Source of the DNA: an uncultured Desulfobacterales bacterium | GTDB lineage: Bacteria; Desulfobacterota; Desulfobaccia; Desulfobaccales; 0-14-0-80-60-11 | Direction of reading: 5' to 3' | NCBI GenBank assembly: GCA_964522695.1 | Contig: CAZFWX010000002.1 | Span: forward strand, 1-60,585 | Length of the DNA stretch: 60,585 nucleotides | In this document: piece by piece, positions 1 through 60,585 of the stretch | How the letters are laid out: each line of letters opens with the position of its first letter | How positions within the stretch are numbered: the stretch's first letter is position 1 | Program-made: the position numbers and the translations under genes | Notes under the pieces: model-generated | Told to the model about the DNA's origin: nothing | The model's input: the letters and a program-made list of their open reading frames with translations, nothing else | Database searches by the model: none

Positions 1-116
1 TGGTCGCGCAACTGGCGCTCCGGCACCGGCATAGTCCATTGGATGAGCCGGTCTGCCAACGTGGACTTACCATGGTCAATGTGGGCGATAATGCTGAAGT
101 TGCGAATGGGTACCAT
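1..116 (-). CDS. lepA: Elongation factor 4 (LepA), N-terminal fragment; the gene runs off the left edge
   Basis: Reverse strand from ATG (complement of 114-116) reads [26 protein letters not shown]..., the LepA N-terminus with the G1 motif AHIDHGKST. Absent from the ORF track because it is cut by the window edge. Confidence 0.85.
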
Positions 117-126
117 AGTCATTTCT

Positions 127-273
127 GGCGCGTGAGACGCGCCCTACGTTCGCCTGGTTCCCAGGCTCCTGCTTGGGAACCGCATGGGACGCCAAGCTCC
201 CGCTTGGCACTTTAACGAATTATATCAATATATTCTAAAGAATACGCGATTCTCCCAAGCAGAGCTTGGGGGG
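127..273. repeat. Cluster of short REP-like palindromic units upstream of lepA
   Basis: GGCGCGTGAGACGCGCC (127-143), GGTTCCCAGGCTCCTGCTTGGGAAC (156-180), GCCAAGCTCCCGCTTGGC (191-208) and CCCAAGCAGAGCTTGGG (254-270). The same unit types recur at 11.4-11.7 kb and 51.2 kb. Confidence 0.75.
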
Positions 274-375
274 AAAAATGGCGTTCCCAGGCGGCAGTTT
301 GTGAACGAGACAGGGGAGGGGCGCCGCAGGCAGGGACGCCTGCGCCACCAACCCAGCCTCCCCCCACAAATCAGC

Positions 376-933
376 CTATCTCTCTCCCTCCCGCCCGCGG
401 CGGGTGGAGTTATCCAGGTCCTTTAAAATCTCGGTCATATAATTACGGGCGAAGGCCAGGAACTCGCCCTCCACCACAAAGGTGTAGTTCAGGTTGCTCT
501 CCACCCGGTTGAGTTTGAGCCGGTTCACCACCATGTAGATATTTTTGTTAATGGCCGCCGGCGGCCCGGTGAAGCGGTAGTAAATGTTGGGCACCCGGCG
601 GACGATGACCCGGAGGCCGCTTTCATCGAACACGGTCATCTGGGGATACGTGGGCAGATCCAGACGGGGCTGGCCGATCATGGTGCCCTTCACCACCAGG
701 GCTTCCTTGTCCTCATTGATTTGCTTAAGCTTGGCCTCGATGTCCGCGAAGAGGCGTTCCCGTTCCTTGAGCGTGGCCTTCTGGTAGGGAAAGAAATACC
801 CCACGGGCCAGGACTTGGCCTTGACCGTGGGGGCCGGCTGGCCGAAGCTTCCCCCGGGAAGGACAGGGACCAGCGCGGCCACGGCGGCGGCTAACAGAAC
901 TGCAGCCGACAGGCGTCGTTGGGCCGGTCTCAC
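376..933 (-). CDS. Hypothetical secreted protein (N-terminal signal peptide)
   Basis: 185-aa ORF. The GTG start overlaps the upstream stop as GTGA (930-933), which suggests coupling. The N-terminus RRLSAAVLLAAAVAALVPVL looks like a signal peptide. No family recognised. Confidence 0.6.
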   Translation of the reverse strand: MRPAQRRLSAAVLLAAAVAALVPVLPGGSFGQPAPTVKAKSWPVGYFFPYQKATLKERERLFADIEAKLKQINEDKEALVVKGTMIGQPRLDLPTYPQMTVFDESGLRVIVRRVPNIYYRFTGPPAAINKNIYMVVNRLKLNRVESNLNYTFVVEGEFLAFARNYMTEILKDLDNSTRRGREGER

Positions 934-2078
934 GCCTCCAGCACCTGCTTGATCTGGATGAGGCGCAACAGCCCGCTCTTGGTGATGAGACCGGCCAGGC
1001 GCTGGCCTTCCATGACCAGGAGGCGGTCCAACTCCTCCTGGGCCATCTGCACCAGAGCGTTAGCCAGGGAGGCGTCGGGGGCGATGACCATGGCCTCAAC
1101 CAAAGGCGCCATAACCGACTCCACCAGGGTGTCCCGGTGGGCTTCCCGGGGGACCTCCCGCACCGCTGTGGGGAACACCAGCCCCAGGACGCGGCCTTGG
1201 TCAACCACCGGGAACCCCTGGAAGGCGTAGTGCAGGAAATAGTCGTGCACCAGGGCGTCCAGGTGCAGTCCCGGCGGCACAGTCACTACCTCCCGGACCA
1301 TCACCTCACGCACAGACACGCCTTCCAGCGACTTGCGAATGATAACCTCTTCGTAGCCCCGCTGGGACATGCCCCGCAGGAACATGCCGATGAACAGGAA
1401 CCACAGGCCGTTGATCAAGGCCCCGGCGAAGATCTGCAAGGCCCCCAGGACCATGAGGGCAACCGCGAAGCCTTTGCCCAGATCCGTGGCCACCTTGGTA
1501 GCCCGGGTGAGGGAGCCGGTGCGCCACCAGATGACGGCACGCAGGATGCGGCCGCCGTCCAAGGGGAAGCCGGGCACCAGGTTGAAGATGCCCAGGGCTA
1601 TGTTGATAAAGGCCAGATAGCGCAGGACCGCCGCGAAGAGGTCGGGGACGAAGCCGCCCACAGTAACCTTCAGAGCCCAGAAAATAGCGGCCAGGACAAA
1701 ACTGCATAGGGGGCCCACCACGGCGATTTTAAATTCGGTCTTAGGGTCCGAGGGCTCCTGGGCCAGGCGGGAGACGCCGCCGAAGATAAACAGGGTGATC
1801 TCCGGGATGTTGATGCCAGCGCGCAGGGCCATGAGGGAATGGGAGAATTCGTGGGCCACCACCGAGGCAAAGAACAACAGGGTGGCGACGAAGCCCGCCA
1901 GCCAGTAGGTGCCGGAGTCATGGCCGGGATAATTGCGGGGGAAGTAGCCCTGGGACAGGGCCAGGAGCACCAGGAAGAAGACGATGAACCAGGAGAAGTC
2001 CAGGGCCACCCGGATGCCGGCGATGTGAAAGAGGGTGAAGCCTCCGGTGGAGGGCGCAGACGGTTTTGCCGGGGCCAT
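930..2078 (-). CDS. Site-2 protease family (M50) zinc metalloprotease with a C-terminal CBS pair
   Basis: 382 aa, multi-TM, with the HExxH motif HEFSH. The C-terminal half looks like tandem CBS domains. AGGAGG lies upstream of the ATG. Confidence 0.9.
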   Translation of the reverse strand: MAPAKPSAPSTGGFTLFHIAGIRVALDFSWFIVFFLVLLALSQGYFPRNYPGHDSGTYWLAGFVATLLFFASVVAHEFSHSLMALRAGINIPEITLFIFGGVSRLAQEPSDPKTEFKIAVVGPLCSFVLAAIFWALKVTVGGFVPDLFAAVLRYLAFINIALGIFNLVPGFPLDGGRILRAVIWWRTGSLTRATKVATDLGKGFAVALMVLGALQIFAGALINGLWFLFIGMFLRGMSQRGYEEVIIRKSLEGVSVREVMVREVVTVPPGLHLDALVHDYFLHYAFQGFPVVDQGRVLGLVFPTAVREVPREAHRDTLVESVMAPLVEAMVIAPDASLANALVQMAQEELDRLLVMEGQRLAGLITKSGLLRLIQIKQVLEA

Positions 2079-2313
2079 GATGCCTCCTGATACGAGAAAT
2101 TTCCGCGCCTGCTGGCGCAGACTCCCAGCCTGAGCGGACGGCAGCGGCGGGCACAGAGGCCGGCCCCCAGCCCTTTATTATTTTTTGATGGGGCGACGAT
2201 CCGTGAGCATCTGCTCACTGCTCAGACCCCTTGACCTCAGGCCATTTTCCCTTCATTATCTCAGGTGGAAGGGCCGCCGGCAACCGCCACCGCAGCAGCA
2301 CGGGAGTATCCGC

Positions 2314-2505
2314 ATGGCCGAGAGCAAAGTGGAGGACGGCAGGTACCTGGCCCGCTGCCAGGTCTGCGGCTCCTGGGTGGAAATTCCCTGCACCCCGCAA
2401 TGGGCCGACCGCTTTTTTTTCTATTGGCAGGCCGACTTCACCTGCTGCGGCCGGCGCCAGGCCGTCCTTTTCGCCGCGGAAAAAGAGGATGACGATATGC
2501 ACTGA
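2314..2505 (+). CDS. Small Cys-rich hypothetical protein (63 aa); the start was chosen inside the track ORF 2185..2505
   Basis: MAESKVEDGRYLARCQVCGSW...FTCCGRR contains CxxC plus CC. GGGAG lies 9 nt upstream of ATG 2314. No family recognised. Confidence 0.35.
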   Translation: MAESKVEDGRYLARCQVCGSWVEIPCTPQWADRFFFYWQADFTCCGRRQAVLFAAEKEDDDMH

Positions 2506-2574
2506 GCGAGGCTGGGCAGCCCGGAAATCCAGGTCCGGCACCGCCCCTGCCGTGATAGTGGCAAGACCCCCCGG

Positions 2575-3318
2575 TTAGTCCTCGCTTTTTAGTTTGATCA
2601 GCAGGCGCAGGATTTCCAGGTAGAGCCAAATCAGCGTCACCATGAGCCCGAAGGCGGCGAACCATTCCATGAACCGGGGGGCGCCCTGGGCCACGCCGTT
2701 TTCGATAAAGTCGAAGTCCAGGACCAGGTTCAGGGCGGCGATCACCACCACGAAGACGCTGAAGGCGATGCCGATCCAGCCGCCCTGGTGGATATAGGGG
2801 ATCTTGACGCCGAACAGTCCCAGGAGGAAGGTGGCCAGGTAGATGACGAAAATGCCGCCCGTTGCCGCCACCACGCCCAGCTTGAAATTTTCCGTGGCCC
2901 GGATGAGGCCGGAGCTATAAGCCAGCAGGAGGCACAGCAGGGTGCCGAAGGTCAGCGTTACGGCCTGGATGACGATGCCGGAGAACTGGGCTTCCGCGAA
3001 GGCCGAGACTCCGCCGATGACCAGGCCTTCCAACAGGGCGTACAGGGGCGCGGTCACCGAAGCCCATTCTTTTTTAAAGATGGTGACCAGCCCCACCACG
3101 AGCCCCCCCACCACGCCAGTGAGGAGCAGGGGGGTCACCGTGGCGGGATCACGGGTGAGAAAGAACTGCCTCCAGGTCCAGAACGCAGTGATGAGCACGC
3201 AGGCAAGCAGAAGAAAGCTTTTATTGACCGTGCCTTGCAGGGTCATGGCCTCGGCCGGAGCCACCCGGGGCAGGCCGGCAAAAGTGGTTTGGCTGAGGGC
3301 GGGATTGCCGCTGGCCAT
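2575..3318 (-). CDS. Bax-inhibitor-1-like (BaxI_1/COG4760-type) integral membrane protein
   Basis: 247 aa with about 7 TM segments. The C-terminal motif MEWFAAFGLMVTLIWLYLEILRLL is typical of this family. GGAGGAG RBS. Confidence 0.8.
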   Translation of the reverse strand: MASGNPALSQTTFAGLPRVAPAEAMTLQGTVNKSFLLLACVLITAFWTWRQFFLTRDPATVTPLLLTGVVGGLVVGLVTIFKKEWASVTAPLYALLEGLVIGGVSAFAEAQFSGIVIQAVTLTFGTLLCLLLAYSSGLIRATENFKLGVVAATGGIFVIYLATFLLGLFGVKIPYIHQGGWIGIAFSVFVVVIAALNLVLDFDFIENGVAQGAPRFMEWFAAFGLMVTLIWLYLEILRLLIKLKSED

Positions 3319-3545
3319 AATTTTCTCCTCCTATGATCAACTTCAAGGCTGCGGCCGGCGTCAGGACCGGCCTGAACGGGGGGTCGTCAGTGGCCGGATG
3401 GCCGCCGGACCCTTTGCCGTTTTTTCGGCTGCATCCGGTCAGAACTGAAACATGGAGTTTCGGCGCCTGAACAAGTTGCCATCCGCAACCGCCATAAGAC
3501 GGCGTATATCCTATTATACTGGTAATCACCGGCAATTTGTGCAAA

Positions 3546-3561
3546 TGGCATCAGACTTGCT
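3546..3561 (+). promoter_or_regulatory. Candidate sigma-54 (-24/-12) promoter upstream of the RiPP cassette
   Basis: TGGCAT-CAGAC-TTGCT compared with the consensus TGGCAC-N5-TTGCW, with correct GG/GC spacing. It lies about 175 nt upstream of the GTG of the PqqD-like gene. This is a single-site match only. Confidence 0.3.
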
Positions 3562-3735
3562 AAAATATTTCCGTTTCGGTGGCAGTTGCCAAGGCTAATT
3601 TGGTATGCTAGCCAAAATTTAATCTAAAATCCATCGTCAGGGAACGGCCCGCCTGAAGAGCCATCGGGCCAGGCTCCCGGTCCGGAACCGCGTCGCCCCT
3701 GAAGGCAGCAGGCTCCCCTGACAGGAGAAGGGAAA

Positions 3736-4023
3736 GTGACTCTGCAAGACAAACCCGTGGCCAATCCCCTGGTGGTATTGCGCAAGGAGTTCGATGATTG
3801 GGCCGTGCTCTTTGACCCTGACACCGGCCATGCCTACGGCCTCAACCCGGTCAGCGTCCTGATCTGGCAGTTCCTGGACGGCCGGCACACCGTGGAGGAT
3901 ATCGTCCGGGAGGTCCAGGCCGCATGTGAGGACGTGCCCGAAGCCGCGGCAGAGCATGTGCAGGCATTCATCGCCGACCTGCTGAAAAACGGCCTGGCGG
4001 GTTATGACTACCAGCCCAAGTGA
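3736..4023 (+). CDS. PqqD-family peptide chaperone (RiPP recognition element); ScmD-like
   Basis: 95 aa. WAVLFDPDTGHAYGLNPVSVLIWQFLDGRHTVEDIV...FIADLLKNGL fits the PqqD pattern. GTG start with AGGAG 8 nt upstream. It overlaps the next gene by 20 nt. Confidence 0.85.
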   Translation: MTLQDKPVANPLVVLRKEFDDWAVLFDPDTGHAYGLNPVSVLIWQFLDGRHTVEDIVREVQAACEDVPEAAAEHVQAFIADLLKNGLAGYDYQPK

Positions 4024-5134
4024 TACCCCCCTCAAGGTGATGCAATCACCCCGTTCGGTGGAGGTGGCCATCACCACCCGCTGCAATCTGCGCTGCGCTT
4101 ACTGCTCCCACTTCACCTCCGCCGCGGATGTGGCCCATGATCTTCCCACCGGAGAGTGGCTCCAGTTCTTTGCGGACCTGGGGCGCCGGGCGGTGATGGA
4201 GGTGACCCTGGAAGGGGGCGAGCCCCTGTTGCGCCGGGATTTGCCCCAGCTCATCGACGGCATCGTCAAGAACCGCATGCGCTTCACCATCCTGACCAAC
4301 GGCACGCTCATCACCGAGGACCTGGCCGTGTTCTTGGCCGGGACCCGGCGCTGCAACCAAGTGCAGGTCTCCCTGGACGGCTCCATGCCTGAGACCCACG
4401 ACGTCTGCCGGGGCGAGGGGACCTTTCACCGGGCGTTAAACGGCATCCGCATCCTGCAACGCCACGGCGTGTCCGTCTCCGTGCGGGTGACCATTCACCG
4501 CCACAACGTGCGGGACCTGGCGGGGGTGGCCCGGCTGCTCCTGGAAGAATTGGGCCTGCCCGGATTCTCCACCAACGCGGCCTCCTTCATGGGAATGTGC
4601 CGTTCCCAGGCCGACAGGGTGCAACTCACCGTGGAGGACCGGTCTTTAGCCATGGAGACTCTCTGGGAGCTGAATCAGCAATACGGCGGCCGCATCACCG
4701 GGTCCGCCGGGCCGGTGGCGGAGGTCTATGACTGGCTCCAGATGGAGGCGGCCCGGCAGGAGGGCCGGGAACCCATGGAGGGCCGGGGGGTCCTGGTGGC
4801 CTGCGGCGGCGTCATGAGCAAGCTGGCGGTGCGGGCCGACGGCGTGCTGACCCCGTGCATGCAACTGTGCCATCTGGAACTGGGGCGCATCAACCAGGAC
4901 GACCTGGGCGAGGTCTGGGTGCACCATCCCCAACTCACCCGGCTGCGCCAGCGGAACACCATGGCCTTGAGCGACTTCCCATTCTGTCAGGGCTGTCCCT
5001 ATATCCCTTATTGCACCGGCAACTGTCCGGCTTTGGCCTACACCATGGCGGGTGAGGAGAATCATCCCGCGCCGGACGCCTGCCTCAAGCGCTTTCTGGA
5101 AGCAGGAGGGCGTCTGCCTGATGTCCCCATCTGA
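4004..5134 (+). CDS. Radical SAM/SPASM domain maturase (ScmE/ScmF-type), first copy
   Basis: CNLRCAYC (CxxxCxxC) near the N-terminus and a C-terminal Cys-rich SPASM region (CGGV...TPC...FCQGCPYIPYCTGNCP). Confidence 0.9.
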   Translation: MTTSPSDTPLKVMQSPRSVEVAITTRCNLRCAYCSHFTSAADVAHDLPTGEWLQFFADLGRRAVMEVTLEGGEPLLRRDLPQLIDGIVKNRMRFTILTNGTLITEDLAVFLAGTRRCNQVQVSLDGSMPETHDVCRGEGTFHRALNGIRILQRHGVSVSVRVTIHRHNVRDLAGVARLLLEELGLPGFSTNAASFMGMCRSQADRVQLTVEDRSLAMETLWELNQQYGGRITGSAGPVAEVYDWLQMEAARQEGREPMEGRGVLVACGGVMSKLAVRADGVLTPCMQLCHLELGRINQDDLGEVWVHHPQLTRLRQRNTMALSDFPFCQGCPYIPYCTGNCPALAYTMAGEENHPAPDACLKRFLEAGGRLPDVPI

Positions 5135-6242
5135 GAAATCCCCGGTCCTTTATCCCCTGACCAACATCTATTTTTTCCTGACCGCGGGATGCAACCTGCG
5201 CTGCCGCCACTGCTGGTTTGTTCCCGAAACTCAAGAGGCTCCCCAGACCCGGGGCGGGGTGGAGTTTGACCTCTTCGAGCACATCATCAGGCAGGCCACG
5301 GCCATGGGGGTGGGCGGGGTCAAGCTCACCGGGGGGGAGCCCCTTTTGCACCCCCGCATCAAAAACATCCTGGAGTTGCTCCTGGAAGAGAACCTGGGGC
5401 TCATGTTGGAAACCAACGGCATCCTGCTGACCCCGGAGTTGGCCCGGCTCCTGGCCCGTTTTCCCAGCGTGCAGGTGTCCGTCAGCCTGGACAGCCCCGA
5501 AGCCGGGGTGCACGAGTGGGTGCGGGGCCGGCCGGGCTGCTTTGCCGAGACCCTCAAGGGCATGGCCCACCTGGCGGAGGCCGGCGTGCCCTTCCAGGTC
5601 ATCATGACCCTCATGCGCCGGAACCGGGAGCAGATGGAGGCCATCATTCCCTTCGCGCGCCAGCAGGGCGCGGGCCTGGTGAAATTCAACATCGTCCAGC
5701 CCTTGTCCCGGGGAGAGCAGCTTTACGCCAGTGATGAGGCCCTGAGCGTGCCGGAACTGGTGGAACTGGGGCGCTGGGTGGAAGGGGACCTCTCCCGCGG
5801 CGCAGAGTTGCCTGTCCTTTTTCACCATCCTCCAGCCTTCCAGCCCTTGTCCCGGATGATCCGGGATAACAGCCTGGATTGCCACAGGTGCGGCATCCTG
5901 GGCATTATCGGGGTGCTCCCCAATGGCGCCTGGGCCCTGTGCGGCCTGTCCGAGGAGGTGCCTGAACTTGTCTTCGGCCACGCCGCCCGCGACCGGCTGG
6001 ACGAGGTCTGGCACGAAACCCCCCTGCTGCGGGAATTGCGCCAGGGCCTGCCTCACCGCCTGGAAGGGGTGTGCCATGACTGCCTCCATCAGGCCGTCTG
6101 CCAGGGAAGCTGCATCGCCCAGAATTACATCACGACCAGGAGCCTCTGGGCGCCTTTCTGGTATTGCCGGCAGGCCGAGGAGCTGGGCCTCTTTCCCCCC
6201 TCCCGGAAACGGCAGGCCATAACCTCCTTCGCCCGCGGGTGA
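5121..6242 (+). CDS. Radical SAM/SPASM domain maturase (ScmE/ScmF-type), second copy
   Basis: CNLRCRHC motif and a SPASM-type C-terminus (CGILG...ALCGL...CHDCLHQAVCQGSC). I moved the start to ATG 5121, which overlaps the upstream stop by 14 nt. The track start at 5052 would add a 23-aa out-of-family extension. Confidence 0.9.
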   Translation: MSPSEKSPVLYPLTNIYFFLTAGCNLRCRHCWFVPETQEAPQTRGGVEFDLFEHIIRQATAMGVGGVKLTGGEPLLHPRIKNILELLLEENLGLMLETNGILLTPELARLLARFPSVQVSVSLDSPEAGVHEWVRGRPGCFAETLKGMAHLAEAGVPFQVIMTLMRRNREQMEAIIPFARQQGAGLVKFNIVQPLSRGEQLYASDEALSVPELVELGRWVEGDLSRGAELPVLFHHPPAFQPLSRMIRDNSLDCHRCGILGIIGVLPNGAWALCGLSEEVPELVFGHAARDRLDEVWHETPLLRELRQGLPHRLEGVCHDCLHQAVCQGSCIAQNYITTRSLWAPFWYCRQAEELGLFPPSRKRQAITSFARG

Positions 6243-6327
6243 AGAAAATTTAGCTGAGGTCAGGCCCGACAAACCACAATCTTTTTTCCATATTCTCAAT
6301 TTCCGTATGGAAAAGAGAATAATTCTC

Positions 6328-6357
6328 TTGCATTATAAGAATGACTTTCCCTATAAT
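6328..6357 (+). promoter_or_regulatory. Near-consensus sigma-70 promoter inside the cassette, upstream of the small precursor-like ORF
   Basis: TTGCAT (6328-6333), an 18-nt spacer, then TATAAT (6352-6357), in an AT-rich island between GC-rich genes. Confidence 0.45.
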
Positions 6358-6472
6358 CAGGGCTTAATGTGGTATCCCTGCGGCATGTGTGACCGCGGTT
6401 TGGTCACTCTGCCCCCGTTAGCTGCAAGGGAGATTTTGGTTTCTGCGATCTACCATGTTGGAGGGGAATGGT

Positions 6473-6610
6473 ATGAAGGAAAAGAAAAAGCTGCCTTATG
6501 AAAAGCCCATCTTGACCCGTCTGGATGCACCGGCGGCCGCAGGCTTTCGCAGTTGCGGCGCCGGGTCCGTAGCGAACCTTTGCCCCCGGGGTGCGGTGGT
6601 CAACAGGTAG
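6473..6610 (+). CDS. Candidate RiPP precursor peptide (45 aa), not in the ORF track
   Basis: The ATG 6473..TAG 6610 ORF translates to MKEKKKLPYEKPILTRLDAPAAAGFRSCGAGSVANLCPRGAVVNR. GGAGG (6460-6464) lies 8 nt upstream. It sits between the second rSAM/SPASM gene and the ScmC-like gene on the same strand. The layout is leader-like then core-like, with 2 Cys. Confidence 0.5.
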   Translation: MKEKKKLPYEKPILTRLDAPAAAGFRSCGAGSVANLCPRGAVVNR

Positions 6611-6658
6611 GAAAATTAACCCCAGGGTGTCCCGAACGAGACAAAATTCCTGTTGGGG

Positions 6659-6693
6659 GGGGAGGCTGTGTCCTCCCCTCTGCCGTTATTTTT
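6659..6693 (+). terminator. Hairpin plus T-rich tract just after the precursor-like ORF (possible leaky terminator/attenuator)
   Basis: GGGGAGG (6659-6665) pairs with CCTCCCC (6672-6678) around a 6-nt loop. The T-run TTATTTTT at 6686-6693 is not directly adjacent to the stem, so this is weaker than a canonical terminator. Confidence 0.3.
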
Positions 6694-6780
6694 CGTGAAC
6701 TCATTTCGCTGCTCTCCGGACCGTATCGCTTTTTCCTTGCCCCACCCCTTCCTGGCCTGCCCAGCCTGCGAGGCCCGCAC

Positions 6781-7737
6781 ATGAACCCTCCCGCCGGACC
6801 ATCCGTGCGGCTGCGGGACCTCCTCCAGGATGGCTGTAATGGCGGTGACGCCTCAATTCCGGATCAGGGCTTCTGCCTTGACCTCGCCGACGGCAACCGC
6901 TGGTGGCTTACAGCCTGCACTCCCACCTTCCCCTGGCTGACGCGGCTGGCGGCCATTATGGAACTGCCCCCTGGTTTGCCTGACGGCCGCCCGGAACTGA
7001 TCTACACCGAAGCCTTGCCGGCCCGGGATTTGGCCGCGTTGGGCTTTGTCCCGGAAGAAGTGGGCTGGGGGCCGAAAGGCCAGCGGCCTTTGCGCTGCTG
7101 GCGCCACCCCGGTCTGCCGGACGTGCTTTGCGAATTGCACCATGACGGGAGCGCAGAATTCTTTCTGATCAACATGTGGAACTCCCTCACTGTCATCTAC
7201 CTGGACAGCGTGTGGCGGGGCGGCCTGCCTCTCCACGCCGGCCTGGCGGCTTTTCAAGGCCAGGGCGTGCTCTTCGCGGCGCCGGGGGATACGGGCAAAT
7301 CCACCACCTGCCGCCGTCTGCCGCGGCCCTGGGAGATGCTGGACGACGATGAAACCCTGGTGGTGAAAACCCCTGGGGCCTTCTACGTGGCTCACCCCTT
7401 CCCCACCTGGTCCGACTATCTCTTCCAAAGGGGGATGCCTACCTGGAATGTGCAGCATACTGTGCCGGTCAAGGCCGTCTGCTTTCTGGAGCAGCATCCC
7501 GAAAACAGAATTACGCCCCTGAGCCAAGCCCAGGCTGCGGTGTGCATCACCCAATCAGTGGAGCAGATTTGCACCAGGACCTGGGAGAATCTCCCCCGGG
7601 AAGAGATGGTCCGCCGCCGGACGCAAGTCTTCGCCAACGCCGCGGACCTGGCCCTGGCCGTGCCGGCTTTCCGGATGCGCCTCAGTCTGCACGGCCACTT
7701 TTGGGAAGACCTGGAGCGCCTCCTGGGCTGGCGGTGA
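6781..7737 (+). CDS. ScmC-like conserved cassette protein with a P-loop (HprK-type kinase-like core?)
   Basis: 318 aa from ATG 6781, with GAGG 9 nt upstream. The Walker-A-like GDTGKST is at 7285-7305. The track start at 6553 (TTG) would overlap the precursor-like ORF. Confidence 0.7.
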   Translation: MNPPAGPSVRLRDLLQDGCNGGDASIPDQGFCLDLADGNRWWLTACTPTFPWLTRLAAIMELPPGLPDGRPELIYTEALPARDLAALGFVPEEVGWGPKGQRPLRCWRHPGLPDVLCELHHDGSAEFFLINMWNSLTVIYLDSVWRGGLPLHAGLAAFQGQGVLFAAPGDTGKSTTCRRLPRPWEMLDDDETLVVKTPGAFYVAHPFPTWSDYLFQRGMPTWNVQHTVPVKAVCFLEQHPENRITPLSQAQAAVCITQSVEQICTRTWENLPREEMVRRRTQVFANAADLALAVPAFRMRLSLHGHFWEDLERLLGWR

Positions 7738-7813
7738 CGCAGCAAATTTTTTATCGTGGGGAAGTCGGCGAACTGTGGCTCCTCACCCCCTTCCTTAGAA
7801 AAAGTCCTTTATA

Positions 7814-8395
7814 ATGGCAGCCATGAGCCGGCGTATGCTCTATTTCGGTCCCAGCATGAATCCCACCCTCCGCCCGGGGGACGACCTTGTCATCGCGCCC
7901 TGTGCCGGCCGCGAGGTCCGGGTGGGGGACGTGGTGGTCTTTGCCCACCCCCACAATCCTGGAGAACGTGTGGTCCACCGGGTGGCGGCAGTGGAGGAAA
8001 AGGGCCTGCGGACCCGGGGAGACAATTGCCCGGCTGCCGATCCCTGGCTGGTGGAGCCTGATACGATCATCGGCTATGTGGCCGCGGTGCGGCGGGGCGG
8101 CCGCACCTTGCCGGTCCGGCAAGGGGTGATGGGGAAAATTCACGTCTTTCAGACATTCAGGCGCCTGGATGAAATGATCTCCGCCTGGCTCCGGCCCCTC
8201 TACCGCCGCCTGGCGGCCACAACCCCTCTCAAAGGCTGGCTTCATCCCCGCCTTCTGGTTTTTGAGCGCGCCGGCGGCCGGGAGTGTCAGCTCTGGCTGG
8301 GTCCGTGGCTCATCGGCCGCCGCCTCCCCCACGGGGACGGCTGGCAGATCAAGCGCCCCTTCCGCCTCTTTGTAGATGAAACTGAGTTGCCGTGA
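7814..8395 (+). CDS. S26-family signal-peptidase-like protease, ER/archaeal (SipW/Sec11) type, without a TM segment
   Basis: 193 aa with FGPSMNPTL (Ser box), VVHRV (His where bacterial SPase I has the catalytic Lys) and TRGDNCPAADP (GDN box). I see no hydrophobic anchor. Confidence 0.75.
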   Translation: MAAMSRRMLYFGPSMNPTLRPGDDLVIAPCAGREVRVGDVVVFAHPHNPGERVVHRVAAVEEKGLRTRGDNCPAADPWLVEPDTIIGYVAAVRRGGRTLPVRQGVMGKIHVFQTFRRLDEMISAWLRPLYRRLAATTPLKGWLHPRLLVFERAGGRECQLWLGPWLIGRRLPHGDGWQIKRPFRLFVDETELP

Positions 8396-8477
8396 GGCTG
8401 CCGCAGACCCGTAGCCACTGGCTTATCCGCCCAACTGGGAAAGCCCGGTGGGGCAGGTCTCCGTGCCCGCCGTCTTT

Positions 8478-8502
8478 GGTGGCACAGGCTTCCAGCCTGG
8501 GC
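8478..8502 (-). repeat. REP-like unit, family CACAGGCT-GGAA-AGCCTGTGCCACC (reverse orientation)
   Basis: GGTGGCACAGGCTTCCAGCCTGGGC. Related copies are at 11405-11456, 11704-11730, 22222-22247, 30785-30810, 46084-46109 and 55808-55833. Confidence 0.7.
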
Positions 8503-8590
8503 ATCGGACCGGCAAGAGGCTGTGGTGTGAGCAAAATATCTTCAAGCAGCGCTGTCCGGCAAGGATTATGCTTGAAACCCGGTTTTTAAG

Positions 8591-8626
8591 CCCCCTCCCC
8601 ACGGTGGGAGGGGGTTGGGGGAGGGG
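8591..8626. repeat. G-rich hairpin unit (solo copy)
   Basis: CCCCCTCCCCACGGTGGGAGGGGGTTGGGGGAGGGG has the same architecture (C-run/loop/G-run hairpin plus a G-rich tail) as the units at 12.9, 15.1, 28.3, 34.7, 35.8, 38.5 and 57.9 kb. Confidence 0.75.
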
Positions 8627-8776
8627 ACAGGAGGAGTGCACGCTTCCCTTTCCGGAAATAGGCGGGAGATGCTCAGCATTGTCATTCAGGCCCCGGACAT
8701 CAGGGTTTAAGGGCGATGGGCTGTCCCAAAGATGCCTTGAGCAAATATCGGGCCGGACAGCACTGATCTTCAAGAC

Positions 8777-8813
8777 AAAAAAAGGGCGCCGGAATCATCT
8801 GGCCCCGGCGCCC
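8777..8813 (-). terminator. Rho-independent terminator of the small minus-strand gene 8834..9046
   Basis: On the minus strand, GGGCGCCGG, a 12-nt loop and CCGGCGCCC are followed by TTTTTTT (plus-strand A-run 8777-8783). It lies about 20 nt after the stop. Confidence 0.6.
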
Positions 8814-8833
8814 TCGAGAAGACCGGCAGTTTA

Positions 8834-9046
8834 TTAGGACAGGGCTACAGGCTCATAATAGGCGACCCCGTCGCCCCACCAGCTCAGCTTGTAATTCTCC
8901 CCTTTGAAGTGCAGACCGGGGCGGACGTACAAAATCACCCTTTCCACCAAACGCCCGTGAAAGGGGTGGGAAAAGACCGCGGTGACGATTTCATTGGGAG
9001 CGACCTGCTCTGTGTTTGTCATATCCGTGCCGTACTCGTTTAACAC
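8834..9046 (-). CDS. Small hypothetical protein (70 aa)
   Basis: GTG start with GGAGGA 8 nt upstream and a terminator directly downstream. No family recognised. Confidence 0.5.
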   Translation of the reverse strand: MLNEYGTDMTNTEQVAPNEIVTAVFSHPFHGRLVERVILYVRPGLHFKGENYKLSWWGDGVAYYEPVALS

Positions 9047-9251
9047 CTGGTATATCCTCCACTTGCCAAACCTGTTTTTCCCGGCCCTGGGGTCAGAAAT
9101 TTCTTTTTCCCGGGCTGCGCGGGATGGTCTGGAAATTCATGAATTACCTTCTTTCCATTCATTGTAGTTATAAAATTGCTAATGTCAATAAAGCCGGAAA
9201 TTACCTCCGGCGTCTCCCCAGAAGGGGCGGAAGCAGGTATAATGCAGCACC

Positions 9252-11363
9252 ATGCAGCCCGGCCCCACGGACATTTTACTGCGCATCGACAATCTGACGG
9301 TCCATTACGGCGCGGCCCAGGCACTCTTTGGGGTGGATCTGGCCGTGCGCCGGGGGGAGACGGTGGCTCTCGTGGGGGCCAACGGCGCGGGCAAGACCAG
9401 CCTGCTCAAGGCCGTCATGGGGCTGCTCAAACCCAGCGGCGGGCGCATCAGCTTCGACGGCCGGGACGTCACCGGCTCCACCGCCGCCGCCATGGCCGGC
9501 CGGGGGGTGGCCCTGGCCCCGGAAGGCCGGGAAATGTTCGGCGATCTCTCCGTCCGGGAGAACCTGGAATTGGGCGCCCTGGCTCTCTCCCCCGGCCGCC
9601 GGGAAATGGCCCGCCGGCTGGAAGAAGTCCTGGGGCGCTTTCCCAAGCTAAGGGACCGACTCTCCCAGCGCACCGCCACGCTCTCCGGCGGCGAGCAGCA
9701 GATGGTGGCCATCGGCCGGGCCTTAATGGCCGGGCCCCGCCTGTTGCTCCTGGACGAGCCCAGTCTGGGCCTCGCGCCCTTGATCACCGACGAAATCTTT
9801 GACATCATTCATCAGCTCTCACGCTCCGGGGTAACGATCCTCCTGGTGGAGCAAAACGCCGCCCGGGCCCTCACCGCTTCGACCTCGGCCTATCTCCTGG
9901 CCAACGGCCGGATCGTCGGCGCGGGACTGAGCGGCAAGCTCCTGGTGGACCCGGAACTGCGCCGGGCCTTTTTGGGCGCCGCCTCTGACAACAACCCGGC
10001 CGCCAGCCGCCTGGGCGCGGCGGGCCTCACCAATATCCGACTGGAAAAGCCCATGACTACGCCGAAAACCTTCATGCCCCCTTTCACGACCGGGGAAGAA
10101 TTGCAGGCCCACCAGGTGCAGGGCCTCCAATGGACCGTGCGCCACGCCTATGAGGGCTCGAGCTTCTACCGGGCCAAGCTGGATGAGGCAGGCGTCACGC
10201 CCGGGGACATCCGTTCCCTTGCGGACCTGGCCAAACTCCCCCTTACCACCCCCGAGGACCTGCGGGACGGCTACCCCTTTCCGTTCCGGGCCGTGCCGTA
10301 TGAGCAGATCGTGCGCATCCACGCCTCCTCCGGCACCACCGGCAAGCGGAAAATTTTGGGTTACACGCAAAAGGACCTGGACGACTGGGCCCATTTCTTC
10401 GCCCGCTGCTACGAAATGGCCGGCGTCACCACTCTGGACCGGGTGCAGATCGCCGTGGGCTATGGCGTGTGGACCGCGGGCGTGGGCTTCCAGTTGGGCG
10501 CGGAAAAACTGGGCGCCCTGGTGATCCCCGTGGGCCCGGGCAACCTGGATATGCACTGCGAATTCTTCCTGGATTTGCAGCCCACGGTCTTTTGCTGCAC
10601 CGCGTCCATGGGCCTGCTCATGGCCGAAGAGATCCACAAGCGGGGCATCGCCCACAAGATCAATATCAAAAAGATCATTTACGGCTCGGAGCGCTCCAGC
10701 GTCTCCATGCGCAAAAAGATCGCCGACCTCTTCGGCGGCGTGGAACTCTTCGACATCGTCGGCATGACCGAACTCTACGGCCCGGGCACCGGCATCGAGT
10801 GTCCTCACCACGACTGCATCCACTACTGGGGCGACTACTACATCCTGGAAATCCTGGACCCCGACACCTTGACGCCCCTGCCCGACGGCGAGTGGGGCGA
10901 GATGGTGGTGACCACGCTCACGAAGCAAGCCGCGCCCCTGATCCGCTACCGCACCCACGACATCACCCGCATCATCCCGGCCCCCTGCACCTGCGGCACG
11001 GTGCTCCCCCGGCATTCGCGCCTTCGGGGCCGCACCGACGACATGTTCAAGTTCCGGGGCGTCAACATTTACCCCTCCTCAATCGACCGGCTGCTCTCCG
11101 AGGTCCCCGGCCTGGGCTCCGAATACCAGGTGCATCTCACCCGGGATGCGGCGGGCCGGGACCACATGCTGCTCAAAGTGGAGCGGGGCGAGGGCGTGGA
11201 GCCCCGCCGGGCCGACGAACTGACCCGGGAGATCATCTACGTTATCAAACACAAACTCCTGGTCACCCCCACCGTGGAGGTGACGGCCTACGGGGATCTG
11301 CCCCGCTCGGAGCGCAAAAGCAAAAGGGTCTTTGACACGCGCATCACCGATTCGGTGGTGTAG
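9252..11363 (+). CDS. In-frame fusion ORF: LivF-type branched-chain amino acid ABC ATPase (aa 1-242) + linker + phenylacetate-CoA ligase PaaK (from aa 268)
   Basis: The N-terminal part has GANGAGKTS (Walker A), LSGGEQQM and LLLLDEP, and ends in ...ELRRAFLGA like LivF. There is no stop codon. After a 25-aa linker, MTTPKTF...SSGTTGKRK...RSERKSKRVFD is typical of PaaK. An internal ATG is at 10053. Confidence 0.8.
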   Translation: MQPGPTDILLRIDNLTVHYGAAQALFGVDLAVRRGETVALVGANGAGKTSLLKAVMGLLKPSGGRISFDGRDVTGSTAAAMAGRGVALAPEGREMFGDLSVRENLELGALALSPGRREMARRLEEVLGRFPKLRDRLSQRTATLSGGEQQMVAIGRALMAGPRLLLLDEPSLGLAPLITDEIFDIIHQLSRSGVTILLVEQNAARALTASTSAYLLANGRIVGAGLSGKLLVDPELRRAFLGAASDNNPAASRLGAAGLTNIRLEKPMTTPKTFMPPFTTGEELQAHQVQGLQWTVRHAYEGSSFYRAKLDEAGVTPGDIRSLADLAKLPLTTPEDLRDGYPFPFRAVPYEQIVRIHASSGTTGKRKILGYTQKDLDDWAHFFARCYEMAGVTTLDRVQIAVGYGVWTAGVGFQLGAEKLGALVIPVGPGNLDMHCEFFLDLQPTVFCCTASMGLLMAEEIHKRGIAHKINIKKIIYGSERSSVSMRKKIADLFGGVELFDIVGMTELYGPGTGIECPHHDCIHYWGDYYILEILDPDTLTPLPDGEWGEMVVTTLTKQAAPLIRYRTHDITRIIPAPCTCGTVLPRHSRLRGRTDDMFKFRGVNIYPSSIDRLLSEVPGLGSEYQVHLTRDAAGRDHMLLKVERGEGVEPRRADELTREIIYVIKHKLLVTPTVEVTAYGDLPRSERKSKRVFDTRITDSVV

Positions 11364-11404
11364 CAAAACGGTGACCAATCTTGTAACTGGTATAGAAAGT
11401 TCCT

Positions 11405-11730
11405 GGTGGCGCCGGCATCTTGCCGGTGCCCGCACAGGCTGGGAGCCTGCGCCACCAAAGGGGCGGCGGTTCTACACTTTCATTGCTTTGGGGTCGTAGG
11501 ATAGGCATGAATACCTGGTTCCCAAGCTCCTGCTTGGGAATACCGTTTTCGCCCACGCCCTGCTTGGGCACATCTTCATAGTCCTGCCAATCTGCTGGAA
11601 CGGCGTGATTCCCTTTGCCAGGCAGCAGCTTGGCGGGCCAGGTGGTTCCCCACCAGGAGCTTGGGACCCAGGCGGCAAGCGACCCACAAAATCTAAAGAT
11701 TCCGGTGGCGTAGGCTTTCCAGCCTGTGCG
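11405..11730. repeat. Mosaic cluster of REP-like palindromic units filling the paaK-downstream intergenic region
   Basis: Units at 11405-11430, 11431-11456 and 11704-11730 belong to the ...CTGTGCCACC family. Units at 11517-11540, 11551-11570 and 11644-11669 belong to the TTCCCAAGC...GCTTGGGAA family. The ORFs called here in the track (e.g. 11344..11838) simply translate these units. Confidence 0.75.
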
Positions 11731-11949
11731 CAACTGCCTCTCTGTCCGGCTCCACGGGAAAGTCACCTGCAAGCCGCGTAAAGGGCTTCTTTTTCCCCCA
11801 TGCCCAACCCTTGAGGAAAATTGACTTTCCCTCCACATTCGTGCTATTTTGCCTCCGGCGAGAAAAATTGGGTTCGAGTGCTCTGGTGCCAGTGGATGCG
11901 ACTCCTGCCTGCCAAATCAAGGAAATCCTCACGACCGGGATGGTGAAAC

Positions 11950-12738
11950 ATGGATGTTATCGACAATCGCCCCCGTCCCCGGTCCAAGAAGGAACAGCTG
12001 GCCGGCAAACGGACCAAGCTGGCCAAGTCGCCCATCACCAAGATTTCTCTCCAACATATGGGGGAGGAGGAACCCGGGAACCAGACTCCGGAAGACATTC
12101 AACCTCTCTCACCACGCTTTCCCCCCGGCAAGACAGGAAAATATTTGCTGGTGTCAGTCCTGGCTCTGGCCATCCTGGCCGTTGTCTTTCTTGCGGTGCG
12201 CCAGCTGTTGCCGGGCCGGGCGGAAAAAGCCGCCGGGGGCAGCACCCAAGCGCTCAGCCAGGAGACAGACTCGCCAGGGTTGGTGATTCGCAGCCGGGAT
12301 GGCGGCCGCGTCTGGGTGGGCGAGCGCCAGGGGATTCTGAGCATCGAGGTGCTGGATAAGGAGGGCAGACCGCGGGTGCTGCTCACCCTCCCGCCGGGCA
12401 AGGAGCCGGAATTCACTCTCCTTGATCAGAGCCGGCAGCCCCGCCTGGCGTTGACCCTGGAACCGGAAAAGAAGCCTTCCGCCAAGCCAAAGGAAAAGTC
12501 AGAATCGGCGGGCCCCCCTGCCCAGGAGACAGCCAAGCCGGAGACCGCCCTTCCCCAAAAGCCTGTTGCTTACGTGGGTGCGGTCACCTCAAACAAATAT
12601 CATTACCCGAATTGCAAATGGGTCAGACTCATCGGCCCCCAGGGCCGGATTACCTTTCAGTCCGTGAAAGAGGCAAAAGAAAAGGGATACATCCCTTGTC
12701 CCACGTGCAAGCCGCCTCTGAATGAGCCTTCTCAGTAA
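11950..12738 (+). CDS. Single-pass membrane protein with a C-terminal Ada-like (sunset-type) Cys4 zinc-binding domain
   Basis: 262 aa with a TM segment (YLLVSVLALAILAVVFLAV). The C-terminus YHYPNCKWVRLI...FQSVKEAKEKGYIPCPTCKP matches the YHxxxC...GYxPCxxC motif. Confidence 0.65.
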   Translation: MDVIDNRPRPRSKKEQLAGKRTKLAKSPITKISLQHMGEEEPGNQTPEDIQPLSPRFPPGKTGKYLLVSVLALAILAVVFLAVRQLLPGRAEKAAGGSTQALSQETDSPGLVIRSRDGGRVWVGERQGILSIEVLDKEGRPRVLLTLPPGKEPEFTLLDQSRQPRLALTLEPEKKPSAKPKEKSESAGPPAQETAKPETALPQKPVAYVGAVTSNKYHYPNCKWVRLIGPQGRITFQSVKEAKEKGYIPCPTCKPPLNEPSQ

Positions 12739-12873
12739 ATTGAGCCCTGCATCTCAGGCCGTTCTGAGAAAGCTAGTGGGTTAAAAAAATATCCCGCGCC
12801 AAGACAGGGTATCTGGGGGATTTTTTTGCGCTTCAGAAAAAATACAAAAATCGTCAGGCCCAATGGGCGTTGT

Positions 12874-12986
12874 CCTCCCTCCCCCTTGATGGGGGAGGGC
12901 TGGGGTGGGGGTGGTTAAATCTCTAAATATTTCTTGATGTTGTAAAAAGTCACCCCCGTCTCCCTCCCGCCAAGGGAGGGCGAGAA
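12874..12986. repeat. Inverted pair of G-rich hairpin units (MITE-like), locus A
   Basis: The left unit (12874-12913) is CCTCCCTCCCCCTTGATGGGGGAGGGCTGGGGTGGGGGTG. The right unit (12951-12986) is its diverged reverse complement. The spacer is AT-rich and 37 nt long. Confidence 0.8.
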
Positions 12987-13251
12987 TAGAGGTCGGAAAA
13001 ACCTGCACGGTGATTCTGAAACGTGACATTATGATCAGGGTATTTTCTGCTGCCTCCCTCATGGCGAGCCCCTGCAATCTTCTGACAAGACCCAGAGACC
13101 TGCCGCAGGCGCCGTTGCTGGCAGAGGCAAAAGGCCGGAGGCGCTAAGGCTTTGCCGCCCTGCGGGCTACGGGCCTGAAGTCGGGTGAGGAGCAAAGCTG
13201 GGCAATAATGCCCCGTTCTAAGCCGGACTGCGATCCAGGCGGGAATTCGCT

Positions 13252-13548
13252 ATGCGTCATCAAGGAAAATTAACCGAAGGGAAAGATGCCCAGGGCTTTG
13301 GGTTCATCACCCCGGAGAGCGGGGGGAGGAAAGTCTTCGTTCACATCAAGTCATTTGTAAACCGGCAGCAAAGGCCGGTTGGCAACGAAATTGTGACGTA
13401 CGAACTCAAGACCGATGCCCATGGAAAAACACGGGCTGAAATTGTTGCTTTTTTGGGCGATCCGTTGCCTTCAGCCACTTTGCCTCGAGTTGGCAATTGT
13501 CCTGCCATATTGAGCATTGCCTTTTTCATTTCATTTCTGTCCGGCTAA
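13252..13548 (+). CDS. Cold-shock-domain protein, apparently truncated (the DUF1294-type membrane tail is missing)
   Basis: GKLTEGKDAQGFGFITPESGGRKVFVHIKSF...RPVGNEIVTYEL is a CSD of the CSD-DUF1294 fusion type. The ORF stops at 98 aa, just after the first hydrophobic stretch. Confidence 0.55.
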   Translation: MRHQGKLTEGKDAQGFGFITPESGGRKVFVHIKSFVNRQQRPVGNEIVTYELKTDAHGKTRAEIVAFLGDPLPSATLPRVGNCPAILSIAFFISFLSG

Positions 13549-13648
13549 GCCAGGGCAAGGGAAAACTGGTTATTAACATTCATATTATCCGGCGCCGAGC
13601 CGGGCAGTTCAAAGAGTTCCTGCACAAAGCAGGTGCGAAACAGCAACT

Positions 13649-13810
13649 GTAGGGCGGGAAAGCATGGCGCATCCCGCCTGCCGTATCATTTTTATTAATG
13701 TCATTCGTTTCGAGTTAAAGATATAAGGATGATGTAATTTCCATCCATTATGATCCTGTAACTCATGGTGCGAGGGAAGAGGCGGGATGTGTTAAAGCTT
13801 TCCCGCCCTG
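13649..13810. repeat. Inverted pair of GGGCGGGAAAGC..CATCCCGCC units flanking about 100 nt of AT-rich DNA
   Basis: GTAGGGCGGGAAAGCATGGCGCATCCCGCCTGC (13649-13681) and GGCGGGATGTGTTAAAGCTTTCCCGCCCTG (13781-13810, opposite orientation). Further copies are at 30835-30864 and 56691-56720. Confidence 0.75.
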
Positions 13811-13853
13811 CATTCAAAGTTATGTAAATCACCTTTAGAAAAGGAGCGGTGAC

Positions 13854-15017
13854 ATGAGATTATTTTTCAGGCTTTTTTTAATCGCAGGAATGTTAATTTT
13901 CCTCAGTGTTCCCGGCCAGGCCGCGGAGCCCATCAAGCTGGGCGCCTTCTTCGCCCTGTCGGGCCCTGCCGCCCACATCGGCACGCCCACCAAGCTGGTG
14001 GCCGAAATGGTGGTGGCCAAGATCAACAAGGAGGGCGGCATCAACGGCCGCCAGATCGAGCTGGTCATGGGCGACACCGAGAGCGACCCGGCCAAAGCCG
14101 CCACCATCGCCAAGAAGTTCATCCATTCGGACAAGGTGGCGGCCATCATCGGTCCCACCACTACGGCTGAGGGCATGAACGTCAAGAAGATCGTGGAGGA
14201 GGCGGGCGTCCCCACCTTCATGTGCGTGGGCGGTGACCCGGTTATCATGGGGGGCGAAAAGCTGGGCTCCTTCAACTATGTCTTCAAATCCCCCCAGCGC
14301 TCCTCCACCGCGGTGAAGAAGCTGTTCGGGTATCTGAAGGACAAGAAGCTCTCCAAGGTAGGCCTGCTCACCGCGTCGGACGCCTTCGGCAAGGACGGCC
14401 TGGTGTGGCTGGAGAAGCTGGCCCCGGACTTCGGCATCACCTTCGTGGCCAAGGAGTCCTTCGGCCCTGCCGACACGGACATGACCGCGCAGCTCACCAA
14501 GATCAAGAACGCCCAGCCCCAGGCCATCGTGGTCTGGACCATCGGCCCGGCCGGTCCCATCATTGCCAAAAATAAGGCCCAGTTGGGCATCAACCTGCCG
14601 CTGTTCCAGTGCCACGGCCAGCCCGATCCCAAGTACATCGAGATCGCCGGCAAGGCTTCGGAAGGCGACCGCATGCCCTCCACCAAGCTCATGGCCGCAG
14701 GTCAGCTGCCGGACAACGACCCCCAGAAGAAGGTGATCCAGGAGTTCATCAAGCTTTACACCGAAGCCAAATATGACAAGCAGTTCCCCATCAACACCCA
14801 TTCGGGCTACGCCTGGGACGCGGTCTACATCGTCACCAACGCCATGAAAACCGCAGGCACGGACTCCAAGGCCCTCAGGGAAGCCATTGAAAAGACCAAG
14901 GGCTACGTGGGCGTCTCCGGGGTCTATAACCTCACCCCGGAAGACCACAACGGCCTGGACGTGGACTCCATGGTCATTGTGCAGGTGAAAGACGGGAAAT
15001 TCGCGCTGGCGGAGTGA
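13854..15017 (+). CDS. Branched-chain amino acid ABC transporter substrate-binding protein (LivK/LivJ family)
   Basis: 387 aa with a signal peptide. PIKLGAFFALSGPAAHIGTP...INGRQIELVMGDTESDP...AAIIGPTTT is typical of periplasmic-binding-protein type 1 (Leu/Ile/Val). Confidence 0.9.
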   Translation: MRLFFRLFLIAGMLIFLSVPGQAAEPIKLGAFFALSGPAAHIGTPTKLVAEMVVAKINKEGGINGRQIELVMGDTESDPAKAATIAKKFIHSDKVAAIIGPTTTAEGMNVKKIVEEAGVPTFMCVGGDPVIMGGEKLGSFNYVFKSPQRSSTAVKKLFGYLKDKKLSKVGLLTASDAFGKDGLVWLEKLAPDFGITFVAKESFGPADTDMTAQLTKIKNAQPQAIVVWTIGPAGPIIAKNKAQLGINLPLFQCHGQPDPKYIEIAGKASEGDRMPSTKLMAAGQLPDNDPQKKVIQEFIKLYTEAKYDKQFPINTHSGYAWDAVYIVTNAMKTAGTDSKALREAIEKTKGYVGVSGVYNLTPEDHNGLDVDSMVIVQVKDGKFALAE

Positions 15018-15071
15018 GGCAGGCCTGGTATTCCGTCTTGGGTATACCGCTCACTGAAGAAACACGGTCTT

Positions 15072-15177
15072 TTCTCCCTCCATCTGGATGGGGGAGGGCC
15101 GGGGTGGGGGTGAAATTTCTGGGGAGAGCTTTACCTTGTCCCCCTCCCCCCAGCCCCTCCAAACTGGGGAGGCGGAG
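15072..15177. repeat. Inverted pair of G-rich hairpin units (MITE-like), locus B
   Basis: The left unit (15072-15112) is ...CTCCCTCCATCTGGATGGGGGAGGGCCGGGGTGGGGGTG. The right unit (15139-15177) is CCCCCTCCCCCCAGCCCCTCCAAACTGGGGAGGCGGAG, in reverse orientation. Confidence 0.8.
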
Positions 15178-15229
15178 TAAATGGACCGGGCATTTGTAAG
15201 CTAAAACCGGAACAGGGTGAATGTTACGA

Positions 15230-15274
15230 GGGGAAGGGCAGGGACCTTGAGGCGGCGCCCTTCCCCTTTTTTTT
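15230..15274 (+). terminator. Rho-independent terminator downstream of the livK-like gene
   Basis: GGGGAAGGGC (15230-15239), a loop and GCCCTTCCCC (15257-15266) are followed by TTTTTTTT (15267-15274). Confidence 0.6.
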
Positions 15275-15277
15275 GCC

Positions 15278-16471
15278 TTAGTAGAAGCGCCGGGCCAGGT
15301 TAAGGAGCCAGGCGGGAAGGCTGTCTTGCAGACGCTTCATGGCCAGGTAATCCTGGTTGTAGACCACATGCCGCAGGGCGTTTTTCAATTTTCTCAAGCC
15401 TCCCAGCGGGGCTTTGAGTTCCCGGCCGGACAGGGGACGGGGCAGGCGCACCCGCATCAGGGCCGGCAGCCAGCACTCCCGGGCGACCACGTCCATGTGA
15501 CGCAGCGTGTGCACCGCCTGTTGCTCATCGGCCAGGCGCCGCCAGCCCTCCCGCAGGGTCTCTTCCAGGGCCTGCTCCCACGCTTCCCGGGAATTTTCCA
15601 CTAAAGTGCCGGCGCAAATATCGGTGTCCGCATAGGGCGGCGCCTGGCTGTACACCCCGGGGTGGCCGTGGCCGGCGAATTCCACCATCTTGACGTCGGA
15701 CTTGCCGTTGATGAAATCCAGGGTCTCAGGGTCGGCCTCGGTCTCCACGGGGGCGATGCCCAGGCACGGCGGCAGAGAGGCCAGGAGGGCCTGGTAGTGC
15801 CAGTAAGGCGCCAGCCCCAGGTAGATCAGGGTGGGCCAGCGGGCGACAAGGCTCCCCAGGCGCCGGCCGAAGCAGTAAATGGGCAGGCGGCGGCGTTGGC
15901 TGAAGGCGGCCACGGCCTCCAGGACCGCGTCTTGAGAGGTGGTGAGGGCCAGGGCGTCGCTGGAGGCGAAGAGAAGAGCCGCGGGAGGCGCGGGGACGCG
16001 GCGGGCCTGGGGAAACTCTGCGGCGTTGGGGCAGACTGCAACCCGGTCCTGGAGAGCCAGGCCGGTGTACTTTTCCAGCAAGCGGGCCAGACGCCGGGAG
16101 GTAACGGTGAGCACCCGGCACCTGCGCAAGCCCAGCTCCACTCCCGCCAGGTTGACCAGGTCCGGGCCCCGGTACGCGGCCTTGGCCAATAAAAGGTCAT
16201 CCAAATCATAGAGAAAGCAGCCGCCCAGCCTGTCTGACAGATAGCCCAGAAGCCAGGGGGCGTCAACCTTTTGAACCCAGACGGCATCGAAGGCAAAATC
16301 GTCAGGCAGGTCGAAGAGGGAGGGATTGGCGATCCAGAAATCCCGGATCAACCCCTGCCGCCGCAAGTTGAGCAGGGGCATGGACAGGCGGACCTGCCGC
16401 AGGATGAAGGTGTCTTTGGTGATGGCCAGGACGCGCAGAATGCCCTCTCCTTTCTGGGGTTCACTCCCCAA
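15278..16471 (-). CDS. Hypothetical protein, possibly a GT-B-fold glycosyltransferase; start uncertain
   Basis: About 390-aa ORF co-directional with the large glycosyltransferase gene. The track start is TTG. AAGGAG lies 5-8 nt before ATT/CTG at GEG-ILRVLAI. Only a loose resemblance to GT1-type C-terminal halves. Confidence 0.55.
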   Translation of the reverse strand: MGSEPQKGEGILRVLAITKDTFILRQVRLSMPLLNLRRQGLIRDFWIANPSLFDLPDDFAFDAVWVQKVDAPWLLGYLSDRLGGCFLYDLDDLLLAKAAYRGPDLVNLAGVELGLRRCRVLTVTSRRLARLLEKYTGLALQDRVAVCPNAAEFPQARRVPAPPAALLFASSDALALTTSQDAVLEAVAAFSQRRRLPIYCFGRRLGSLVARWPTLIYLGLAPYWHYQALLASLPPCLGIAPVETEADPETLDFINGKSDVKMVEFAGHGHPGVYSQAPPYADTDICAGTLVENSREAWEQALEETLREGWRRLADEQQAVHTLRHMDVVARECWLPALMRVRLPRPLSGRELKAPLGGLRKLKNALRHVVYNQDYLAMKRLQDSLPAWLLNLARRFY

Positions 16472-16564
16472 CCAGGACCGGAGCGGCCACCGGTTAGGAA
16501 TACGGGCGGATAAGCGTCTTTGGAGGCGGCGCCGGCGGCAAGTGATGCAGGGCGGCCTCCCTAA

Positions 16565-19546
16565 TTAATGTGCCTGTCGGGCAGCATTGGCGGCCAATCC
16601 CAATTTTGGCCACCGGGGGAGCAGCATCCGGAGGGCTGCTTCCCAGACTTTTTCCACATGCAAGCGTCGGAGACACAAAGTGTCATGGGGACAATGTTCC
16701 ACTCTGCCTAAGTAACAGGGGGAGCACAGCTTTTCCATATAGATAACTGCGGCATTCGGTGCAATGGGACCCCATTCTCTGGGATCAATGTGCGCCATAT
16801 TGATACACAAAGTTGGTATTTCAAGGGCTGCAGCCATGTGTATAGGACCACTGTTGTTGCCTATAAAAAGATCGATATTTTTTAAAAAGAATAAAAATTG
16901 GTTTATATTCAATTTTCCTGCCATGGAGATCGCCCGTTGAGCATTTTTCATCTGTTTTAGTATGCTTTCAATTAGTGGGCGCTCTTGTTGAATCCCAAAG
17001 AATATTACTGTTGCCTCCAGTCGCTCAACGAAGATATCCACCAGACGGGCATAGTAATCACTGGGCCAACACTTAAATGGACTGCCTGCTCCTGGGCTGA
17101 TGCCAATAATTACCTGGGAATCCGGCGGCAACTTGGCAAAGAGATGCTGCCTGGCCAGGTCCTGGTCCTGGTCAGACAACTCCAACCGGGGGTAGAAAGT
17201 ATCCCCTCCGGCTATGGCGATCATTTCCATTAAGTTATAGAAATCCTGAGCAATATGCCGTCGGGCCCGCACCAGAGAAGTTTCCGGGTCTCCCGGCAGA
17301 GCCAGCGACAACCAGGGAAATTCATTTCTCTGGGCAAAGCCCACAGAGATCTCCGCGCCACTCAATTGTAAAAACTCACGGGTCTCGGGATGCCGGCGCA
17401 GATCGATGGCCAGGTCGAATTCAAACTGTCGCAGCCAGGCGGCGACGTCCTTCTTCTCCTGATTCGTTAAGATTTTATGGGGTATGAGTGACTGAGATTG
17501 AAAGAAATCATAGGTCAAGACCTCATCCACGGCGGGATGCATCTGTGTAAGTGACTGGGCCCAACTACCCACCAGGGCGGTAATCTTCGCCTGAGGAAAG
17601 ATCTGCCGCAGGCGGTGGATGGCCGGAAATGACAGAATGACATCCCCCAGGTGGTCCAGTTTCACCACCAGGATTCTGCGAATTCTTTGAAGATCAATTG
17701 TTGAACAGGGCATGATGGTGGTGATGATGAGCTCTTCGTTGATGCCGAAGTCACTGCGTTCCAGAGTCAGATTCGGGTTGTAATAAGGATCGCCTCCTTC
17801 CAACAGGGGCCGCCAGCGCTCCCAGAAAAGCTGAATATCCTCTTCTTCCTCCATGTCTTTGCGGCTCATCTTTTCATAATGATACAGAAGGGCGTACGGA
17901 GTGAAAACGACTAAATACCCGGCTTTTATGGACCGCAGGCAAAAATCCGTTTCGTTATTCACCAGGCTCAGCAGTTCATCGAAGCCGCCCATCTTCTCAA
18001 AGATGTCCCTGCGGGTCATGAAGCAGGCCCCCGTGACATAGGCGCAATTCCGCTGCACTGAAGCCAACCCGAAATACCCGGGATCCCGAGAGCTTAATCC
18101 CCGAAAGGCGTGACGGCCGCCACCGCCGTGATCTACTAAAAAGGCTCCTGCGTGCTGCTGCAGGCCGTCGGGGAAGAGCAACTTGCCTCCCACTGCGGCC
18201 ACTTCCGGCCGTTGGGCATGCTCCAGAAGGGCCTCCAGCCAATCAGGGGTAATCACCTCAACATCGTCATTGAGAAAAAGCAAGTAATCACCCTGAGCGT
18301 AGGTAGCCCCCACATTATTCACCTGCGACCAATTAAAAGGTTTATCCCAGGTGATGACCTTGAGGGGGACCGTCTTGAGAAATTTCTGGATGGTTTTATC
18401 CTCTTTCCGGCTGGTATCGATAAGAATGATTTCATAATTTTGATAGGTTGATTTGTTGATGATCGAATTGAGACAATCCTGGAAACATTGAAAATTGGCA
18501 AACTTCGTCGGAATGATGATGGATATGAAGTGTTGACCCGTCAAAGCCCTTTTAACGCGGAAGGTCCCGGGATATTCGCCCGCCAGAACTTCCCCCTTGA
18601 TGCCCCGCCGTACCAGGCAGTCTGCCAATGCCTGCAACTCTTGCGGGGAGCCGGAGTCAAGATCTCCTTCTGACTCCTGGGCCTTACTGTAGAGCACCGT
18701 CTTAACATGCCCTATCTTCTGGGTTTTTTCCGTTAAACGTAAGAGCAAATCATATTCGCCGGCCGGGGCATAGGGAATGCGAAACCCACCGATTTCCTGG
18801 ACCAATGGCTTGCGAGCAACCCAAAGCCGCCTGAGATAATTCATGCTGAAGAAAAGATCGGGCGACCAATCGGGTTTGAAAAAAGGATTAACCCTTTTTT
18901 TCCCGGGGGTGATCTGGTCGTCATCCGAATATATGAGATCATAGTCATGCAGATTGAAGAGATAGACCGTTTCAAACAGGGCATGGGGCTGCAAAAAATC
19001 GCCTGGATCCAGGAGCGCCACCAAGTCTCCTGAGGCGCGTTTCAGTAAGTGATTCCAGGCCTCCTCCCTGGTCCTATAATCTTGGACATCAATTTTAACA
19101 AGGGAATTCTCCAGGCCAATCGTAACAATGTACTCCTGGATCTGGGCATGCAGTTCCTGTGCACAGGAGATGCACAATTCCCACTTCTGGTAAGCCTGGG
19201 CTTGTAGTGAGCGCAAAGATGGCCCCAAGGCAAGGAAATCCCCTTTCCCGGTGACAGCCATGAGAAAGGAGATAAGGGGCCGATAGTAAAAACATTCAGT
19301 GTTTCTTTGCATCCACCTCAGAGCCGGTACGGTTACCTGGTTAAAATCCAACCATCGGTCATAGCCCCTGGCAACTTGTTCAGATTGAGGGGGTTGATAC
19401 AATGAAAGAAACAACCTTTGGATAACCCTCTTTCCTAATACCTTAAAACCTTCATTTCTCCAGATGGTGATGGCCTTCTTCCCCCAGTTCAGGTACCTGT
19501 AGCGTCTCGTGTGGGGAGGAAGGAGTTTATCTCTGAAACCCCCCAT
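16565..19546 (-). CDS. Tri-domain glycosyltransferase: GT2 + GT2 + GT9 (heptosyltransferase-like)
   Basis: 993 aa. ISFLMAVTG...QKWEL...DDD and ISIIIPTKF...YEIILIDTS...LFLNDDV look like two GT2 domains. RILVVKLDHLGDVILSFPAIHRL...GNNSGPIHMAAAL is GT9-like. GGGAGG RBS. The gene is visibly AT-richer than its neighbours. Confidence 0.85.
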   Translation of the reverse strand: MGGFRDKLLPPHTRRYRYLNWGKKAITIWRNEGFKVLGKRVIQRLFLSLYQPPQSEQVARGYDRWLDFNQVTVPALRWMQRNTECFYYRPLISFLMAVTGKGDFLALGPSLRSLQAQAYQKWELCISCAQELHAQIQEYIVTIGLENSLVKIDVQDYRTREEAWNHLLKRASGDLVALLDPGDFLQPHALFETVYLFNLHDYDLIYSDDDQITPGKKRVNPFFKPDWSPDLFFSMNYLRRLWVARKPLVQEIGGFRIPYAPAGEYDLLLRLTEKTQKIGHVKTVLYSKAQESEGDLDSGSPQELQALADCLVRRGIKGEVLAGEYPGTFRVKRALTGQHFISIIIPTKFANFQCFQDCLNSIINKSTYQNYEIILIDTSRKEDKTIQKFLKTVPLKVITWDKPFNWSQVNNVGATYAQGDYLLFLNDDVEVITPDWLEALLEHAQRPEVAAVGGKLLFPDGLQQHAGAFLVDHGGGGRHAFRGLSSRDPGYFGLASVQRNCAYVTGACFMTRRDIFEKMGGFDELLSLVNNETDFCLRSIKAGYLVVFTPYALLYHYEKMSRKDMEEEEDIQLFWERWRPLLEGGDPYYNPNLTLERSDFGINEELIITTIMPCSTIDLQRIRRILVVKLDHLGDVILSFPAIHRLRQIFPQAKITALVGSWAQSLTQMHPAVDEVLTYDFFQSQSLIPHKILTNQEKKDVAAWLRQFEFDLAIDLRRHPETREFLQLSGAEISVGFAQRNEFPWLSLALPGDPETSLVRARRHIAQDFYNLMEMIAIAGGDTFYPRLELSDQDQDLARQHLFAKLPPDSQVIIGISPGAGSPFKCWPSDYYARLVDIFVERLEATVIFFGIQQERPLIESILKQMKNAQRAISMAGKLNINQFLFFLKNIDLFIGNNSGPIHMAAALEIPTLCINMAHIDPREWGPIAPNAAVIYMEKLCSPCYLGRVEHCPHDTLCLRRLHVEKVWEAALRMLLPRWPKLGLAANAARQAH

Positions 19547-19750
19547 AGCTAATTGATCCTCCCGGAAGGCAAGCGGCGGGGCAGTGCCAGTGGGGTCGTG
19601 ATTAGCAAGGGCATGGCAGATCCAACAGTCGTCTCGGCAGTCATCATGGGAAAAACCTCTTTGGGTTAGCTGGTCTTGGGGAAAAGTAAACTCCAGGATG
19701 GGAACAGGCTTAGAGCCATGCTCGGCGGTTGTGGTTGCCGGTTCCCTAAT

Positions 19751-20500
19751 TTAACCATTGAGATGCTGATACTCGTTAATCACCTCCAGGGGGTCGCCCA
19801 TGGCGGCGACGCGCCCTTGGCGCAAAAGCATGGCGCGGTCACAGAAGCGTTGCACCATGACCAGGTCATGGGTTACGAGGATCACCGATTTCTGTTCCCG
19901 GCGGTAGCGTTCCACTTCATCAAGGCATTTCTTCTGGAAAATGGCATCTCCCACGGCCAGCACCTCGTCCAGCAAGAGAATCTCCCGGTTGGCGTGGATG
20001 GCCACGGCGAAGGCCAGCCGCACCTGCATCCCGGACGAGTAATTCTTGATTTTCTGGTCGATGAAGCGCTCCATCTCGGCGAAGGCGACGATTTCCTGGA
20101 ATTTTTCATCAATCTGGCGTCTGGATAAGCCGAGGACCGTGCCGTTCAGATAAATGTTGTCCCGGCCGGACAGTTCCGGGTGAAAGCCGATGCCCAGTTC
20201 CAGAAAAGGGGAGATGTGGCCGTTGACCAGCACGCGTCCCCGGTCGGGGTTGTAGATGCCGGCGATGATTTTCAGCAGGGTGGATTTGCCGGAGCCGTTC
20301 CGGCCGATGATGCCGAAGAACTCGCCCCGGCTCACCTCAAAGGAGACGTCGTCCAGGGCCATGAAGGTTTCATAGGTAAGGGGACGGAACAGGTTGCGGC
20401 ATCGGGTCACGAAATAGCCCCGCATGGTGTTAATGGCCTCGTGAGGGATGGTGAAAGTCTTGGAGAGGTGCTCGACCCGAATGCTGACTTCTGCGGACAT
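19751..20500 (-). CDS. Polysaccharide/O-antigen export ABC transporter ATP-binding protein (Wzt/TagH/KpsT type)
   Basis: 249 aa with GRNGSGKST (Walker A), YSSGMQVRLAFA (signature) and ILLLDEVLAVGD (Walker B), as in the ABC-2 exporter ATPase family. Confidence 0.9.
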   Translation of the reverse strand: MSAEVSIRVEHLSKTFTIPHEAINTMRGYFVTRCRNLFRPLTYETFMALDDVSFEVSRGEFFGIIGRNGSGKSTLLKIIAGIYNPDRGRVLVNGHISPFLELGIGFHPELSGRDNIYLNGTVLGLSRRQIDEKFQEIVAFAEMERFIDQKIKNYSSGMQVRLAFAVAIHANREILLLDEVLAVGDAIFQKKCLDEVERYRREQKSVILVTHDLVMVQRFCDRAMLLRQGRVAAMGDPLEVINEYQHLNG

Positions 20501-20676
20501 GAGTAAGAATTATACAAAGTCGAAAGGCATAACGCCACTTTCCGGGCGCAGAAAACTGCGGTTTCGGCTATAATGGCAGGTTAAGGGAAGAAAAAGGGAA
20601 TAGGCCGCATACCCCTTTTCCTTAGGCACTGCGCCGCACTCTTGGCAAAATATTGTCAGGATCCCCCGAGAACCGC

Positions 20677-22191
20677 ATGAACATGACGACCGCGCCGTTG
20701 TGGGTTATTCCCCTGCTCGTCCTTTTCGGCTTCCTGGCCACCATTCTCCTGGTGCCGGCGGCCCGGAGCGCGGCCCGGAGGTACAACCTGGTGGCCGCGC
20801 CCGGAGGCCGCCGGGGCCATTGCCGGGTGACGCCGCTGGTGGGCGGAGTCGTCATTTACCTGCCTTTCGCCCTGGTCTTCCTCATCTTTCTGGGGCTCCT
20901 GCTCACCGGCCACCTCAAGGTGGAGCAACCCGGCCGGGCCAAGATGCTCTCCCTCTTTGCCGGGGCCACCTGGATGCTGCTCCTGGGCACCTGGGATGAC
21001 CGGGTTGTCCTGGGCTGGAAGAAAAAGCTGCTGGGGCAGGTGCTGGGCGGGGCCATCCTGGTGCTGGGCGGCCACACCATCAGCACAGCCACCTTGCCCC
21101 TGGTGGGCTTGGTGCATTTCGGCCTCTGGGGCGTTCCCCTTTTTGTCCTGGCCGTGGTGATGATCATCAACGCCGTCAACCTGGTGGACGGCCTGGACGG
21201 CCTGGCCGGCGGCATCTGCTTTTTTGCCGCCCTGACCGCCAGCCTCATCGCCCTGGCCAAAGGGGATCTGTTCACCGCCACCATTGGCTTCACCCTGTCG
21301 GGCAGCCTGTTGGGGTTCCTGCTGTTCAATTTTCCGCCCGCGTCCATCTTTCTGGGCGACGGCGGCAGCATGTTTCTCGGGTTTCTCCTGGGCACCTTCG
21401 CCACCAGTTCCGCGGCCCTGTTCCCCGGCCAGCGCCTTGGCGCCAGCCTGATGATCCTGGTGCCTTTCCTGCCCTTGGCCATACCCCTCTTTGAAGTGCT
21501 CCTGTCGCTGACCCGGCGCTGGCTTACGGGTCAGGCCCTGTTTTGGGCCGACGGCAATCACCTCCATCATCGTTTGAGTGAACTGGTGAAAAATCCCCGC
21601 CTCACGGTGGCCATCTTTTATGCCTTCAGCGCCCTGTTATGCCTGGTGACGCTGCTCCTGGTCTTTCAGGACCGCTCTCCCGCGGGCTGGTGGCTCTGGA
21701 GCCTGGCGGCCCTGCTGGTGGTGGGGGGAGCATTGGCGGCGGTGTCGCTGTACCGGGGCAAACCCCTGACCGTGGCCTGGCAGAACCGCCCCCACTTCCA
21801 GTTTCTGGGGCTGTTCACCCGCTTTATGAAGGCGCGTTTGCAGAGGGCCCGGTCCCGGGAAGACCTGTTGGAGCTTTTGGCCGTGGGGGTGCGGGATCTG
21901 GGCTTCGACCGGGTGGAAGTCTGGGTAGGGGGGCGGCTCCACAAGGCCTGGGACAATCCCCATCCCCAGCACCCGGAGCGGGACCGCCTCCAGGCCGAGG
22001 AAAACTTCGCGGAGGGCCACATCAAGGTTAACTGGAGCCGCCCTTCCCACCTGGACGAGGGCTACAACGAATACCTGACCCTGGCCTGGCACCGCTTCCT
22101 GGTGGCCTGGAAGGGAGCCATGGCCCGCCACGTCACCGCTTTCCCCCAGGACCCCGCAGCCAAAGTGCTGGAGTTGCCGCGCAAGAAATAG
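20677..22191 (+). CDS. Glycosyltransferase family 4 (WecA/MraY-like polyprenyl-phosphate sugar-1-phosphate transferase) with a C-terminal extension of about 150 aa
   Basis: Multi-TM protein with the NAVNLVDGLDGLAGG motif. The start was moved to the first ATG (20677), because the track start at 20653 is TTG. The C-terminal soluble region from about aa 360 is unassigned. Confidence 0.85.
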   Translation: MNMTTAPLWVIPLLVLFGFLATILLVPAARSAARRYNLVAAPGGRRGHCRVTPLVGGVVIYLPFALVFLIFLGLLLTGHLKVEQPGRAKMLSLFAGATWMLLLGTWDDRVVLGWKKKLLGQVLGGAILVLGGHTISTATLPLVGLVHFGLWGVPLFVLAVVMIINAVNLVDGLDGLAGGICFFAALTASLIALAKGDLFTATIGFTLSGSLLGFLLFNFPPASIFLGDGGSMFLGFLLGTFATSSAALFPGQRLGASLMILVPFLPLAIPLFEVLLSLTRRWLTGQALFWADGNHLHHRLSELVKNPRLTVAIFYAFSALLCLVTLLLVFQDRSPAGWWLWSLAALLVVGGALAAVSLYRGKPLTVAWQNRPHFQFLGLFTRFMKARLQRARSREDLLELLAVGVRDLGFDRVEVWVGGRLHKAWDNPHPQHPERDRLQAEENFAEGHIKVNWSRPSHLDEGYNEYLTLAWHRFLVAWKGAMARHVTAFPQDPAAKVLELPRKK

Positions 22192-22372
22192 GTAGTGCGC
22201 CCAGGCAATCAGCCTGCGCCCGCCCAGGTGAGGACAGCTGTGCCACCTAAGTTCAGTTCAATTCAAAAGCCCTTCCATAAAATCTGCCCTTTTTTCAGAG
22301 GCGTAGAGTAGGCTTTGCCCGCCAATCCAATTAATTTCCTTCTTTGGCGCCCGCAAAAAACCTGTATCCTTT

Positions 22373-23641
22373 TTAATTCCTCGGTAAGTCATCTGGCAAG
22401 GACTCTTTTTCCGGCCTGATCATCCCCAGCAGCAGGTGGAAAAACCAGCTGATCTGGGGGTGGAACAGGCCGTCCAGGAGCTGGAAATGCAGCAGCGCGC
22501 CGGTGAGGGGTAAAAGCAGGGCCAGGGGCGGGATGGCCCCGGCCGGGTCCGGGGCGCGGGCCAGGCGCGCCAGGCGGGTCAGAAGAATGATAAGGGCTAA
22601 GATATATATGAGCGTGAAGGGAAAACCCGCTTCGGCCAAAAAGGTGAGGAAGACGTTTTCCGAGGTACGGATGCGTTCCACCGAATGGGCGAATTGCTCC
22701 CGGCTGACATAAGGATATTTTTTGTCGTAGTCCGTGAGGAATTCCTCCCGGGGGGCCCGCAGGCCGATGCCTAAAAGGGGGTGTTTGAGGGCGATGTGCA
22801 GGGAAAAGCGGTAATTCTCCACCCGATAGTAGAAAGACTCGGAACCGGGCCCCTTGCGGAAATGAGGCACGTGCGCGGCCAGATAAGCCGTCAGCCCCAA
22901 AATGGGAACGGCCGCCAACAGGACGTAGCGCCAGCGCCAGACCCGGAAGAGAGCCGCTTCCCCGGCCATGATCAAGGGGATCACCAGGGTGGAGCGCAGC
23001 ACATTGAGGTAGAGGACCAGGTAGCTTGCCGCCAGGAGCAGCCATGACCCCAGCCGGGGGCCCAGGCCCGCGGCCGGTGTGAAGAGCAGGGCCAGAGGCG
23101 CCCACCACAGCAGCAGAATGCGGGAAGCCACGGGGTGGTGGTTGGCATCAAGGAGTTGGTGGACTTCCCCGGTGAGAAAATGGGAGGCCAGGCCCACGAC
23201 CAGGATGCCGGTCAGGAGAATGAGGCTGAGCTCCAGGAACAGGATACGGGCCGGGCCGGTGGAGAGCAGGAGGCGGGCGCACCAGAATCCGCCCAGAGAA
23301 GACGCCAGAATGACAAAACCCCGGAAAGAAGAAGACAGAGGGGTGAGGCTGAACAGGCCGCTCAGAACCAGGAGCAACGCCAGGGCCAGGGAGACCGCCA
23401 CCTCAGCCCGACTGCCGGCCTCTTTGAGCTTCCCCTTCACAAAGCAGGCGGCTCCCAGGCTCAGGGCGCACAGGATGCCGCCCAGCAACTGGGACCGCTC
23501 TCCGGGAATGAGGGTCCCTGGGGGGCGCATGAAGGCCAGATGCACGGTGGCCGCGCCCCACAGGACCCAGGCGATGATTTCCGCTCGGGATTTTTCCCGC
23601 CAGAACCGGAGCAAAGAAGGGGCAAGGGGGAGGGCGGACAT
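22373..23641 (-). CDS. O-antigen ligase/polymerase family (Wzy_C) membrane protein
   Basis: 422 aa from ATG 23641, about 10-12 TM segments, with a periplasmic-loop motif ...HSVERIRTSENVFLTFLAEAGF. The track start at 23866 would overlap the upstream gene by about 200 nt. Confidence 0.75.
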   Translation of the reverse strand: MSALPLAPSLLRFWREKSRAEIIAWVLWGAATVHLAFMRPPGTLIPGERSQLLGGILCALSLGAACFVKGKLKEAGSRAEVAVSLALALLLVLSGLFSLTPLSSSFRGFVILASSLGGFWCARLLLSTGPARILFLELSLILLTGILVVGLASHFLTGEVHQLLDANHHPVASRILLLWWAPLALLFTPAAGLGPRLGSWLLLAASYLVLYLNVLRSTLVIPLIMAGEAALFRVWRWRYVLLAAVPILGLTAYLAAHVPHFRKGPGSESFYYRVENYRFSLHIALKHPLLGIGLRAPREEFLTDYDKKYPYVSREQFAHSVERIRTSENVFLTFLAEAGFPFTLIYILALIILLTRLARLARAPDPAGAIPPLALLLPLTGALLHFQLLDGLFHPQISWFFHLLLGMIRPEKESLPDDLPRN

Positions 23642-23667
23642 GTAAGCGCCGCTTGCAGGGCCTGCCG

Positions 23668-24942
23668 TTAGCTGAACCGCCGGTAACAGCAGCGGGCGCA
23701 GCCGGGAAAAAGGCCCTGGGCCACCAGCCGCCGCAGGTTCAGATACCCGGGGCTGTTCCAGATCTCCTGCAGGGAGGTGTCGGTAATTTTGCCCATAACC
23801 ATGTGGAGGCAGGGCGAAACCGTGCCGTCCGGCAGAATGCGGCAGGCCATCCACAGGTGCCGGCATTCCTGGGGAAAGGGATGATCGATGTCCAGATAAT
23901 ACGGCCCCAGGTTTTCATCGGGGAGATCCGGGGAAAAGCCCAGTTGCACCCGGCCCTGGTCCCGGCGACGCACCGCGGCCAGGCTCTCCAACAGACGCGG
24001 CAGGTCCCCGGGGCCGATTTCGCTTTGGTAGAACCCCCCCTCCGGGATGGAGGGCGCCACCACGTTCAAACCCTGGGTTGCGGGGTTTTCCGGGGACAGG
24101 ATGCGGTTGTGCCGCTGTACGTTTTCCATGGTGTTGAAGATGGTATGGGAGAAAAACAGCATGTCCGCGCCCAATTCCAGGGCCAGAGGCACCATTTCCT
24201 CCAGGCGGTCCAGGTTGTCTTTGGAAACGGTGCAGCGCAGACACAGAAGCGGGCCGGGGCTGCCCCGGCGGCGCCGGGCCTCGGCCAGGGCCTGAAAGCC
24301 GGCCACGGAGCGGCGAAAGCTGCCCTTGATGCCGCGGATATAGTCGTGCAACTCCTGGGGGCCGTCAATGGACATGGTCACCATGTGCACGCCTAAAGAG
24401 ACCAGATCGTCGGCCACCTGGGACAGCAGGATGCCGTTGGTCTGCAAGTGGATCATGAGGCGGCGCTGCCGGGCCGCCTCCAGCAGTTCCAGGGCCTGGG
24501 GATACACCAGGGGTTCGCCGCCGGTGAGATACAAAAGGGGCCGCCAGGAACCCACCTTCCCCAGGAGCTTTGACCACAGGGGCAAAGGCGGCCAGTTGGG
24601 GCCGGGCTGGGTGAGGCGCCAGCCGGCCAATTCGTCCAGCAGTTTGACCCAGGCCTGAAGCGGCAGTTCCTGATTGACGTCATACCAGTTCAGCTCCGGA
24701 GGGACCTCCACGTCCCGGCGGAACTGAAAGCACATGCGGCAGGCCAGGTTACAGCGGCGGGTGGGGTTGATGCTGATCAGGGCCGGCAGGACGCTGCCGC
24801 CGGCCGGGTGGAGGCGCCGGTCCCGGGCGCCGCCCCAGCGCCGCCGGTATTCATAGCGAAAATAAGTGGGGACAATGGCGGGATCTTGCCGGGCCATTCC
24901 CATTAAGCGGGAATAGACGCCGGCAGTGCTGCTTATGGACAT
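23668..24942 (-). CDS. Radical SAM/SPASM domain protein inside the glycan cluster
   Basis: 424 aa with CNLACRMC (CxxxCxxC) and a C-terminal CRILPDGTVSPC...FPGCARCC SPASM-like cluster. GGAGG lies upstream. Confidence 0.85.
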   Translation of the reverse strand: MSISSTAGVYSRLMGMARQDPAIVPTYFRYEYRRRWGGARDRRLHPAGGSVLPALISINPTRRCNLACRMCFQFRRDVEVPPELNWYDVNQELPLQAWVKLLDELAGWRLTQPGPNWPPLPLWSKLLGKVGSWRPLLYLTGGEPLVYPQALELLEAARQRRLMIHLQTNGILLSQVADDLVSLGVHMVTMSIDGPQELHDYIRGIKGSFRRSVAGFQALAEARRRRGSPGPLLCLRCTVSKDNLDRLEEMVPLALELGADMLFFSHTIFNTMENVQRHNRILSPENPATQGLNVVAPSIPEGGFYQSEIGPGDLPRLLESLAAVRRRDQGRVQLGFSPDLPDENLGPYYLDIDHPFPQECRHLWMACRILPDGTVSPCLHMVMGKITDTSLQEIWNSPGYLNLRRLVAQGLFPGCARCCYRRFS

Positions 24943-25128
24943 GGATGTGGGTTTCCTCCTTCGCCCTAGGGGGGACGGGTTTCACGGCCCGGGCCTTGGC
25001 CGGACGCCCTCGGAGGCTCCAGGCGGCCCATGACCATGGGTAAACCTTACCACATTCAGATGCATCTGGGAAGCTGGACAGGCAGGCCTCAGGCGCGGCC
25101 TGCGCCTGCCAAGCTTTTTCAGCAGCAA

Positions 25129-26079
25129 TCAGGGGGTGGGGGGTAAGGGACACGAACCTCCGCCAGCCTGGCCCTGGGAGAGAGATCGTTTCATGAGGTT
25201 GGAGCCGGAGACGATTTTCTGGAGTTTGGCCCGGGCCGGGGGGGACAGCCCCAAATTCGGCAAATCGGCCTGAAAGGACTCCAGGGAGCCGTGCCCGGCC
25301 AGGTAGCCGTTGACCCGGGCCGCGGCAGTGGAATTGACCAGGTCTGCAGGCGCGGGATAAAGGAGCGCGAATTCCCGCCAGAGTTCCGGAACCTGACGAA
25401 GATAATATTTCTGGTGATAGTCCTCGGCCAGATAGAACGTGGATGCGGGCAGGATTTCCGTGAAAACCTTGCTCTTCAGGCGGGCCGCAACCCGTTCCCG
25501 GGATTCCAGCGCCAGTCGCCTTTGCTCTTCATTGTGGTAAAAAACCGCCGCCTTGTATTGCTGGGACCAGGCCTGACGGCCGGGTTGATGACCCTGCCAG
25601 AAAACCGCCAGCAATTGGGCGTAGGCAATCCTCTGGGGATCAAAGTCGATCTGCACCGTTTCGGTGTGATCTCCCAGGCGGTGATAGGTGGGATGGGGAG
25701 CGGCGCCCCCCGTGTATCCCACACGGGTGCGCAAAACGCCAGGCAAGGCCCCGAACTGGGCCTCAGGACCCCAAAATCACCCCAACGCGAAGGTGGCGGT
25801 TTCCACCTGAGCCGGAATCTGCAAATCTAGAGGCGGTATGGGAAGCTGACCACCCGGTTTGTCGGGGGTTTGGGTCATGATCATTCTCCCTGGGCGAGCG
25901 GGCGGGGGGGCGCCGGTTTTATTGTGAACAATTGTGCACAATATGGAAGTTAGGGTCAAGAGAAAGAGAACCGTCAGGGCGGTAAAGTGTTGGGAGGTCA
26001 TCCCAGGAATGGTATTTTTCCTTAATTTCATGGCGGCGATGCGAACGGTCATGAGCTTATGGAAACGTAGCCTTGACAT
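25129..26079 (-). CDS. msrA: Selenocysteine-containing peptide methionine sulfoxide reductase MsrA with an N-terminal hydrophobic anchor (in-frame TGA at 25777-25779 read as Sec); start uncertain
   Basis: Track ORFs 25777..26079 and 25129..25746 are in the same frame and join as ...ETATFALG-TGA-FWGPEAQFGALPGVLRTRVGYTGG... The MsrA active site is GCFWG, so the TGA replaces the catalytic Cys. The N-terminus has FTALTVLFLLTLTSILCTIV. Confidence 0.75.
25744..25765 (-). promoter_or_regulatory. Candidate bacterial SECIS hairpin downstream of the msrA UGA
   Basis: The mRNA reads UGA-UUUUGGGGUCC-UGAGGCCC-AGUUCG-GGGCCUUG. The 7-8 bp stem (core GGCCC/GGGCC) starts 14 nt after the UGA, and the 6-nt loop has G at position 2. 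Confidence 0.4.
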
Positions 26080-26244
26080 CAGGTTCAGTTCTTAGGCTCT
26101 GAATAAAATAATTGTAAATAATTATATATAAAATAAATAAGAAAAGAAGCCGCTTCTTGCCAGTGGGGACTGAAAAATATTTTCGAATAAAATAGTCCCC
26201 CTTTCCTCGGATTTTGGCTGGGGGAAAAATCTCTGAAAGCCTGC

Positions 26245-26850
26245 TCAGAACCCGCTGATGGTTGGTTCCTCTCCCAGGGCCAGGCGGCGAAGGTTTGCCA
26301 GGTGGCAGTAGAGCAGGAGACCGGAGAGCAGGCCCGCCAGCATGAGGTAGGGTTTGGGCTCGGTGAACAGGCCCACGGCCAGGGGCAAAAGCCAGGCGCA
26401 CGCCAGGGAGCTTACCGAAAAGATGCGGGTGCGGGCCAGGACGGCCAGGTAAACGATGGCCAGGTTTAGGGCTGCCCAGGGGGCGACGACAGCCACCACG
26501 CCGAAGGTGGTGGCCACGCCCTTGCCGCCGCGGAACTTGAGGAAAACAGGAAAGATGTGGCCCAGGACCGGGGCGGCGGCCACCGCGGCCACCCCGGTGT
26601 CGTGCCAGGTGCCGGGGGGGACCAGCCACAGCCAGGCGGCCAGCACAGGAACCGCACCTTTGACCGCGTCCCCGGCCAGGGTGAGGAGCCCGGCCCCGGG
26701 ACCCAAAAGACGGTACAGGTTGGCCGCCCCCAAATTGCCGCTGCCCGAGGTGCGGGGGTCGGGGCCGTGCAGCAGGCGGGCCACCAGAAGCCCGGTGGGC
26801 AGGGAGCCCAACAGGTAAGCAATCAGCAGCAGCACGAAAAACCCGGTCAT
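26245..26850 (-). CDS. plsY: Glycerol-3-phosphate acyltransferase PlsY
   Basis: 201 aa. YLLGSLPTGLLVARL...SGNLGAANL...GHIFPVFLKFRGGKGVAT are canonical PlsY motifs. Confidence 0.9.
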   Translation of the reverse strand: MTGFFVLLLIAYLLGSLPTGLLVARLLHGPDPRTSGSGNLGAANLYRLLGPGAGLLTLAGDAVKGAVPVLAAWLWLVPPGTWHDTGVAAVAAAPVLGHIFPVFLKFRGGKGVATTFGVVAVVAPWAALNLAIVYLAVLARTRIFSVSSLACAWLLPLAVGLFTEPKPYLMLAGLLSGLLLYCHLANLRRLALGEEPTISGF

Positions 26851-26940
26851 GGCGTATCGATCCCCCGTTGGCGATGGCCCCGCGCGGGGCGTTCTGGGGG
26901 AATTTTAAAGAAAAGTGGGTAAGAAGCCGATAAAAAAATT

Positions 26941-27267
26941 GTGGTGAGGTCTTGGGTCAGCGACGAGGGACATGTGACACGGACGATGAAGGTTGAGCCG
27001 ACGCTGATTGTGGCAAAGGGGCAGGCCGATAGGGAGCGCACCCCGGCTCGGCCTCGGAAGAAGAGTTCTCCTGCGAAGAACGGCCCGCCGAGCGTGGTGC
27101 TCCTCATCTCCCGGGAAAACCAGCAGGCCTGGCAACTCACCCCCCAATCCATCAAGGAGGCGGAGCAGCTTCTCAAGGAAATTCAGCAGCAACTGGCCAG
27201 AGAGTCGCCGGACCTGCTGACGGGAGTCCATGGCCTGGTCCGGAGCTGTCTGGTAACATTGCCCTGA
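26941..27267 (+). CDS. Hypothetical protein (weak call)
   Basis: This is the only non-shadow-looking ORF in the 670-nt gap between plsY and azoR. A plus-strand terminator-like hairpin lies 130 nt downstream. No family and no clear RBS. Confidence 0.25.
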   Translation: MVRSWVSDEGHVTRTMKVEPTLIVAKGQADRERTPARPRKKSSPAKNGPPSVVLLISRENQQAWQLTPQSIKEAEQLLKEIQQQLARESPDLLTGVHGLVRSCLVTLP

Positions 27268-27396
27268 GGAACTGAAAGCCGGGAGTGGGGCTAAAGGCCG
27301 CGGGCAGGGGGGCAGGTTCAGGCCCCCTCGCCGTTTAATGTTCAGAAACACGATCCTTCAAAGATAATTCTCAGGCACCAAACTCATAATGTGGGT

Positions 27397-27445
27397 CAGC
27401 CGCCAGCAAGATACAGCCGGGGGCGGCTGTTCTCCCTGTTTTTCC
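27397..27445 (+). terminator. Terminator-like hairpin plus a T-rich tract
   Basis: CAGCCGCC (27397-27404), a loop and GGCGGCTG (27422-27429) are followed by TTCTCCCTGTTTTT. Confidence 0.35.
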
Positions 27446-27521
27446 AGGGGCCTGGCTTCTTAGAATGTTTTCAGGGGTGAATTTGCCCCCCGGCCCTCCC
27501 TTCACGCCATGCCTGCCTGCC

Positions 27522-28154
27522 TCAAAAAACTTTGGCCATCTCCCGGGCCTGGGCCATGGCGGCCTCCCGCCGGGCCCTGGCCACCTCCGGCCCCTGCTCC
27601 AGGGTGGGCTCCACCAGGACCGTGCGGATGTCAGTGAAGCCGATAAATTTCAAAATGAAATCCAGATAGGGCATCTGGAAGTCCGCGGTTGCGGCAGGCG
27701 TGCCGGGGGGATATGACCCGCCCCGGGCGCTGGCAATGAAGATGGGCTTGCCGGTAACCAGGCCCACATAGCCGGTCTCCGGAGAATAGCTGAAGGTGTA
27801 AGTGGGCTGCACCAGGATATCCAGGTATTGCTTCAGCCGGTAGGGGATGGAAAAGTTCCACATAGGCGTGGCCAGGACATACTTGTCCGCGGCCTTGAAT
27901 TGACCGATGATCTCCTCCACCTGCCGCCAGGCCGCGGCTTCTTCCGAGGGGTGGGGCTGGCCGTGCAGGATGTTGTACTTGGCGTTGACTAGTAAGCCAT
28001 CAAAAGCGGGCATATCGGCCGCGAAAAGGTCCAAGGTGATGATCTGGTCCCCCGGATGCAGTTCCCGGTAAGTGTGGAGGAAGGCGTCGGCCACCGCCAC
28101 GGCATGGGAGCGGCCGCCCCGGGGCGAGGCCTTGAGATGGAGCAGGCTGGACAT
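27522..28154 (-). CDS. azoR: FMN-dependent NADH-azoreductase (AzoR/AcpD family)
   Basis: 210 aa. MSSLLHLKASPRGGRSHAVAVADAF...ITLDLFA...ADKYVLATPMWNFSIPY fits the family pattern. AAGGAG RBS. Confidence 0.85.
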   Translation of the reverse strand: MSSLLHLKASPRGGRSHAVAVADAFLHTYRELHPGDQIITLDLFAADMPAFDGLLVNAKYNILHGQPHPSEEAAAWRQVEEIIGQFKAADKYVLATPMWNFSIPYRLKQYLDILVQPTYTFSYSPETGYVGLVTGKPIFIASARGGSYPPGTPAATADFQMPYLDFILKFIGFTDIRTVLVEPTLEQGPEVARARREAAMAQAREMAKVF

Positions 28155-28302
28155 GGCAATCTCCTTGCGAGGGGAATATTCTTAACATGAGCATTCCCCG
28201 CTGACCGCGCCAGCCAAGATGGCGGGGACGGAGAAATTTCCTTTGCCGCCCGAAAGCCATTGTCGCATTTCAGGATTAGCCTACAAGATTATCGGCGCTC
28301 CA

Positions 28303-28432
28303 TTCTCCCCCTCCCCTGGTGGGAGGGGGTTGGGGGGAGGGGGAGCTTCTTTGGCAAGATTTGAGAAATCTTAATGAAAATTTACCACCCTCACCCCAGC
28401 CCTCCCCCATCAAGGGGGAGGGAGAATAAGGC
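28303..28432. repeat. Inverted pair of G-rich hairpin units (MITE-like), locus C
   Basis: The left unit (28303-28345) is TTCTCCCCCTCCCCTGGTGGGAGGGGGTTGGGGGGAGGGGG. The right unit (28385-28432) is CCACCCTCACCCCAGCCCTCCCCCATCAAGGGGGAGGGAGAA, in reverse orientation. Confidence 0.8.
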
Positions 28433-28477
28433 AGATTTCCCAAGGCGACTTCGTTTGCTTATTTCTGCAACGCGACA

Positions 28478-29029
28478 CTATCTGTAGGTTTTCAGAAACT
28501 CGGCGGCGCTGACCACCCGGGCATAGATAAAGCTCAGGGCCGACAGAAAGGCCAGGTGAACCTGCTGGCCGGGAATACGCTCATCTCCAAAGGTGAGGGT
28601 GCGCGTGGCGCAGGCGTCATGGACCACGGTGACCTGAAAGCCGTAATCAAATGCGGCCCGCACCGTGGCGTCGACGCACATATGGGTCATCATGCCCGCC
28701 ACCACCACGTCATTCACCTGTCTTTCCCGGAGATGCTCAAGCAAGGCCGTCTCCCGGAAGCTGTTGGGAAAGTGTTTGTGGATAATGGCCTCGCCGGGGA
28801 GCGGGGCCACATGGGAATGAATTTTCACCCCCTCGGAGTCCGGCAAAAAGAAGGGGGCGCCGGGCCGGTTGGCTATATGCTGGATATGCACCAGGGGCCA
28901 GGACTTCCGCCGGAACAGGGCCAGGACTTGGCCGGCCTTCAGGCTGGCTGCCGGGCTGCCTTCCAGCTCCATTTTGCCCCCGGGAAAATAGTCGTTCTGA
29001 ATATCGATGAGAAGCAGTGCGGTTGTCAT
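28478..29029 (-). CDS. Isochorismatase-family cysteine hydrolase
   Basis: 183 aa from ATG 29029 (AAGGAAAAAACC upstream). Contains ALLLIDIQNDYF and VVAGMMTHMCVDATVR (catalytic Cys context). Confidence 0.85.
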   Translation of the reverse strand: MTTALLLIDIQNDYFPGGKMELEGSPAASLKAGQVLALFRRKSWPLVHIQHIANRPGAPFFLPDSEGVKIHSHVAPLPGEAIIHKHFPNSFRETALLEHLRERQVNDVVVAGMMTHMCVDATVRAAFDYGFQVTVVHDACATRTLTFGDERIPGQQVHLAFLSALSFIYARVVSAAEFLKTYR

Positions 29030-29120
29030 GGTTTTTTCCTTAACGAAAGCAATGAAGGGGTGGGGGGATGGGGTGTGCATCGGGAAAAAGAGGTCTAGCC
29101 CTTTTCCCGCCTTCGCCACC

Positions 29121-30413
29121 TCATGCACTGAACAGTTGCACCGCCACCGTCTCGCCCCGGTTCAGGCCCTCGGTTTCCAAGGGGATCATGACCAGGCCGT
29201 GGCTCTGCACCATGGGTGAGAGCAAGGCCGAGGGTCCCAGGATAGGGTCGGCCCAGAGGGTTTCGCCTTCCTGGCGCAGGCGCACCCGAACAAAATCCTC
29301 CCGGCCGCTGGCCCCGGCCAGGTTGCGGGAAAGCTGGGCCGCGACCACACTGGACCAGGGGGCGGGGTCTTCACTCAGACCGGCCAGGCGGGCCAACAGG
29401 GGTTTGCCCAGCACCTCCATAACCACCGCCGCGGAGGACGGATGGCCCGGCAGGCCCAGCAGGGGTTTGCCGTCCGCGTCGGCCAGGATGGTGGGTTTGC
29501 CCGGCCGAATGGCCACGCCGTGCACCAGGATTTCGGTTTGCGGCAGGTCCCGGATGGCCGCCAGGGTGAGATCCCGGGTCCCCACCGAGGAGCCGCCGGA
29601 GATGAGCAGCAGGTCGGCTGCGTCCAGGGCCGCGGCCAGGGCGCCGCGAATGGCTGAAAAATCATCGGGGAGGATGCCGCGTATCAGCGGGACGCCACCT
29701 GCCGCAACCACCTGGGCCGCGGCGAGATAGGCGTTGCTGTCCCGCACCTGGCCGGGACGGGGTTTTTTATGGAGGGGGATGACTTCATCTCCAGAAGAGA
29801 GAATCGCCACCTTGGGCTGGGCATACACGGTCAGCCGCCTCACCCCCAGGGCAGCCAGGAGCCCCACGTCCTGGGGACGCAGGCGGCAACCGGAGGGAAA
29901 CAGCATCTGTCCGGCGCGGACGTCGTCGCCGGGGGCCAGCACGTGTTCCCCCGGGGCCACGGCCCGGCGCACCTCCAGGGTGCGATCCGGGTGCTCGGCG
30001 GTGTATTCCACCATGACGAGAGCGTCAGCGCCGGGGGGCAGCATGCCCCCGGTGGGCAGGCGCAGGGCCTCGCCCGGTCCCACGCCCCGGTCCGGGACGG
30101 CCCCCATGGCCACTTCCCCGGTAAGGTTCAGGTACTGGGGCATGCCGGGGCTGGCCCCGAAGGTGTCCGCGGCCCGGACCGCGTAACCGTCCATGGTGGC
30201 TCGGGGAAAATCGGGCAACGCCTCGGGGGAAGCCAGGTCCGCGGCCAGGACCCGGCCCGCGGCCGCAGCCAGATCCACGTCTTCCTGAGCTACAGGCAGA
30301 AACTTGAGATACTGCGCCAGGACTTCCGGGCGGGTTTGGAGGCGGAAAAATTCTAATTGGGCCATTGGGGAAGAACCGTAAGAATCAGAATTGCCAGCCG
30401 TAAAGGAGTCCAT
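29121..30413 (-). CDS. moeA: Molybdopterin molybdenumtransferase MoeA
   Basis: LPDFPRATMDGYAVRA...ILSSGDEV...ISGGSSVG...IRPGKP are MoeA motifs. The alternative start ATG 30365 would avoid overlap with the upstream gene. Confidence 0.9.
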   Translation of the reverse strand: MDSFTAGNSDSYGSSPMAQLEFFRLQTRPEVLAQYLKFLPVAQEDVDLAAAAGRVLAADLASPEALPDFPRATMDGYAVRAADTFGASPGMPQYLNLTGEVAMGAVPDRGVGPGEALRLPTGGMLPPGADALVMVEYTAEHPDRTLEVRRAVAPGEHVLAPGDDVRAGQMLFPSGCRLRPQDVGLLAALGVRRLTVYAQPKVAILSSGDEVIPLHKKPRPGQVRDSNAYLAAAQVVAAGGVPLIRGILPDDFSAIRGALAAALDAADLLLISGGSSVGTRDLTLAAIRDLPQTEILVHGVAIRPGKPTILADADGKPLLGLPGHPSSAAVVMEVLGKPLLARLAGLSEDPAPWSSVVAAQLSRNLAGASGREDFVRVRLRQEGETLWADPILGPSALLSPMVQSHGLVMIPLETEGLNRGETVAVQLFSA

Positions 30414-30759
30414 AGGCCAGCCAGGGAATCAGCACGCAGACCAGCATCTGCAAAAATCTGACGAGGCGGCGGCCCCGGCTGACGAGAGCCGCTCTGTCCG
30501 CAGGGGACATCTGCCCGAAACCTGGCGCGGCGAAGCGGGCGTGGGTGATGATGATCCGGTAATTGATCTCCCCCACCAGAAAGTAGGTGAACAGAAAACC
30601 GGCGATGAAATAGAGGGCGGCCTGGGAGGTGGCGAAGGCCTGCCAGCCGCCGGCTTGCAGGTGCAGCAGCAACCCCAGGCTGAAGAAAATGCAGACGCCC
30701 TCCAGGCGGTAGTCGGCGACCATGTTGCCTTTCCAGATGCGGTATTCTTCTTCGTTCAT
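30385..30759 (-). CDS. Small hypothetical membrane protein (124 aa)
   Basis: ATG 30759 with GGAG upstream and 3 predicted TM stretches. The track start at 30924 would read through REP units (GGMRFAFPPY...). Confidence 0.5.
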   Translation of the reverse strand: MNEEEYRIWKGNMVADYRLEGVCIFFSLGLLLHLQAGGWQAFATSQAALYFIAGFLFTYFLVGEINYRIIITHARFAAPGFGQMSPADRAALVSRGRRLVRFLQMLVCVLIPWLAYGLLYGWQF

Positions 30760-30784
30760 GGGCTTCTCCGCCCGCCGAGCAACT

Positions 30785-30864
30785 GCACAGGCTGGAAAGC
30801 CTGTGCCACCAGAAAATTTGAATATTTTTAACAGGTAGGGCGGGAAAGCGAAGCGCATCCCGCC
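30785..30864. repeat. Compound REP locus: CACAGGCTGGAAAGCCTGTGCCACC unit plus GGGCGGGAAAGC..CATCCCGCC unit
   Basis: GCACAGGCTGGAAAGCCTGTGCCACC (30785-30810) and GTAGGGCGGGAAAGCGAAGCGCATCCCGCC (30835-30864). Confidence 0.75.
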
Positions 30865-30930
30865 GCTAAATCTTGGTGTTGCAGGTGTAGCACCGGTGTG
30901 GACACCCGGGGGCGGGTGTCCCACATCATC

Positions 30931-31233
30931 TTATTCTTCTGGCAGCGCCGAGGAAGAATCTGCGGCCGGAGCCTTTTCCTCCTGATCCTGTTTGGCCCGC
31001 CACTCCTTTTCCGTCAGCACCGGCTCGGGCGGCAGACCGGCCTGTTTGCGCGCGGCATTCTCTTTTTCGGCCTCCTGCCGGTAAGTCTCATATTCTTTCC
31101 GGGCTTCCTCTCTCTTGGCCTTTCTATGTTTATGCACCTTGACAGCCACAACGGCAGGAACCACGGCCACGCAGCCCGGGGCGAAGAAGGCTAAGGAGAA
31201 GATTGCCGCCAACTTTATGAAAAACGACTTCAT
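30931..31233 (-). CDS. Small lipoprotein-like/anchored protein with a charged Lys/Glu-rich tail
   Basis: MKSFFIKLAAIFSLAFFAPGC has a lipobox-like FAPGC. 100 aa from ATG 31233. Confidence 0.45.
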   Translation of the reverse strand: MKSFFIKLAAIFSLAFFAPGCVAVVPAVVAVKVHKHRKAKREEARKEYETYRQEAEKENAARKQAGLPPEPVLTEKEWRAKQDQEEKAPAADSSSALPEE

Positions 31234-31373
31234 CACAGAAAGCCAGTGGTGCGCTCTGCGCACCCCGCAATTCACAGGAAATGGTGGGCAGCTCCCACCC
31301 GACAAATAATTCCAGGGGTTGGGGAATGGGGTCTGAGGCCTGTCATCCTTGACCCCCCCCCAGTTCCATTATC

Positions 31374-33404
31374 CTAAATTCGGGAAAAAATCCGCACGTC
31401 CACCGCGAAGAGGCCCTTGTCATAGAGGAGCAGAGGATTAATTTCGATCTGGTCCAGTTCCGGGTGACGCTCGGCGAAGCGGCACAGGGCCTGCATGGCC
31501 ATTTTCAGGGCCGCCAGGTCGAACTTGGGGCCGCCCCGGTAGCCGGTGAGGAGCGGATAGCCCTTGATGCCCCGGATGAGCCGGTCCAATTCCTCGTCGT
31601 CCGGGGGGATGAAGCAGAAGCCCACATCCCGGTAGAGTTCGGTGTAGATGCCGCCCAGGCCGAACATCAGGACCGGGCCGTACTGGGGATCGGTGATGGT
31701 CCCCAGGATCAGTTCCAGGCCTCCCGGCTTGGCCATGGGGGAGACGGTGACGCCATCCACCCGGGCGTCCCGTTCCTTAAGACGCACGGAGGCCATGATC
31801 TCCTGGTAGGCCTGGCGCACTTCTTCATTGTTCATCAGGAAAAGCTGCACCCCGCCCGCGTCGCTTTTGTGGGGCAGATCCGGGGAAGCGACTTTCAGGG
31901 CCACGGGGAAGCCGAACTCCCCGGCCAGCTTGACGGCCTCTTCGGCATCCGCTGCCAAGGGCGCGGCCGCGGCGGGAATGCCTGCCTCGCTGAGCATGAG
32001 AGCAGCTTCGGCCGCGGGCAGCAGGCGCAGGCCCGGGACGGGCGCCGGGGCCATGGCCTCGGGGCGGAAGGGGGGCGCGGGCTCAAAACGGAGGAACTGG
32101 GCCAGGGCCCGCACCCCCCGCTCGGGGGTGGGAAAGACGGGCACGCCCTGGGCATAAAGTTTTTGCCGTTCTTCCTGCTCCACGTCAGCGCCGCCCAGAA
32201 AGATGACCAGTTCTTTGCCGCCAACCGTAACCTGGGCGGCGGCTTCGGGGATGGGATCGCCGAAGATCACCACCTGGTAGTCGTATTCCCGGGAGGTTTC
32301 GTCCATCACCTGCCGGTAGAGCTGGGGGGCGCTGATGGCGTCGCCGGTGAGGTCGATGGGGTTGCCCACGGCGCAGTGGGCCGGCAGCATTTCCTGGAGC
32401 CTTTTCTTAAGGGAGGGATTGGGAGGCGGGACCTCCAGGCCGTGCTTTTCCGCCTCGTCAATGGCCAGGATGGCCGCGCCCCCCGATGAGGTGGTGATCA
32501 TCAGGCGGCGGCCCCGGGGTTTGGGAAGATAGGCCAGGGCCTTGGCGAAGTCGAAGAGTTCCTCCAAAGTGTCGGCCCGGTATACTTTGTATTTGCGGAA
32601 GAGGGTGTCATAGATGGCGTCCGCGCCCGCCAGGGATTTGGTGTGGGATTCGGCAGCCTTGCTCCCCTGCACCGTGCGCCCGGCCTTAAGAATGACAATG
32701 GGCTTTTCGGCCTCGCGCAGGGCGTCCAGAAAATAGGTGGGGCGCTTCACCCCTTCCAGATACAGGGCGAGGACCTGGGTGTGAGGGTCGGCATTGAAAT
32801 ACTGGATGACCTCGGCTTCGTCCACGTCCACCCGGTTGCCCAGGGAGACGAAGGCGCTGACCCCCAGGCCTTCGGCCGCGGCCAGATCCAGGAAGGCCGC
32901 GCCCACAGTGCCGCTCTGGGAAGCGAAGGCGATCTTGCCTTTGGTGGTGATGAGCGGCCAGGAGGCGCACATGAGGTGGTGCGGATTGTTCACGCCCTGG
33001 CAGTTGGGGCCGATGACCCTGATCCCCGTGCGCCGGATCACCTGGGCCATTTCATCTTGCAGCCGCTGGCCGTCCTCGCCTGCTTCGGCGAAGCCGCCGG
33101 TGATGACGATGGCGGCCTTGACCCCGGCCGCGGCGCATTGCTCCAGGGTGGAGGTGACGATCTTGGCGGGGATGACCACCACCGCCAAGTCCGCCGGGGT
33201 GGGCGTGTCGGCGATGGATTTAATGACCTTGAGCCCCAGGATTTCGTCGGCCTTGGGGTTGATGGGGTAGAGTTCCCCGGCGAAGCCGCCGTTTTTCAGG
33301 TTGGCTAAAATATCGTGCCCCAGTTTCCCGGGCACGGTGGAGGCGCCGATGACGGCCACGCTATTGGGGCGAAAGATGGGTTCCAGGGTGGCGAGAGTAT
33401 CCAT
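31374..33404 (-). CDS. ADP-forming acetyl/acyl-CoA synthetase (fused alpha-beta; CoA-binding + succinyl-CoA-synthetase-like + ATP-grasp)
   Basis: 676 aa. SVAVIGAS..PGKLGHDIL, GPNCQG, SQSGT and a C-terminal ATP-grasp domain. GAGGAGG RBS. Confidence 0.9.
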   Translation of the reverse strand: MDTLATLEPIFRPNSVAVIGASTVPGKLGHDILANLKNGGFAGELYPINPKADEILGLKVIKSIADTPTPADLAVVVIPAKIVTSTLEQCAAAGVKAAIVITGGFAEAGEDGQRLQDEMAQVIRRTGIRVIGPNCQGVNNPHHLMCASWPLITTKGKIAFASQSGTVGAAFLDLAAAEGLGVSAFVSLGNRVDVDEAEVIQYFNADPHTQVLALYLEGVKRPTYFLDALREAEKPIVILKAGRTVQGSKAAESHTKSLAGADAIYDTLFRKYKVYRADTLEELFDFAKALAYLPKPRGRRLMITTSSGGAAILAIDEAEKHGLEVPPPNPSLKKRLQEMLPAHCAVGNPIDLTGDAISAPQLYRQVMDETSREYDYQVVIFGDPIPEAAAQVTVGGKELVIFLGGADVEQEERQKLYAQGVPVFPTPERGVRALAQFLRFEPAPPFRPEAMAPAPVPGLRLLPAAEAALMLSEAGIPAAAAPLAADAEEAVKLAGEFGFPVALKVASPDLPHKSDAGGVQLFLMNNEEVRQAYQEIMASVRLKERDARVDGVTVSPMAKPGGLELILGTITDPQYGPVLMFGLGGIYTELYRDVGFCFIPPDDEELDRLIRGIKGYPLLTGYRGGPKFDLAALKMAMQALCRFAERHPELDQIEINPLLLYDKGLFAVDVRIFSRI

Positions 33405-33771
33405 GGGGGCCTCCTCGGAGTATGAAAATCTTGGGTGACCAAATCATAGCATACCGGTGGGAAAGACGGAAAGGGAAGGGCGGGGCGGTTCGACCAAAAA
33501 TTTGGGGAAACGGAACTGTACGGGAAAAGTTGATCCCCCTTGCTCCCAAGCTGAGCCTGGCGCACATCCACGTTCCCCATTGCACCGCGATATCTCTGCG
33601 AAATTCATGCAAAACAGCCGCTCCGGGCTGTCTACTGCAGGCAAGGGCGCCTGCCCCCGTCATTTTGCGGCTAAAGGATAATACTGGCTTGGCAGAGATG
33701 ATATTCGCAGAAGTGTTGGCTTGGGGACAGGAGAAAAAACCCGGGAACCACTTGGAAGCTGTGGTCTCCGA

Positions 33772-33800
33772 TTGACATCCCCGGTCCTTTGACATAGGGT
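33772..33800 (+). promoter_or_regulatory. Candidate sigma-70 promoter of the L,D-transpeptidase gene
   Basis: TTGACA (33772-33777), a 17-nt spacer, then TAGGGT (33795-33800), about 36 nt upstream of the ATG. Confidence 0.3.
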
Positions 33801-33835
33801 TTGGGGCCAGGAGAGCCACGACCGGAGAAAGGAGG

Positions 33836-34633
33836 ATGCGTATGCCCTGCCACTCGCCGCGGCCCTGGTTTTGCCTGCTCATGGCGTTCGTCTGCCTGAC
33901 GGCCCTAGGCGCCCTGGCCCGTGCGGAAGAACCAGACTACAGCCGGCTGTGCGCGGAATTGAAAAAATCCGGCTTCCCCATCGTGGATTCGGGGGTGGCC
34001 TACGGGGTGCCCTTCGTCAAAGTCAAGATTCCCCGGGGCGGCTCCATCACCGCGCTGTGCCGGCGGGTGCCCACTTTTGAGAAGGATTTCTTTGCCTGCC
34101 GCAACCGTCTGGCCTTTTTCAACGCCCTCCACCATTCCTATGTAAAAACCAAAAACATGGAGCGCCATTCCATCGTCGCCGACACCCTGGTCATTCCGCT
34201 GGACCTCCGCAAGGTCCCGGATATTTTTCCGGCCCGGGACGAATCCCTGGCCAGGGAGAACAGATACCTCATCGTGGACATCGGCAAGGGGTTTCTGGCC
34301 CTTTACGCCAAAGGTGATTTGCAGCGGGTCTTTCCCGTATCCGCAGGGGTGGCGGGCAAGAAAACGCCCCTGATGGACTTCCGCATCCAGAAAAAGGCAG
34401 AGAGCCACTGGTCCAGCATTTACGAAACCTGGATGCCCTGGTCGCTGCAGCTGCAGGGGCCGTACTTCATTCACGGCGGGGCCCTGCCTGGCCAGAACGA
34501 CTCCGCCGGCTGCGTCCGCATGCTCATCGACGATGCCCGGGAACTTTATCAACTGGTGGACGTGGGCACGCCGGGCCGTATCATCCAAACCTCCAAGTTA
34601 GAGAAGGTTTATCCGGCGCCGTTTTGCCGATAA
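33836..34633 (+). CDS. L,D-transpeptidase (YkuD domain) with a signal peptide
   Basis: YFIHGGALPGQNDSAGCVRM matches the H...S.GC.R catalytic motif. N-terminus has FCLLMAFVCLTALGALARA. The start could be ATG 33836 or ATG 33842, and both have a GGAG-type SD. Confidence 0.85.
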   Translation: MRMPCHSPRPWFCLLMAFVCLTALGALARAEEPDYSRLCAELKKSGFPIVDSGVAYGVPFVKVKIPRGGSITALCRRVPTFEKDFFACRNRLAFFNALHHSYVKTKNMERHSIVADTLVIPLDLRKVPDIFPARDESLARENRYLIVDIGKGFLALYAKGDLQRVFPVSAGVAGKKTPLMDFRIQKKAESHWSSIYETWMPWSLQLQGPYFIHGGALPGQNDSAGCVRMLIDDARELYQLVDVGTPGRIIQTSKLEKVYPAPFCR

Positions 34634-34716
34634 GGGAAGGACGGAGAAGGTCGGGGGGAAATCATCCTCTCAAGAGGATGACGTTTTCCTCCTTCAAGAT
34701 CTCTTGGCCCCAAAAC

Positions 34717-34815
34717 TTCCCCTCCCCTTGGTGGGAGGGGGGTGGGGGAATAGTTAGGGGGACTCCCAGAAGTTTCACCCCCACCCCGGCCCTTCCCCAT
34801 CAAGGGGGAGGGAAA
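34717..34815. repeat. Inverted pair of G-rich hairpin units (MITE-like), locus D
   Basis: The left unit (34717-34749) is CTTCCCCTCCCCTTGGTGGGAGGGGGGTGGGGG. The right unit (34776-34815) is CACCCCCACCCCGGCCCTTCCCCATCAAGGGGGAGGGAAA. Confidence 0.8.
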
Positions 34816-34947
34816 AAGAAGTCTATTAGCGGGTAATGGATCCGAGGGACCAGATCCTCATTTTTCCTTAAGAAACTGACTTCGATTGCTGACTGGGGAG
34901 GCCACACCCTGAAACCGCAGATAAATCTCAATGAACCCCTGATTGAC

Positions 34948-35607
34948 ATGGTTCGGGAGGCCCTGACAGCCGTGCTGGTCACGGGGAGGAATGGAGCCGC
35001 AACCCTGGACGCGGCCCGGCAGGTGGCAGCATGGGCCGACCAGCTGGTGGCGGGTTTTGAAGAAGCCAATCCTCTGCCCCGGCCCCTGGCCTGCCAGGAG
35101 GGCTGCAGCTATTGCTGCTACAACCCGGTGCAGGTGACGGCCCCCGAGGCCCTGCTCATCGCCCGGTTCATCGGGGAGCAGCTGTCGCCCAAGGCGCAAA
35201 GCCGCCTCTGGGAGCGGCTGGCCGACACGCTGGAGCGCTCTGCGGGCCTGAGCCTCACGGACATTGCCCATGAGCGCCAGGCTTTTCCCTGCCCCTTGCT
35301 GGAAGAGGACCGGTGTCTGGCGCATCCGGTGAGACCTCTGGTGTGCCGGGCCATGCACTCCTTTGACGCGGCCCAATGCCGGGAGGAGTTTGAGCGGCAG
35401 AGTCTCACTCCGGTGCAGTACTACGCCCATCGCTATGAAATCATTCTGTCCCTGAGCCAGGGCCTCAGCCAGGCCTGCCGGGCCGCGGGCTGCCAGAGCG
35501 GCCCCTTCAGCCTGGCCCGGGCGTTGATGGCCATCCATGGGCAAGGCGGCGAGTGCGGCGACCGGTGGGCCCGGGGGGAGGTTCTCTTTGAGATTGCGGG
35601 AGCTTGA
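34948..35607 (+). CDS. YkgJ-family (UPF0153) cysteine-cluster protein
   Basis: 219 aa with ACQEGCSYCC plus CPLLEEDRCLAHPVRPLVCR, the zinc/iron-chelating Cys pattern of the family. Confidence 0.8.
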   Translation: MVREALTAVLVTGRNGAATLDAARQVAAWADQLVAGFEEANPLPRPLACQEGCSYCCYNPVQVTAPEALLIARFIGEQLSPKAQSRLWERLADTLERSAGLSLTDIAHERQAFPCPLLEEDRCLAHPVRPLVCRAMHSFDAAQCREEFERQSLTPVQYYAHRYEIILSLSQGLSQACRAAGCQSGPFSLARALMAIHGQGGECGDRWARGEVLFEIAGA

Positions 35608-35767
35608 TTGTCAATCACTGCTCTTTGTCTTTGCATCTCTGCCAGAGGAAAATTCTCAGGCTAAGCCGCAAAGTCGCTGAGATTTTGGGGCAAATCCTTG
35701 AATAACTCTCAGCCTGGTGTGGCGTTTTAGAGCAAACTTGACAAAGTTGCCATGGCCAATCGGATCT

Positions 35768-35893
35768 CTTCTCCCTCCCCCTTGATGGGGGAGGGCTGGG
35801 GTGGGGGTGGCATAATATTTTTGTATTTCATTCAGGTTGTCCTAACAAGCTCCCCCTCCCCCCAGCCCCCTCCCACCAGGGGAGGGGGAGAAT
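35768..35893. repeat. Inverted pair of G-rich hairpin units (MITE-like), locus E
   Basis: The left unit (35768-35810) is CTTCTCCCTCCCCCTTGATGGGGGAGGGCTGGGGTGGGGGTGG. The right unit (35850-35893) is GCTCCCCCTCCCCCCAGCCCCCTCCCACCAGGGGAGGGGGAGAA. Confidence 0.8.
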
Positions 35894-35962
35894 GGAGCGC
35901 CCCTGATTTGGTAAGTTATTCCAGAAATGAGACACTAGAGGCGAAAACAAGGAAAGTCAGGT

Positions 35963-36910
35963 ATGGGCCGGGGCATAACCCTTGCAAAGATTTTCGGGTG
36001 CCTGCTTGGCGCCGCTGCCCTCTGGCTGGCGGCCGCAGCAAGCCTGGACGCGGCCAGGCGGCCCGCAAGTTGGCAGGATTTTCCTGCCGGGCCAGATCCC
36101 AAAGGACTGGCCTTTGATGGCGCGCACCTCTGGGTCACCAACTGCGTGGCCCAGGGTACGGTCACCAAACTGCGGGCCCAAGACGGGGTCATTCTGGGGA
36201 CGTTTGCCGTGGGCAGCTACCCCACGGGCATCGCCTGTGACGGCGCCCATCTGTGGGTGGCCAACTCCGGGGATGCCACTGTTACCCGTCTGTCAGCGCT
36301 GGACGGTATGGTGCGGGGCGCTTATCCCGTGGGCAAAAACCCCCATGCGGTGCTTTATGACGGGCAAAACATCTGGGTGAGCAATCACCTGGGGGACAGC
36401 GTCAGCCGGTTCCGGGCCCGGGACGGGCAATTTCTGGGGACAATCCCGGTGGGCCGACGGCCCCTGGGGTTGGCCCATGACGGCCTGCACCTGTGGGTGG
36501 CCAATCATGAGGACGGCACCCTGACCAAAATACGGGCCGCAGACGGCGCCCATCAGGGCGCGGTGGCGGCCGGCCCCTTCCCCTGGGCCGCGGCAGCGGC
36601 CGGGGAGTTTATCTGGGTGACCAACCTGAAGGCCAACCGGGTGACGAAAATCCAGGGGCAGCACGGGGCCAGGCGGGGGAGCTACCCCACGGGCTTCAGC
36701 CCCGTGGCCCTGGCCTTCGATGGGGCCCGGCTATGGGTCGCCAACCGGGACAGCCGGAACCTTACAGTGATCCGGGCGGCGGACGGCGCAGAACTTTCGA
36801 CCTACCTGGTGGGTGACAATCCCTGGGCGCTGCTGTGGGACGGCAAGCACATCTGGGCAGCCAATGCCGGCAGCGGCACCGTCTCCCGGCGCACCTGGAA
36901 AGAGCCTTAG
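35963..36910 (+). CDS. Secreted seven-repeat beta-propeller-like protein (YVTN/NHL-like repeats)
   Basis: 315 aa with a signal peptide. There are seven repeats of about 42 aa with the pattern DG.hLWVaN...g.VtkirA.DG...G.ypvG..P. Confidence 0.75.
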   Translation: MGRGITLAKIFGCLLGAAALWLAAAASLDAARRPASWQDFPAGPDPKGLAFDGAHLWVTNCVAQGTVTKLRAQDGVILGTFAVGSYPTGIACDGAHLWVANSGDATVTRLSALDGMVRGAYPVGKNPHAVLYDGQNIWVSNHLGDSVSRFRARDGQFLGTIPVGRRPLGLAHDGLHLWVANHEDGTLTKIRAADGAHQGAVAAGPFPWAAAAAGEFIWVTNLKANRVTKIQGQHGARRGSYPTGFSPVALAFDGARLWVANRDSRNLTVIRAADGAELSTYLVGDNPWALLWDGKHIWAANAGSGTVSRRTWKEP

Positions 36911-36956
36911 ACGGGCAATCTCTTAATATCAATATAATAATTGGGGAGGAAGGCAT

Positions 36957-38270
36957 ATGGACGACGATAATTTCAGCTCCAGTTCAGATTCCTCATCATC
37001 GGATTCCTGGTCTGATTCCCGGGATTCGGATGCAGGGTCTGCCGACGCCCGGGATTCGGGAGTCAGCTTTGGGGATACCCGGGATTCGGGACCGGGGTTC
37101 TCAGATTCGGGGGGAGGCGACTCCTATACCGAAGTGACCACGGACTCGTGGTTCAGCCGCCTGGGAAATGCCATCAAAGGAATTGTGATCGGTTTGATCA
37201 TCCTGGTGATCGGCTTCCCTTTGCTTTTCTGGAACGAAGGCCGGGCTGTGGAGACCTACAAGGCGCTTAAGGAAGGGGCCGGGCTCGTCATTACCGTCCC
37301 CGCGGACAAAGTGGATCCCAAAAACGAGGGGAAACTGGTCCATCTCACCGGCTTGGCCACCACCGAAGAAACGCTGACCGACTCGGATTTCGGCATCTTC
37401 GCCAATGCCATCAAGCTGAAACGCCAGGCCAAGATGTACCAGTGGAAGGAAAACAAGAAATCGGAGACGGAAAAGAACGTGGGCGGCAGCACCACCACCC
37501 GCACCACCTACACCTATGAGAAAGTCTGGTCGGACAGCCTCATTAAATCAGGCGACTTTAAAAAGCCGGGGCACGGCAACCCCGGGGAGATGGCCTACCC
37601 GTCCAAGCAATTCACCGCCAACAAGGTGACGCTGGGGGCCTTCCAGCTCTCCGGCGGGCTCATCGGGCAGATCGGCGGCGGGGAGACCCTGGCCATGGAA
37701 GGCTCCAAACCGGTGCCTGAGCGGCTGCAGGGCAAGGCCCGCTGGAACGGCAACACCCTGTATATCGGCAGGAATCCCAACTCTCCCGAAATCGGCGACA
37801 CCAGGGTGGAATTTCAGGTGGTGAAGCCCCAGACAGTGAGCGTCATCGCCAAGCAATCCCAGAGCAACCTGGAGTCGTACCGGACTTCCGGGGGCAAAGG
37901 CATTGAGCGGCTGGAAGCGGGCACGCACAGCGCGGAGGCCATGTTCACCCACGCCAAGCAGGAAAATACGATTATTACCTGGATCCTGCGGGTCGTGGGC
38001 TTCCTGTGCTTCTTCATCGGCATCGCCATGATCCTCAAGCCCTTGTCCGTGGTCCTGGACGTGCTGCCCTTCCTGGGCAACGTGGCGGAGGCAGGCATCG
38101 GCCTGGTGGCCTTCGTGGTGGCCCTGGGCCTGACCCTCGTCACCGTGGCCATCGCCTGGTTCGTGTACCGGCCCCTGTTGGCCGTGGTGCTCATTGTGGC
38201 AGCGGTGGGGCTGTTCATCGGCTATAAGAAAATGCGGGCCAAGGCCCCGGCCCCTCAGCCGGCGCGGTAG
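36957..38270 (+). CDS. TMEM43 (DUF1625) family membrane protein with an Asp/Ser-rich N-terminal low-complexity region
   Basis: 437 aa. An LLFWNEGR motif follows the first TM. There is a long soluble middle region and C-terminal TM segments. GGAGGAAGG RBS. Confidence 0.75.
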   Translation: MDDDNFSSSSDSSSSDSWSDSRDSDAGSADARDSGVSFGDTRDSGPGFSDSGGGDSYTEVTTDSWFSRLGNAIKGIVIGLIILVIGFPLLFWNEGRAVETYKALKEGAGLVITVPADKVDPKNEGKLVHLTGLATTEETLTDSDFGIFANAIKLKRQAKMYQWKENKKSETEKNVGGSTTTRTTYTYEKVWSDSLIKSGDFKKPGHGNPGEMAYPSKQFTANKVTLGAFQLSGGLIGQIGGGETLAMEGSKPVPERLQGKARWNGNTLYIGRNPNSPEIGDTRVEFQVVKPQTVSVIAKQSQSNLESYRTSGGKGIERLEAGTHSAEAMFTHAKQENTIITWILRVVGFLCFFIGIAMILKPLSVVLDVLPFLGNVAEAGIGLVAFVVALGLTLVTVAIAWFVYRPLLAVVLIVAAVGLFIGYKKMRAKAPAPQPAR

Positions 38271-38304
38271 GCAATTCCCAGGCAACCGACCGGGTGAAAA
38301 CTGA

Positions 38305-38341
38305 GAGGGCTTTCCCTGGCGGGAAAGCCCTCGGTTTTTTC
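38305..38341 (+). terminator. Rho-independent terminator of the TMEM43-like gene
   Basis: GAGGGCTTTCCC (38305-38316), loop TGGC and GGGAAAGCCCTC (38321-38332), then GGTTTTTT. Confidence 0.7.
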
Positions 38342-38444
38342 TGGCCCTGTTGACGTTATCCAGGGTTTTCATCACGTGGCATTTTGGGGTGCTGGTTTAA
38401 GACGAAAGGCTTCATCCCCTCAAACGGCACGGGAAAGCATTCAG

Positions 38445-38580
38445 CCCCCGTCACCCCAACCCTCTTGCCCCGCAGGGTGGAGAGAAAGGAAGTGTTTCAG
38501 CGGTTTTTTTTTGCAAAGGGAAAGAGAACCCCGGCCTTATTCCCACTCCCCCAGGGGGGAGTGGGCCAGGGTGAGGGGGA
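38445..38580. repeat. Two degenerate G-rich hairpin units in tail-out arrangement
   Basis: CCCCCGTCACCCCAACCCTCTTGCCCCGCAGGGTGGAGAG (38445-38486) and TTATTCCCACTCCCCCAGGGGGGAGTGGGCCAGGGTGAGGGGGA (38537-38580). Confidence 0.6.
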
Positions 38581-38633
38581 AAATTCCTTCCTTTTGCCAA
38601 CCGGAGCAATATTTTCATGAACGCCAACCGGTA

Positions 38634-39101
38634 TCAGATGATCCCCAGCAACAGGCAGGCCAGAAAGGCGGTGGCCGGGTCATCGGCGCCGCCCGCGCCC
38701 TCGATTCTGCCGATGGTGGCGCCGTGGGAATCGGAAAGACTTTCGCCGTCCAGTTTGCCGATAAGGTTGCCCCGGGAGCTGTAGATGGAGCTGCCGTCGA
38801 ACTTGGCCACCAGGGAACCGGAGGCATTGTAGATTTTCCGGTCCTCAAAGCGGGCCTTGAGGGACCCGCCGGAGCCGTAATAGGAATTGCCGTCGATTCT
38901 GCCAATGGTGGCGCCCCGGGCATTGGACACGCTGCCGCCGTCGGTCTTGAAGACGAGGGAGCCGCTGGCCCTATAGGCTTTGAGGCTTTGGGCCGGGGCT
39001 TCGGCGGCGCAGAAAACGATGGCCAAAAACAGGGTCAGGCCGGCCCACATCCAGGTCCGGGCCCGGCCCGTGATAACCTTGCCAAAATGGATGGAAAGCA
39101 T
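38634..39101 (-). CDS. Secreted Gly/Ser-rich beta-repeat protein (four repeats of about 25 aa), hydrophobic C-terminus
   Basis: ATG 39101 with AGGAGG upstream and a signal peptide ...AIVFCAAEAPAQ. The repeats have the form SGSLVFKTDGGSVSNARGATIGRIDG. Confidence 0.55.
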   Translation of the reverse strand: MLSIHFGKVITGRARTWMWAGLTLFLAIVFCAAEAPAQSLKAYRASGSLVFKTDGGSVSNARGATIGRIDGNSYYGSGGSLKARFEDRKIYNASGSLVAKFDGSSIYSSRGNLIGKLDGESLSDSHGATIGRIEGAGGADDPATAFLACLLLGII

Positions 39102-39217
39102 CGCCGGGTATCTTCCTCCTAAAAAGTTTTTTACCTTGGGGAAAGTCACGCCTGGACAAGGCTCAGATTCCCGCCCAGGCGCAGGTCAGGGGCGTTCACG
39201 CGTCAGGGCGTCACCGC

Positions 39218-39814
39218 CTACACTTTGTAGCTCAAATCATAGCTGCCCCAGGAGGAACTCTTGACGCCGTTTTTGTCGCTGCCGGCGTAGCTGGACTGGC
39301 CCGGCGCAAAGGTCACCTTGACAATGCCTGCCTCACCGTCTTTCAACACGCCGGCGTGCACCGCCACCATGGCCAGGTTGGAATCCAGGGTGTAGAGATC
39401 GCTGCCCCAGACGCTGCCGCCCGAGGTTTTGCCCTTCACCGTGAAGTAGACTTCCTCTCCCGCTTTGGCCTGGCTGTAGCCGCTCAGATTGCCGGGATCA
39501 GGGAGGACCGGCTTGCCCTTGAGCTTCTGGGCGATTTTCAGCTTATTGAGGGCGTTGCGTACGGCCAGGGCCCCGTCCAGGTTGCCCTTCTTGGTCAGAT
39601 CTTCCTGCAGGGCCGTGAGATCGGCCAGCAGCTTGGTCCAACTGCCCGCCAGCTCCTCTTCGGCCTTTTTCTTCACCTGGGCCGCCAGGTCCTCGAAATC
39701 CTTGATGAGTTTTTGGGCTTCAGGAGGAAGGGCCTGGGCCGCCGCCGGAGTAAAACCCAGAAACAGAACCGTCACTGTCAGAAGCATTGCCAGCGTCCCC
39801 CGGATTGTCTGCAT
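39218..39814 (-). CDS. Secreted protein with a C-terminal LCCL-like domain
   Basis: Signal peptide, a coiled-coil-like N-terminal half, and VWGSDLYTLDSNLAMVAVHAGVLKDGEAG...YAGSDKNGVKS, which matches the LCCL pattern. AGGAG RBS. Confidence 0.7.
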   Translation of the reverse strand: MQTIRGTLAMLLTVTVLFLGFTPAAAQALPPEAQKLIKDFEDLAAQVKKKAEEELAGSWTKLLADLTALQEDLTKKGNLDGALAVRNALNKLKIAQKLKGKPVLPDPGNLSGYSQAKAGEEVYFTVKGKTSGGSVWGSDLYTLDSNLAMVAVHAGVLKDGEAGIVKVTFAPGQSSYAGSDKNGVKSSSWGSYDLSYKV

Positions 39815-40120
39815 GCAGGTTCTCCTGTTTGTTCATACCCATGCTGGAGCCTCAGGTGCGCCCCTTATAGCTCACTAGGCAAGTATTCGCAAGAAATAGA
39901 TTATTTGTATTCCTCGTGAATCAAGAAAGCCCTATGATAGCCGAGAATCGGCGTAAGACTAGAGGGGCGGAGGAAGGAAATCCTGGTGTAAAGGATGGGC
40001 TTCTCCAGGGGGAACGGCATTCGGAGATTGACAGGCAGGGGTGAACTCCCTAAGGTGGAGAAAATGACCTCCCTGTGAACTTCATACTGGAAGGGCCAAC
40101 ACCTTGATGAGGGTGAGACG

Positions 40121-41074
40121 GTGAGGCTGCCTCATGAAAGAGTTCTTCTTTTGGTCGTGTGGTGCTTTTTTTTCTCCGCCGGCTGCCTCACTTCCCGCTG
40201 CCTGACGCCGGGCCTGGAGGCCAGCCTGGGGCCGGAGCGGATTTTTCGCTGCGAAAATGCGGCCATTCATTACCATGAGCGGGGCGAGGGTCGGCCCCTG
40301 GTGCTGTTGCACGGCCTGGGCGGCTCGGCCTATTCCTGGCGCTACGTGGCGGATTATTTCGCCAAAAGTTACCGGGTGATAACCATTGACCTCAAAGGGT
40401 TCGGCTCCTCGGATAAACCCCCGGACCAGGCCTACTCGCCCCTGGATCACGGCAGGATCATCTCCCGGTTTATCCGGGAAAAGGGCTTGACCGGCGTGGT
40501 GTTGGTGGGCAATTCCCTGGGCGGCATCGTGGCCCTGGTAACCTACATGGAATCAGCCGCAGGCTCGGCCCACCCGGTGCAGGCCCTGATTCTGCTCAAC
40601 GCTCCCGCTTATGACCAGAGGATCCCCTTTTATATTAAAATGATGCGCATTCCTGTCCTCAACCGGCTGGCCCTGGGGCTGATCCCCAAGCAGTTTCTGG
40701 TCAGGCAGGTGCTGAAGATCGCCTACGGCGACCCGGCCCGCGTCCCGGAGGAGTCGATCCGGGCGTATGCCTGCTACCGCCGCCTTCCCGGCGCAACCCA
40801 GGCCATTATCCAGACGGCCAGGCAACTGGTGCCCGACAATGTTGATGAATTGACTCCCAAATATAAGGAAATGGACTTGCCGGTCCTGGTGCTGTGGGGG
40901 GAGGCGGACCGCATCGTCCTGCCCGCGGTGGGACGCAGGTTGGCCGCGGATCTCCCCCGGGCCCGGTTCGCGGCCATTCCCGGCTGCGGCCACATGCCCC
41001 AGGAAGAATGCCCCGCGGAGACCATCCGGCTTATGGCCGAGTTTTTGGGGGATGAGAAAAAAAAGCTGCCATAA
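40121..41074 (+). CDS. Alpha/beta-fold hydrolase, lipoprotein-like N-terminus
   Basis: LVLLHGLGGSAYSW, the nucleophile elbow GNSLGG, and a C-terminal GCGHMPQEE. GTG start. The FFFSAGC motif is lipobox-like. Confidence 0.85.
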   Translation: MRLPHERVLLLVVWCFFFSAGCLTSRCLTPGLEASLGPERIFRCENAAIHYHERGEGRPLVLLHGLGGSAYSWRYVADYFAKSYRVITIDLKGFGSSDKPPDQAYSPLDHGRIISRFIREKGLTGVVLVGNSLGGIVALVTYMESAAGSAHPVQALILLNAPAYDQRIPFYIKMMRIPVLNRLALGLIPKQFLVRQVLKIAYGDPARVPEESIRAYACYRRLPGATQAIIQTARQLVPDNVDELTPKYKEMDLPVLVLWGEADRIVLPAVGRRLAADLPRARFAAIPGCGHMPQEECPAETIRLMAEFLGDEKKKLP

Positions 41075-41127
41075 CCTCAAAACAAACCAAGACGGTGAAT
41101 ATTCCCATTCCCAGGAGGGGCTTGTCT

Positions 41128-42300
41128 ATGCAATGCCTGCGTCGCACAATGAAATACTGGAAGGTTCTGGTCATTCTGGCCATGGCGGCGGCACTGGTGG
41201 CGGCCGCCCCGCAGAAAAAGGAGCAGCCTGCCGCTCCCGCGGCCGCGTCGGCCCCGCAGCCGTGGATCATTGACACCGATGTGGCCATTGACGATTGGCC
41301 CGCCATGTTCTTCATGCTGAACCATCCCCAGGTGAAGGTGGTGGGCATAACCGTGAGCGGCTGCGGCGAGGCGCACCCCGAGCTGGGGGTGCAAAATGCC
41401 ATGAACCTGTGCCAATTAACGGGCCAGGCTCAAGTTCCCGTGGCCGTGGCCCACTCGGAGCCCCTGGACGGTTACCATGTCTTTCCCACCCCCTGGCGGG
41501 CCATGGCCAATACCCTGTCCGGCATTCCGGTGCCCCCGCATAAGGGAGCCAAGACGCCTTTGGATGCCCTGGCCCTGCTCACCAAGCTGCTCAAGGAGTC
41601 GCCCGGCAAGGTGAACATCCTGGCCCTGGGCCCCCTGACCAATCTCAGCGAGTTCTTTGACAAGGAACCGGCCCTCATGGCCAAGGTGGGCAAACTGGTC
41701 ATCATGGGCGGCGCGGTGCGGGTCAAAGGGAACATCATCGTCCCCACTTTTACGGACCATCTCAAAAACCAGGTGGCGGAATGGAATATTTTCGTCGACC
41801 CGGTGGCCGCGAAAAGGGTCTTCCGGTCTCGGGTCCCCAAGGTGCTGGTGCCCCTGGACGCCACCAATCAGGTGCAGATCACCCCGGAATTCGTGGAGGC
41901 CTTTACCAAAAGGGCCAATAGCCCGGAGGCGAAATTCATGGCCCAGGTCTTTGCCAAAGAAGTGGAATTCATCAAATCCGGGGAATTTTATTTCTGGGAC
42001 CCCCTGGCCGCGGCCGTGGGTGTGGAGGAGAACCTGGGCACCTTTGAAAACCTGAAGCTGGACGTGGTGGTGAAGTACACCCGGGAGCCGATCCTGCAGC
42101 CGGAAGCCCTGTTTTACTCCCGGAAATTGAAAAACGGCAGGCTGCGGCGCAACTTTGATTACCACGAAACCGGCCGGACGGTGGAAACGCCCAACGGCAG
42201 CCCGGTCAAGGTGTGCATGAAGGCGGACGGGGAAAAATTCAAGGAGCGGTACATCCGGCTGATCAACAAGGAGGAGAAGTCCGCGGCCACCGCCAATTGA
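41128..42300 (+). CDS. Inosine-uridine-preferring nucleoside hydrolase family protein with a signal peptide
   Basis: WIIDTDVAIDDWPAM resembles the DxDxxxDD motif. The signal is MKYWKVLVILAMAAALVAAAP. ATG 41128 has AGGAGG 11 nt upstream. Confidence 0.8.
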   Translation: MQCLRRTMKYWKVLVILAMAAALVAAAPQKKEQPAAPAAASAPQPWIIDTDVAIDDWPAMFFMLNHPQVKVVGITVSGCGEAHPELGVQNAMNLCQLTGQAQVPVAVAHSEPLDGYHVFPTPWRAMANTLSGIPVPPHKGAKTPLDALALLTKLLKESPGKVNILALGPLTNLSEFFDKEPALMAKVGKLVIMGGAVRVKGNIIVPTFTDHLKNQVAEWNIFVDPVAAKRVFRSRVPKVLVPLDATNQVQITPEFVEAFTKRANSPEAKFMAQVFAKEVEFIKSGEFYFWDPLAAAVGVEENLGTFENLKLDVVVKYTREPILQPEALFYSRKLKNGRLRRNFDYHETGRTVETPNGSPVKVCMKADGEKFKERYIRLINKEEKSAATAN

Positions 42301-42376
42301 GGGCGGCCCCAGGAACTCTGCTGATGAATGGAGTGGATAAGGCTGGCGGGGAAGGCACTGGCAGAATTCGCAACGC

Positions 42377-42997
42377 TCAATCCTGCTTTGCCGAAGGGGA
42401 CAGGGAGATCATCTCCTGGACCACCATATGCAAAAGGCCCCAGATGGCGTCCAGCCCCCAGAAGTGATCGAGATGAGCCGGCACGGTGAAGGTGGCCTGA
42501 GCCGGGAATTCTTCGTCCGCCAGCCAGAGGATCACTTCCACAGTGAGGCCGGGATACACGGCGAAGGCATAGGCCGCGTCTCCCTGGGTGCGGGGCTCGC
42601 CGCCCAGGCGGACCCCGGCTTCTTGAAAGGCGGCCAGGTCCTGGCCGAAATGGGCTTCCAGGGGGGCGTGGGGCAGGCCGTGGAGGCCCCGGAAGAAGGT
42701 GGCGCCGCCGGGCAGGTCGAGAGGGTTGACGGGTTGGCCCAGGGCCGCAGGGTCCACGCGCAAAAGGTACAGGATGGCCGTCAGGCAGACCCGGAAGCCC
42801 GGCTCAGCTCCGGGGTCGCGGGCCAGGACGACGCTGCGCACTTTGGGGTCCACGCTAAGGGGCCCCCGCCATGAGGGCAACAGAAAGCCTCCGTTTTGCA
42901 CTGTTGCGCCGGTTCGGCGGCTCACCTCTCCCGGGTCCAGGGCGGCCAGTTCGGTCCAGAAAGCCTCATTGACGTCGCGGCAGAGTTCGTAGGGCAT
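42377..42997 (-). CDS. DUF3786-like hypothetical protein
   Basis: 206-aa ORF with normal composition. The family assignment is from memory of DUF3786-type sequences and is unverified. Confidence 0.55.
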   Translation of the reverse strand: MPYELCRDVNEAFWTELAALDPGEVSRRTGATVQNGGFLLPSWRGPLSVDPKVRSVVLARDPGAEPGFRVCLTAILYLLRVDPAALGQPVNPLDLPGGATFFRGLHGLPHAPLEAHFGQDLAAFQEAGVRLGGEPRTQGDAAYAFAVYPGLTVEVILWLADEEFPAQATFTVPAHLDHFWGLDAIWGLLHMVVQEMISLSPSAKQD

Positions 42998-43276
42998 GGG
43001 CTTTGGTCAACTCCCTCTTGACTTTAGGGTGATACCTTTTACACTCTATCCGGCGGGTGTCATTGCCGGGGGGAGGCGCTCCCTGAACCCGGAACTGCAG
43101 CGCGGCCGCGCCGGGATGAGGCTTTGCACTACTGTGGGCTGCACCTCTGGCCTCATCTATTGTGCCATATTTCCTCCCCGTTTCTCAACCCGCTCAGTTC
43201 AGTGCCGGTTTGCTGCACCTGCCCATGTCCCGCAGGAAACGCGGCGTCAAATCTTCGGCCGGAGATCGCCCTACCC

Positions 43277-45394
43277 ATGCGAAAATTTTTTTATCCCGAA
43301 AGTATCGCCGTCATCGGCGTTTCCGAGAACCCCAACAACCTGGCCCGGGGCATTGTGGACAACACCATCAGGGCCGGGTATCAGGGCAAGATTTTCCCCG
43401 TGGGCCCCCGTCGGGGCTTCACCCACGGCCTGACCATTTTTTCCCATATCCGCGAACTCCCCGAACCCGTGGACCTGGCGGTGATTCTCACGCCGGCCCG
43501 TTTCGTGCCCCAGGTGGTGGCGGACTGTGGCGACCTGGGGATTAAGCGGGTGGTGGTGGAATCGGGGGGCTTTTCGGAACTGGGGGAGCACGGCAGGGCC
43601 CTGGAGCAGGAGGTCCACGATCTGGTGCGCCGGTACGGCCTGCGCCTGGTGGGTCCCAACGGCCTGGGGGTCATCAACATGGAGGTGGGGCTGGCCCTGC
43701 CCTTTGCCCACATGCCCGGTTTTCCCCGCCCCGGAGGCATTTCCGTGATCGCCCAGAGTGGTGGGGTGGGCATGCACGTCATTGCCTGGATGGCCAAGGA
43801 AGGTCTAGGCCTGAACAAATTTCTGAGCCTGGGCAACAAACTGGACGTGGCGGAGAACGAGGCCCTGGCCTATTTTCTCCAGGACCCCGGCACCCAGGCA
43901 GTCTATATCTACTTGGAGGGTTTGGACAACGGCCGGGAACTCATGGCCATCGCCCAAAAGTCGCAGAAACCCGTATTTGTGCAGCTTCCCAACGTGGGAC
44001 CGGAAACCTCGGCCATCGCCTGGTCCCACACCGCCTCTTTGGCTTCGGATGAGCGGGTCATCGAGGCGGCCTGTCGGCAGGCGGGCATGCTGCGCGTCAA
44101 AAGCCAGGCCGAATTCCTGGTGGCTGCCAAACTGGTGGGGCAGCCGCCCGTGAGGGGCAACAAGGTGGTGATTCTCTCCCGCAGCGGCGGCGAAGCGGTC
44201 ATAGCCGCGTATGCCTGTTCCCAGTGGGGCTTCAAGCTGCCGCCCCTGGCCCCGCCTCTGGCCGACCTGATTCACAAGCGCTCGCGCTCGCAAATTATCA
44301 AGCCCACCAACCCCATTGACCTAGGTGACATCTTTGATTTTTCCGTCTATTCCGAGGTCATGGCGGCCCTGTGCGCCGACCCCGAGGTGGACGCGGTGGT
44401 CCTAAATTACGGGCCGGTCTATGATCCGGAGCGCCAGGCCGCCCGGGATATGGCCAAGGTGTTCATCGACCTGGCCCGCCAGGCGGAAAAGCCCCTGGCC
44501 GTCAGCATCTGCTCCAGCCTGGAAGAAGAGGCGTATTTCCGCGACCAGTTGGGCGTCCCGGTTTTCCACTTTCCCGGGGAAGCCGTCCGGGCCCTGGCCT
44601 ACAACCGCACCTGGTCCCGGCGGCCGGAACTCATGATGGGCCGGAAGCTGCCCCGCTTTAACCTGGACAAGGTGGCCCAGCTCCTCACCGATGCCCCCAG
44701 CGGTTTTTTGAGCCTGCCCGCGGCCCTTTCCCTGCTGCCCCTGTTGGGCATTCCGGTGCCCGGCTGGAAGATGGCCGGCAGCCAGGAGGAAGCCCTGGAA
44801 GCAGCGGCCGATCTGGGCTATCCCGTCTGTCTCAAGCTGTCTGCACCTTCCCTGATTCACAAAACCGAGGTGGGCGGGGTGCAGTTAAATCTTCAGAACC
44901 CCCAGGACTTAGCCGCTGCGTATGCCCGTTTGGAAGCCGTTGTCCGGGATCATCTGCCCCTGGGGGAAGAGTGGGAAGCGGTGGTGATGTCCCAAGTGCT
45001 GGAAGGGGAGGAGGTCATTGTGGGGTCCCGGCGGGATGAGGTCTTTGGGCCCGTGGTGGCCTTCGGGGCCGGAGGCATCTGGACCGAAGTCATGGAGGAC
45101 GTGGCCCTGCGGGTGGCCCCGCTCAATACTGACGAGACCCGGCGCCAGATCCTGGAAACCAGGATGGGCCGCATCCTTCAGGGCGTGCGGGGCAAACCCG
45201 CGGCGGACCTGGACGCCTTGAGCAACGCCCTGTGCGCTCTGTCCCAGCTGATGGTCACTTTCCCGCAGATCCAGGAGGTGGATCTGAACCCGGTGCGGGC
45301 CTTTCTGGGCAGCCGGGGTATTTTGGCCCTGGATGCCCGGGTTCGGGTGGGGGAGGCGGGCGGCGAAATCCAGGAAATCCCGGCAGAAGGGTAG
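43277..45394 (+). CDS. ADP-forming acetyl/acyl-CoA synthetase, second paralogue
   Basis: 705 aa from ATG 43277. SIAVIGVS..NLARGIV, GPNGLG, AQSGG and a C-terminal ATP-grasp domain. Same architecture as 31374..33404. Confidence 0.9.
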   Translation: MRKFFYPESIAVIGVSENPNNLARGIVDNTIRAGYQGKIFPVGPRRGFTHGLTIFSHIRELPEPVDLAVILTPARFVPQVVADCGDLGIKRVVVESGGFSELGEHGRALEQEVHDLVRRYGLRLVGPNGLGVINMEVGLALPFAHMPGFPRPGGISVIAQSGGVGMHVIAWMAKEGLGLNKFLSLGNKLDVAENEALAYFLQDPGTQAVYIYLEGLDNGRELMAIAQKSQKPVFVQLPNVGPETSAIAWSHTASLASDERVIEAACRQAGMLRVKSQAEFLVAAKLVGQPPVRGNKVVILSRSGGEAVIAAYACSQWGFKLPPLAPPLADLIHKRSRSQIIKPTNPIDLGDIFDFSVYSEVMAALCADPEVDAVVLNYGPVYDPERQAARDMAKVFIDLARQAEKPLAVSICSSLEEEAYFRDQLGVPVFHFPGEAVRALAYNRTWSRRPELMMGRKLPRFNLDKVAQLLTDAPSGFLSLPAALSLLPLLGIPVPGWKMAGSQEEALEAAADLGYPVCLKLSAPSLIHKTEVGGVQLNLQNPQDLAAAYARLEAVVRDHLPLGEEWEAVVMSQVLEGEEVIVGSRRDEVFGPVVAFGAGGIWTEVMEDVALRVAPLNTDETRRQILETRMGRILQGVRGKPAADLDALSNALCALSQLMVTFPQIQEVDLNPVRAFLGSRGILALDARVRVGEAGGEIQEIPAEG

Positions 45395-45401
45395 GGGGTC
45401 T

Positions 45402-46049
45402 GTGCTGCGGGAGGCCGCTGGCGATCTGCGGCATTTTCTGAACCGGGGCTATCCGCGGGAGCCCTGCCTGGTCCTGGTGGGCAACCGTTACCAACTGGAC
45501 CGCACCGCCCGGGATGTGCTGCGCCGGGGCGTCTTTGCCGCAGACCTGGCCGCGGCCCGGCAGAGAAAGATCCTGAGCCTGCATCTTCTGGCCGGCCGGC
45601 CCCTGGGCATCGACGGCCACAACGTCCTCATCACCCTGGAAAGCGCGCTCAAGGGCCTGCCCCTGGTGATGGCGGACGACGGCTTCATCCGGGACGTGGC
45701 CCGGCTTTCCCGGGGCTACCGGCAGTCCCACACTACGGATGCGGCCCTGGAGTTGCTGGCCGGCAGCCTGGCCCGGGCCCGGGTGGTCCCGGTGACCCTC
45801 TGGTTCGACGCCCCCATGAGCAGAAGCGGCGAGTTGGCCCGGCATGCCGGAGAAGTCTTGACCTCTTGCGGGCTTAAGGCCGCGGCCCAAGCCGTGCCGG
45901 TGCCGGAAAAGGATTTATTGGCCTTCCCCGGCGCCATCGCCACCAGCGACACCCACCTCATAGACGCCAGGGAAGAAGTGGTGGACCTGGCCGGGGAGAT
46001 TATTCTCTCCGACCCTGCCCTCTGCACCCATCTTGTTTCTCTGCTTTAG
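45402..46049 (+). CDS. DUF434/COG2454-like hypothetical protein
   Basis: The GTG start lies 8 nt after the upstream stop. The N-terminus LRHFLNRGYPREPCLVLVGNRYQLDRTARDVLRR resembles the DUF434 motif. Unverified. Confidence 0.55.
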   Translation: MLREAAGDLRHFLNRGYPREPCLVLVGNRYQLDRTARDVLRRGVFAADLAAARQRKILSLHLLAGRPLGIDGHNVLITLESALKGLPLVMADDGFIRDVARLSRGYRQSHTTDAALELLAGSLARARVVPVTLWFDAPMSRSGELARHAGEVLTSCGLKAAAQAVPVPEKDLLAFPGAIATSDTHLIDAREEVVDLAGEIILSDPALCTHLVSLL

Positions 46050-46061
46050 GAATTTTATGCA

Positions 46062-46109
46062 GGACACCCGCCCTCGGGTGTCTGCACAGGTGAGGACACC
46101 TGTGCCACC
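46062..46109 (+). repeat. Two tandem hairpins after the DUF434-like gene; the second is a REP unit of the ...CTGTGCCACC family
   Basis: GACACCCG-CCCT-CGGGTGTC (46062-46081) then GCACAGGTGAGGACACCTGTGCCACC (46084-46109), followed by TTTTG. Confidence 0.65.
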
Positions 46110-46299
46110 TTTTGACTACTTAGTAATATAACTTATTGATAAGACCAAATAAATCAAAGTTGTCATTCTGAGCGAAGCACAGATGCTAGTGTTGTTAATT
46201 CCCTAAACCCTTCACTGGGCTCAGGGTGACAGAAGAAAGAGGTTTTGCCAAAGATTCCAACCCGGCACGCGGAATTGCCCACGCAGCTAAATCCCCTCC

Positions 46300-48015
46300 T
46301 CATTTATTGATGAGTTTATACAACTCCTGGGCCTTGCCGGGGTCCAGCTTGGTCAGAACCTGGTAGCACTGCACCGCAACCACGCGATTCTTGATCTGCA
46401 GGCAGGCCTTGCCCAGCATGAAATAAGCGTCGGGGTCCTTGGGTGCGAGTTTCGCGGCGTTGGCAAAGGCCTGGACCGCGTCCTTATAGTGTTCGGCGTG
46501 ATAGTAGAGCATGCCCAGGTTGTAGACATACACCGCATTTTGCGGGTTGAGTTTCATGGCCTGGAGAAAAGCCTTCTGGGCTTCCTCATACTTGTCCAGA
46601 TGGCGGTAGGCGAGCCCCAGGTAATTGTAGGCCTTGGGATATCTGGGGTAGAGATCAACGGCCGTCAGGAAGGCCGTCAGGGCCTGCTGATAGTTCTTCT
46701 TGTCGTACAGCTTCACCCCCCGCTCGTAGGAGGCCTGGGCCTGGATGGTCTCCGGCGCCAGCATGGCCTTGGCCAGGGGTTGGACCGCGCCCGTTTGCAG
46801 CTGCCGGACATATTGCACCGGGATGGCGAAGTTGAGGTTCTGGCCGTGCAGAAAAAGGAAGGAAACCACTCCCACCACTTCGCCCTGATAGTTGATGACC
46901 GGCCCGCCGCTGGAGCCGTGGGAAATGGGCGCAGTGATCTGCAGCACCGGAATTTTGGGCAGGCCCTCTTCGGCCACCACCCGCACCGCGCCCACAATTC
47001 CCTCGCTGACGCTCTGCTCAAATCCCAACGGAGCCCCCAGGACGATCACCCGGTCCCCCACCTCCGGATTCGTCCGGGCCAGGGGCAGGACGCTATAAGA
47101 CGCTGCGGGGGCCTCAACCTGGGCCAGCACCAGATCCCACTCGGGTTTACGGCTCATGACCGGCACCCCCTTGATGGGGTAGAGCTTTTTGCCCACCAGC
47201 GCCTTGGCCCGCACCGCATTTTGCAGCACATGATAATTGGTGACCAGCACCCCCTGGTTATTGAGAAAAAAGCCGCTGCCCGTGGCCAGGGTGTTCGAGA
47301 TGTCGTAGGCATAGATTTTGACCACCGCGGGCAGTGCCCTTTTTATGAGCTGGGGCAGCGTCTCGGTGGCAGGGCCGCCAGGCGGGCGGGGGGCGGGCTG
47401 CGGCGCCGGTTGGGGCTGGGCCTCGCCGCCCCGGCCTGCCTCGCCTCCTTCCGCGGGCTTGGGTTCAGGGGAGGGCCGGGGGGAGCTTAGGCCCTGCTTC
47501 ACCAATTTCACAAAATCCTCGGGTAACTTCTTGCCCAGCTCCTGGGCTCGGGTGATGTCCTGATGGGCTTTGTCGTACTCCTTGAGCAGATAGTGCAGAT
47601 AGGCCCGATTGTAGTAGATATCGCCTTCATTGGGGTTCAGGTTCTCGGCCTTGGTGAAATCCACCATGGCCCGGGCCGGCAGGCCCTTGAACATATAGCA
47701 GCGCCCCCGTTGGATGTAGGCGCCGATGATGGGATGCATCTCTATTACCTTGGAATAATCGGCGATGGCCTCATCGTAGCGCTTGTGCATCTCATGGATG
47801 GCGCCCCTGAGGTAATAGGCCAGGTAAAGCTTGGGGTCCAGGTCAATGGCCCGGTTCAACTCCTTGAGGGCCTCGTCCATTTTCTTGGCGGCGAACAGAT
47901 CCTTGGCCTTGTCAAAGGCCGCCTGCGCTTCCTGGGAACCTTCCTGGGCCGCAGCCGGCAGGAGCCAGAGACACACTGCCAGCACCACGACGCCGCACAG
48001 GACCATCCGTCTCAT
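46300..48015 (-). CDS. Secreted TPR-repeat / trypsin-like serine protease (S1C) / TPR-repeat protein
   Basis: 571 aa with a signal peptide, N-terminal TPRs, a Pro-rich linker, a protease core (VTNYHV ... GSSGGPV) and C-terminal TPRs. No PDZ domain seen. GGAGG RBS. Confidence 0.85.
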   Translation of the reverse strand: MRRMVLCGVVVLAVCLWLLPAAAQEGSQEAQAAFDKAKDLFAAKKMDEALKELNRAIDLDPKLYLAYYLRGAIHEMHKRYDEAIADYSKVIEMHPIIGAYIQRGRCYMFKGLPARAMVDFTKAENLNPNEGDIYYNRAYLHYLLKEYDKAHQDITRAQELGKKLPEDFVKLVKQGLSSPRPSPEPKPAEGGEAGRGGEAQPQPAPQPAPRPPGGPATETLPQLIKRALPAVVKIYAYDISNTLATGSGFFLNNQGVLVTNYHVLQNAVRAKALVGKKLYPIKGVPVMSRKPEWDLVLAQVEAPAASYSVLPLARTNPEVGDRVIVLGAPLGFEQSVSEGIVGAVRVVAEEGLPKIPVLQITAPISHGSSGGPVINYQGEVVGVVSFLFLHGQNLNFAIPVQYVRQLQTGAVQPLAKAMLAPETIQAQASYERGVKLYDKKNYQQALTAFLTAVDLYPRYPKAYNYLGLAYRHLDKYEEAQKAFLQAMKLNPQNAVYVYNLGMLYYHAEHYKDAVQAFANAAKLAPKDPDAYFMLGKACLQIKNRVVAVQCYQVLTKLDPGKAQELYKLINK

Positions 48016-48117
48016 CGTCCTTCCTCCTTCAGGCCAGAACTGCCTGTTCCCTTCATCTTGCGGGTGAACAAAAGACTTGTCAAAGAGAAAAAACGGGCTT
48101 ATATTTAAGGATCATCG

Positions 48118-48192
48118 GGGCGGTTAACTCAGCGGTAGAGTGCCATCCTCACACGGTGGAAGTCACTGGTTCAAATCCAGTACCGCCTACCA
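48118..48192 (+). tRNA. tRNA-Val (anticodon CAC), CCA encoded
   Basis: Folded by hand. The acceptor stem is GGGCGGT/ACCGCCT, the D stem ACTC/GAGT, and the anticodon stem CCATC/GGTGG with loop CTCACAC. The T arm is ACTGG-TTCAAAT-CCAGT, followed by discriminator A and CCA. Confidence 0.9.
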
Positions 48193-48203
48193 GAAAATTC
48201 AAG

Positions 48204-48236
48204 GGGTTACGGTTTTCGGCCGTGACCCTTTTTTCT
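48204..48236 (+). terminator. Terminator hairpin after tRNA-Val
   Basis: GGGTTACGG (48204-48212), a loop and CCGTGACCC (48220-48228, one G-U pair), then TTTTTTCTTT. Confidence 0.55.
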
Positions 48237-48551
48237 TTATAGCCAGCATATGCTGACCGGTTTCTCCGGAAGGCCGATTCCCCCTGATACCCCAGATTTT
48301 GTAAGCCAGTTGGTGTGACAGCAAACCTTTGACGAAATGTGAGGCGGAATTGTCGGAGTTCATTTTCGAGGAAATGGGAAGGCTGGCCAAAAGGAAACAT
48401 CAATGCCGCTTGGACTAGCGGACAAAGGCATGGCGCGTCAGGATGCCGCCTTGAAGAGGCGCCGGTTTGACGAATCCTCAACCCGGATTGGGGAGGTATT
48501 TTGATGATCCGGAGATGAGAAAGGGGCCATTATAGCCCCGGTCCTGGCGCG

Positions 48552-48797
48552 CTACATGATTCCCGTGCCCTTGAGCAGAGCAATAAGGAAAACCGCGCCG
48601 CCCAGGGCCACAGCCGCCCGGGCGATGGGGCCATAGGCCGCCAGGCCGATGAATCCTGCCAGCATATGCCCCAGGCCGGAGCCCACAATCCCGACAATGA
48701 TGTTCGCCAGGATGCCCATCTGGGAGTCGGTCTTCATGATGAGACTGGCCACCCAGCCGATGATACCCCCGATGATAATGGTAAGAATGAGACCCAT
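48552..48797 (-). CDS. GlsB/YeaQ/YmgE-family stress-response membrane protein
   Basis: 81 aa. GGIIGWVASLIM...GILANIIVGIVGSGLG is typical of the family. GGAGG RBS. Confidence 0.85.
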   Translation of the reverse strand: MGLILTIIIGGIIGWVASLIMKTDSQMGILANIIVGIVGSGLGHMLAGFIGLAAYGPIARAAVALGGAVFLIALLKGTGIM

Positions 48798-48941
48798 GGC
48801 GTTTGCCTCCTGACTATCCCCAGAAATCTGTGGCTAAAAATCGCTGCTTGCCTATGGCCGCGGCCTGGTTCAGGCTGCCCGGCGCAATAATTGGGGGGCT
48901 CGAAGCCCCCCAACCGATTCTACAGAGTTTGAGCTCCCGGC

Positions 48942-49454
48942 TTAGGGAATCTTGGGGGGCGCAAACTTGGGCATGAGCACGGTGTCGATGCCGTGGGCCA
49001 CGCCGTTGCTGGCTTTCATGTCCGGCTGGACGATTTTGGCATTCACCACCATGACATCCCCGGCGCCGGCGAGCTGAAAAGTCAGAATCTCTGCTTCAGT
49101 GGTAGGGCACAGGGTTTTGCACTGCTTCAGAGCCGGCAGGTCTTTGGCCATATAGAGGCCGGGGACGATGTGATAGTAGAGGATGTTCTTCAAGATCTGC
49201 TCATCGGCCATGATCCGGTCATAGGTTTGCTTCGGCAGCTTGGCCCAGGCTTCATCCGTGGGCGCAAACGCAGTAAAGGGTCCCTGCATGGCTTTGAGTT
49301 CCTTGATGTTCGCCTTATCCAGAGCGGCCACCAGGGTTTTGAAGTTGCCTGCGGCCTTCAGGGTGTCGTAAATGTTCCCCGGGGCCTGGGCTGTGGCCAG
49401 GAAGGCGGGGAGCAGCAAGAATAGAGACACCATGACCGCAACTTTCATCTTCAT
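48942..49454 (-). CDS. Fasciclin (FAS1) domain protein with a signal peptide
   Basis: NIYDTLKAAGNFKTLVAALDKA...GPFTAFAPTDEAWAKLP...HIVPG. ATG 49454 with GGAGGG upstream. Confidence 0.85.
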   Translation of the reverse strand: MKMKVAVMVSLFLLLPAFLATAQAPGNIYDTLKAAGNFKTLVAALDKANIKELKAMQGPFTAFAPTDEAWAKLPKQTYDRIMADEQILKNILYYHIVPGLYMAKDLPALKQCKTLCPTTEAEILTFQLAGAGDVMVVNAKIVQPDMKASNGVAHGIDTVLMPKFAPPKIP

Positions 49455-49851
49455 AGCGCATCCCTCCAAATATGTTTTAATGAGACTGCTTGGCAAAGAC
49501 TTTTCTTTGCTGTGAAGGTGGGTGGGAAAGCCTGAGTTGGTTTAATGGGTGCTGAGCGCTTTCTTCGTCTCAGGGTGGTAAGACATGGTGGCGCTTTTTA
49601 ACTTTGCCAACTTCTCCTACGTTGGCCACCTCAACAAAATTACACAAAAATTAAGGATGATTTGGGGTGTGTCAAGAGATATTCCAGTAAATTTGGGGGT
49701 ATCAGGGCAGAAAAATAGGCGCCAAAAATGATGGGACGTCCCGGGGAGGGGAATGTTACCGGGAAAATGAGTGGAAGGCGTTGGGGTTGTCAGACGGAAG
49801 AAAAGCTTCGTCTGGCCAGGCGATTGTGGTATATTAGCACAAATTGGGCCT

Positions 49852-51189
49852 ATGGAGCCGGAACTGCCGCATATCTACACCGTGAGCAGCCTGACCCGGG
49901 AGATCCGGGAAAGGCTGGAAACCCATTTCCCCCTGGTCTGGGTCAGCGGGGAGGTGTCCAATCTCCGTTCCCCCTTCTCCGGCCACCTCTACTTCACCCT
50001 GAAAGACGGCGGCGCCCAGCTGAGGGCCGTGCTCTTCAAAGGCAATCATCAGCACCTGCGCTACAAACCTGCGGAAGGCGGCCAGGTGCTGTGCCGGGGC
50101 CGCATCACCGTGTACGAGGCCCGGGGCGATTACCAGCTCATCGTGGATTACCTGGAGCCCCTGGGGCTGGGGGCCCTGGCCCAGGCCTTTGAGGCCCTGA
50201 AGAACAGGCTGGCCGCGGAGGGCCTTTTCGACCCAACCCGCAAAAGGCCTTTGCCGTCCTTGCCGCGCCGCCTGGCCCTGGTGACCTCTCCCACGGGCGC
50301 GGTGGTGTGGGATTTTTTGCGTTTGCAGAAAAAGCGCTTTCCAGGCGTGCATGTGCTGATTTGCCCGGTGAAGGTGCAAGGAATGGAGGCGGCAGGCGAG
50401 ATTGTTCGGGCCCTGTCTGACCTGCAAAACGTTCCCGGTCTGGACGTCATCATTCTGGCCCGGGGGGGCGGGTCGCTGGAGGAACTGTGGCCCTTCAACG
50501 AGGAAGCGGTGGCCCGGGCCATCGCTGCGTCGGCCGTGCCGGTGGTGTCCGCGGTGGGCCACGAGGTGGACTTCACCATCGCCGACTTCGCCGCGGATGT
50601 GCGAGCCCCCACTCCTTCCGCTGCGGTGGGACTGGTGCTGCCGGACAGGCATGAACTGGAAGGCCGGCTGGCGCGCTTGGCCGGCTCCCTGCACCGGGGC
50701 TGGCGCCGTCATCTGGACGGGGAGCGCCGGCACCTGGATCAGGTGAGAAGGCGCTTGCCCGATTTGCGGCGGCGGCTGGTGGAGGCCCGGCTGCGTCTGG
50801 ACGACCGGTCCGAGGCCTTGCGGCGGCGTCTGGCCCGCCGGGTGGATGGAGGCCGGCAGGGCCTGCGCCTGGCCGCGTCCCGGCTCGTGCTGTTGAGCCC
50901 TGGGCGTCTGCTTGCCCGGGAGCGGCCCCGCCTGGACACCCTGACCTCCCGGCTGTGGCTGGGGTGGCGGCGGCGGCACCAGGAGCTGGGCCGGCACTTG
51001 GACTACTGCGCCAGCCACCTGACCAAGCTTGACCCCGCAGCCATTTTAGCCCGGGGCTATGCCGTGGCCACGAAGCTCCCCCAAGGCGTCATCCTGAAAG
51101 ACGCGGCCCAGGCGCCAGAGGGGTCACAGGTGCGAGTGCGGCTTGCCAAGGGGAGGCTTGATTGCCAGGTGACGGAAAGATTGCCGTAG
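49852..51189 (+). CDS. xseA: Exodeoxyribonuclease VII large subunit
   Basis: IYTVSSLTREIRERLETHFPLVWVSGEVSNLRSPFSGHLYFTLKD is the canonical XseA N-terminus. The start was moved to ATG 49852. Confidence 0.9.
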   Translation: MEPELPHIYTVSSLTREIRERLETHFPLVWVSGEVSNLRSPFSGHLYFTLKDGGAQLRAVLFKGNHQHLRYKPAEGGQVLCRGRITVYEARGDYQLIVDYLEPLGLGALAQAFEALKNRLAAEGLFDPTRKRPLPSLPRRLALVTSPTGAVVWDFLRLQKKRFPGVHVLICPVKVQGMEAAGEIVRALSDLQNVPGLDVIILARGGGSLEELWPFNEEAVARAIAASAVPVVSAVGHEVDFTIADFAADVRAPTPSAAVGLVLPDRHELEGRLARLAGSLHRGWRRHLDGERRHLDQVRRRLPDLRRRLVEARLRLDDRSEALRRRLARRVDGGRQGLRLAASRLVLLSPGRLLARERPRLDTLTSRLWLGWRRRHQELGRHLDYCASHLTKLDPAAILARGYAVATKLPQGVILKDAAQAPEGSQVRVRLAKGRLDCQVTERLP

Positions 51190-51202
51190 CAATGTTGAAT
51201 GT

Positions 51203-51257
51203 GGCGCCAAGCACAGCTTGGTCGGCAATGGCGCCCCCAGGCCGGAACTTGGGAACG
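51203..51257. repeat. Two REP-like units (..CCAAGC..GCTTGG.. family) between xseA and xseB
   Basis: GGCGCCAAGCACAGCTTGGTCGGC (51203-51226) and CCCCCAGGCCGGAACTTGGGAACG (51234-51257). Confidence 0.6.
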
Positions 51258-51370
51258 AGAAAAGATCGCTGTGAATTGTTGAGATAGTTTCTTAAATTTT
51301 TTCTGATAAATTTTAGCATTTATGAAAATGTGCCGTAGGTGAAGAATGATCAGATCGCGGTCCGCAAACC

Positions 51371-51628
51371 ATGGCCAAAAAAGAAAAAGCGCAGCCCAGC
51401 TTTGAAGCGGCCTTAAAGCGCCTGGAAGAGGTGTTGGAGGCCCTGGAGCACGGCAACCTGGACCTGGAGGCGGCCATGCGCTCCTTCGAGGAAGGGGTGG
51501 GCCTGGTGAAATATTGTCATGAACGCTTAAACGAGGTGGAACAACGGGTGGAACTGCTGCTCAAGGATGAGGCGGGCAAGTTCTTCACCCGGCCATTCGC
51601 CGGAGACGAGGGTGAGGGTGAACCTTAA
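51371..51628 (+). CDS. xseB: Exodeoxyribonuclease VII small subunit
   Basis: 85 aa. SFEAALKRLEEVLEALEHGNLDLEAAMRSFEEGVGLVKYC is the family pattern. Confidence 0.9.
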   Translation: MAKKEKAQPSFEAALKRLEEVLEALEHGNLDLEAAMRSFEEGVGLVKYCHERLNEVEQRVELLLKDEAGKFFTRPFAGDEGEGEP

Positions 51629-52508
51629 AGCCTATCTGGAAGAGCGCCGGGGGCTGGTCAACCGGGCCCTGGAGGGATATCTGCCCCGGGTGCGGGGTCC
51701 CGCCTTCCGGGTAGTGGAGGCCATGCATTACAGCCTCATGGCCGGCGGCAAACGCCTGCGCCCCATCCTGTGCATGGCTGCGGCCGAAGCCGTGGACGGC
51801 GATCACCGGGAGGCGTTGCCGGTGGCCTGCGCCCTGGAAATGATCCACACCTATTCTTTGATCCACGACGATCTGCCGGCCATGGACGACGACGACCTGC
51901 GCCGGGGCCGGCCCACCTGCCACAAGCAGTACGACGAAGCCACGGCCATCCTGGCGGGAGACGGCCTGCTCACCGAGGCCTTCCGGGTGATAGCGGCCGC
52001 CGCGGGCCAATTTCCCGGACGGGAGAGGATGCTGCTGGAAATCATGGAACTGGTGGCCGCCGGGGCCGGCTACCAGGGCATGGTGGGCGGCCAGATGCTG
52101 GACCTTTTGGCCGAGGGACGGACCGTTACCCTGAAGGAATTGGAAATGGTCCACCGCCTGAAGACCGGGGCCCTGTTAGCCGTGGCCGTGCGCAGCGGCG
52201 GCCTGGTGGGGGGCGGGAGCCGGGCCGACGTGACCCATCTCACCAGCTATGGGGAGAAATTCGGGCTGGCCTTTCAGGTTACCGACGACCTGCTGGACGT
52301 GGAGGGTGAGGCCGCGGAAATGGGCAAGGCGCCGGGCATGGACGAGAAGCGCCGGAAAGCCACTTATCCCGCGCTGCTGGGCCGGGACCAGGCCCGGCAG
52401 TGGGCCAGGCGTCTGGTGGACGAAGCCGTGAATGATTTGGAGACCTTGGGAGACCGGGCCGAACCGCTCAGGGAAATCGCCCGTTATCTTTTGGTGCGCC
52501 GCAGTTAA
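51618..52508 (+). CDS. ispA: Polyprenyl (farnesyl/geranylgeranyl) diphosphate synthase
   Basis: [19 protein letters not shown] (first DDxxD box) and FQVTDDLLD (second box). A GTG start at 51618 (or 51612) overlaps the end of xseB. Confidence 0.85.
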
Positions 52509-52522
52509 TTGGGGGAGAGACC

Positions 52523-54478
52523 ATGGAAGAACGTCAAGCCATCCGGGCCCAGGCGGACCGACGCCGCCTGCTGCCCGGCATCAACAGCCCGGCTGACCTG
52601 AAAAAGCTGAAACCGGAGCTTTTGCCCCAGGTGGCCTTGGAGATCCGGGAAAAGATCATCGAAACCGTGTCCCGCACGGGGGGGCATCTGGCCCCCAGTC
52701 TGGGGGTGGTGGAACTGACCATCGCCATGCACTATGTCTTTGATCTGCCCCGGGACACCATCGTCTGGGACGTGGGGCATCAGGCGTACGCCCATAAGCT
52801 GCTCACCGGCCGGCAGGACCGCTTCCAGACGCTGCGCCAGCACGGCGGCATCAGCGGCTTTCCCAAAAGGAGCGAAAGCCCCTACGACGCCTTCGACACG
52901 GGCCACAGTTCCACCTCGGTGTCCGCGGCTCTGGGCATCGCCAGCGGCCGCTGCCTGAAACGGGAGAAGGGCAGGGTGCTGGCCGTCATCGGCGACGGGG
53001 CCCTCACCGCGGGGCTGGCCTTCGAGGGGCTCAACAACGCCGGGGACCTGCACAAGGACCTCATCGTCGTTTTAAATGACAACGGCATGTCCATCGCCCC
53101 CAACGTGGGGGCCCTGTCGTCCTTCCTCAGCCGCAAGCTTACCGGCCGCACCATGGTCTTTCTGAAAAGGCAGATGGAGAACCTGCTGGGGTCGCTGCCT
53201 GGCATCGGCGATGAACTCTTGGCCTGGGCCAAGAAGAGTGAAGATTCCCTAAAGGCCTTTTTCACTCCGGGCATGCTCTTTGAAGCATTGAAGTTCAACT
53301 ACCTGGGGCCCGTCAAAGGGCACCGCCTGGACCACCTGATCGAGACGTTTCAAAACGTCCGCCATCTTACGGGGCCCATCCTGGTGCACGTGATGACCAC
53401 CAAAGGGAAGGGGTACCTGCCCGCGGAATCGGACCCCACCGGCTTCCACGGCCTGGGGAAATTCGATCCTGACACTGGCGAGCCCAAGAAGAGCCCGGGG
53501 GATGTGGCCAGCTACACGGAAATCTTCGGGGAAACTTTGGTGCGGCTGGCCAAGAGCAATCAGAAGATCGCCGCCATCACCGCGGCCATGCCCGACGGCA
53601 CGGGGCTGGTGGAGTTCCGCACCCACATGAAGGAGCGCTTTTTTGACGTGGGCATCTGCGAACAGCACGCGGTGACCTTTGCGGGCGGCCTGGCCGTGGA
53701 GGGTCTGCGGCCGGTGGTGGCCATCTACTCCACTTTTCTGCAGCGGGCCTATGACCAGATCATCCATGACGTCTGCCTCCAGAACCTCCCCGTGGTCTTC
53801 GCCATCGACCGGGGCGGCGTCGTGGGGGAAGACGGCGAGACCCACCAGGGCCTCTTCGACCTCTCGTACCTCCGGGCCATTCCCAATCTGGTGGTCATGG
53901 CCCCCAAGGACGAAGACGAACTGCGCCACATGCTCTATACCGCCACGGAACACCCCGGGCCCATTGCGGTGCGCTACCCCCGGGGCCGGGGCGTGGGTGT
54001 GCCGCTGTCTTCCACCTTGCAGAAAATCCCCCTGGGCAAGGGCGAGGTGCTGAGGGAAGGGGATGACCTGCTCATCCTGGCCATTGGCGCATCGGTGCAT
54101 CCCTGCCTGGAGGCGGCCGCCCGGTTGGCGGAGCAGGGCTTCAAGGCCACGGTGATCAACGCCCGCTTTGTCAAACCCCTGGATGAGGCCTTGATCCTCA
54201 GCCACGCGGCCCGGTGCGGGCGGGTGCTTACGGTGGAGGAAAACGTCATCCATGGCGGCTTCGGCAGCGCCATCCTGGAATTGTTGGCCGACCGGGGTCT
54301 GGTGGGCGTGCCGGTGAAGCGCCTGGCGGTGCCCGATATTTTCATGGAGCATGGCGCCCCCAAACTCCTGCGCCAAAAGTATGGCCTGGACGCGGCTGGC
54401 ATCATGGATAACGCCCGGGAATTGCTGGGGCAGTCGGCCCAGGCAAGCAAGAAAGTGGTGTGGGGGAACTTTACCTGA
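52523..54478 (+). CDS. dxs: 1-deoxy-D-xylulose-5-phosphate synthase
   Basis: 651 aa. [22 protein letters not shown]...[16 protein letters not shown]...GDGALTAG. Classic xseAB-ispA-dxs order. Confidence 0.95.
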
Positions 54479-55593
54479 ACACCTGGCGGCGCAAGATCCC
54501 TCACATCTCAGGGGCGCCAGCCCGGACCCGGCGGAGATGTCCTGCCTTGGTTCTGCGGCTGGCCAAGGGCTTAGGCCGCGGTCTGGCTTTCTGCCTGTGC
54601 CTGGTCATGGTATGGGCCGGCGGGACTGCGGCTGCCGCGGGCCAGCGGGAGGTGCGCCAGCTCTTTCCCATCCAGGTCAAGGGCAAATGGGGCTACATGG
54701 ACCGGAAGGGGAAGGTGGTGATCAAGCCTGCCTTCGATTCCGCCGGGGAATTTCATGAGGGCCTGGCCTGGGTCGAGATGGATTTTAAGCGCGGTTTCAT
54801 CAATGCTGCGGGGAAGGTGGTCATTCCCCCCCAGTACACCTCCACCAATGACTTCTCCGAAGGCCTGGCCGGCGTGGCCGTGCCCGGCAAGGGCCTGGGC
54901 TACATCGACAAAACCGGCAAGATCCACATCGAACCCCACTTCGAAGCCGTGGAAAACTTCTCCGAAGGCCTGGCCGCGGTCATCATCCACAGCCGCTACG
55001 GCTTCATCGACAAATCCGGCAAAGTGGTGATCCCGGCCCAGTTCGAGATCACCTCCGAAGACATCACCTCCCCCAGTTTTGGCGGCGGCCTGGCCCGGGT
55101 GCGCCGGGAGAAAAAGGTGGGCTACGTGGACCGGACCGGCAAGATGGCCATCCCTGCCACCTATGGGGAAGGGCTGCCCTTCGCAGAAGGCCTGGCCGCG
55201 GTGAAGGTGGATGACAAGTGGGGCTTTATCGACAAGACCGGCAAGCTGGTCATCGCCCCGCAATTCACCAATGCCTTGAGCTTTGCCGAAGGCCTGGCGC
55301 CGGTGGCCGCAGGCGACCAATGGGGCTATATCGATAAAACCGGCAGGCAGGTCATCGCCCCCCAGTTCTTCCGGGCGCATCCCTTTGCCGAAGGTCTGGC
55401 CGCGGTGGAAGTGGAAGGCAAATACGGCTACATCGACGGCACGGGCCGCATGGTCATCGGCCCCCGCTTCGTGGTCACCGTGGAAGGGGACACCATTTCT
55501 TTCTGGGGCGGGCTGGCCGCGGTGGAACTGGATGAAAACCAGTGGGGATACATCGACAAAAAGGGCGAGTTCGTCTGGCTGTCCAAGGACTAA
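54460..55593 (+). CDS. WG-repeat (KWG) protein, probably secreted; start uncertain (GTG 54460 or TTG 54547)
   Basis: About nine repeats of the type [20 protein letters not shown].eFsEGLA, preceded by a hydrophobic segment [20 protein letters not shown]. Confidence 0.75.
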
Positions 55594-55807
55594 GAGGGCA
55601 GATTTCTTAAGAAAGGGCAAGTGGACCTTTACGCCGCCTCTTCTTGCAACCTCAGGAAAAATTTGCAAATGGAGGAAACATAGGGCGGCCGGCGCGCACC
55701 AATTATCATGTGGAGTGGGCAGTGTCCACCCATTTCTGCTCACTCCGCAATCTTCATAGTTTCTGTAAAGTTTATCAGGCGGGTGCCTCGCCCGCAGTTT
55801 GTCATAT

Positions 55808-55833
55808 CACAGGCCGGCAAGCCTGTGCCAGCC
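55808..55833 (+). repeat. REP-like unit abutting the tlyA start codon
   Basis: CACAGGCCGGCAAGCCTGTGCCAGCC ends at 55833, and the tlyA ATG is at 55834-55836. Confidence 0.65.
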
Positions 55834-56613
55834 ATGACTGAGCGCTTTGACAAGCAACCTGGGGGAAAAAAGGGGGGGAAACAACGCCTGGACCACTTGG
55901 TGGTGACCCGGGGCCTGGCCGAAACCGGGGCCAAAGCCCAGGCCCTGATCCTGTCCGGCCGGGTGTTGGTGGAAGGAGTGCCGGTGACCAAGGCCGGGAC
56001 GCCCGTGTCCGCCGACGCGCCCATCTCCCTGAAAGAGCCGCCTTCTCCCTATGTGAGCCGGGGAGGGGAGAAGCTGGCGGGCGCGCTGGACCACTTTCAG
56101 GTTGACCCCCATGATAAAGTAGCCCTGGACGCCGGGTCCTCCACCGGCGGTTTCACCCATTGCCTCTTGAACCGCGGCGCCCGGAGGGTCTATGCCGTGG
56201 ACGTGGGGTTCGGCCAGTTGGATCCCAAACTGCGCCAGGATCCCCGGGTAGTGGTGCGGGAGCGCACCAATCTGCGCACCCTTTCCCCGGAGTCCATCCC
56301 TGAGCCTGTTGATCTGGCTACCCTGGATCTCTCCTTCATCTCCCTGACCCTGATTCTGGAGAAAGTGCGCGATCTGCTGCGCCCCGGCGGGGAGGTCCTG
56401 GCCCTGGTCAAGCCCCAGTTCGAGGTGGGCAAGGGCCAGGTTGGCAAAGGCGGGGTGGTGCGGGACCCGGAACTGCAACGGCAGGCCGTGGCCAAAGTGG
56501 CGGCCGCGGCGGCAGGATTGGGATTTTGGGTGAGCGAGGCTTATCCTTCACCTTTAAAAGGTCCCAAGGGCAATCAGGAACATTTCTTGCTATTACGTCG
56601 GGGGGCAACTTGA
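55834..56613 (+). CDS. tlyA: TlyA-family rRNA 2'-O-methyltransferase (hemolysin A-like)
   Basis: RLDHLVVTRGLAETGAKAQALILSGRVLV (S4 domain) and YVSRGGEKL...LDAGSSTGGFTHCLL (FtsJ-like). The start was moved to ATG 55834. Confidence 0.85.
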   Translation: MTERFDKQPGGKKGGKQRLDHLVVTRGLAETGAKAQALILSGRVLVEGVPVTKAGTPVSADAPISLKEPPSPYVSRGGEKLAGALDHFQVDPHDKVALDAGSSTGGFTHCLLNRGARRVYAVDVGFGQLDPKLRQDPRVVVRERTNLRTLSPESIPEPVDLATLDLSFISLTLILEKVRDLLRPGGEVLALVKPQFEVGKGQVGKGGVVRDPELQRQAVAKVAAAAAGLGFWVSEAYPSPLKGPKGNQEHFLLLRRGAT

Positions 56614-56690
56614 CAAAAACGGCGGACCGATTTACTCAAGATGAGGATGCAGGGTTTCACCCGATTGGCTTACTATCGCCAGAAGTTCGG

Positions 56691-56720
56691 CAGGGCGGGA
56701 AAGCGAAGCACATCCCGCCA
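56691..56720 (+). repeat. GGGCGGGAAAGC..CATCCCGCC unit
   Basis: CAGGGCGGGAAAGCGAAGCACATCCCGCCA. Same family as 13649, 13781 and 30835. Confidence 0.7.
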
Positions 56721-56987
56721 TCCTGCCGTGATCGGGACATTGTCATAATCCAGCCGTGACCGGGGCTGAAAAACATTTATTCAGGGGGTCTTCCCTTTCC
56801 GGAAAATATTTCGGAGCCCATAAAGTATGATACAATTTACGGGGATGCAGCATCATAGGCCCGCTGCGTCCTTGCGGGAGATTTAAGCTCACGCCAAAAA
56901 TATCGATGGTTCAAGGGACGGCCGGAATAATGCCGCCGCCCCCGAGTGAATCCATACCCCAAAAACCGACGACACAGGAGCATCCAT

Positions 56988-57833
56988 ATGGACAACCGCA
57001 TTAAGACCATTTTGCTGCTGACCGGGCTCACCGTCTTCCTGGTCTTCATGGGCAAGCTCATCGGCGGCCAGAGCGGCATGTACGTGGCCTTTCTGCTGGC
57101 CCTGGCCATGAATTTCTTCAGCTACTGGTTTGCCGACAAGATCGTGCTGAAAATGTACGGCGCTCAGGAAGTAAGCCCTGCCGAGGCCCCGGATTTGCAC
57201 CGCATGGTGGAAGAACTCTCCCGGGAAGCGGGCATTCCCAAGCCTAAGGTCTGCATCATTCCCGATGAAACCCCCAACGCCTTCGCCACGGGCCGGAACC
57301 CGGAACACGGGGTGGTGGCCGTTACCGAAGGCATCATGCGCCTGCTCACGCCCACGGAACTGAAGGGGGTGCTGGCTCATGAAATCGGGCATATCCAACA
57401 CCGTGACATCCTCATTCAAACCGTGGCGGCCACGCTGGCCGGGGCCATCATGATTCTGGCCAACATGGTGAAATGGGGCGCCATCTTAGGATCATCCAGC
57501 GAAGACAATCGTGGCACGGGTCTGCTGGGCACCCTGGCGCTGGCCATTATCGCCCCCATCGCCGCCACCCTCGTGCAGATGGCCATCTCCCGCTCCCGGG
57601 AGTATCTGGCGGACGAAGCCGGCGCGCATTTCAGCCACAATCCCGAGTCCCTGGCCCGGGCCCTGGAGAAGCTGGCTTACGGCGTGCAGGCGGTGCCCAT
57701 GGACGCCAACCCGGCCACCGCGCACATGTTCATCGTCAACCCCCTGACCGGCAGCAGCCTTATGAACCTCTTCAGCACCCATCCGCCCATCGAAGAGCGT
57801 GTCGCCCGCCTGAGGGCCATGCGGAGCTATTAA
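56988..57833 (+). CDS. htpX: Zinc metalloprotease HtpX (M48)
   Basis: [10 protein letters not shown] (HExxH) with 4 TM segments. ATG 56988 with AGGAG upstream. Confidence 0.9.
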
Positions 57834-57837
57834 GAGC

Positions 57838-58653
57838 ATGTCCCAGGGGGTTCCTACCCATTGCTGCCCCCTCATCTCCCCCTCCCCTGGCGGGAGGGGG
57901 TGGGGGCGATCAGGGCGGCGCGGGGGCCGGCTGCTGCTTACGGTGCTTACCATCGCCATCCTGGGATTACTGGCGGGGCCGGTGTGGGCCCAGGACCTCC
58001 TGTCCCAGGGGTTGGCGGCCCACAAGGCGGGAGACCACGACAAGGCCCTGGAATTGTTGAGCAAGCATCTCCAGAAATATCCCCACACCGCGGAAGCCTG
58101 GCGGGCCCGGGCGGCCTCCCTGGCGGCATTGGACCGGAAAAGCGACGCCCTGACGGACCTGAACCAGGGATTGTCGTACAACCCCCGGGAAATTGCCCTC
58201 TTGTTCGACAAGGGGAAATTGCTGGCCTCCATGGAGCGCCTGCCCGAAGCCATTGCCACCTTTTCGGCCATCCTGGCCATAGAGCCGTCCAATACCGAAG
58301 CCCTGAAAGAAAGGGGCGACACCCTGGCCCAGGATGGCAAGCTGGAAGCGGCCCTCACCGACCTGAGCCGGGCCACCGCCCTGGCCCCCACGGATGCCTG
58401 GGCCTATCAGAAGCTGGGCATGGTGCAGTTCTGCCTGGGGCAATATAAAGAGGCGGTGGCGGCGCTGAGCACGGCCATCCGCCTGAAGCCCGAAACTCCT
58501 CTCTTTTATTTCGCCCGGGGCCAGATCTACCGCTATCATCTGGACGACTACGACAAGGCACGGGAAGATTTTCAAAAAGGCTGCCAGATGGAACACCCTC
58601 TGTGCTGCCATGAACTGGAAAAGCTCAAGGACGCGCCCCCAAAAAAGCAGTAG
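57838..58653 (+). CDS. TPR-repeat protein with an N-terminal signal/anchor; the start codon is questionable
   Basis: TPR repeats from about aa 60. The first roughly 25 codons after ATG 57838 coincide with a G-rich hairpin repeat unit, so the true start may lie downstream (e.g. GTG in ...LLLTVLTIAILGLLAGPVWA). Confidence 0.7.
   Translation: MSQGVPTHCCPLISPSPGGRGWGRSGRRGGRLLLTVLTIAILGLLAGPVWAQDLLSQGLAAHKAGDHDKALELLSKHLQKYPHTAEAWRARAASLAALDRKSDALTDLNQGLSYNPREIALLFDKGKLLASMERLPEAIATFSAILAIEPSNTEALKERGDTLAQDGKLEAALTDLSRATALAPTDAWAYQKLGMVQFCLGQYKEAVAALSTAIRLKPETPLFYFARGQIYRYHLDDYDKAREDFQKGCQMEHPLCCHELEKLKDAPPKKQ
57873..57906. repeat. G-rich hairpin unit (solo) lying inside the annotated 5' end of the TPR gene
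   Basis: CATCTCCCCCTCCCCTGGCGGGAGGGGGTGGGGG. Confidence 0.75.
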
Positions 58654-58795
58654 GACGTCTGAAGACAAAAATCTCCCCCCGGCACAGGGGGGCTTTGGTG
58701 GGGCAGGCGCGAAGGATAACCGGAACCGATTTTCGCCATCAACCAGCGGAAGACGCCAAAACTGTGAGAACCCCAGTCCCAACGGAGGAAAGAAA

Positions 58796-59812
58796 ATGAT
58801 GACCAGACCCTGGCGGAGCACCTGCTTCGTTCTCTTGGCCATCCTGTTTTTCTGCACCTGGATTTTTGCCAGTGAGGCTCTGGCCGCGCGGGCCGGAGGC
58901 GGGCGGTCCATCGGCAGCCGGGGCTCCCGGCCTTCCACGGCCCCCAAAACCTACACCGCGCCCCAGACCACGCAGCCGTCCCGTCCGGGCGTCACCCCCG
59001 GGACAACAGGCCCCGGCGCCTTCAGCCGGCCCAGCACCGATACGGGCGGCTTCTGGCGCAGCGTGGGCGGCGGCGTGCTGGGCGGCCTGGCCGGCGGCCT
59101 GCTCTACCGCAGCCTCTTCGGCGGCACCCCGGCTACCGCGACCTCGGGAGGCACCGGCGCCGCCGCTGGCGGCAGCAGCATGCCGGGAATCTTCGACATC
59201 CTGATCCTGGCCGGCATCGGCTACATGATTTACCATTTCGTCAAGAGCCGGCGTAAGGAGGCCGTGGCCGAGGGACCTTCCTCTTACGCCTCCGAAGCCG
59301 CGCAGCCGGCCTACGGCGGCGCCATGCAGGCTCCGTACTACGACCAGCCGGCGCCGGACCAGGATCTGGAGCGGGGACTGGGATTCATCCGCCAGATGGA
59401 TCCGTCCTTTGATGAATTCAAGTTCAAAGAAACGGCCCAGGATATTTTCTTTAAAGTCCAGGGGGCCTGGGCCGACCGGGAATTGACTCCGGCCAAGAAC
59501 GTTCTCACCGATGAAATGTTCCGTATCCTGCAAGAGGACGCGGTCCGGCTCAAGGAAGAAGGCAGGATCAACAAGCTGGAGAGCGTGGCGGTGCGCTCCG
59601 TGGATATTTCCGAGGCCTGGCAGGAGGCGGGTCAGGACTATATTACCGTGCGGTTCCTGGCCAACCTGCTGGATTACACCATAGATGCCAAAAGCGGCGC
59701 GGTGGTGGCCGGCAGCAAAACGGAGCCGGTGAAGTTCGAGGAATACTGGACTTTTGTGCGCCCGGTGGGCAGCAATCCCTGGCAGCTTTCCGCCATTTCC
59801 CAGCCGGCCTGA
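58796..59812 (+). CDS. Tim44-like domain protein (membrane-anchored)
   Basis: ATG 58796 with GGAGGAAAG upstream. The layout is signal/TM, a Gly/Ser/Pro-rich region, a TM (IFDILILAGIGYMIYHFV), then the C-terminal Tim44-type fold motif ...AWADRELTPAKNVLTDEMF...EEYWTFVRP...WQLSAI. Confidence 0.75.
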   Translation: MMTRPWRSTCFVLLAILFFCTWIFASEALAARAGGGRSIGSRGSRPSTAPKTYTAPQTTQPSRPGVTPGTTGPGAFSRPSTDTGGFWRSVGGGVLGGLAGGLLYRSLFGGTPATATSGGTGAAAGGSSMPGIFDILILAGIGYMIYHFVKSRRKEAVAEGPSSYASEAAQPAYGGAMQAPYYDQPAPDQDLERGLGFIRQMDPSFDEFKFKETAQDIFFKVQGAWADRELTPAKNVLTDEMFRILQEDAVRLKEEGRINKLESVAVRSVDISEAWQEAGQDYITVRFLANLLDYTIDAKSGAVVAGSKTEPVKFEEYWTFVRPVGSNPWQLSAISQPA

Positions 59813-59991
59813 ACGGCGCATCGACCGAAAAGGGCAGGGGGGCGACCCCCTGCCCGACCCTCCAGCACAGCCATTCTGCACAAAAATTTTTTTCTGAAAA
59901 GGCCGCGCCGGATTGCCGCCCTCCCGGGGTTATATCAGGTAAATGCCGACAATCGGCTTCTCATCACCCCCTTCACGAGGAGATAGACAAG

Positions 59992-60555
59992 ATGCAGCGA
60001 AGGTTTTTACGGCAGGCCGCGCCAGCCTTGATGATTCTGGCGGTCATGGGCCTGGTGCTGGCCATGGCGGCCCCCTCCTGGGCCCAGCCCCGCTGGGGCG
60101 GCAAGATGGGCTCCAGGATGAACATGATGAACCTGACCCCGGAACAGGCTGGCCAGGTCTTCGATCTGCGCCAGAAGTTCATGAATGAGACCGCGGCCCA
60201 ACGGAAAGAGATGGCCGTCAAACGGGCGGAAATGATGCAGTTGTGGAAGGCCGAAAAGCCGGATGAGAAAGCCATCCTGGCCAAGGCCAAGGAACTGCAC
60301 GCCATTAAAGGCCAGCTCATGGAAAAGATGGTGGCCTTCCGCCTGGAAATGCGCAAGATCGCGCCCCAGGCTGCCTTCGGCCCCATGGGCGGCCCCGGCA
60401 TGGGTCCTGGCATGGGACCTGGTCCCGGTAAAGGCAAGGGTCCCGGCGCCTGCCTGGGAGGGAACGCTGACCAGATGGCCGGCATGGATTCCCCCGGGGA
60501 CATGGGCATGAACCTGGCCATGAGCCACGAAGCGGAGCCGGGCTTCGACTGGTAG
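59992..60555 (+). CDS. Periplasmic Spy/CpxP/ZraP-family protein (LTPEQ motif) with a Gly/Met/Pro-rich tail
   Basis: Signal peptide ...LAMAAPSWA, LTPEQAGQVFDLRQKFMNETAAQRKEM, and a GPGMGPGMGPGPGKGKGPG tail. Confidence 0.75.
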   Translation: MQRRFLRQAAPALMILAVMGLVLAMAAPSWAQPRWGGKMGSRMNMMNLTPEQAGQVFDLRQKFMNETAAQRKEMAVKRAEMMQLWKAEKPDEKAILAKAKELHAIKGQLMEKMVAFRLEMRKIAPQAAFGPMGGPGMGPGMGPGPGKGKGPGACLGGNADQMAGMDSPGDMGMNLAMSHEAEPGFDW

Positions 60556-60585
60556 GCGACCCGGTTTCCATATTTGCGTACTTTA

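Follow-up and report, generated by a model that had tools for sequence, protein, structure and literature searches.

The window, which comprises the whole analysed stretch of 60,585 nucleotides, contains at positions 3736-8395 six co-directional genes in the order scmD-scmE-scmF-scmA(-like)-scmC-S26 (Table 1). All six open reading frames of the first-pass annotation are present; their description as tightly packed or overlapping holds for scmD, scmE and scmF, where the overlaps are 20 nt (scmD/scmE) and 14 nt (scmE/scmF), but not for the remaining genes, which are separated by 230 nt (scmF to the peptide gene), 170 nt (peptide gene to scmC) and 76 nt (scmC to the S26 gene). The cassette is bounded, as had been claimed, by a divergent gene on the left and a convergent one on the right. 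The REP units proposed at 8478-8626 are confirmed only in part: two repeated elements that recur elsewhere in the window are present there, but a search for a tandem pair of identical units found none.

Table 1. Genes and sequence elements of the SCM cassette and its borders (positions within the window).
Feature	Position	Strand	Remarks
BaxI_1 gene, upstream neighbour	2575-3318	minus	divergent
scmD, PqqD-family peptide chaperone (RRE), 95 aa	3736..4023	+	GTG start, AGGAGAAGGGAAA ahead of start
scmE, radical SAM/SPASM enzyme, 376 aa	4004..5134	+	TIGR04250; Radical_SAM and SPASM Pfam domains
scmF, second radical SAM/SPASM enzyme, 373 aa	5121..6242	+	TIGR04251; Radical_SAM and SPASM Pfam domains
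ScmA-like peptide (very probable precursor), 45 aa	6473..6610	+	MKEKKKLPYEKPILTRLDAPAAAG followed by FRSCGAGSVANLCPRGAVVNR; GGAGGGG upstream of ATG
GC-rich hairpin, then GCCGTTATTTTT	6656..6681	+	directly 3' of the peptide gene; terminator-like site and fold
scmC, P-loop protein, PEP-carboxykinase/HPr-kinase-like fold, 318 aa	6781..7737	+	
S26 peptidase, Sec11/SipW type, 193 aa	7814..8395	+	alternative start at 7835 possible
Second short element	8474-8499		recurs at 11435-11460 and 30788-30811
Palindromic GC-rich element	8589-8635		at least five more copies in the window
70-aa ORF, downstream neighbour	8834-9046	minus	convergent; terminator-like hairpin

The assignment to the SynChlorMet (SCM) type is upheld by the family models: the cassette is complete, and all four enzymes score above the NCBIfam equivalog cutoffs and far above chance level, namely ScmD (TIGR04248, 135.4 bits, cutoff 100, E 5.9e-40), ScmC (TIGR04249, 254.4 bits, cutoff 125), ScmE (TIGR04250, 597.9 bits, cutoff 400, with a full-length match 1-358/358) and ScmF (TIGR04251, 501.5 bits, cutoff 400). 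The Pfam search gave PqqD (PF05402, 65.5 bits), Radical_SAM and SPASM twice, and Peptidase_S26. Both radical SAM proteins carry the CX3CX2C motif (CNLRCAYC at aa 27-34 of ScmE, CNLRCRHC at aa 24-31 of ScmF) together with the full 7-Cys SPASM pattern, in agreement with the earlier reading of a CxxxCxxC motif and a Cys-rich C-terminus; an N-terminal RRE domain is absent from ScmE.

For comparison, we used 79 related loci, which together with the window make 80 sources. The same gene order is found in L001, L019, L024, L035 and most other loci, and it is kept in Desulfobacterota, Nitrospirae, Aminicenantes, Omnitrophota, Saganbacteria, Victivallales and methanogenic archaea; it is the canonical order for the SCM type. 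The SCM hosts are anaerobes. In some loci, the genes for ScmD, the peptide, ScmC and the peptidase occur with no radical SAM gene within 8 kb. The literature searched contained no mention of the SCM system and no description of its product.

The 45-aa ORF had been listed in the first-pass annotation, where its probable role as a precursor was not recognised and the SCM precursor was taken to be unknown; in fact, NCBIfam already has a model for it, TIGR04252 (“SCM_precur_ScmA”, cutoff 35 bits). The window peptide gives no match to this model at E <= 1, and the peptides of related loci, which are annotated as “hypothetical” in the source records, reach 20-27 bits, all under the cutoff. In a leave-out test, a version of the precursor HMM built without the window ORF and its closest relative (L001) gives the window ORF 22.5 bits (E 5e-6), and in all six frames of the 60.6 kb this is the sole ORF matched, the next one having 7.2 bits. 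At a threshold of at least 12 bits, compared with a maximum of 10.9 bits for reversed decoy sequences, the precursor HMM finds 87 ORFs in 55 of the 80 sources, where the family sits just upstream of scmC.

The members of this family share a Lys-rich leader with a [YWF]xxPxL motif, an A-x-G junction and a core of approximately 10-residue C-x-x-G repeats. Among 85 members, the Pro of the leader motif is present in 100%, Y/W/F in 97% and Leu at +5 in 82%; Ala stands at -2 of the junction Gly in 54%, and this Gly lies 15-18 residues from the Tyr. In the core repeats, Gly follows at Cys+3 in 70%, with a modal Cys spacing of 10-11 residues. The cores are hypervariable in length (6-151 residues) and Cys number (1-20), acidic residues are rare in them (D 3.7%, E 1.9%), and a locus has 1-4 or more precursor copies. 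In the window peptide, the Lys-rich leader contains YEKPIL (YxxPxL), the junction is A-A-G, and the core consists of two C-x-x-G repeats with two Cys, a single Ser and no Thr; the peptide does not end in the G-[ST]-G that is common among its relatives. Its leader codons, when compared to L001 (9 identical, 6 synonymous, 3 non-synonymous), point to purifying selection, and the SD is conserved. In L011, L012 and L048, scmD and the precursor are fused in one reading frame.

These data place the 45-aa ORF as a divergent ScmA-like peptide, a member of the small-peptide family which accompanies scmC. This overlooked ORF is very probably the SCM peptide substrate, and therefore the SCM product can be sought directly. 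The hairpin directly behind the gene may act as a partial terminator or attenuator; this is suggested only weakly because terminator-like sites are not enriched over shuffles (7 found, 5.9 expected).

The AF2 model of ScmC (pLDDT 85, pTM 0.86) has a PEPCK-like nucleotide-binding fold: the best 50 of 76 Foldseek matches (E <= 0.001) are all PEPCK, with E-values from 3e-7 to 3e-5 and TMq of 0.40-0.51; the TM-score to PEPCK is only about 0.5. The protein possesses the catalytic His, the Walker A motif GxxGxGKS/T and the DD pair typical for HPr kinase/PEPCK-like kinases: H152, G169-x-x-GKST175 and D189-D190-E191 show no variation across 20 diverse homologs, and in the profile search against PDB the His, P-loop and DD align to HprK 1jb1 (E 0.07). 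The sequence similarity to HPr kinase is marginal, and the HPr-kinase model TIGR04352 gives 15.4 bits versus a 200-bit cutoff. In L025, L057 and L058, a separate precursor stands ahead of each additional scmC paralog. Since both the PEPCK/HPr-kinase-like fold and the His, P-loop and DD motifs are kept, ScmC is probably a kinase, and the peptide is its putative substrate.

The S26 protein belongs to the Sec11/SipW type, having Ser in an SMxP context, His replacing Lys and a conserved Asp. It matches TIGR02228 (archaeal-type signal peptidase I) with 54.4 bits (cutoff 51.85), its best Foldseek match is SEC11C, and S14, H55 and D70/D76 align to SEC11A in a Ser-His-Asp arrangement. These four residues are invariant in all 41 cassette homologs, none of which has a TM segment. 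The window protein has no hydrophobic segment which could serve as a membrane anchor (maximum Kyte-Doolittle 19-residue mean 1.26), as had been implied by calling it soluble, and its catalytic Ser is only 14 residues from the N-terminus. The conserved C-terminus of about 90 residues, a family-specific helix with a small beta domain, is specific to the cassette. The gene adjoins scmC in most loci. The S26 peptidase is a conserved fifth SCM enzyme, which probably serves as a cytoplasmic leader peptidase. It is conserved in most loci and has no SCM-specific model.

We suggest that these components act in one pathway; what ScmE and ScmF do chemically, what ScmC acts on and where the leader is cut are all predictions. 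The precursor would be translated from its own ribosome-binding site and bound through the K-[YWF]-x-x-P-x-L motif of its leader by ScmD, a discrete PqqD-type recognition element; the YxxPxL-type leader motif is the one that lasso-peptide B1 proteins recognise. ScmD would then hand the core to ScmE and ScmF, both devoid of their own recognition domain, which may modify the C-x-x-G repeats, most likely by one thioether-type cross-link per Cys, giving two in the window peptide. ScmC, being genetically paired with the precursor, would phosphorylate or otherwise activate the peptide with ATP, and the anchorless Ser-His-Asp peptidase would cleave off the leader within the cytoplasm, the probable site being directly behind the conserved A-x-G that immediately precedes the first Cys (after Gly24 in the window peptide). 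That 3736-8395 represents one SCM-type RiPP pathway working by this mechanism appears to us reasonably probable. The window cassette adds a new and minimal member to a RiPP family that is known to the databases but uncharacterised.

The SCM systems described by TIGR04248-TIGR04252 are the closest to the window cassette, which shares with them ScmC/D/E/F above the cutoffs, the gene order of most loci and a Cys-repeat peptide upstream of scmC; it differs in its precursor, which is undetected by the ScmA model and has two repeats only, and in having neither the ABC exporter nor the PF14907 nucleotidyltransferase that roughly half of the loci carry. Similarity to the thioether-forming sactipeptide/ranthipeptide systems (SkfB, AlbA, CteB, PapB) comprises radical SAM enzymes whose SPASM domains have complete Cys motifs for the auxiliary clusters, and a leader-dependent substrate with a repetitive Cys-containing core (2 Cys in the window); by sequence, the closest solved structure is that of SkfB. 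In contrast to these systems, the SCM RRE is a separate PqqD protein unfused to the maturase, and two paralogous maturases occur together with two further proteins, one of kinase fold and the other an S26 peptidase. The scores for known maturase equivalogs remain under their cutoffs (PapB 88 versus 340 bits, StsB 105 versus 625, SkfB 73 versus 300, AlbA 80 versus 850). Known ranthipeptide acceptors, e.g., those of PapB and QhpD, are Asp/Glu, whereas the SCM cores offer few acidic residues as acceptors.

Clusters of phosphorylated and phosphoglycosylated lasso peptides (paeninodin, pseudomycoidin) resemble SCM in the discrete PqqD-type RRE, the YxxPxL motif (here YEKPIL) approximately 16-19 residues before the core, the HPr-kinase-like P-loop enzyme and, in many SCM loci, PF14907 with an ABC exporter; YxxPxL leaders, HPr-kinase homologs phosphorylating precursors and nucleotidyltransferases are the lasso precedents (PMC8498205; PMC10368454). 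In contrast to lasso clusters, SCM has radical SAM enzymes and a Cys-repeat core, the window peptide is devoid of a C-terminal Ser, and leader removal is assigned to the S26 Ser-His-Asp peptidase instead of a B2 cysteine protease. All cassette ORFs were assigned to other families, and none is an Asn-synthetase-like lasso cyclase or a B2 transglutaminase-like protease. Among soluble or atypical S26 proteins (SodX, SipW, eukaryotic Sec11), the SCM peptidase shares the Ser-His(-Asp) arrangement of the ER/archaeal type, and, like SodX, the Ni-SOD maturation protease, it would trim an N-terminal extension inside the cell; its score for TIGR02754 (47.7 bits) is under the 63.25 cutoff, and it has no membrane anchor and possesses the cassette-specific C-terminal domain.

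The first-pass annotation deduced from the lack of a visible exporter that the product may stay intracellular. Indeed, neither an ABC exporter nor a PF14907 nucleotidyltransferase lies in or beside the window cassette, and one can suppose a peptide-derived redox cofactor similar to PQQ (PqqA/D/E) or mycofactocin (MftA/B/C), the modified peptide or its fragment being retained in the cell to serve an enzyme. This agrees with the PqqD-family chaperone acting with PqqE/MftC-like radical SAM/SPASM enzymes, with a short precursor and, in the window, a short core, and with anaerobic hosts; MftC is among the next-best matches of ScmF (119 bits). Cofactor precursors keep invariant reacting residues, whereas the SCM cores are repetitive and vary in length, Cys number and copy number, a pattern typical of secreted natural products. 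The equivalog cutoffs are not reached (PqqE 93 versus 381 bits, MftC 119 versus 265 bits), SCM has two radical SAM enzymes, and no conserved candidate client oxidoreductase adjoins the cassette. Because about half of the related loci add an ABC exporter (ABC_membrane and ABC_tran, 38 of 79) and PF14907 (30 loci), the idea of an intracellular cofactor is weakened for the family, and we consider it quite improbable. Even less credible is a reading in which the substrate is something other than the 45-aa ORF, with the true precursor at another place or the enzymes working on a protein or small molecule: the mismatch to the curated TIGR04252, the presence of two Cys only and the “hypothetical” annotation of such peptides would fit this, but the ORF is the sole HMM match of the window, located exactly at the conserved position, its leader is under purifying selection, its SD is conserved, and ScmD is fused to members of the same family.

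A somewhat better case, although still an unlikely one, can be made for ScmC being not a kinase but a nucleotide-dependent precursor-specific scaffold or chaperone, or an immunity or regulatory protein, with all covalent chemistry left to ScmE and ScmF. The one-to-one pairing of scmC with precursors suits a binding partner as well, the kinase homology is weak by sequence, and the window core offers one Ser and no Thr. What speaks for the enzymatic role is the invariance of the His, P-loop and Asp-Asp motifs aligned with those of HprK, and the radical SAM-less loci, where by implication it is ScmC that modifies the peptide; moreover, the lasso counterpart of the PF14907 protein decorates a kinase-installed phosphate (PMC8498205).

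Returning to the pathway with ScmC as a probable peptide kinase, the radical SAM step may not be its core, since loci with scmD, the peptide gene, scmC and the peptidase gene exist without radical SAM genes. Given this persistence and the one-to-one pairing of ScmC with precursors, it is conceivable, if doubtful, that SCM peptides form a distinct RiPP class defined by ScmC and not by the radical SAM pair, in which ATP-dependent phosphorylation of the Cys-x-x-Gly repeats, acting together with radical SAM chemistry, would yield an undescribed scaffold. If SCM peptides form such a class, the exporter-less, two-repeat version in the window could be an intracellular specialisation.

The SCM cassette, which occurs across many anaerobic phyla of bacteria and in methanogenic archaea, has long had its own named family in the databases. 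The curated ScmA model does not detect the wider precursor family defined here, and the use of this family would improve annotation. The window presents a compact testable version of this system, composed of five enzymes plus a substrate of 45 residues in which only two repeats are open to modification, and it bears on the action of two radical SAM enzymes, on the possible place of a kinase-fold enzyme in a radical SAM RiPP pathway and on the possible use of a cytoplasmic Sec11-type S26 protein as a RiPP leader peptidase.

The six co-directional ORFs, which the first-pass annotation had read as a complete SynChlorMet-type (SCM) cassette, were all recovered with identical coordinates, and the check with the ScmC/D/E/F models demonstrated that four of them exceed the curated NCBIfam equivalog cutoffs. 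These profile matches identify, at the level of sequence, the cassette enzymes ScmD, ScmE, ScmF and ScmC. ScmE and ScmF each possess CX3CX2C together with the complete SPASM pattern CX9-15GX4C ... CX2CX5CX3C ... C, and with the radical SAM match beginning at about residue 20, neither carries a recognition domain at its N-terminus. Overlaps of 20 nt (scmD/scmE) and 14 nt (scmE/scmF) join the first three genes, while the later ones are separated by gaps of 230, 170 and 76 nt. A divergent BaxI_1 gene borders the cassette upstream, and a convergent ORF forms its downstream border; for the latter, a sigma-70-like promoter (11/12, 9188-9161) and a terminator-like hairpin with a 13-bp stem (8815-8782) are predicted. 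The nearest genome match to the window ScmC is L001, one of the related loci compared here (58% identity). Among the main texts of open papers, no relevant publication on the SynChlorMet system, including its product, was found. The family is known and computationally defined; the window cassette is a rather minimal representative of it and not a new kind of system.

Features of the SCM cassette, of related loci (L handles) and of the dispersed repeats in the window. Gene strings: D/E/F/C, scmD/scmE/scmF/scmC; a, precursor; P, S26 peptidase; X, ABC exporter; N, PF14907 nucleotidyltransferase
Feature	Position or locus	Strand	Description
ScmD	3736-4023	+	TIGR04248, 135.4 bits (cutoff 100); Pfam PqqD
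ScmE	4004-5134	+	TIGR04250, 597.9 bits (cutoff 400); Pfam Radical_SAM and SPASM
ScmF	5121-6242	+	TIGR04251, 501.5 bits (cutoff 400); Pfam Radical_SAM and SPASM
ScmA-like precursor candidate, 45 aa	6473-6610	+	MKEKKKLPYEKPILTRLDAPAAAGFRSCGAGSVANLCPRGAVVNR
ScmC	6781-7737	+	TIGR04249, 254.4 bits (cutoff 125)
S26 peptidase	7814-8395	+	Archaeal-type signal peptidase I model, 54.4 bits (cutoff 51.85); Peptidase_S26
Convergent ORF, 70 aa	8834-9046	-	Downstream cassette border; no Pfam family
ScmD-precursor in one continuous frame	L011 5854-6477; L012 5601-6314; L048 7246-7962		Natural RRE-precursor fusions
Multi-scmC gene strings	L025; L057; L058		DEFCaaCPaaaCaaa; DEFaCaCPXN; DEFaCaCaCPXN
GC-rich palindromic REP-like element	8589-8635; ~12874, 28304, 34716, 35770, 57875		Reverse copies near 15140, 28386, 34776, 35852, 38446
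Second dispersed repeat, ~25 nt	8474-8499; 11435-11460 (reverse); 30788-30811 (reverse)		92-96% identity, local blastn
Third dispersed element, 31 nt, GGTAGGGCGGGAAAGCGAAGCGCATCCCGCC	13648-13678; 30834-30864; 56689-56719		87-94% identical; short hairpin inside

The ScmC profile was used to collect 79 related loci, all from species other than Syntrophobacter, Chlorobium, Methanocella and NaphS2, and the cassette genes were then mapped on each of them. In most of these loci, the scmF-scmC gap is occupied by a small ORF, and these ORFs form one recognisable family: the N-terminus is rich in Lys, the leader contains [YWF]-x-x-P-x-L-x-x-L, the junction is A-x-G, and the core is built of C-x-[TSN]-G-[GST]-[SG]-A-x-x-x repeats. 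An HMM built from the leader and the first repeats detected, at a threshold of at least 12 bits, 87 ORFs in 55 sources (loci and window), the maximum for reversed-sequence decoys being 10.9 bits. The leader Pro is invariant, Leu follows at +5 in 82% of the members, and Tyr, Trp or Phe takes the first motif position in 97%. At the junction, Ala stands two residues ahead of Gly in 54%, and the Tyr-to-Gly distance is 15-18 residues; in the repeats, Gly occurs at Cys+3 in 70%, and the Cys-Cys spacing is modally 10-11 residues. The cores contain 1-20 Cys, and a locus may have 1-4 or more gene copies.

The 45-aa ORF of the window matches this pattern, although its C-terminus is without the G-[ST]-G motif common among the relatives. 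When it and its closest relative, L001, were both excluded from the HMM build, it scored 22.5 bits (E 5e-6) and was the sole match among the six-frame ORFs of the window, with the runner-up at 7.2 bits, and this profile evidence places it in the precursor family. Comparison of the leader codons with those of L001 gave 9 identical, 6 synonymous and 3 non-synonymous, and the Shine-Dalgarno sequence TGGAGGGGAA is kept in L001. The earlier description of the precursor as unknown is out of date: NCBIfam holds the model TIGR04252 “SCM_precur_ScmA”. It does not match the window peptide and gives peptides of the related loci 20-27 bits, under its 35-bit cutoff; the curated model is too narrow for the window locus. 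No Pfam family covers the SCM precursor peptides, and in public annotation they appear as “hypothetical protein”.

Several other candidates around the precursor gene were rejected. A 64-aa ORF (6307-6501), which overlaps the precursor start in an AT-richer intergenic stretch and has no family match, was taken as spurious. A perfect TATAAT (6352-6357), noticed by eye, has an upstream hexamer of just 3/6 and is absent from the promoter scan output, and the hairpin at 6656-6681 is terminator-like, yet the frequency of such sites is not above chance. The Rfam scan of 3200-9300 yielded nothing near any gathering score, that is, no riboswitch or known RNA.

In 20 diverse ScmC homologs, the invariant residues are H152, G169-x-x-G-K-S-T175, D189-D190-E191 and an HPFPTW motif. 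The best 50 of 76 Foldseek PDB matches to the AF2 model of ScmC (pLDDT 85, pTM 0.86) are all PEP carboxykinases (E from about 3e-7, query-normalised TM about 0.5). The ScmC profile searched against PDB sequences returned HPr kinase/phosphorylase alone (E 0.07), with the His, P-loop and DD aligned, and NCBIfam “HprK-related kinase A” gave a marginal match. Since the C-terminal domain of HPr kinase and PEPCK have the same fold in structural classification, these data together make ScmC a predicted P-loop phosphotransferase of the HPr kinase/PEPCK fold.

The S26 gene comes after scmC in most related loci and therefore represents a conserved fifth SCM enzyme. Its product, aligned to human SEC11A, has the catalytic Ser in GPSMNPT, a His in VVHRV where bacterial enzymes have Lys, and the Asp of GDN; S14, H55, D70 and D76 are invariant across 41 S26 homologs from SCM loci. 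The first-pass annotation called this peptidase “soluble”, which is right for the window protein because it has no hydrophobic segment; 40 of these 41 homologs likewise lack any hydrophobic stretch. The AF2 model (pLDDT 87) is nearest to SEC11C/SEC11A, with bacterial SPase I next, and has an extra conserved C-terminal helix and a small beta domain. The 347 full-length relatives found in the database search are labelled only “signal peptidase I” or “hypothetical”. The protein is a cytoplasmic Sec11/SipW-type peptidase and, most simply, the putative leader peptidase.

The arrangement of related loci links these genes to each other. The reading frame shared by ScmD and the precursor in three loci, in one of which (L011) no Met stands ahead of the leader, provides a Rosetta-stone argument that ScmD binds the precursor. 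In the multi-scmC loci, each further scmC paralog has its own precursor or precursors upstream, long and very Cys-rich, and ScmC is therefore matched to the peptide. Within the 8 kb flank on each side, scmE and scmF are absent in L011, L012, L018, L030 and L048. These cassettes contain scmD, the precursor and scmC, which the peptidase, the nucleotidyltransferase or the exporter usually accompanies; a few loci show D-a-C-P or D-a-C-N arrangements devoid of radical SAM genes in this flank. In L011, the fusion and scmC are separated by an HDOD/sensor-like gene of the opposite strand. In five Victivallales/Lentisphaerota loci (L041, L045, L052, L056 and L061), an ABC exporter sits between scmF and scmC in the order D-E-F-X-C-P; the usual precursor place is empty, and precursor-like ORFs are found elsewhere on the opposite strand.

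The region 8478-8626 was earlier described as “REP units”. A copy of a REP-like element is indeed located after the S26 gene, but no tandem pair was found, and each of two dispersed short elements occurs once in the region. The REP-like element, CCCCTCCCC-nnGG-TGGGAGGGGG followed by TTGGGGG, has intergenic copies throughout the window, and it was the copy 3' of the S26 gene that gave rise to that description. Tandem 102-nt coding repeats at 54690-55470 (6-7 copies, 60-77% identical) apparently belong to a repeat-domain protein.

Accessory families were found by clustering the flanking ORFs of the 79 loci, and several “conserved” clusters were discarded as antisense shadows of cassette genes. 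An ABC exporter (ABC_membrane and ABC_tran) is present in 38 loci and the PF14907 “uncharacterised nucleotidyltransferase” in 30, mostly in the same direction as the cassette. Both are absent from the window, where ABC-like matches are limited to an ATPase domain in ORF 9252-11363 and one further ATPase match (19754-20509). The former ORF (+, 703 aa) joins a LivF-like ABC-type ATPase (ABC_tran) to an AMP-binding/AMP-binding_C_2 ligase and is either an unusual fusion or the result of a missed stop or frameshift. The SCM loci, with their YxxPxL-type leader, ScmC and, in 30 loci, PF14907, resemble lasso-peptide clusters, in which the precursor is phosphorylated by HPr-kinase homologs and a nucleotidyltransferase then adds hexoses to the phosphate (PMC8498205), and precursors associated with HPr-kinase homologs have the YxxPxL leader at -17 to -12 (PMC10368454).

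The best-supported interpretation of the SCM cassette is a RiPP pathway of four steps, for which we infer the order, chemistry and cleavage site. The YxxPxL leader would be bound by ScmD, and the Cys repeats would be modified by ScmE and ScmF, most plausibly by thioether cross-linking; among solved proteins, the thioether-forming SkfB is nearest to them in sequence. ScmC may then phosphorylate or activate the peptide at the expense of ATP, and the cytoplasmic S26 peptidase would cut after A-x-G, which in the window peptide is A-A-G24, ahead of Phe25, in agreement with the preference of S26 peptidases for small residues at -3/-1. A cofactor as the final product is less likely for the family as a whole, since exporters are frequent in the related loci and the cores are hypervariable in both Cys number and gene copies; it may nevertheless apply to the window locus itself, which is exporter-less and has two repeats.

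What gives the window locus its value is its testability. Two points are missing from the family names: the kinase-fold enzyme that is paired with the precursor, and the soluble Sec11-type putative leader peptidase.

Follow-up and report, generated by a model that had tools for sequence, protein, structure and literature searches.

Does the SynChlorMet (SCM) cassette of this uncultured Desulfobacterales bacterium encode a substrate for its own radical SAM (rSAM) enzymes, and is that substrate the product of the short ORF at positions 6473 to 6610, between the second of these enzymes and ScmC? An initial annotation of the window (the whole 60,585-nucleotide stretch of DNA analyzed here) had proposed the ORF as the missing precursor of the cassette. 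Synteny, a family profile and four invariant residues, P12, C28, G31 and C37, support its role as the precursor. We consider it very probable that the ORF is scmA, the precursor gene of the SCM rSAM RiPP cassette, with the maturation roles proposed below for ScmD, ScmE, ScmF, ScmC and an S26 peptidase.

The ORF and the surrounding cassette

From ATG 6473 to the TAG at 6608-6610 (+ strand), the window sequence translates into the 45-residue peptide MKEKKKLPYEKPILTRLDAPAAAGFRSCGAGSVANLCPRGAVVNR. A Shine-Dalgarno sequence, GGAGG, is found at 6460-6464 on the same strand, separated from the start codon by an 8-nt spacer (context, GGAATGGT). The peptide contains two cysteines, Cys28 (TGC 6554-6556) and Cys37 (TGC 6581-6583), in a C-x8-C spacing, and alanines at residues 21 to 23; all of these sequence details had been read correctly in the initial annotation. 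In the mechanical ORF list, the frame opens further upstream, at an in-frame ATG (6455) from which it would encode 51 residues. That start has no Shine-Dalgarno sequence and was rejected, the start at 6473 being preferred because the closest orthologue, from locus L001, also has MKEK at its N terminus. The ORF has already been called as a protein (P0001) on the window's own contig.

According to NCBIfam and Pfam matches, the ORF sits within what these models identify as a complete SCM cassette on the + strand, in the order ScmD, ScmE, ScmF, small ORF, ScmC and soluble S26 peptidase. ScmD (3736-4023) is a PqqD-like RiPP recognition element (RRE) that matches TIGR04248 with 135 bits (cutoff, 100) and also the lasso PqqD chaperone model NF033530 (E value of 2e-9). 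It is followed by two rSAM/SPASM enzymes, ScmE (4004-5134; TIGR04250, 598 bits, cutoff of 400; Pfam Radical_SAM plus SPASM) and ScmF (approximately 5121-6242; TIGR04251, 501 bits, cutoff of 400), with the full SPASM CX2CX5CX3C motif visible in both translations. For ScmF, ATG 5121 is preferred as the start over GTG 5052, the TIGR04251 match beginning at residue 34 of the long ORF. Downstream of the small ORF lie ScmC (6781-7737; TIGR04249, 254 bits), a P-loop protein with an HPr-kinase/PEPCK-like fold, and a soluble S26 signal peptidase-like protein of the archaeal/ER, Ser-His type (7814-8395; TIGR02228, 54.4 bits, cutoff of 51.85), which is a candidate leader peptidase. ScmC, ScmD, ScmE and ScmF each score above their own equivalog cutoff. 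The flanking genes are thus as first described, with the end of ScmF at 6242 and ScmC on the same strand, and the S26 peptidase, placed about 1.2 kb downstream, starts 1,204 nt past the ORF stop.

Unrelated genes flank the cassette, BaxI and an M50 peptidase upstream and a LivF/PaaK ORF downstream, and a Pfam and NCBIfam survey of the cassette proteins (3736-8395) revealed no exporter or immunity gene. The downstream gene is a single 703-aa ORF (9252-11363, + strand) in which a LivF-like ABC ATPase (residues 8 to 242) is joined to a PaaK-like phenylacetate-CoA ligase (residues 282 to 697); it may represent a gene fusion or a missed stop or frameshift.

Two candidate regulatory sites border the ORF. 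Upstream, an AT-rich island (6290-6370; 31% GC versus 61% for the window), about 115 nt before the scmA start, includes a promoter-like TTGCAT-18 nt-TATAAT sequence on the + strand (6328-6357; TTGCAT at 6328-6333 and TATAAT at 6352-6357), found by reading the sequence and falling below the -35 threshold of our scan. The TATAAT site may belong to a putative dedicated promoter of the precursor gene. Downstream, 46 nt past the scmA stop and before ScmC, a 10-bp GC-rich hairpin with a T-rich tail (6656-6681, + strand) is a possible attenuating terminator; leaky terminators are often found 3' of RiPP precursor genes, and the position of this hairpin fits. Since the promoter and terminator scan of the region gave site counts no higher than the shuffle expectation, the hairpin and the TATAAT site are only positional hints.

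Family membership and relation to ScmA

Queried against 5.8 billion proteins, the 45-aa peptide gave no match other than itself, so the loci were collected through ScmC relatives instead. These relatives fall into more than 480 protein clusters and are encoded in 144 stretches of species-representative genomes; 28 were aligned (alignment A1), and 80 genomic loci were fetched from species-representative genomes. One ScmC that is 73% identical to that of the window (P0005) is encoded on a 1.3-kb contig whose start already falls within ScmC, leaving the peptide region outside it. Near ScmC we found a recurring small peptide with a Lys-rich start, a K-[Y/W]-E-K-P-x-L-[IV]-D-L stretch and a short spacer ending in A-x-G, followed by a Gly/Ser/Thr-rich core built of C-x-x-G modules of about 10 residues.

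The seed of our profile HMM consisted of 75 cassette-linked peptides; all came from other genomes, and the window and L001 were left out. This held-out HMM gave 86 matches, of which 76 are on the same strand as ScmC; they are spread over 62 of the 80 loci, and in many of the 18 loci with no match ScmC is at a contig end. In 39 loci, ScmC follows the end of ScmF by less than 1.5 kb, and 31 of these loci have a match between the two genes. Among the remaining eight, the ScmF-ScmC gap is shorter than 150 nt in seven, which is too short for a peptide gene, and several of these seven carry the peptide elsewhere in the locus; the eighth, L017, has a motif-bearing peptide within its 298-nt gap. A conserved small ORF in other SCM cassettes, which the initial annotation had suggested looking for, is therefore present in most of the loci.

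The window ORF itself scores 34.7 bits against the held-out HMM (E value of 8.3e-10 among 1,481 six-frame stop-to-stop segments; 34.7 to 35.9 bits and an E value of about 1e-9 across the family HMMs), compared with 10.0 bits for the next-best six-frame segment of the 60-kb window and 10.7 bits for the best of 2,000 shuffled versions of the peptide. The L001 peptide scores 21.8 bits, and an independently fetched peptide from locus L082, MKKETELLKYEKPCLHRLDAGVRGNATYCNPGYGAGLFCNDGSGAGVPIP, scores 36.9 bits. Because the leader motif was part of the regular expression used to pick the seed, the HMM is partly self-selecting; this is mitigated by invariants confined to the core and by matches to the curated ScmA model TIGR04252.

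Indeed, the alignment of 59 sequences (A2) has invariant columns at P12, C28, G31 and C37 of the window peptide, among them both cysteines, whose conservation the initial annotation had suggested testing, and near-invariant columns at G24 (92% Gly) and G40 (98%). Across 59 to 77 family members, the leader motif columns hold an aromatic residue (Tyr, 83%; Trp, 16%), proline (100%) and leucine (79%). The spacings of the window peptide also resemble those of the family: 19 residues from the aromatic residue to the first cysteine (family, 17 to 20), a cysteine period of 9 (family mode of 10, with 77% of periods between 9 and 11) and 8 residues after the last cysteine (family, 6 to 8).

An ORF that is short, absent in its 45-codon form from the ORF track and free of any Pfam or NCBIfam match could have arisen by chance in a noncoding spacer, in which case the conserved segment would be an RNA or DNA element with a regulatory role. 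Such an origin is hard to reconcile with 34.7 bits against the roughly 10 bits of other segments and shuffles, with the protein call P0001 or with a search of Rfam families, which returned no match over 6150-6850. Moreover, within the 540-nt ScmF-ScmC spacer, DNA similarity to L001 is limited to the RBS and the leader codons, and 10 of the 23 residues identical between the two peptides are encoded by different codons, which points to selection on the protein. We therefore regard a chance ORF as extremely improbable, and the comparisons indicate that ORF 6473-6610 is a real, protein-coding gene, conserved beyond chance.

Is this family already known? Scanning the longer cassette relatives brought up the NCBIfam model TIGR04252, "SynChlorMet cassette protein ScmA", a bioinformatic family of predicted precursors; the model matches 26 of the 59 aligned cassette-linked peptides (best E value, 6.6e-10). 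At the level of the family, then, the precursor had not been missing, as first thought, since ScmA was already catalogued. Neither the 45-aa nor the 51-aa form of the window peptide matches TIGR04252 at an E value of 10 or less (model cutoff, 35 bits), nor does the L001 peptide match it. With ScmC, ScmD, ScmE and ScmF around it and with homology to peptides that TIGR04252 recognizes, ORF 6473-6610 is, by sequence comparison, a divergent, two-cysteine member of the ScmA family. It shares with the TIGR04252 members the ScmC/D/E/F context, the YEKPxL leader and the C-x-x-G repeat core; it differs from them in having two Cys modules only, with an insertion of 2 residues separating the conserved Gly from the first Cys and with Ala in place of Ser/Thr/Gly in the last module. 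That TIGR04252 misses this divergent two-module copy explains why the window peptide was left unannotated. More generally, a good share of the family escapes the curated model, which makes many cassettes appear to be precursor-less. An A2 profile search of a large protein database returned 16 short peptides at an E value of 1e-3 or less, none of them named ScmA; because short peptides cannot reach strong E values at such a database size, this search is uninformative for naming. Literature searches on the SynChlorMet cassette, the Scm genes and the TIGR accessions found no relevant publication.

The window scmA has the family minimum of two C-x-x-G modules. At the other extreme, some cassettes carry four to five scmA paralogues (L005, 4836-5912; L033, 3974-9789), with up to 13 core cysteines per peptide, which shows expansion by module duplication. 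In loci L082 (7531-10547) and L083 (6786-9802), which have the next-closest ScmC (50% identity), genes for a Fur-family regulator, ZnuA and an ABC zinc/manganese uptake system directly follow the cassette; this may hint at a metal link or be a coincidence.

Predicted leader recognition, core modification and cleavage

The predicted leader, M1-G24 (6473-6544, + strand), contains the motif Y9-E-K-P12-I-L14 (6497-6514) and ends in the conserved A22-x-G24, as delimited by column statistics over 59 to 77 members. The initial annotation had noted a "KPxLxxL stretch" here, which is better read as an RRE-binding [Y/W]xxPx[L/V/I] motif: discrete lasso RREs bind [Y/W]xxPx[L/V/I/F/A] (PMC13381572), and the window motif matches this type in sequence. 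We propose that ScmD, a discrete PqqD-like protein, would bind Y9-x-x-P12-x-L14 and present the peptide to the enzymes.

Not every conserved small ORF in a gene cluster encodes a precursor, and the peptide might in principle be a real small protein that acts as a regulator, immunity factor or chaperone of the cassette; nothing specific favors this. The pairing of an RRE-type leader motif with a neighboring gene for a discrete RRE, a hypervariable, repeat-expanding C-terminal half rich in Gly, Ser and Cys, and two to five tandem copies in some loci (L005 and L033) are hallmarks of RiPP precursors, and they make a nonsubstrate role very unlikely.

As a precursor, the peptide would have a core of F25-R45 (6545-6607, + strand) with two C-x-x-G modules, C28/G31 and C37/G40 (cysteine codons at 6554-6556 and 6581-6583). 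The initial annotation had combined a cut by the S26 enzyme after Ala21-Ala22-Ala23, which would leave a 22-aa core starting with GFRSC, with one crosslink, and one Cys, per rSAM enzyme. The second part drew on the presence of two cysteines in the peptide and two rSAM genes in the cassette. This agreement is a coincidence: the family peptides have 2 to 13 core cysteines, most often 3 to 6, yet each cassette seen complete has one ScmE and one ScmF. We propose instead that ScmE and ScmF would modify the C-x-x-G modules processively; each module would be a target of both enzymes, or the two would carry out different chemistries, rather than each taking one Cys.

ScmE scores 88 bits against PapB (cutoff, 340), 105 against StsB (625) and 73 against SkfB (300), and ScmF scores 80 bits against AlbA (850); neither reaches the cutoff of a characterized thioether-forming rSAM/SPASM family, and both score about as well against PqqE, MftC and NirJ/Ahb enzymes. 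Given how far below the PapB, StsB, AlbA and SkfB cutoffs they fall, thioether chemistry is something that we infer. On the side of the peptide, no core position is near-invariant apart from Cys and the Gly at +3. Such near-invariance of Cys is the pattern expected where Cys reacts, as in sacti- and ranthipeptides, and it argues that Cys is the reacting residue. Cys-derived thioether crosslinks of the sactionine/ranthionine type would be the most likely core chemistry, a conjecture given that ScmE and ScmF score below the cutoffs of the thioether families.

The same enzyme scores leave some room for a precursor with nonthioether chemistry, such as epimerization, C-C or C-O crosslinks, Cys conversion or free metal-binding thiols. 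As a variant, the product could be an intracellular cofactor or metal-binding peptide and not a secreted antibiotic, in line with a cassette that has no exporter or immunity gene, with a peptidase that has no membrane anchor and with the Fur-ZnuA zinc-uptake genes that adjoin the L082 and L083 cassettes. We hold this to be possible, if clearly the less likely course: a core in which nothing but Cys and the Gly at +3 is near-invariant is what a reacting Cys would give. 

The candidate for leader removal is the S26 protein. Of the 80 loci, 59 encode an S26-type peptidase homologue, usually as the gene immediately following ScmC. A comparison of 58 homologues shows conservation of the SMxPT serine, of the GDN box and of an HRV histidine, which occupies the place of the lysine of bacterial enzymes. 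The window protein can be aligned to human SEC11A through S14, H55 and D70/D76, a match that is marginal by itself (E value of 0.09). The window protein begins at the catalytic domain and has no membrane anchor. A Ser-His-Asp, archaeal-type SpI-like peptidase has been shown experimentally to act as an RRE-dependent RiPP leader peptidase (PMC13381572). With this precedent, the frequency of the gene and the conserved Ser and His, the assignment of the S26 enzyme as leader peptidase, made in the initial annotation, is plausible. The window protein and its homologues (58 loci) also carry a C-terminal extension of about 100 residues that ends in W-x-I-R-R-P-F-R-L-F-x-D-E-x-x-L-P and has no family match; it could be a docking surface for the RRE or the peptide.

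The position of the cut is a separate matter. Ala21-Ala22-Ala23 fits the classical -3/-1 rule of S26 signal peptidases, and conservation of an A-x-A motif was among the checks that the initial annotation had suggested. In the family alignment, however, the A21 and A23 columns are unconserved, whereas G24 is conserved and the A22 column is 49% Ala, and otherwise mostly Val, Thr or Gly. If the -3/-1 small-residue rule applies, the conserved A22-x-G24 would place the cut after G24 and before F25. Nor is A-x-A a requirement, the characterized RiPP SpI-like peptidase cutting after F-E-T (PMC13381572). Together with the cysteine counts, these observations render a cut after the three alanines with one crosslink per rSAM enzyme improbable. 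We infer a leader/core boundary at G24/F25 and propose that the S26 Ser-His peptidase would remove the leader in a ScmD-dependent way, most plausibly just after A22-A23-G24, a placement drawn solely from conservation. The resulting core would have about 21 residues, FRSCGAGSVANLCPRGAVVNR.

The remaining enzyme of the cassette is ScmC. Its profile matches HprK/P around the P-loop (E value of 0.014), and its AF2 model (pLDDT of 87) retrieves PEPCK (E value of 1e-7) and HprK/P (E value of 5e-5) with Foldseek. By this model, ScmC has an HPr-kinase/PEPCK-like fold and is a candidate kinase. As a P-loop enzyme of this fold, it would phosphorylate the peptide at the expense of an NTP, with Ser27 or Ser32 as possible sites. 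A family-wide phosphorylation site is not obvious, since the last module of the window peptide has Ala and not Ser/Thr at C+4. In three loci (L026, L034 and L065), ScmC homologues occur with no rSAM gene at all, in a set composed of PqqD, a ScmC-like protein, an ABC exporter and NTP_transf_5. Such rSAM-less sets (e.g., L034, 5170-10773) are preceded by a peptide with a KFEKPKLIRI leader and a Pro-rich core that has no C-x-x-G modules; the L034 peptide is Cys free. They resemble the clusters for linear polyphosphorylated peptides (LPP) discussed below, but in uncultured, non-Bacillota lineages.

Comparison with known RiPP systems

ORF 6473-6610 completes the annotation of a widespread cassette. 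As a divergent member of a catalogued family, it does not reveal a new kind of system. The comparison yields rules that can be tested, namely, a YxxPxL leader, an A-x-G junction and a C-x-x-G decapeptide module, and a 45-residue precursor with two cysteines is a convenient minimal substrate for studying the function of ScmE and ScmF.

The sacti- and ranthipeptides, such as subtilosin (AlbA), freyrasin (PapB) and SCIFF, have a Cys core, SPASM maturases and an RRE-dependent leader, and the SCM system is alike in these respects. It differs from them in that ScmE and ScmF match PapB, StsB, AlbA and SkfB weakly, far below the cutoffs, in that the RRE is a separate protein, and in that each cassette has two rSAM enzymes and a core with a regular C-x-x-G repeat of about 10 residues. 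The kinase-fold protein and the S26 peptidase, furthermore, are core components of SCM.

A second resemblance is to the lasso leaders that work with a discrete, PqqD-like B1 protein. The two systems have the [Y/W]xxPx[L/V/I] motif in common, ScmD matches the lasso PqqD model, and two family peptides weakly match a lasso leader model. Among the cassette proteins, Pfam and NCBIfam gave no match to a lasso B2 cysteine protease (transglutaminase-like) or to an asparagine synthetase-like macrolactam cyclase.

The third comparison is with the LPP clusters described in Bacillota, in which an HprK-like kinase and a Ser-His SpI-like peptidase act on a precursor with a YxxP leader (Popov et al., Nat Commun 2026, PMC13381572). 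LPP and SCM share the YxxP leader, a discrete PqqD-like RRE, an HprK-like protein and an archaeal-type SpI-like peptidase. In contrast to LPP, SCM adds two rSAM/SPASM enzymes and a Cys/Gly repeat core, and the NTP transferase and MsbA-type exporter of the LPP core set are absent from the SCM cassette in this window. Their distributions also differ, SCM being found mainly in anaerobic Thermodesulfobacteriota, Chlorobi, candidate phyla and Methanocella and LPP in Bacillota.

On the strength of the shared LPP-like trio, SCM can be read as a leader/RRE/kinase/peptidase module to which two SPASM rSAM enzymes acting on C-x-x-G have been joined. Taking this further, we speculate that SCM products might form a chemically new RiPP class, in which an LPP-type module and two SPASM rSAM enzymes would install an undescribed crosslink in each C-x-x-G module, for example, one linking the sulfur of Cys with the invariant Gly at +3, perhaps under the control of phosphorylation. 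We put this forward tentatively, as rather doubtful at present; if it were true, the two-module peptide of the window would be the smallest natural substrate on which to solve the chemistry. Independently of this speculation, the Ser-His S26 peptidase and the HprK-fold protein, both conserved, tie the SCM cassette to the LPP peptides.

Follow-up and report, generated by a model that had tools for sequence, protein, structure and literature searches.

The window, i.e., the whole 60,585-nucleotide stretch of DNA analysed here, contains on its minus strand a frame of 316 codons (25129-26079) whose translation is interrupted by a single internal stop, a TGA at 25777-25779. Two ORFs were listed for this region, 25777..26079 (ATG start, 100 aa) and 25129..25746 (TTG start, 205 aa). 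Both lie on the minus strand and share one frame (26079-25746 = 333 = 3x111), as expected from the original prediction, according to which an in-frame TGA at the catalytic Cys splits one gene into two. The TGA stands in the context ...AQVETATFALG*FWGPEAQFGALPGVLRTRVGYTGG... and occupies the position of the nucleophilic Cys of MsrA (…ETATFALG-U-FWGPEAQFG…), the predicted Sec-spanning peptide of the joined product being ALG-U-FWGPEAQFGALPGVLR. A Pro-rich linker and a C-terminal GGSCPLPPTP are also encoded in the joined frame. The gene, its proposed Sec codon and its two domains are located as follows:

25129..26031, minus strand: msrA, long form, from the ATG at 26029-26031 (M17 of the first-listed ORF) to the stop TGA at 25129-25131; 300 codons including Sec
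25777..25779, minus strand: in-frame TGA, proposed Sec codon at the catalytic position (GUFWG); TGA at 75 of 79 loci, TGC/TGT at the other 4; paired in the alignment with Cys16 (natively Sec16) of the C. oremlandii enzyme
25393..25800, minus strand: MsrA catalytic domain (PF01625 PMSR), recognized by Pfam and TIGR00401; the Glu55 equivalent and YHQKY are conserved
25219..25392, minus strand: C-terminal helical domain of the selenoprotein-type MsrA; PF20939 match at 25243-25341, aligning to 4LWJ residues 145-202

When the stop is replaced by Cys, the joined protein matches Pfam PF01625 (PMSR) over profile positions 1-147 of 153 (E = 2.2e-42, 145 bits, cut-off 23.7), and its match to TIGR00401 (msrA) lies above the curated cut-off of 108.1 (E = 8.7e-38, 130 bits). 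The match to PF20939, the "Selenoprotein MsrA helical domain," has an E value of 4.9e-07 (29.9 bits, cut-off 23.7). Among solved structures the closest relative is 4LWJ (C. oremlandii MsrA U16C), which aligns across both domains with 43% identity (E = 2e-56). In this alignment the TGA pairs with residue 16 of 4LWJ, and comparison with Cys- and Sec-MsrA sequences bears out the proposed position, since homologues carry Cys or Sec there. The active-site motif G-U-F-W-G sits at the TGA; GUFWG is the published Sec-MsrA motif (PMC13188914), and Sec-MsrA proteins with GUFWG are counted among the experimentally verified bacterial selenoproteins in recent reviews (PMC13188914, PMC9312934). The Glu of an HTE motif aligns to Glu55 of the C. 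oremlandii enzyme (CoMsrA), and the residues E-D-Y-H-Q-K-Y are conserved or invariant in the family alignment. An AF2 model of P0030, a Cys-type homologue 52% identical to the window protein, has a pLDDT of 91 and superimposes on 4LWJ with a TM score of 0.90 over 202 columns.

The TGA itself was followed across relatives. Scanning a single genome of each GTDB species yielded 80 related loci, to which the contigs L001 and L002 were added; the catalytic codon is readable in 79 of them, 75 with TGA and 4 with TGC or TGT. The TGA loci span at least six phyla, in genomes named Desulfobacterota, Nitrospirota, Chloroflexota, Planctomycetota, Actinomycetes and Desulforamulus. The contig L001 (99% identical) keeps the TGA, and so does the orthologue L002, which comes from a different sample and shares 86% identity in its called C-terminal fragment (P0002). 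This distribution bears directly on the idea that faulty sequencing or assembly has turned TGC/TGT into TGA, or that the codon is read as Trp or Cys through an alternative code or read-through. Such a reading might draw on the best 120 protein-database matches, in which "W" is called at the active site in 24 (a further 10 start directly after the site). However, both "W" entries checked at the DNA level read TGA, and these calls are thus gene-calling artefacts. The same codon recurs in the independent samples L001 and L002 and in 73 further genome loci, and Trp as the nucleophile would be inactive by the established MsrA mechanism (PMC4479559). Furthermore, TGA is an ordinary stop in this genome and ends many Pfam-supported genes of the window; because it closes plsY, moeA, dxs and msrA itself, a code-4/25 reading (TGA = Trp) is excluded. 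Error or reassignment is therefore hardly conceivable as the origin of the TGA.

Termination at the TGA would instead leave a pseudogene or a short N-terminal peptide, perhaps together with a separately initiated fragment that lacks the nucleophile. Gene callers do split the relatives in this manner, P0001 and P0002 being called fragments of 197 residues that begin past the active site, and the genes of the Sec machinery are absent from the window. Against termination, both frame and sequence are conserved on the two sides of the TGA in the 75 loci of at least six phyla, and the dN/dS ratio downstream of the TGA is 0.175. The fragment encoded there would be without the catalytic residue. In addition, the orthologous enzyme of C. 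oremlandii is a proven selenoprotein (PMC4479559), and the nucleotides immediately 3' of the TGA show a hairpin and a constraint on codon choice (GUU). A genuine stop is accordingly very improbable, if somewhat less so than an error. The hairpin concerned is the following:

25744..25765, minus strand: SECIS-like hairpin; core stem 25758-25764 with 25745-25751, apical loop AGUUCG at 25752-25757, GUU at 25754-25756

The RNA 3' of the UGA reads UUUUGGGGUCCU-GAGGCCC-AGUUCG-GGGCCUU, giving a stem of 7-8 bp whose onset lies 12 nt past the UGA. Counted from the U of UGA, the loop G is at +24 and the loop U residues are at +25/+26. In the window msrA the local hairpin has a free energy of -13.0 kcal/mol vs. 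-7.0 for resamples with synonymous codons (p = 0.012), and the same test on 73 Sec loci gives a mean z of -2.9, with p <= 0.05 in 82%. The clearest SECIS signal is the codon choice at +7, which supplies the loop GUU. The seventh codon after Sec ends in G in 72 of the 73 Sec loci (CGG 41, CAG 24, AGG 5) and, together with the next codon (Phe), places GUU at +24 to +26 in 70 of them; the residue at this codon in Cys-type homologues is Leu, Ile, Lys, Met or Phe in 53 of 85.

Other measures of structure are less clear-cut. The minimum free energy of the whole 71-nt region downstream of the UGA, a GC-rich sequence, is no better than that of dinucleotide shuffles (z = 0.10). Synonymous resampling of a 45-nt segment yields only a weak signal (mean z = -1.1) because alternative folds dominate. 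Across the 73 Sec loci RNAalifold does not recover the hairpin but returns an implausible consensus at -1.9 kcal/mol, a failure explained by the use of at least two pairing registers in the family. The registers follow the encoded residues, D-S-R-F-G-S or D/E-A-Q-F-G-A. When the majority register is set by hand, 77% of the cells are paired, above shuffled and slid controls, with only modest covariation. The stem is bulged in some members of the Sec-MsrA family, and the hairpin is retained in 2 of the 4 Cys-type loci, which with n = 4 form a weak negative control. An Rfam search of 24800-26400 gave chance-level matches and no family. The loop of the E. coli fdhF SECIS reportedly presents G23 and U24 (Liu et al. 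1998). On this geometry the two elements are alike in that the hairpin lies within the coding sequence ~11-12 nt after the UGA and that its apical loop exposes G and U near +23/+24 (+24 and +25/+26 in msrA). In contrast, their sequences are unrelated, and the msrA family has two pairing registers.

The apparatus for Sec insertion was sought within the 60 kb window. Pfam searches of the 30 window proteins find no selA, selB or selD; a tRNA scan of the window returns tRNA-Val only and no tRNA-Sec; and a search of the window for further ORFs split by TGA gives no credible second selenoprotein gene. We infer that the host organism decodes UGA as Sec, and its lineage makes this plausible: the Dxs protein of the window is 79-83% identical to proteins of Deltaproteobacteria, Thermodesulfobacteriota and Desulfobaccales MAGs, which would fit a Desulfobaccales-like member of the Desulfobacterota, and the Deltaproteobacteria are reported to be rich in selenoproteins (PMC9312934). 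Taken together, domain, structural, comparative and SECIS evidence back the earlier proposal of a Sec-MsrA, and this reading of msrA is strongly supported as far as sequence can tell. The region 25129-26079 is thus very probably a single msrA gene encoding a Sec-containing peptide methionine-(S)-sulfoxide reductase of the C. oremlandii type, for which two starts and resolution by a Cys are proposed. The enzyme type is already known, and the gene is a further member of an experimentally founded selenoprotein family. Its members are widely distributed, with no fewer than 73 genomes at the species level and at least six phyla represented. In practical terms, the annotation should join both ORFs into one gene and mark the TGA as Sec; many database entries of Sec-MsrA share the misannotation, being split, truncated or provided with "W" at the active site.

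The N-terminal part of the frame is more complex. Upstream of the catalytic domain the following features are found:

26121..26126, minus strand: TATAAT box, probable -10 element of an msrA promoter, read from the sequence in the AT-rich plsY-msrA intergenic region
25927..25986, minus strand: hydrophobic segment FTALTVLFLLTLTSILCTIV, putative signal-anchor or transmembrane helix of the long form; 17-residue Kyte-Doolittle mean 2.46, with conservative substitutions in L002
25876..25890, minus strand: internal RBS and ATG; GGGAGA at 25885-25890, ATG at 25876-25878 (M68), 33 codons before Sec; predicted 249-residue cytoplasmic form

In the spacer between plsY and msrA the block TTTATATATAAT is the sole well-conserved element in comparison with L002. 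The promoter consensus scanner makes no call for the TATAAT at 26121..26126, a -35 match being missing. The ATG at 26079, with which the first ORF was listed, is not conserved in L002, while the ATGs at 26031 and 26001 are, which points to 26031 (or 26001) as the likely start of the long form; 26079 is probably not the start of msrA. Between 26031 and the internal Met, the window gene and L002 are 59% identical (41% of residues differ), with no indel and no stop and with the hydrophobic segment kept, and the dN/dS ratio of this extension is 0.40 (vs. L002). An open frame, a retained hydrophobic segment and this ratio together indicate that the extension is coding. The hydrophobic segment and the Pro-rich linker noted at the outset are therefore present, and the former is conserved in L002. 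The associated suggestion of a membrane-anchored or extracytoplasmic protein fares less evenly: the segment that it relied on is coding, but the listed start at 26079 is not conserved and a cytoplasmic form probably starts internally. No canonical lipobox or RR motif occurs in the window protein. Lys and Arg residues flanking the hydrophobic segment number 2 vs. 3 in the window protein and 0 vs. 3 in L002, so that the flanking charges of the window protein are balanced and its topology is ambiguous.

Anchoring or export had been considered unusual for a selenoprotein MsrA, a view that the family does not support. A strongly hydrophobic extension in frame with the gene is present in 59 of 76 Sec-type loci; heuristic rules assign a lipobox-like motif to 20 and an RR motif with a hydrophobic stretch after it to 15, and ~8 of the RR motifs are clean SRRxFLK twin-arginine signals. 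Overall, ~80% of the Sec-type relatives carry an in-frame extension of the hydrophobic, lipobox or twin-arginine kind. These features are specific to the coding frame: upstream of the internal ATG, frame 0 of the family loci has a median open length of 63 codons vs. 18 and 30 in the other frames, and a strongly hydrophobic segment is present in 72% of frame-0 extensions vs. 0% in the other frames.

The internal ATG (25876-25878) is preceded at 6 nt by GGGAGA, with an anti-SD duplex of -8.0 kcal/mol, a value typical of good starts in the window. In 53 of the 79 loci an ATG lies in frame 29-37 codons ahead of the catalytic codon, and in 24 of these its position is exactly -33. The mean SD energy at the ATGs of this interval is -7.9 kcal/mol vs. 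-3.1 for in-frame ATGs of the gene body (p = 2e-20), and energies of -7 or below are reached at 66% of the former vs. 4% of the latter. The residues encoded by the SD-like purine run vary among loci (KERNN, PGR, QQRGT, KEEK…); that the run stays SD-like while they change points to selection at the nucleotide level. In L038, L048 and L060 the gene begins at approximately the position of the internal ATG, with no room for an extension.

A short cytoplasmic form starting at 25878 might be the only product, with the upstream hydrophobic ORF as a poorly translated or decaying remnant. This would agree with the SD, which only the internal ATG possesses (-8.0 kcal/mol, whereas all four upstream ATGs lack one, with duplexes of -0.4 kcal/mol or weaker), with the family-wide conservation of its position, with the faster evolution of the extension (59% identity and dN/dS 0.40, as given above) and with a promoter-like site (25931-25959) that falls inside the extension. 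Conversely, ~40-50% of the genes of this genome are also without a strong SD, the extension is in frame, open and hydrophobic with dN/dS below 1 in the comparison with L002, and across the family it shows long frame-0 openings and frame-specific hydrophobic, lipobox or Tat features. Production of the short form alone is thus rather doubtful. Still less probable is an exclusively long, anchored or exported protein, in which the internal SD-like run and Met would serve coding or pausing and not initiation. Family members as a rule have extensions with signals, and exported MsrA enzymes are known (Neisseria PilB, H. influenzae MsrAB), yet the purine run stays SD-like across varying residues, SD energies of -7 or below are much commoner at these ATGs than in the gene body, and L038, L048 and L060 leave no space for an extension.

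The simplest reading of the msrA N-terminus is that it has two starts, and the evidence suggests an anchored or exported long form together with a cytoplasmic short form. For the family of helical-domain MsrA proteins as a whole, a tentative extension of this reading, less probable than not, is that each gene yields a long form of the signal-anchor, lipoprotein or Tat type, which would bring Sec-dependent repair of methionine sulfoxide to the membrane or past it, and a short cytoplasmic one; in the subtype with a Cys-Pro tail, the tail would allow recycling of the outside form via an extracytoplasmic thiol reductant. In the wider comparison most Sec-MsrA members have export or anchor signals and many also keep the conserved internal start. 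No account of a bacterial Sec-MsrA that is exported or has two starts was found in the searchable literature, and the family-wide combination of both features, along with the Cys-Pro tail associated with Sec, is offered as a lead that goes beyond re-annotation. If both forms are made, msrA would be a bacterial case of one gene giving a dually localised selenoenzyme, and it would then have to be asked by what route anaerobes reduce a selenenic acid or selenenylsulfide beyond the cytoplasm.

The tail to which this recycling is ascribed forms the C-terminus of the protein:

25132..25218, minus strand: C-terminal tail ending GGSCPLPPTP; its Cys, at 25150-25152, is the only one after the Sec codon and a candidate resolving residue

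The tail comprises ~30 residues and follows the helical domain. An x-C-P tail is found at 27 of 74 Sec-type genome loci. In the protein-database matches, which include 85 Cys-type proteins, a C-terminal Cys(-Pro) tail is present in 16 of 34 Sec-type vs. 12 of 85 Cys-type sequences (Fisher p = 3e-4). It is plausible that the tail Cys of GGSCP acts as the resolving residue. No description of a Sec-associated Cys-Pro tail was found in the searchable literature.

The closest characterized system is the MsrA of Clostridium (Alkaliphilus) oremlandii OhILAs (CoMsrA; PDB 4LWJ-4LWM, 4U66). This enzyme natively contains Sec and is 20-fold more active than its Cys form; it is a cytoplasmic protein of 209 residues without any Cys (1-Cys type), is reduced by glutaredoxin and not by thioredoxin, and employs dimer-mediated catalysis (PMC4479559). 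The window protein shares with it the Sec in G-U-F-W-G at the catalytic position, the order of PMSR and helical domains and the conserved equivalent of Glu55. It differs in an N-terminal extension of ~50 residues that includes the hydrophobic segment, in a conserved IPPxD segment that precedes the catalytic domain, and in the ~30-residue tail with its single Cys-Pro. Since this single tail Cys is present, the msrA product departs from the 1-Cys CoMsrA and represents a subtype rather than a copy. E. coli MsrA and bovine MsrA have their resolving Cys in a flexible tail at the C-terminus, from which it attacks the catalytic residue once this is oxidised (PMC4479559). The tail Cys of the msrA product may be comparable as a candidate resolver, but here the nucleophile would be Sec and the x-C-P tail follows an additional helical domain.

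An N-terminal signal or anchor is also known from Neisseria PilB (MsrA/B), H. influenzae MsrAB and Streptococcus pneumoniae MsrAB2, where it directs a thiol-type Msr to a site outside the cytoplasm. In the gonococcal case, an exported full-length MsrA/B has been proposed alongside a cytoplasmic truncated one; the truncated form was reported to be inactive and was later not reproduced, and the pair is disputed (PMC6372556). In contrast to the window msrA, these are Cys enzymes fused to MsrB (PilB also to a Trx-like domain) and supplied with electrons by a dedicated DsbD/CcdA-Etrx route; msrA encodes neither an MsrB nor a Trx domain, and genes for partners of this kind are absent from its vicinity.

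From these comparisons the following course of events may be proposed. In a Desulfobaccales-like host of the selenoprotein-rich Desulfobacterota, the UGA at 25777-25779 would be recoded to Sec, with SelB-Sec-tRNA(Sec) recruited by the hairpin 12 nt downstream and the GUU in its apical loop. Initiation at the upstream ATG (26031, or 26001) would add the hydrophobic signal-anchor, and initiation at the SD-preceded ATG (25878) would give the soluble cytoplasmic enzyme, as family-wide conservation suggests. By homology, Sec is expected to attack the sulfoxide, releasing Met and leaving a selenenic acid. The lone C-terminal Cys (…GGSCP) would probably resolve the latter by forming a selenenylsulfide that could then be reduced by a thiol reductant.

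The surroundings of msrA were searched for such a reductant. Pfam searches of the window proteins find no grx, trx, CcdA/DsbD or Trx-like lipoprotein gene near msrA, and neighbourhood clustering over the 79 loci returns no recurrent redox partner, the top clusters being antisense shadows of msrA. Upstream of msrA lies plsY, and downstream are a radical-SAM/SPASM gene and a Wzy_C gene; a gene for an azoreductase-like flavoprotein is also among its neighbours in the window. At 11 of the related loci, a second gene, encoding an MsrA-MsrB fusion, is situated downstream of msrA.

An internal Shine-Dalgarno sequence and ATG, about 33 codons ahead of the catalytic Sec or Cys codon, are conserved in 53 of the 79 loci of the msrA family. 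Most of the loci that have this internal start also carry an in-frame upstream extension with hydrophobic, lipobox or twin-arginine signals (start and extension together span 25876-26031 on the minus strand in the window; the related loci are L002-L084). The coincidence of both features in the same loci suggests, at the level of sequence, that one msrA gene gives rise to two isoforms. Across the 33 codons from the internal ATG to the UGA (25780-25878), dS between the window gene and its orthologue L002 is 0.085, against 0.77 in the N-terminal extension and 0.42 in the remaining gene, these values coming from two sequences only. The very low dS over these 33 codons hints, in this pairwise comparison, at constraint at the nucleotide level 5′ of the Sec codon. 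A possible promoter lies about 50 nt 5′ of the internal ATG:

25931-25959, minus strand, sigma-70-like site (TTGACC-17-CACAAT) inside the region coding for the membrane segment

Both hexamers are identical in L002. The site could be an internal promoter of the short form, though chance alone would be expected to yield one such match in this stretch.

The arrangement of the gene varies within the family. One genome holds two Sec-type copies (L017 and L023), located about 130 kb apart on CAVZNY010000007.1 and identical in their active-site peptides. The first carries a signal extension of the RR type in one case, whereas the other copy lacks an evident ATG start and meets a stop upstream, at -47 codons. 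That copy could be an independent gene for the short form or a duplicate in decay. An MsrB (SelR) domain is fused upstream of the Sec-MsrA in L013, and an HMA-like domain replaces the signal in L034 and L037. In 11 loci (e.g., L043:6798-7877), a second gene, a Cys-type MsrA-MsrB fusion with a hydrophobic N-terminus of its own, lies directly downstream.

Two of the four TGC-type loci, the Cys-type msrA genes L044 and L062 from Dehalococcoidales MAGs, retain, where the SECIS would lie, a stable hairpin with the loop CUU, not GUU. These hairpins may be relics of a recent switch from Sec to Cys. Separately, in a close homologue (P0024; NCBI, 922 kb contig) Ser occupies the catalytic position (FALGSFWEPD). 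This protein is an inactive paralogue, or else the residue reflects a quirk of annotation or sequence.

Many public protein entries of the family assign 'W' to the Sec codon (24 entries within P0004-P0118; L083:422-1198, L084:851-1810). In at least one of the database matches, P0006, the true TGA stop is also read through, adding a spurious 40-residue tail. Other public entries are truncated and begin after the active site.

Elsewhere, the window contains a SynChlorMet cassette and two paralogous genes less than 12 kb apart:

4004-7737, plus strand, SynChlorMet cassette (NCBIfam matches, all above cut-offs)
31374-33404, minus strand, ADP-forming acyl-CoA synthetase-type gene (CoA_binding, Succ_CoA_lig and ATP-grasp_5)
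43124-45394, plus strand, ADP-forming acyl-CoA synthetase-type gene (CoA_binding, Succ_CoA_lig and ATP-grasp_5)

The cassette encodes the radical-SAM/SPASM proteins ScmE (598 bits) and ScmF (501 bits) together with ScmC (253 bits), followed by an S26-like peptidase gene and an ABC/AMP-binding fusion gene.
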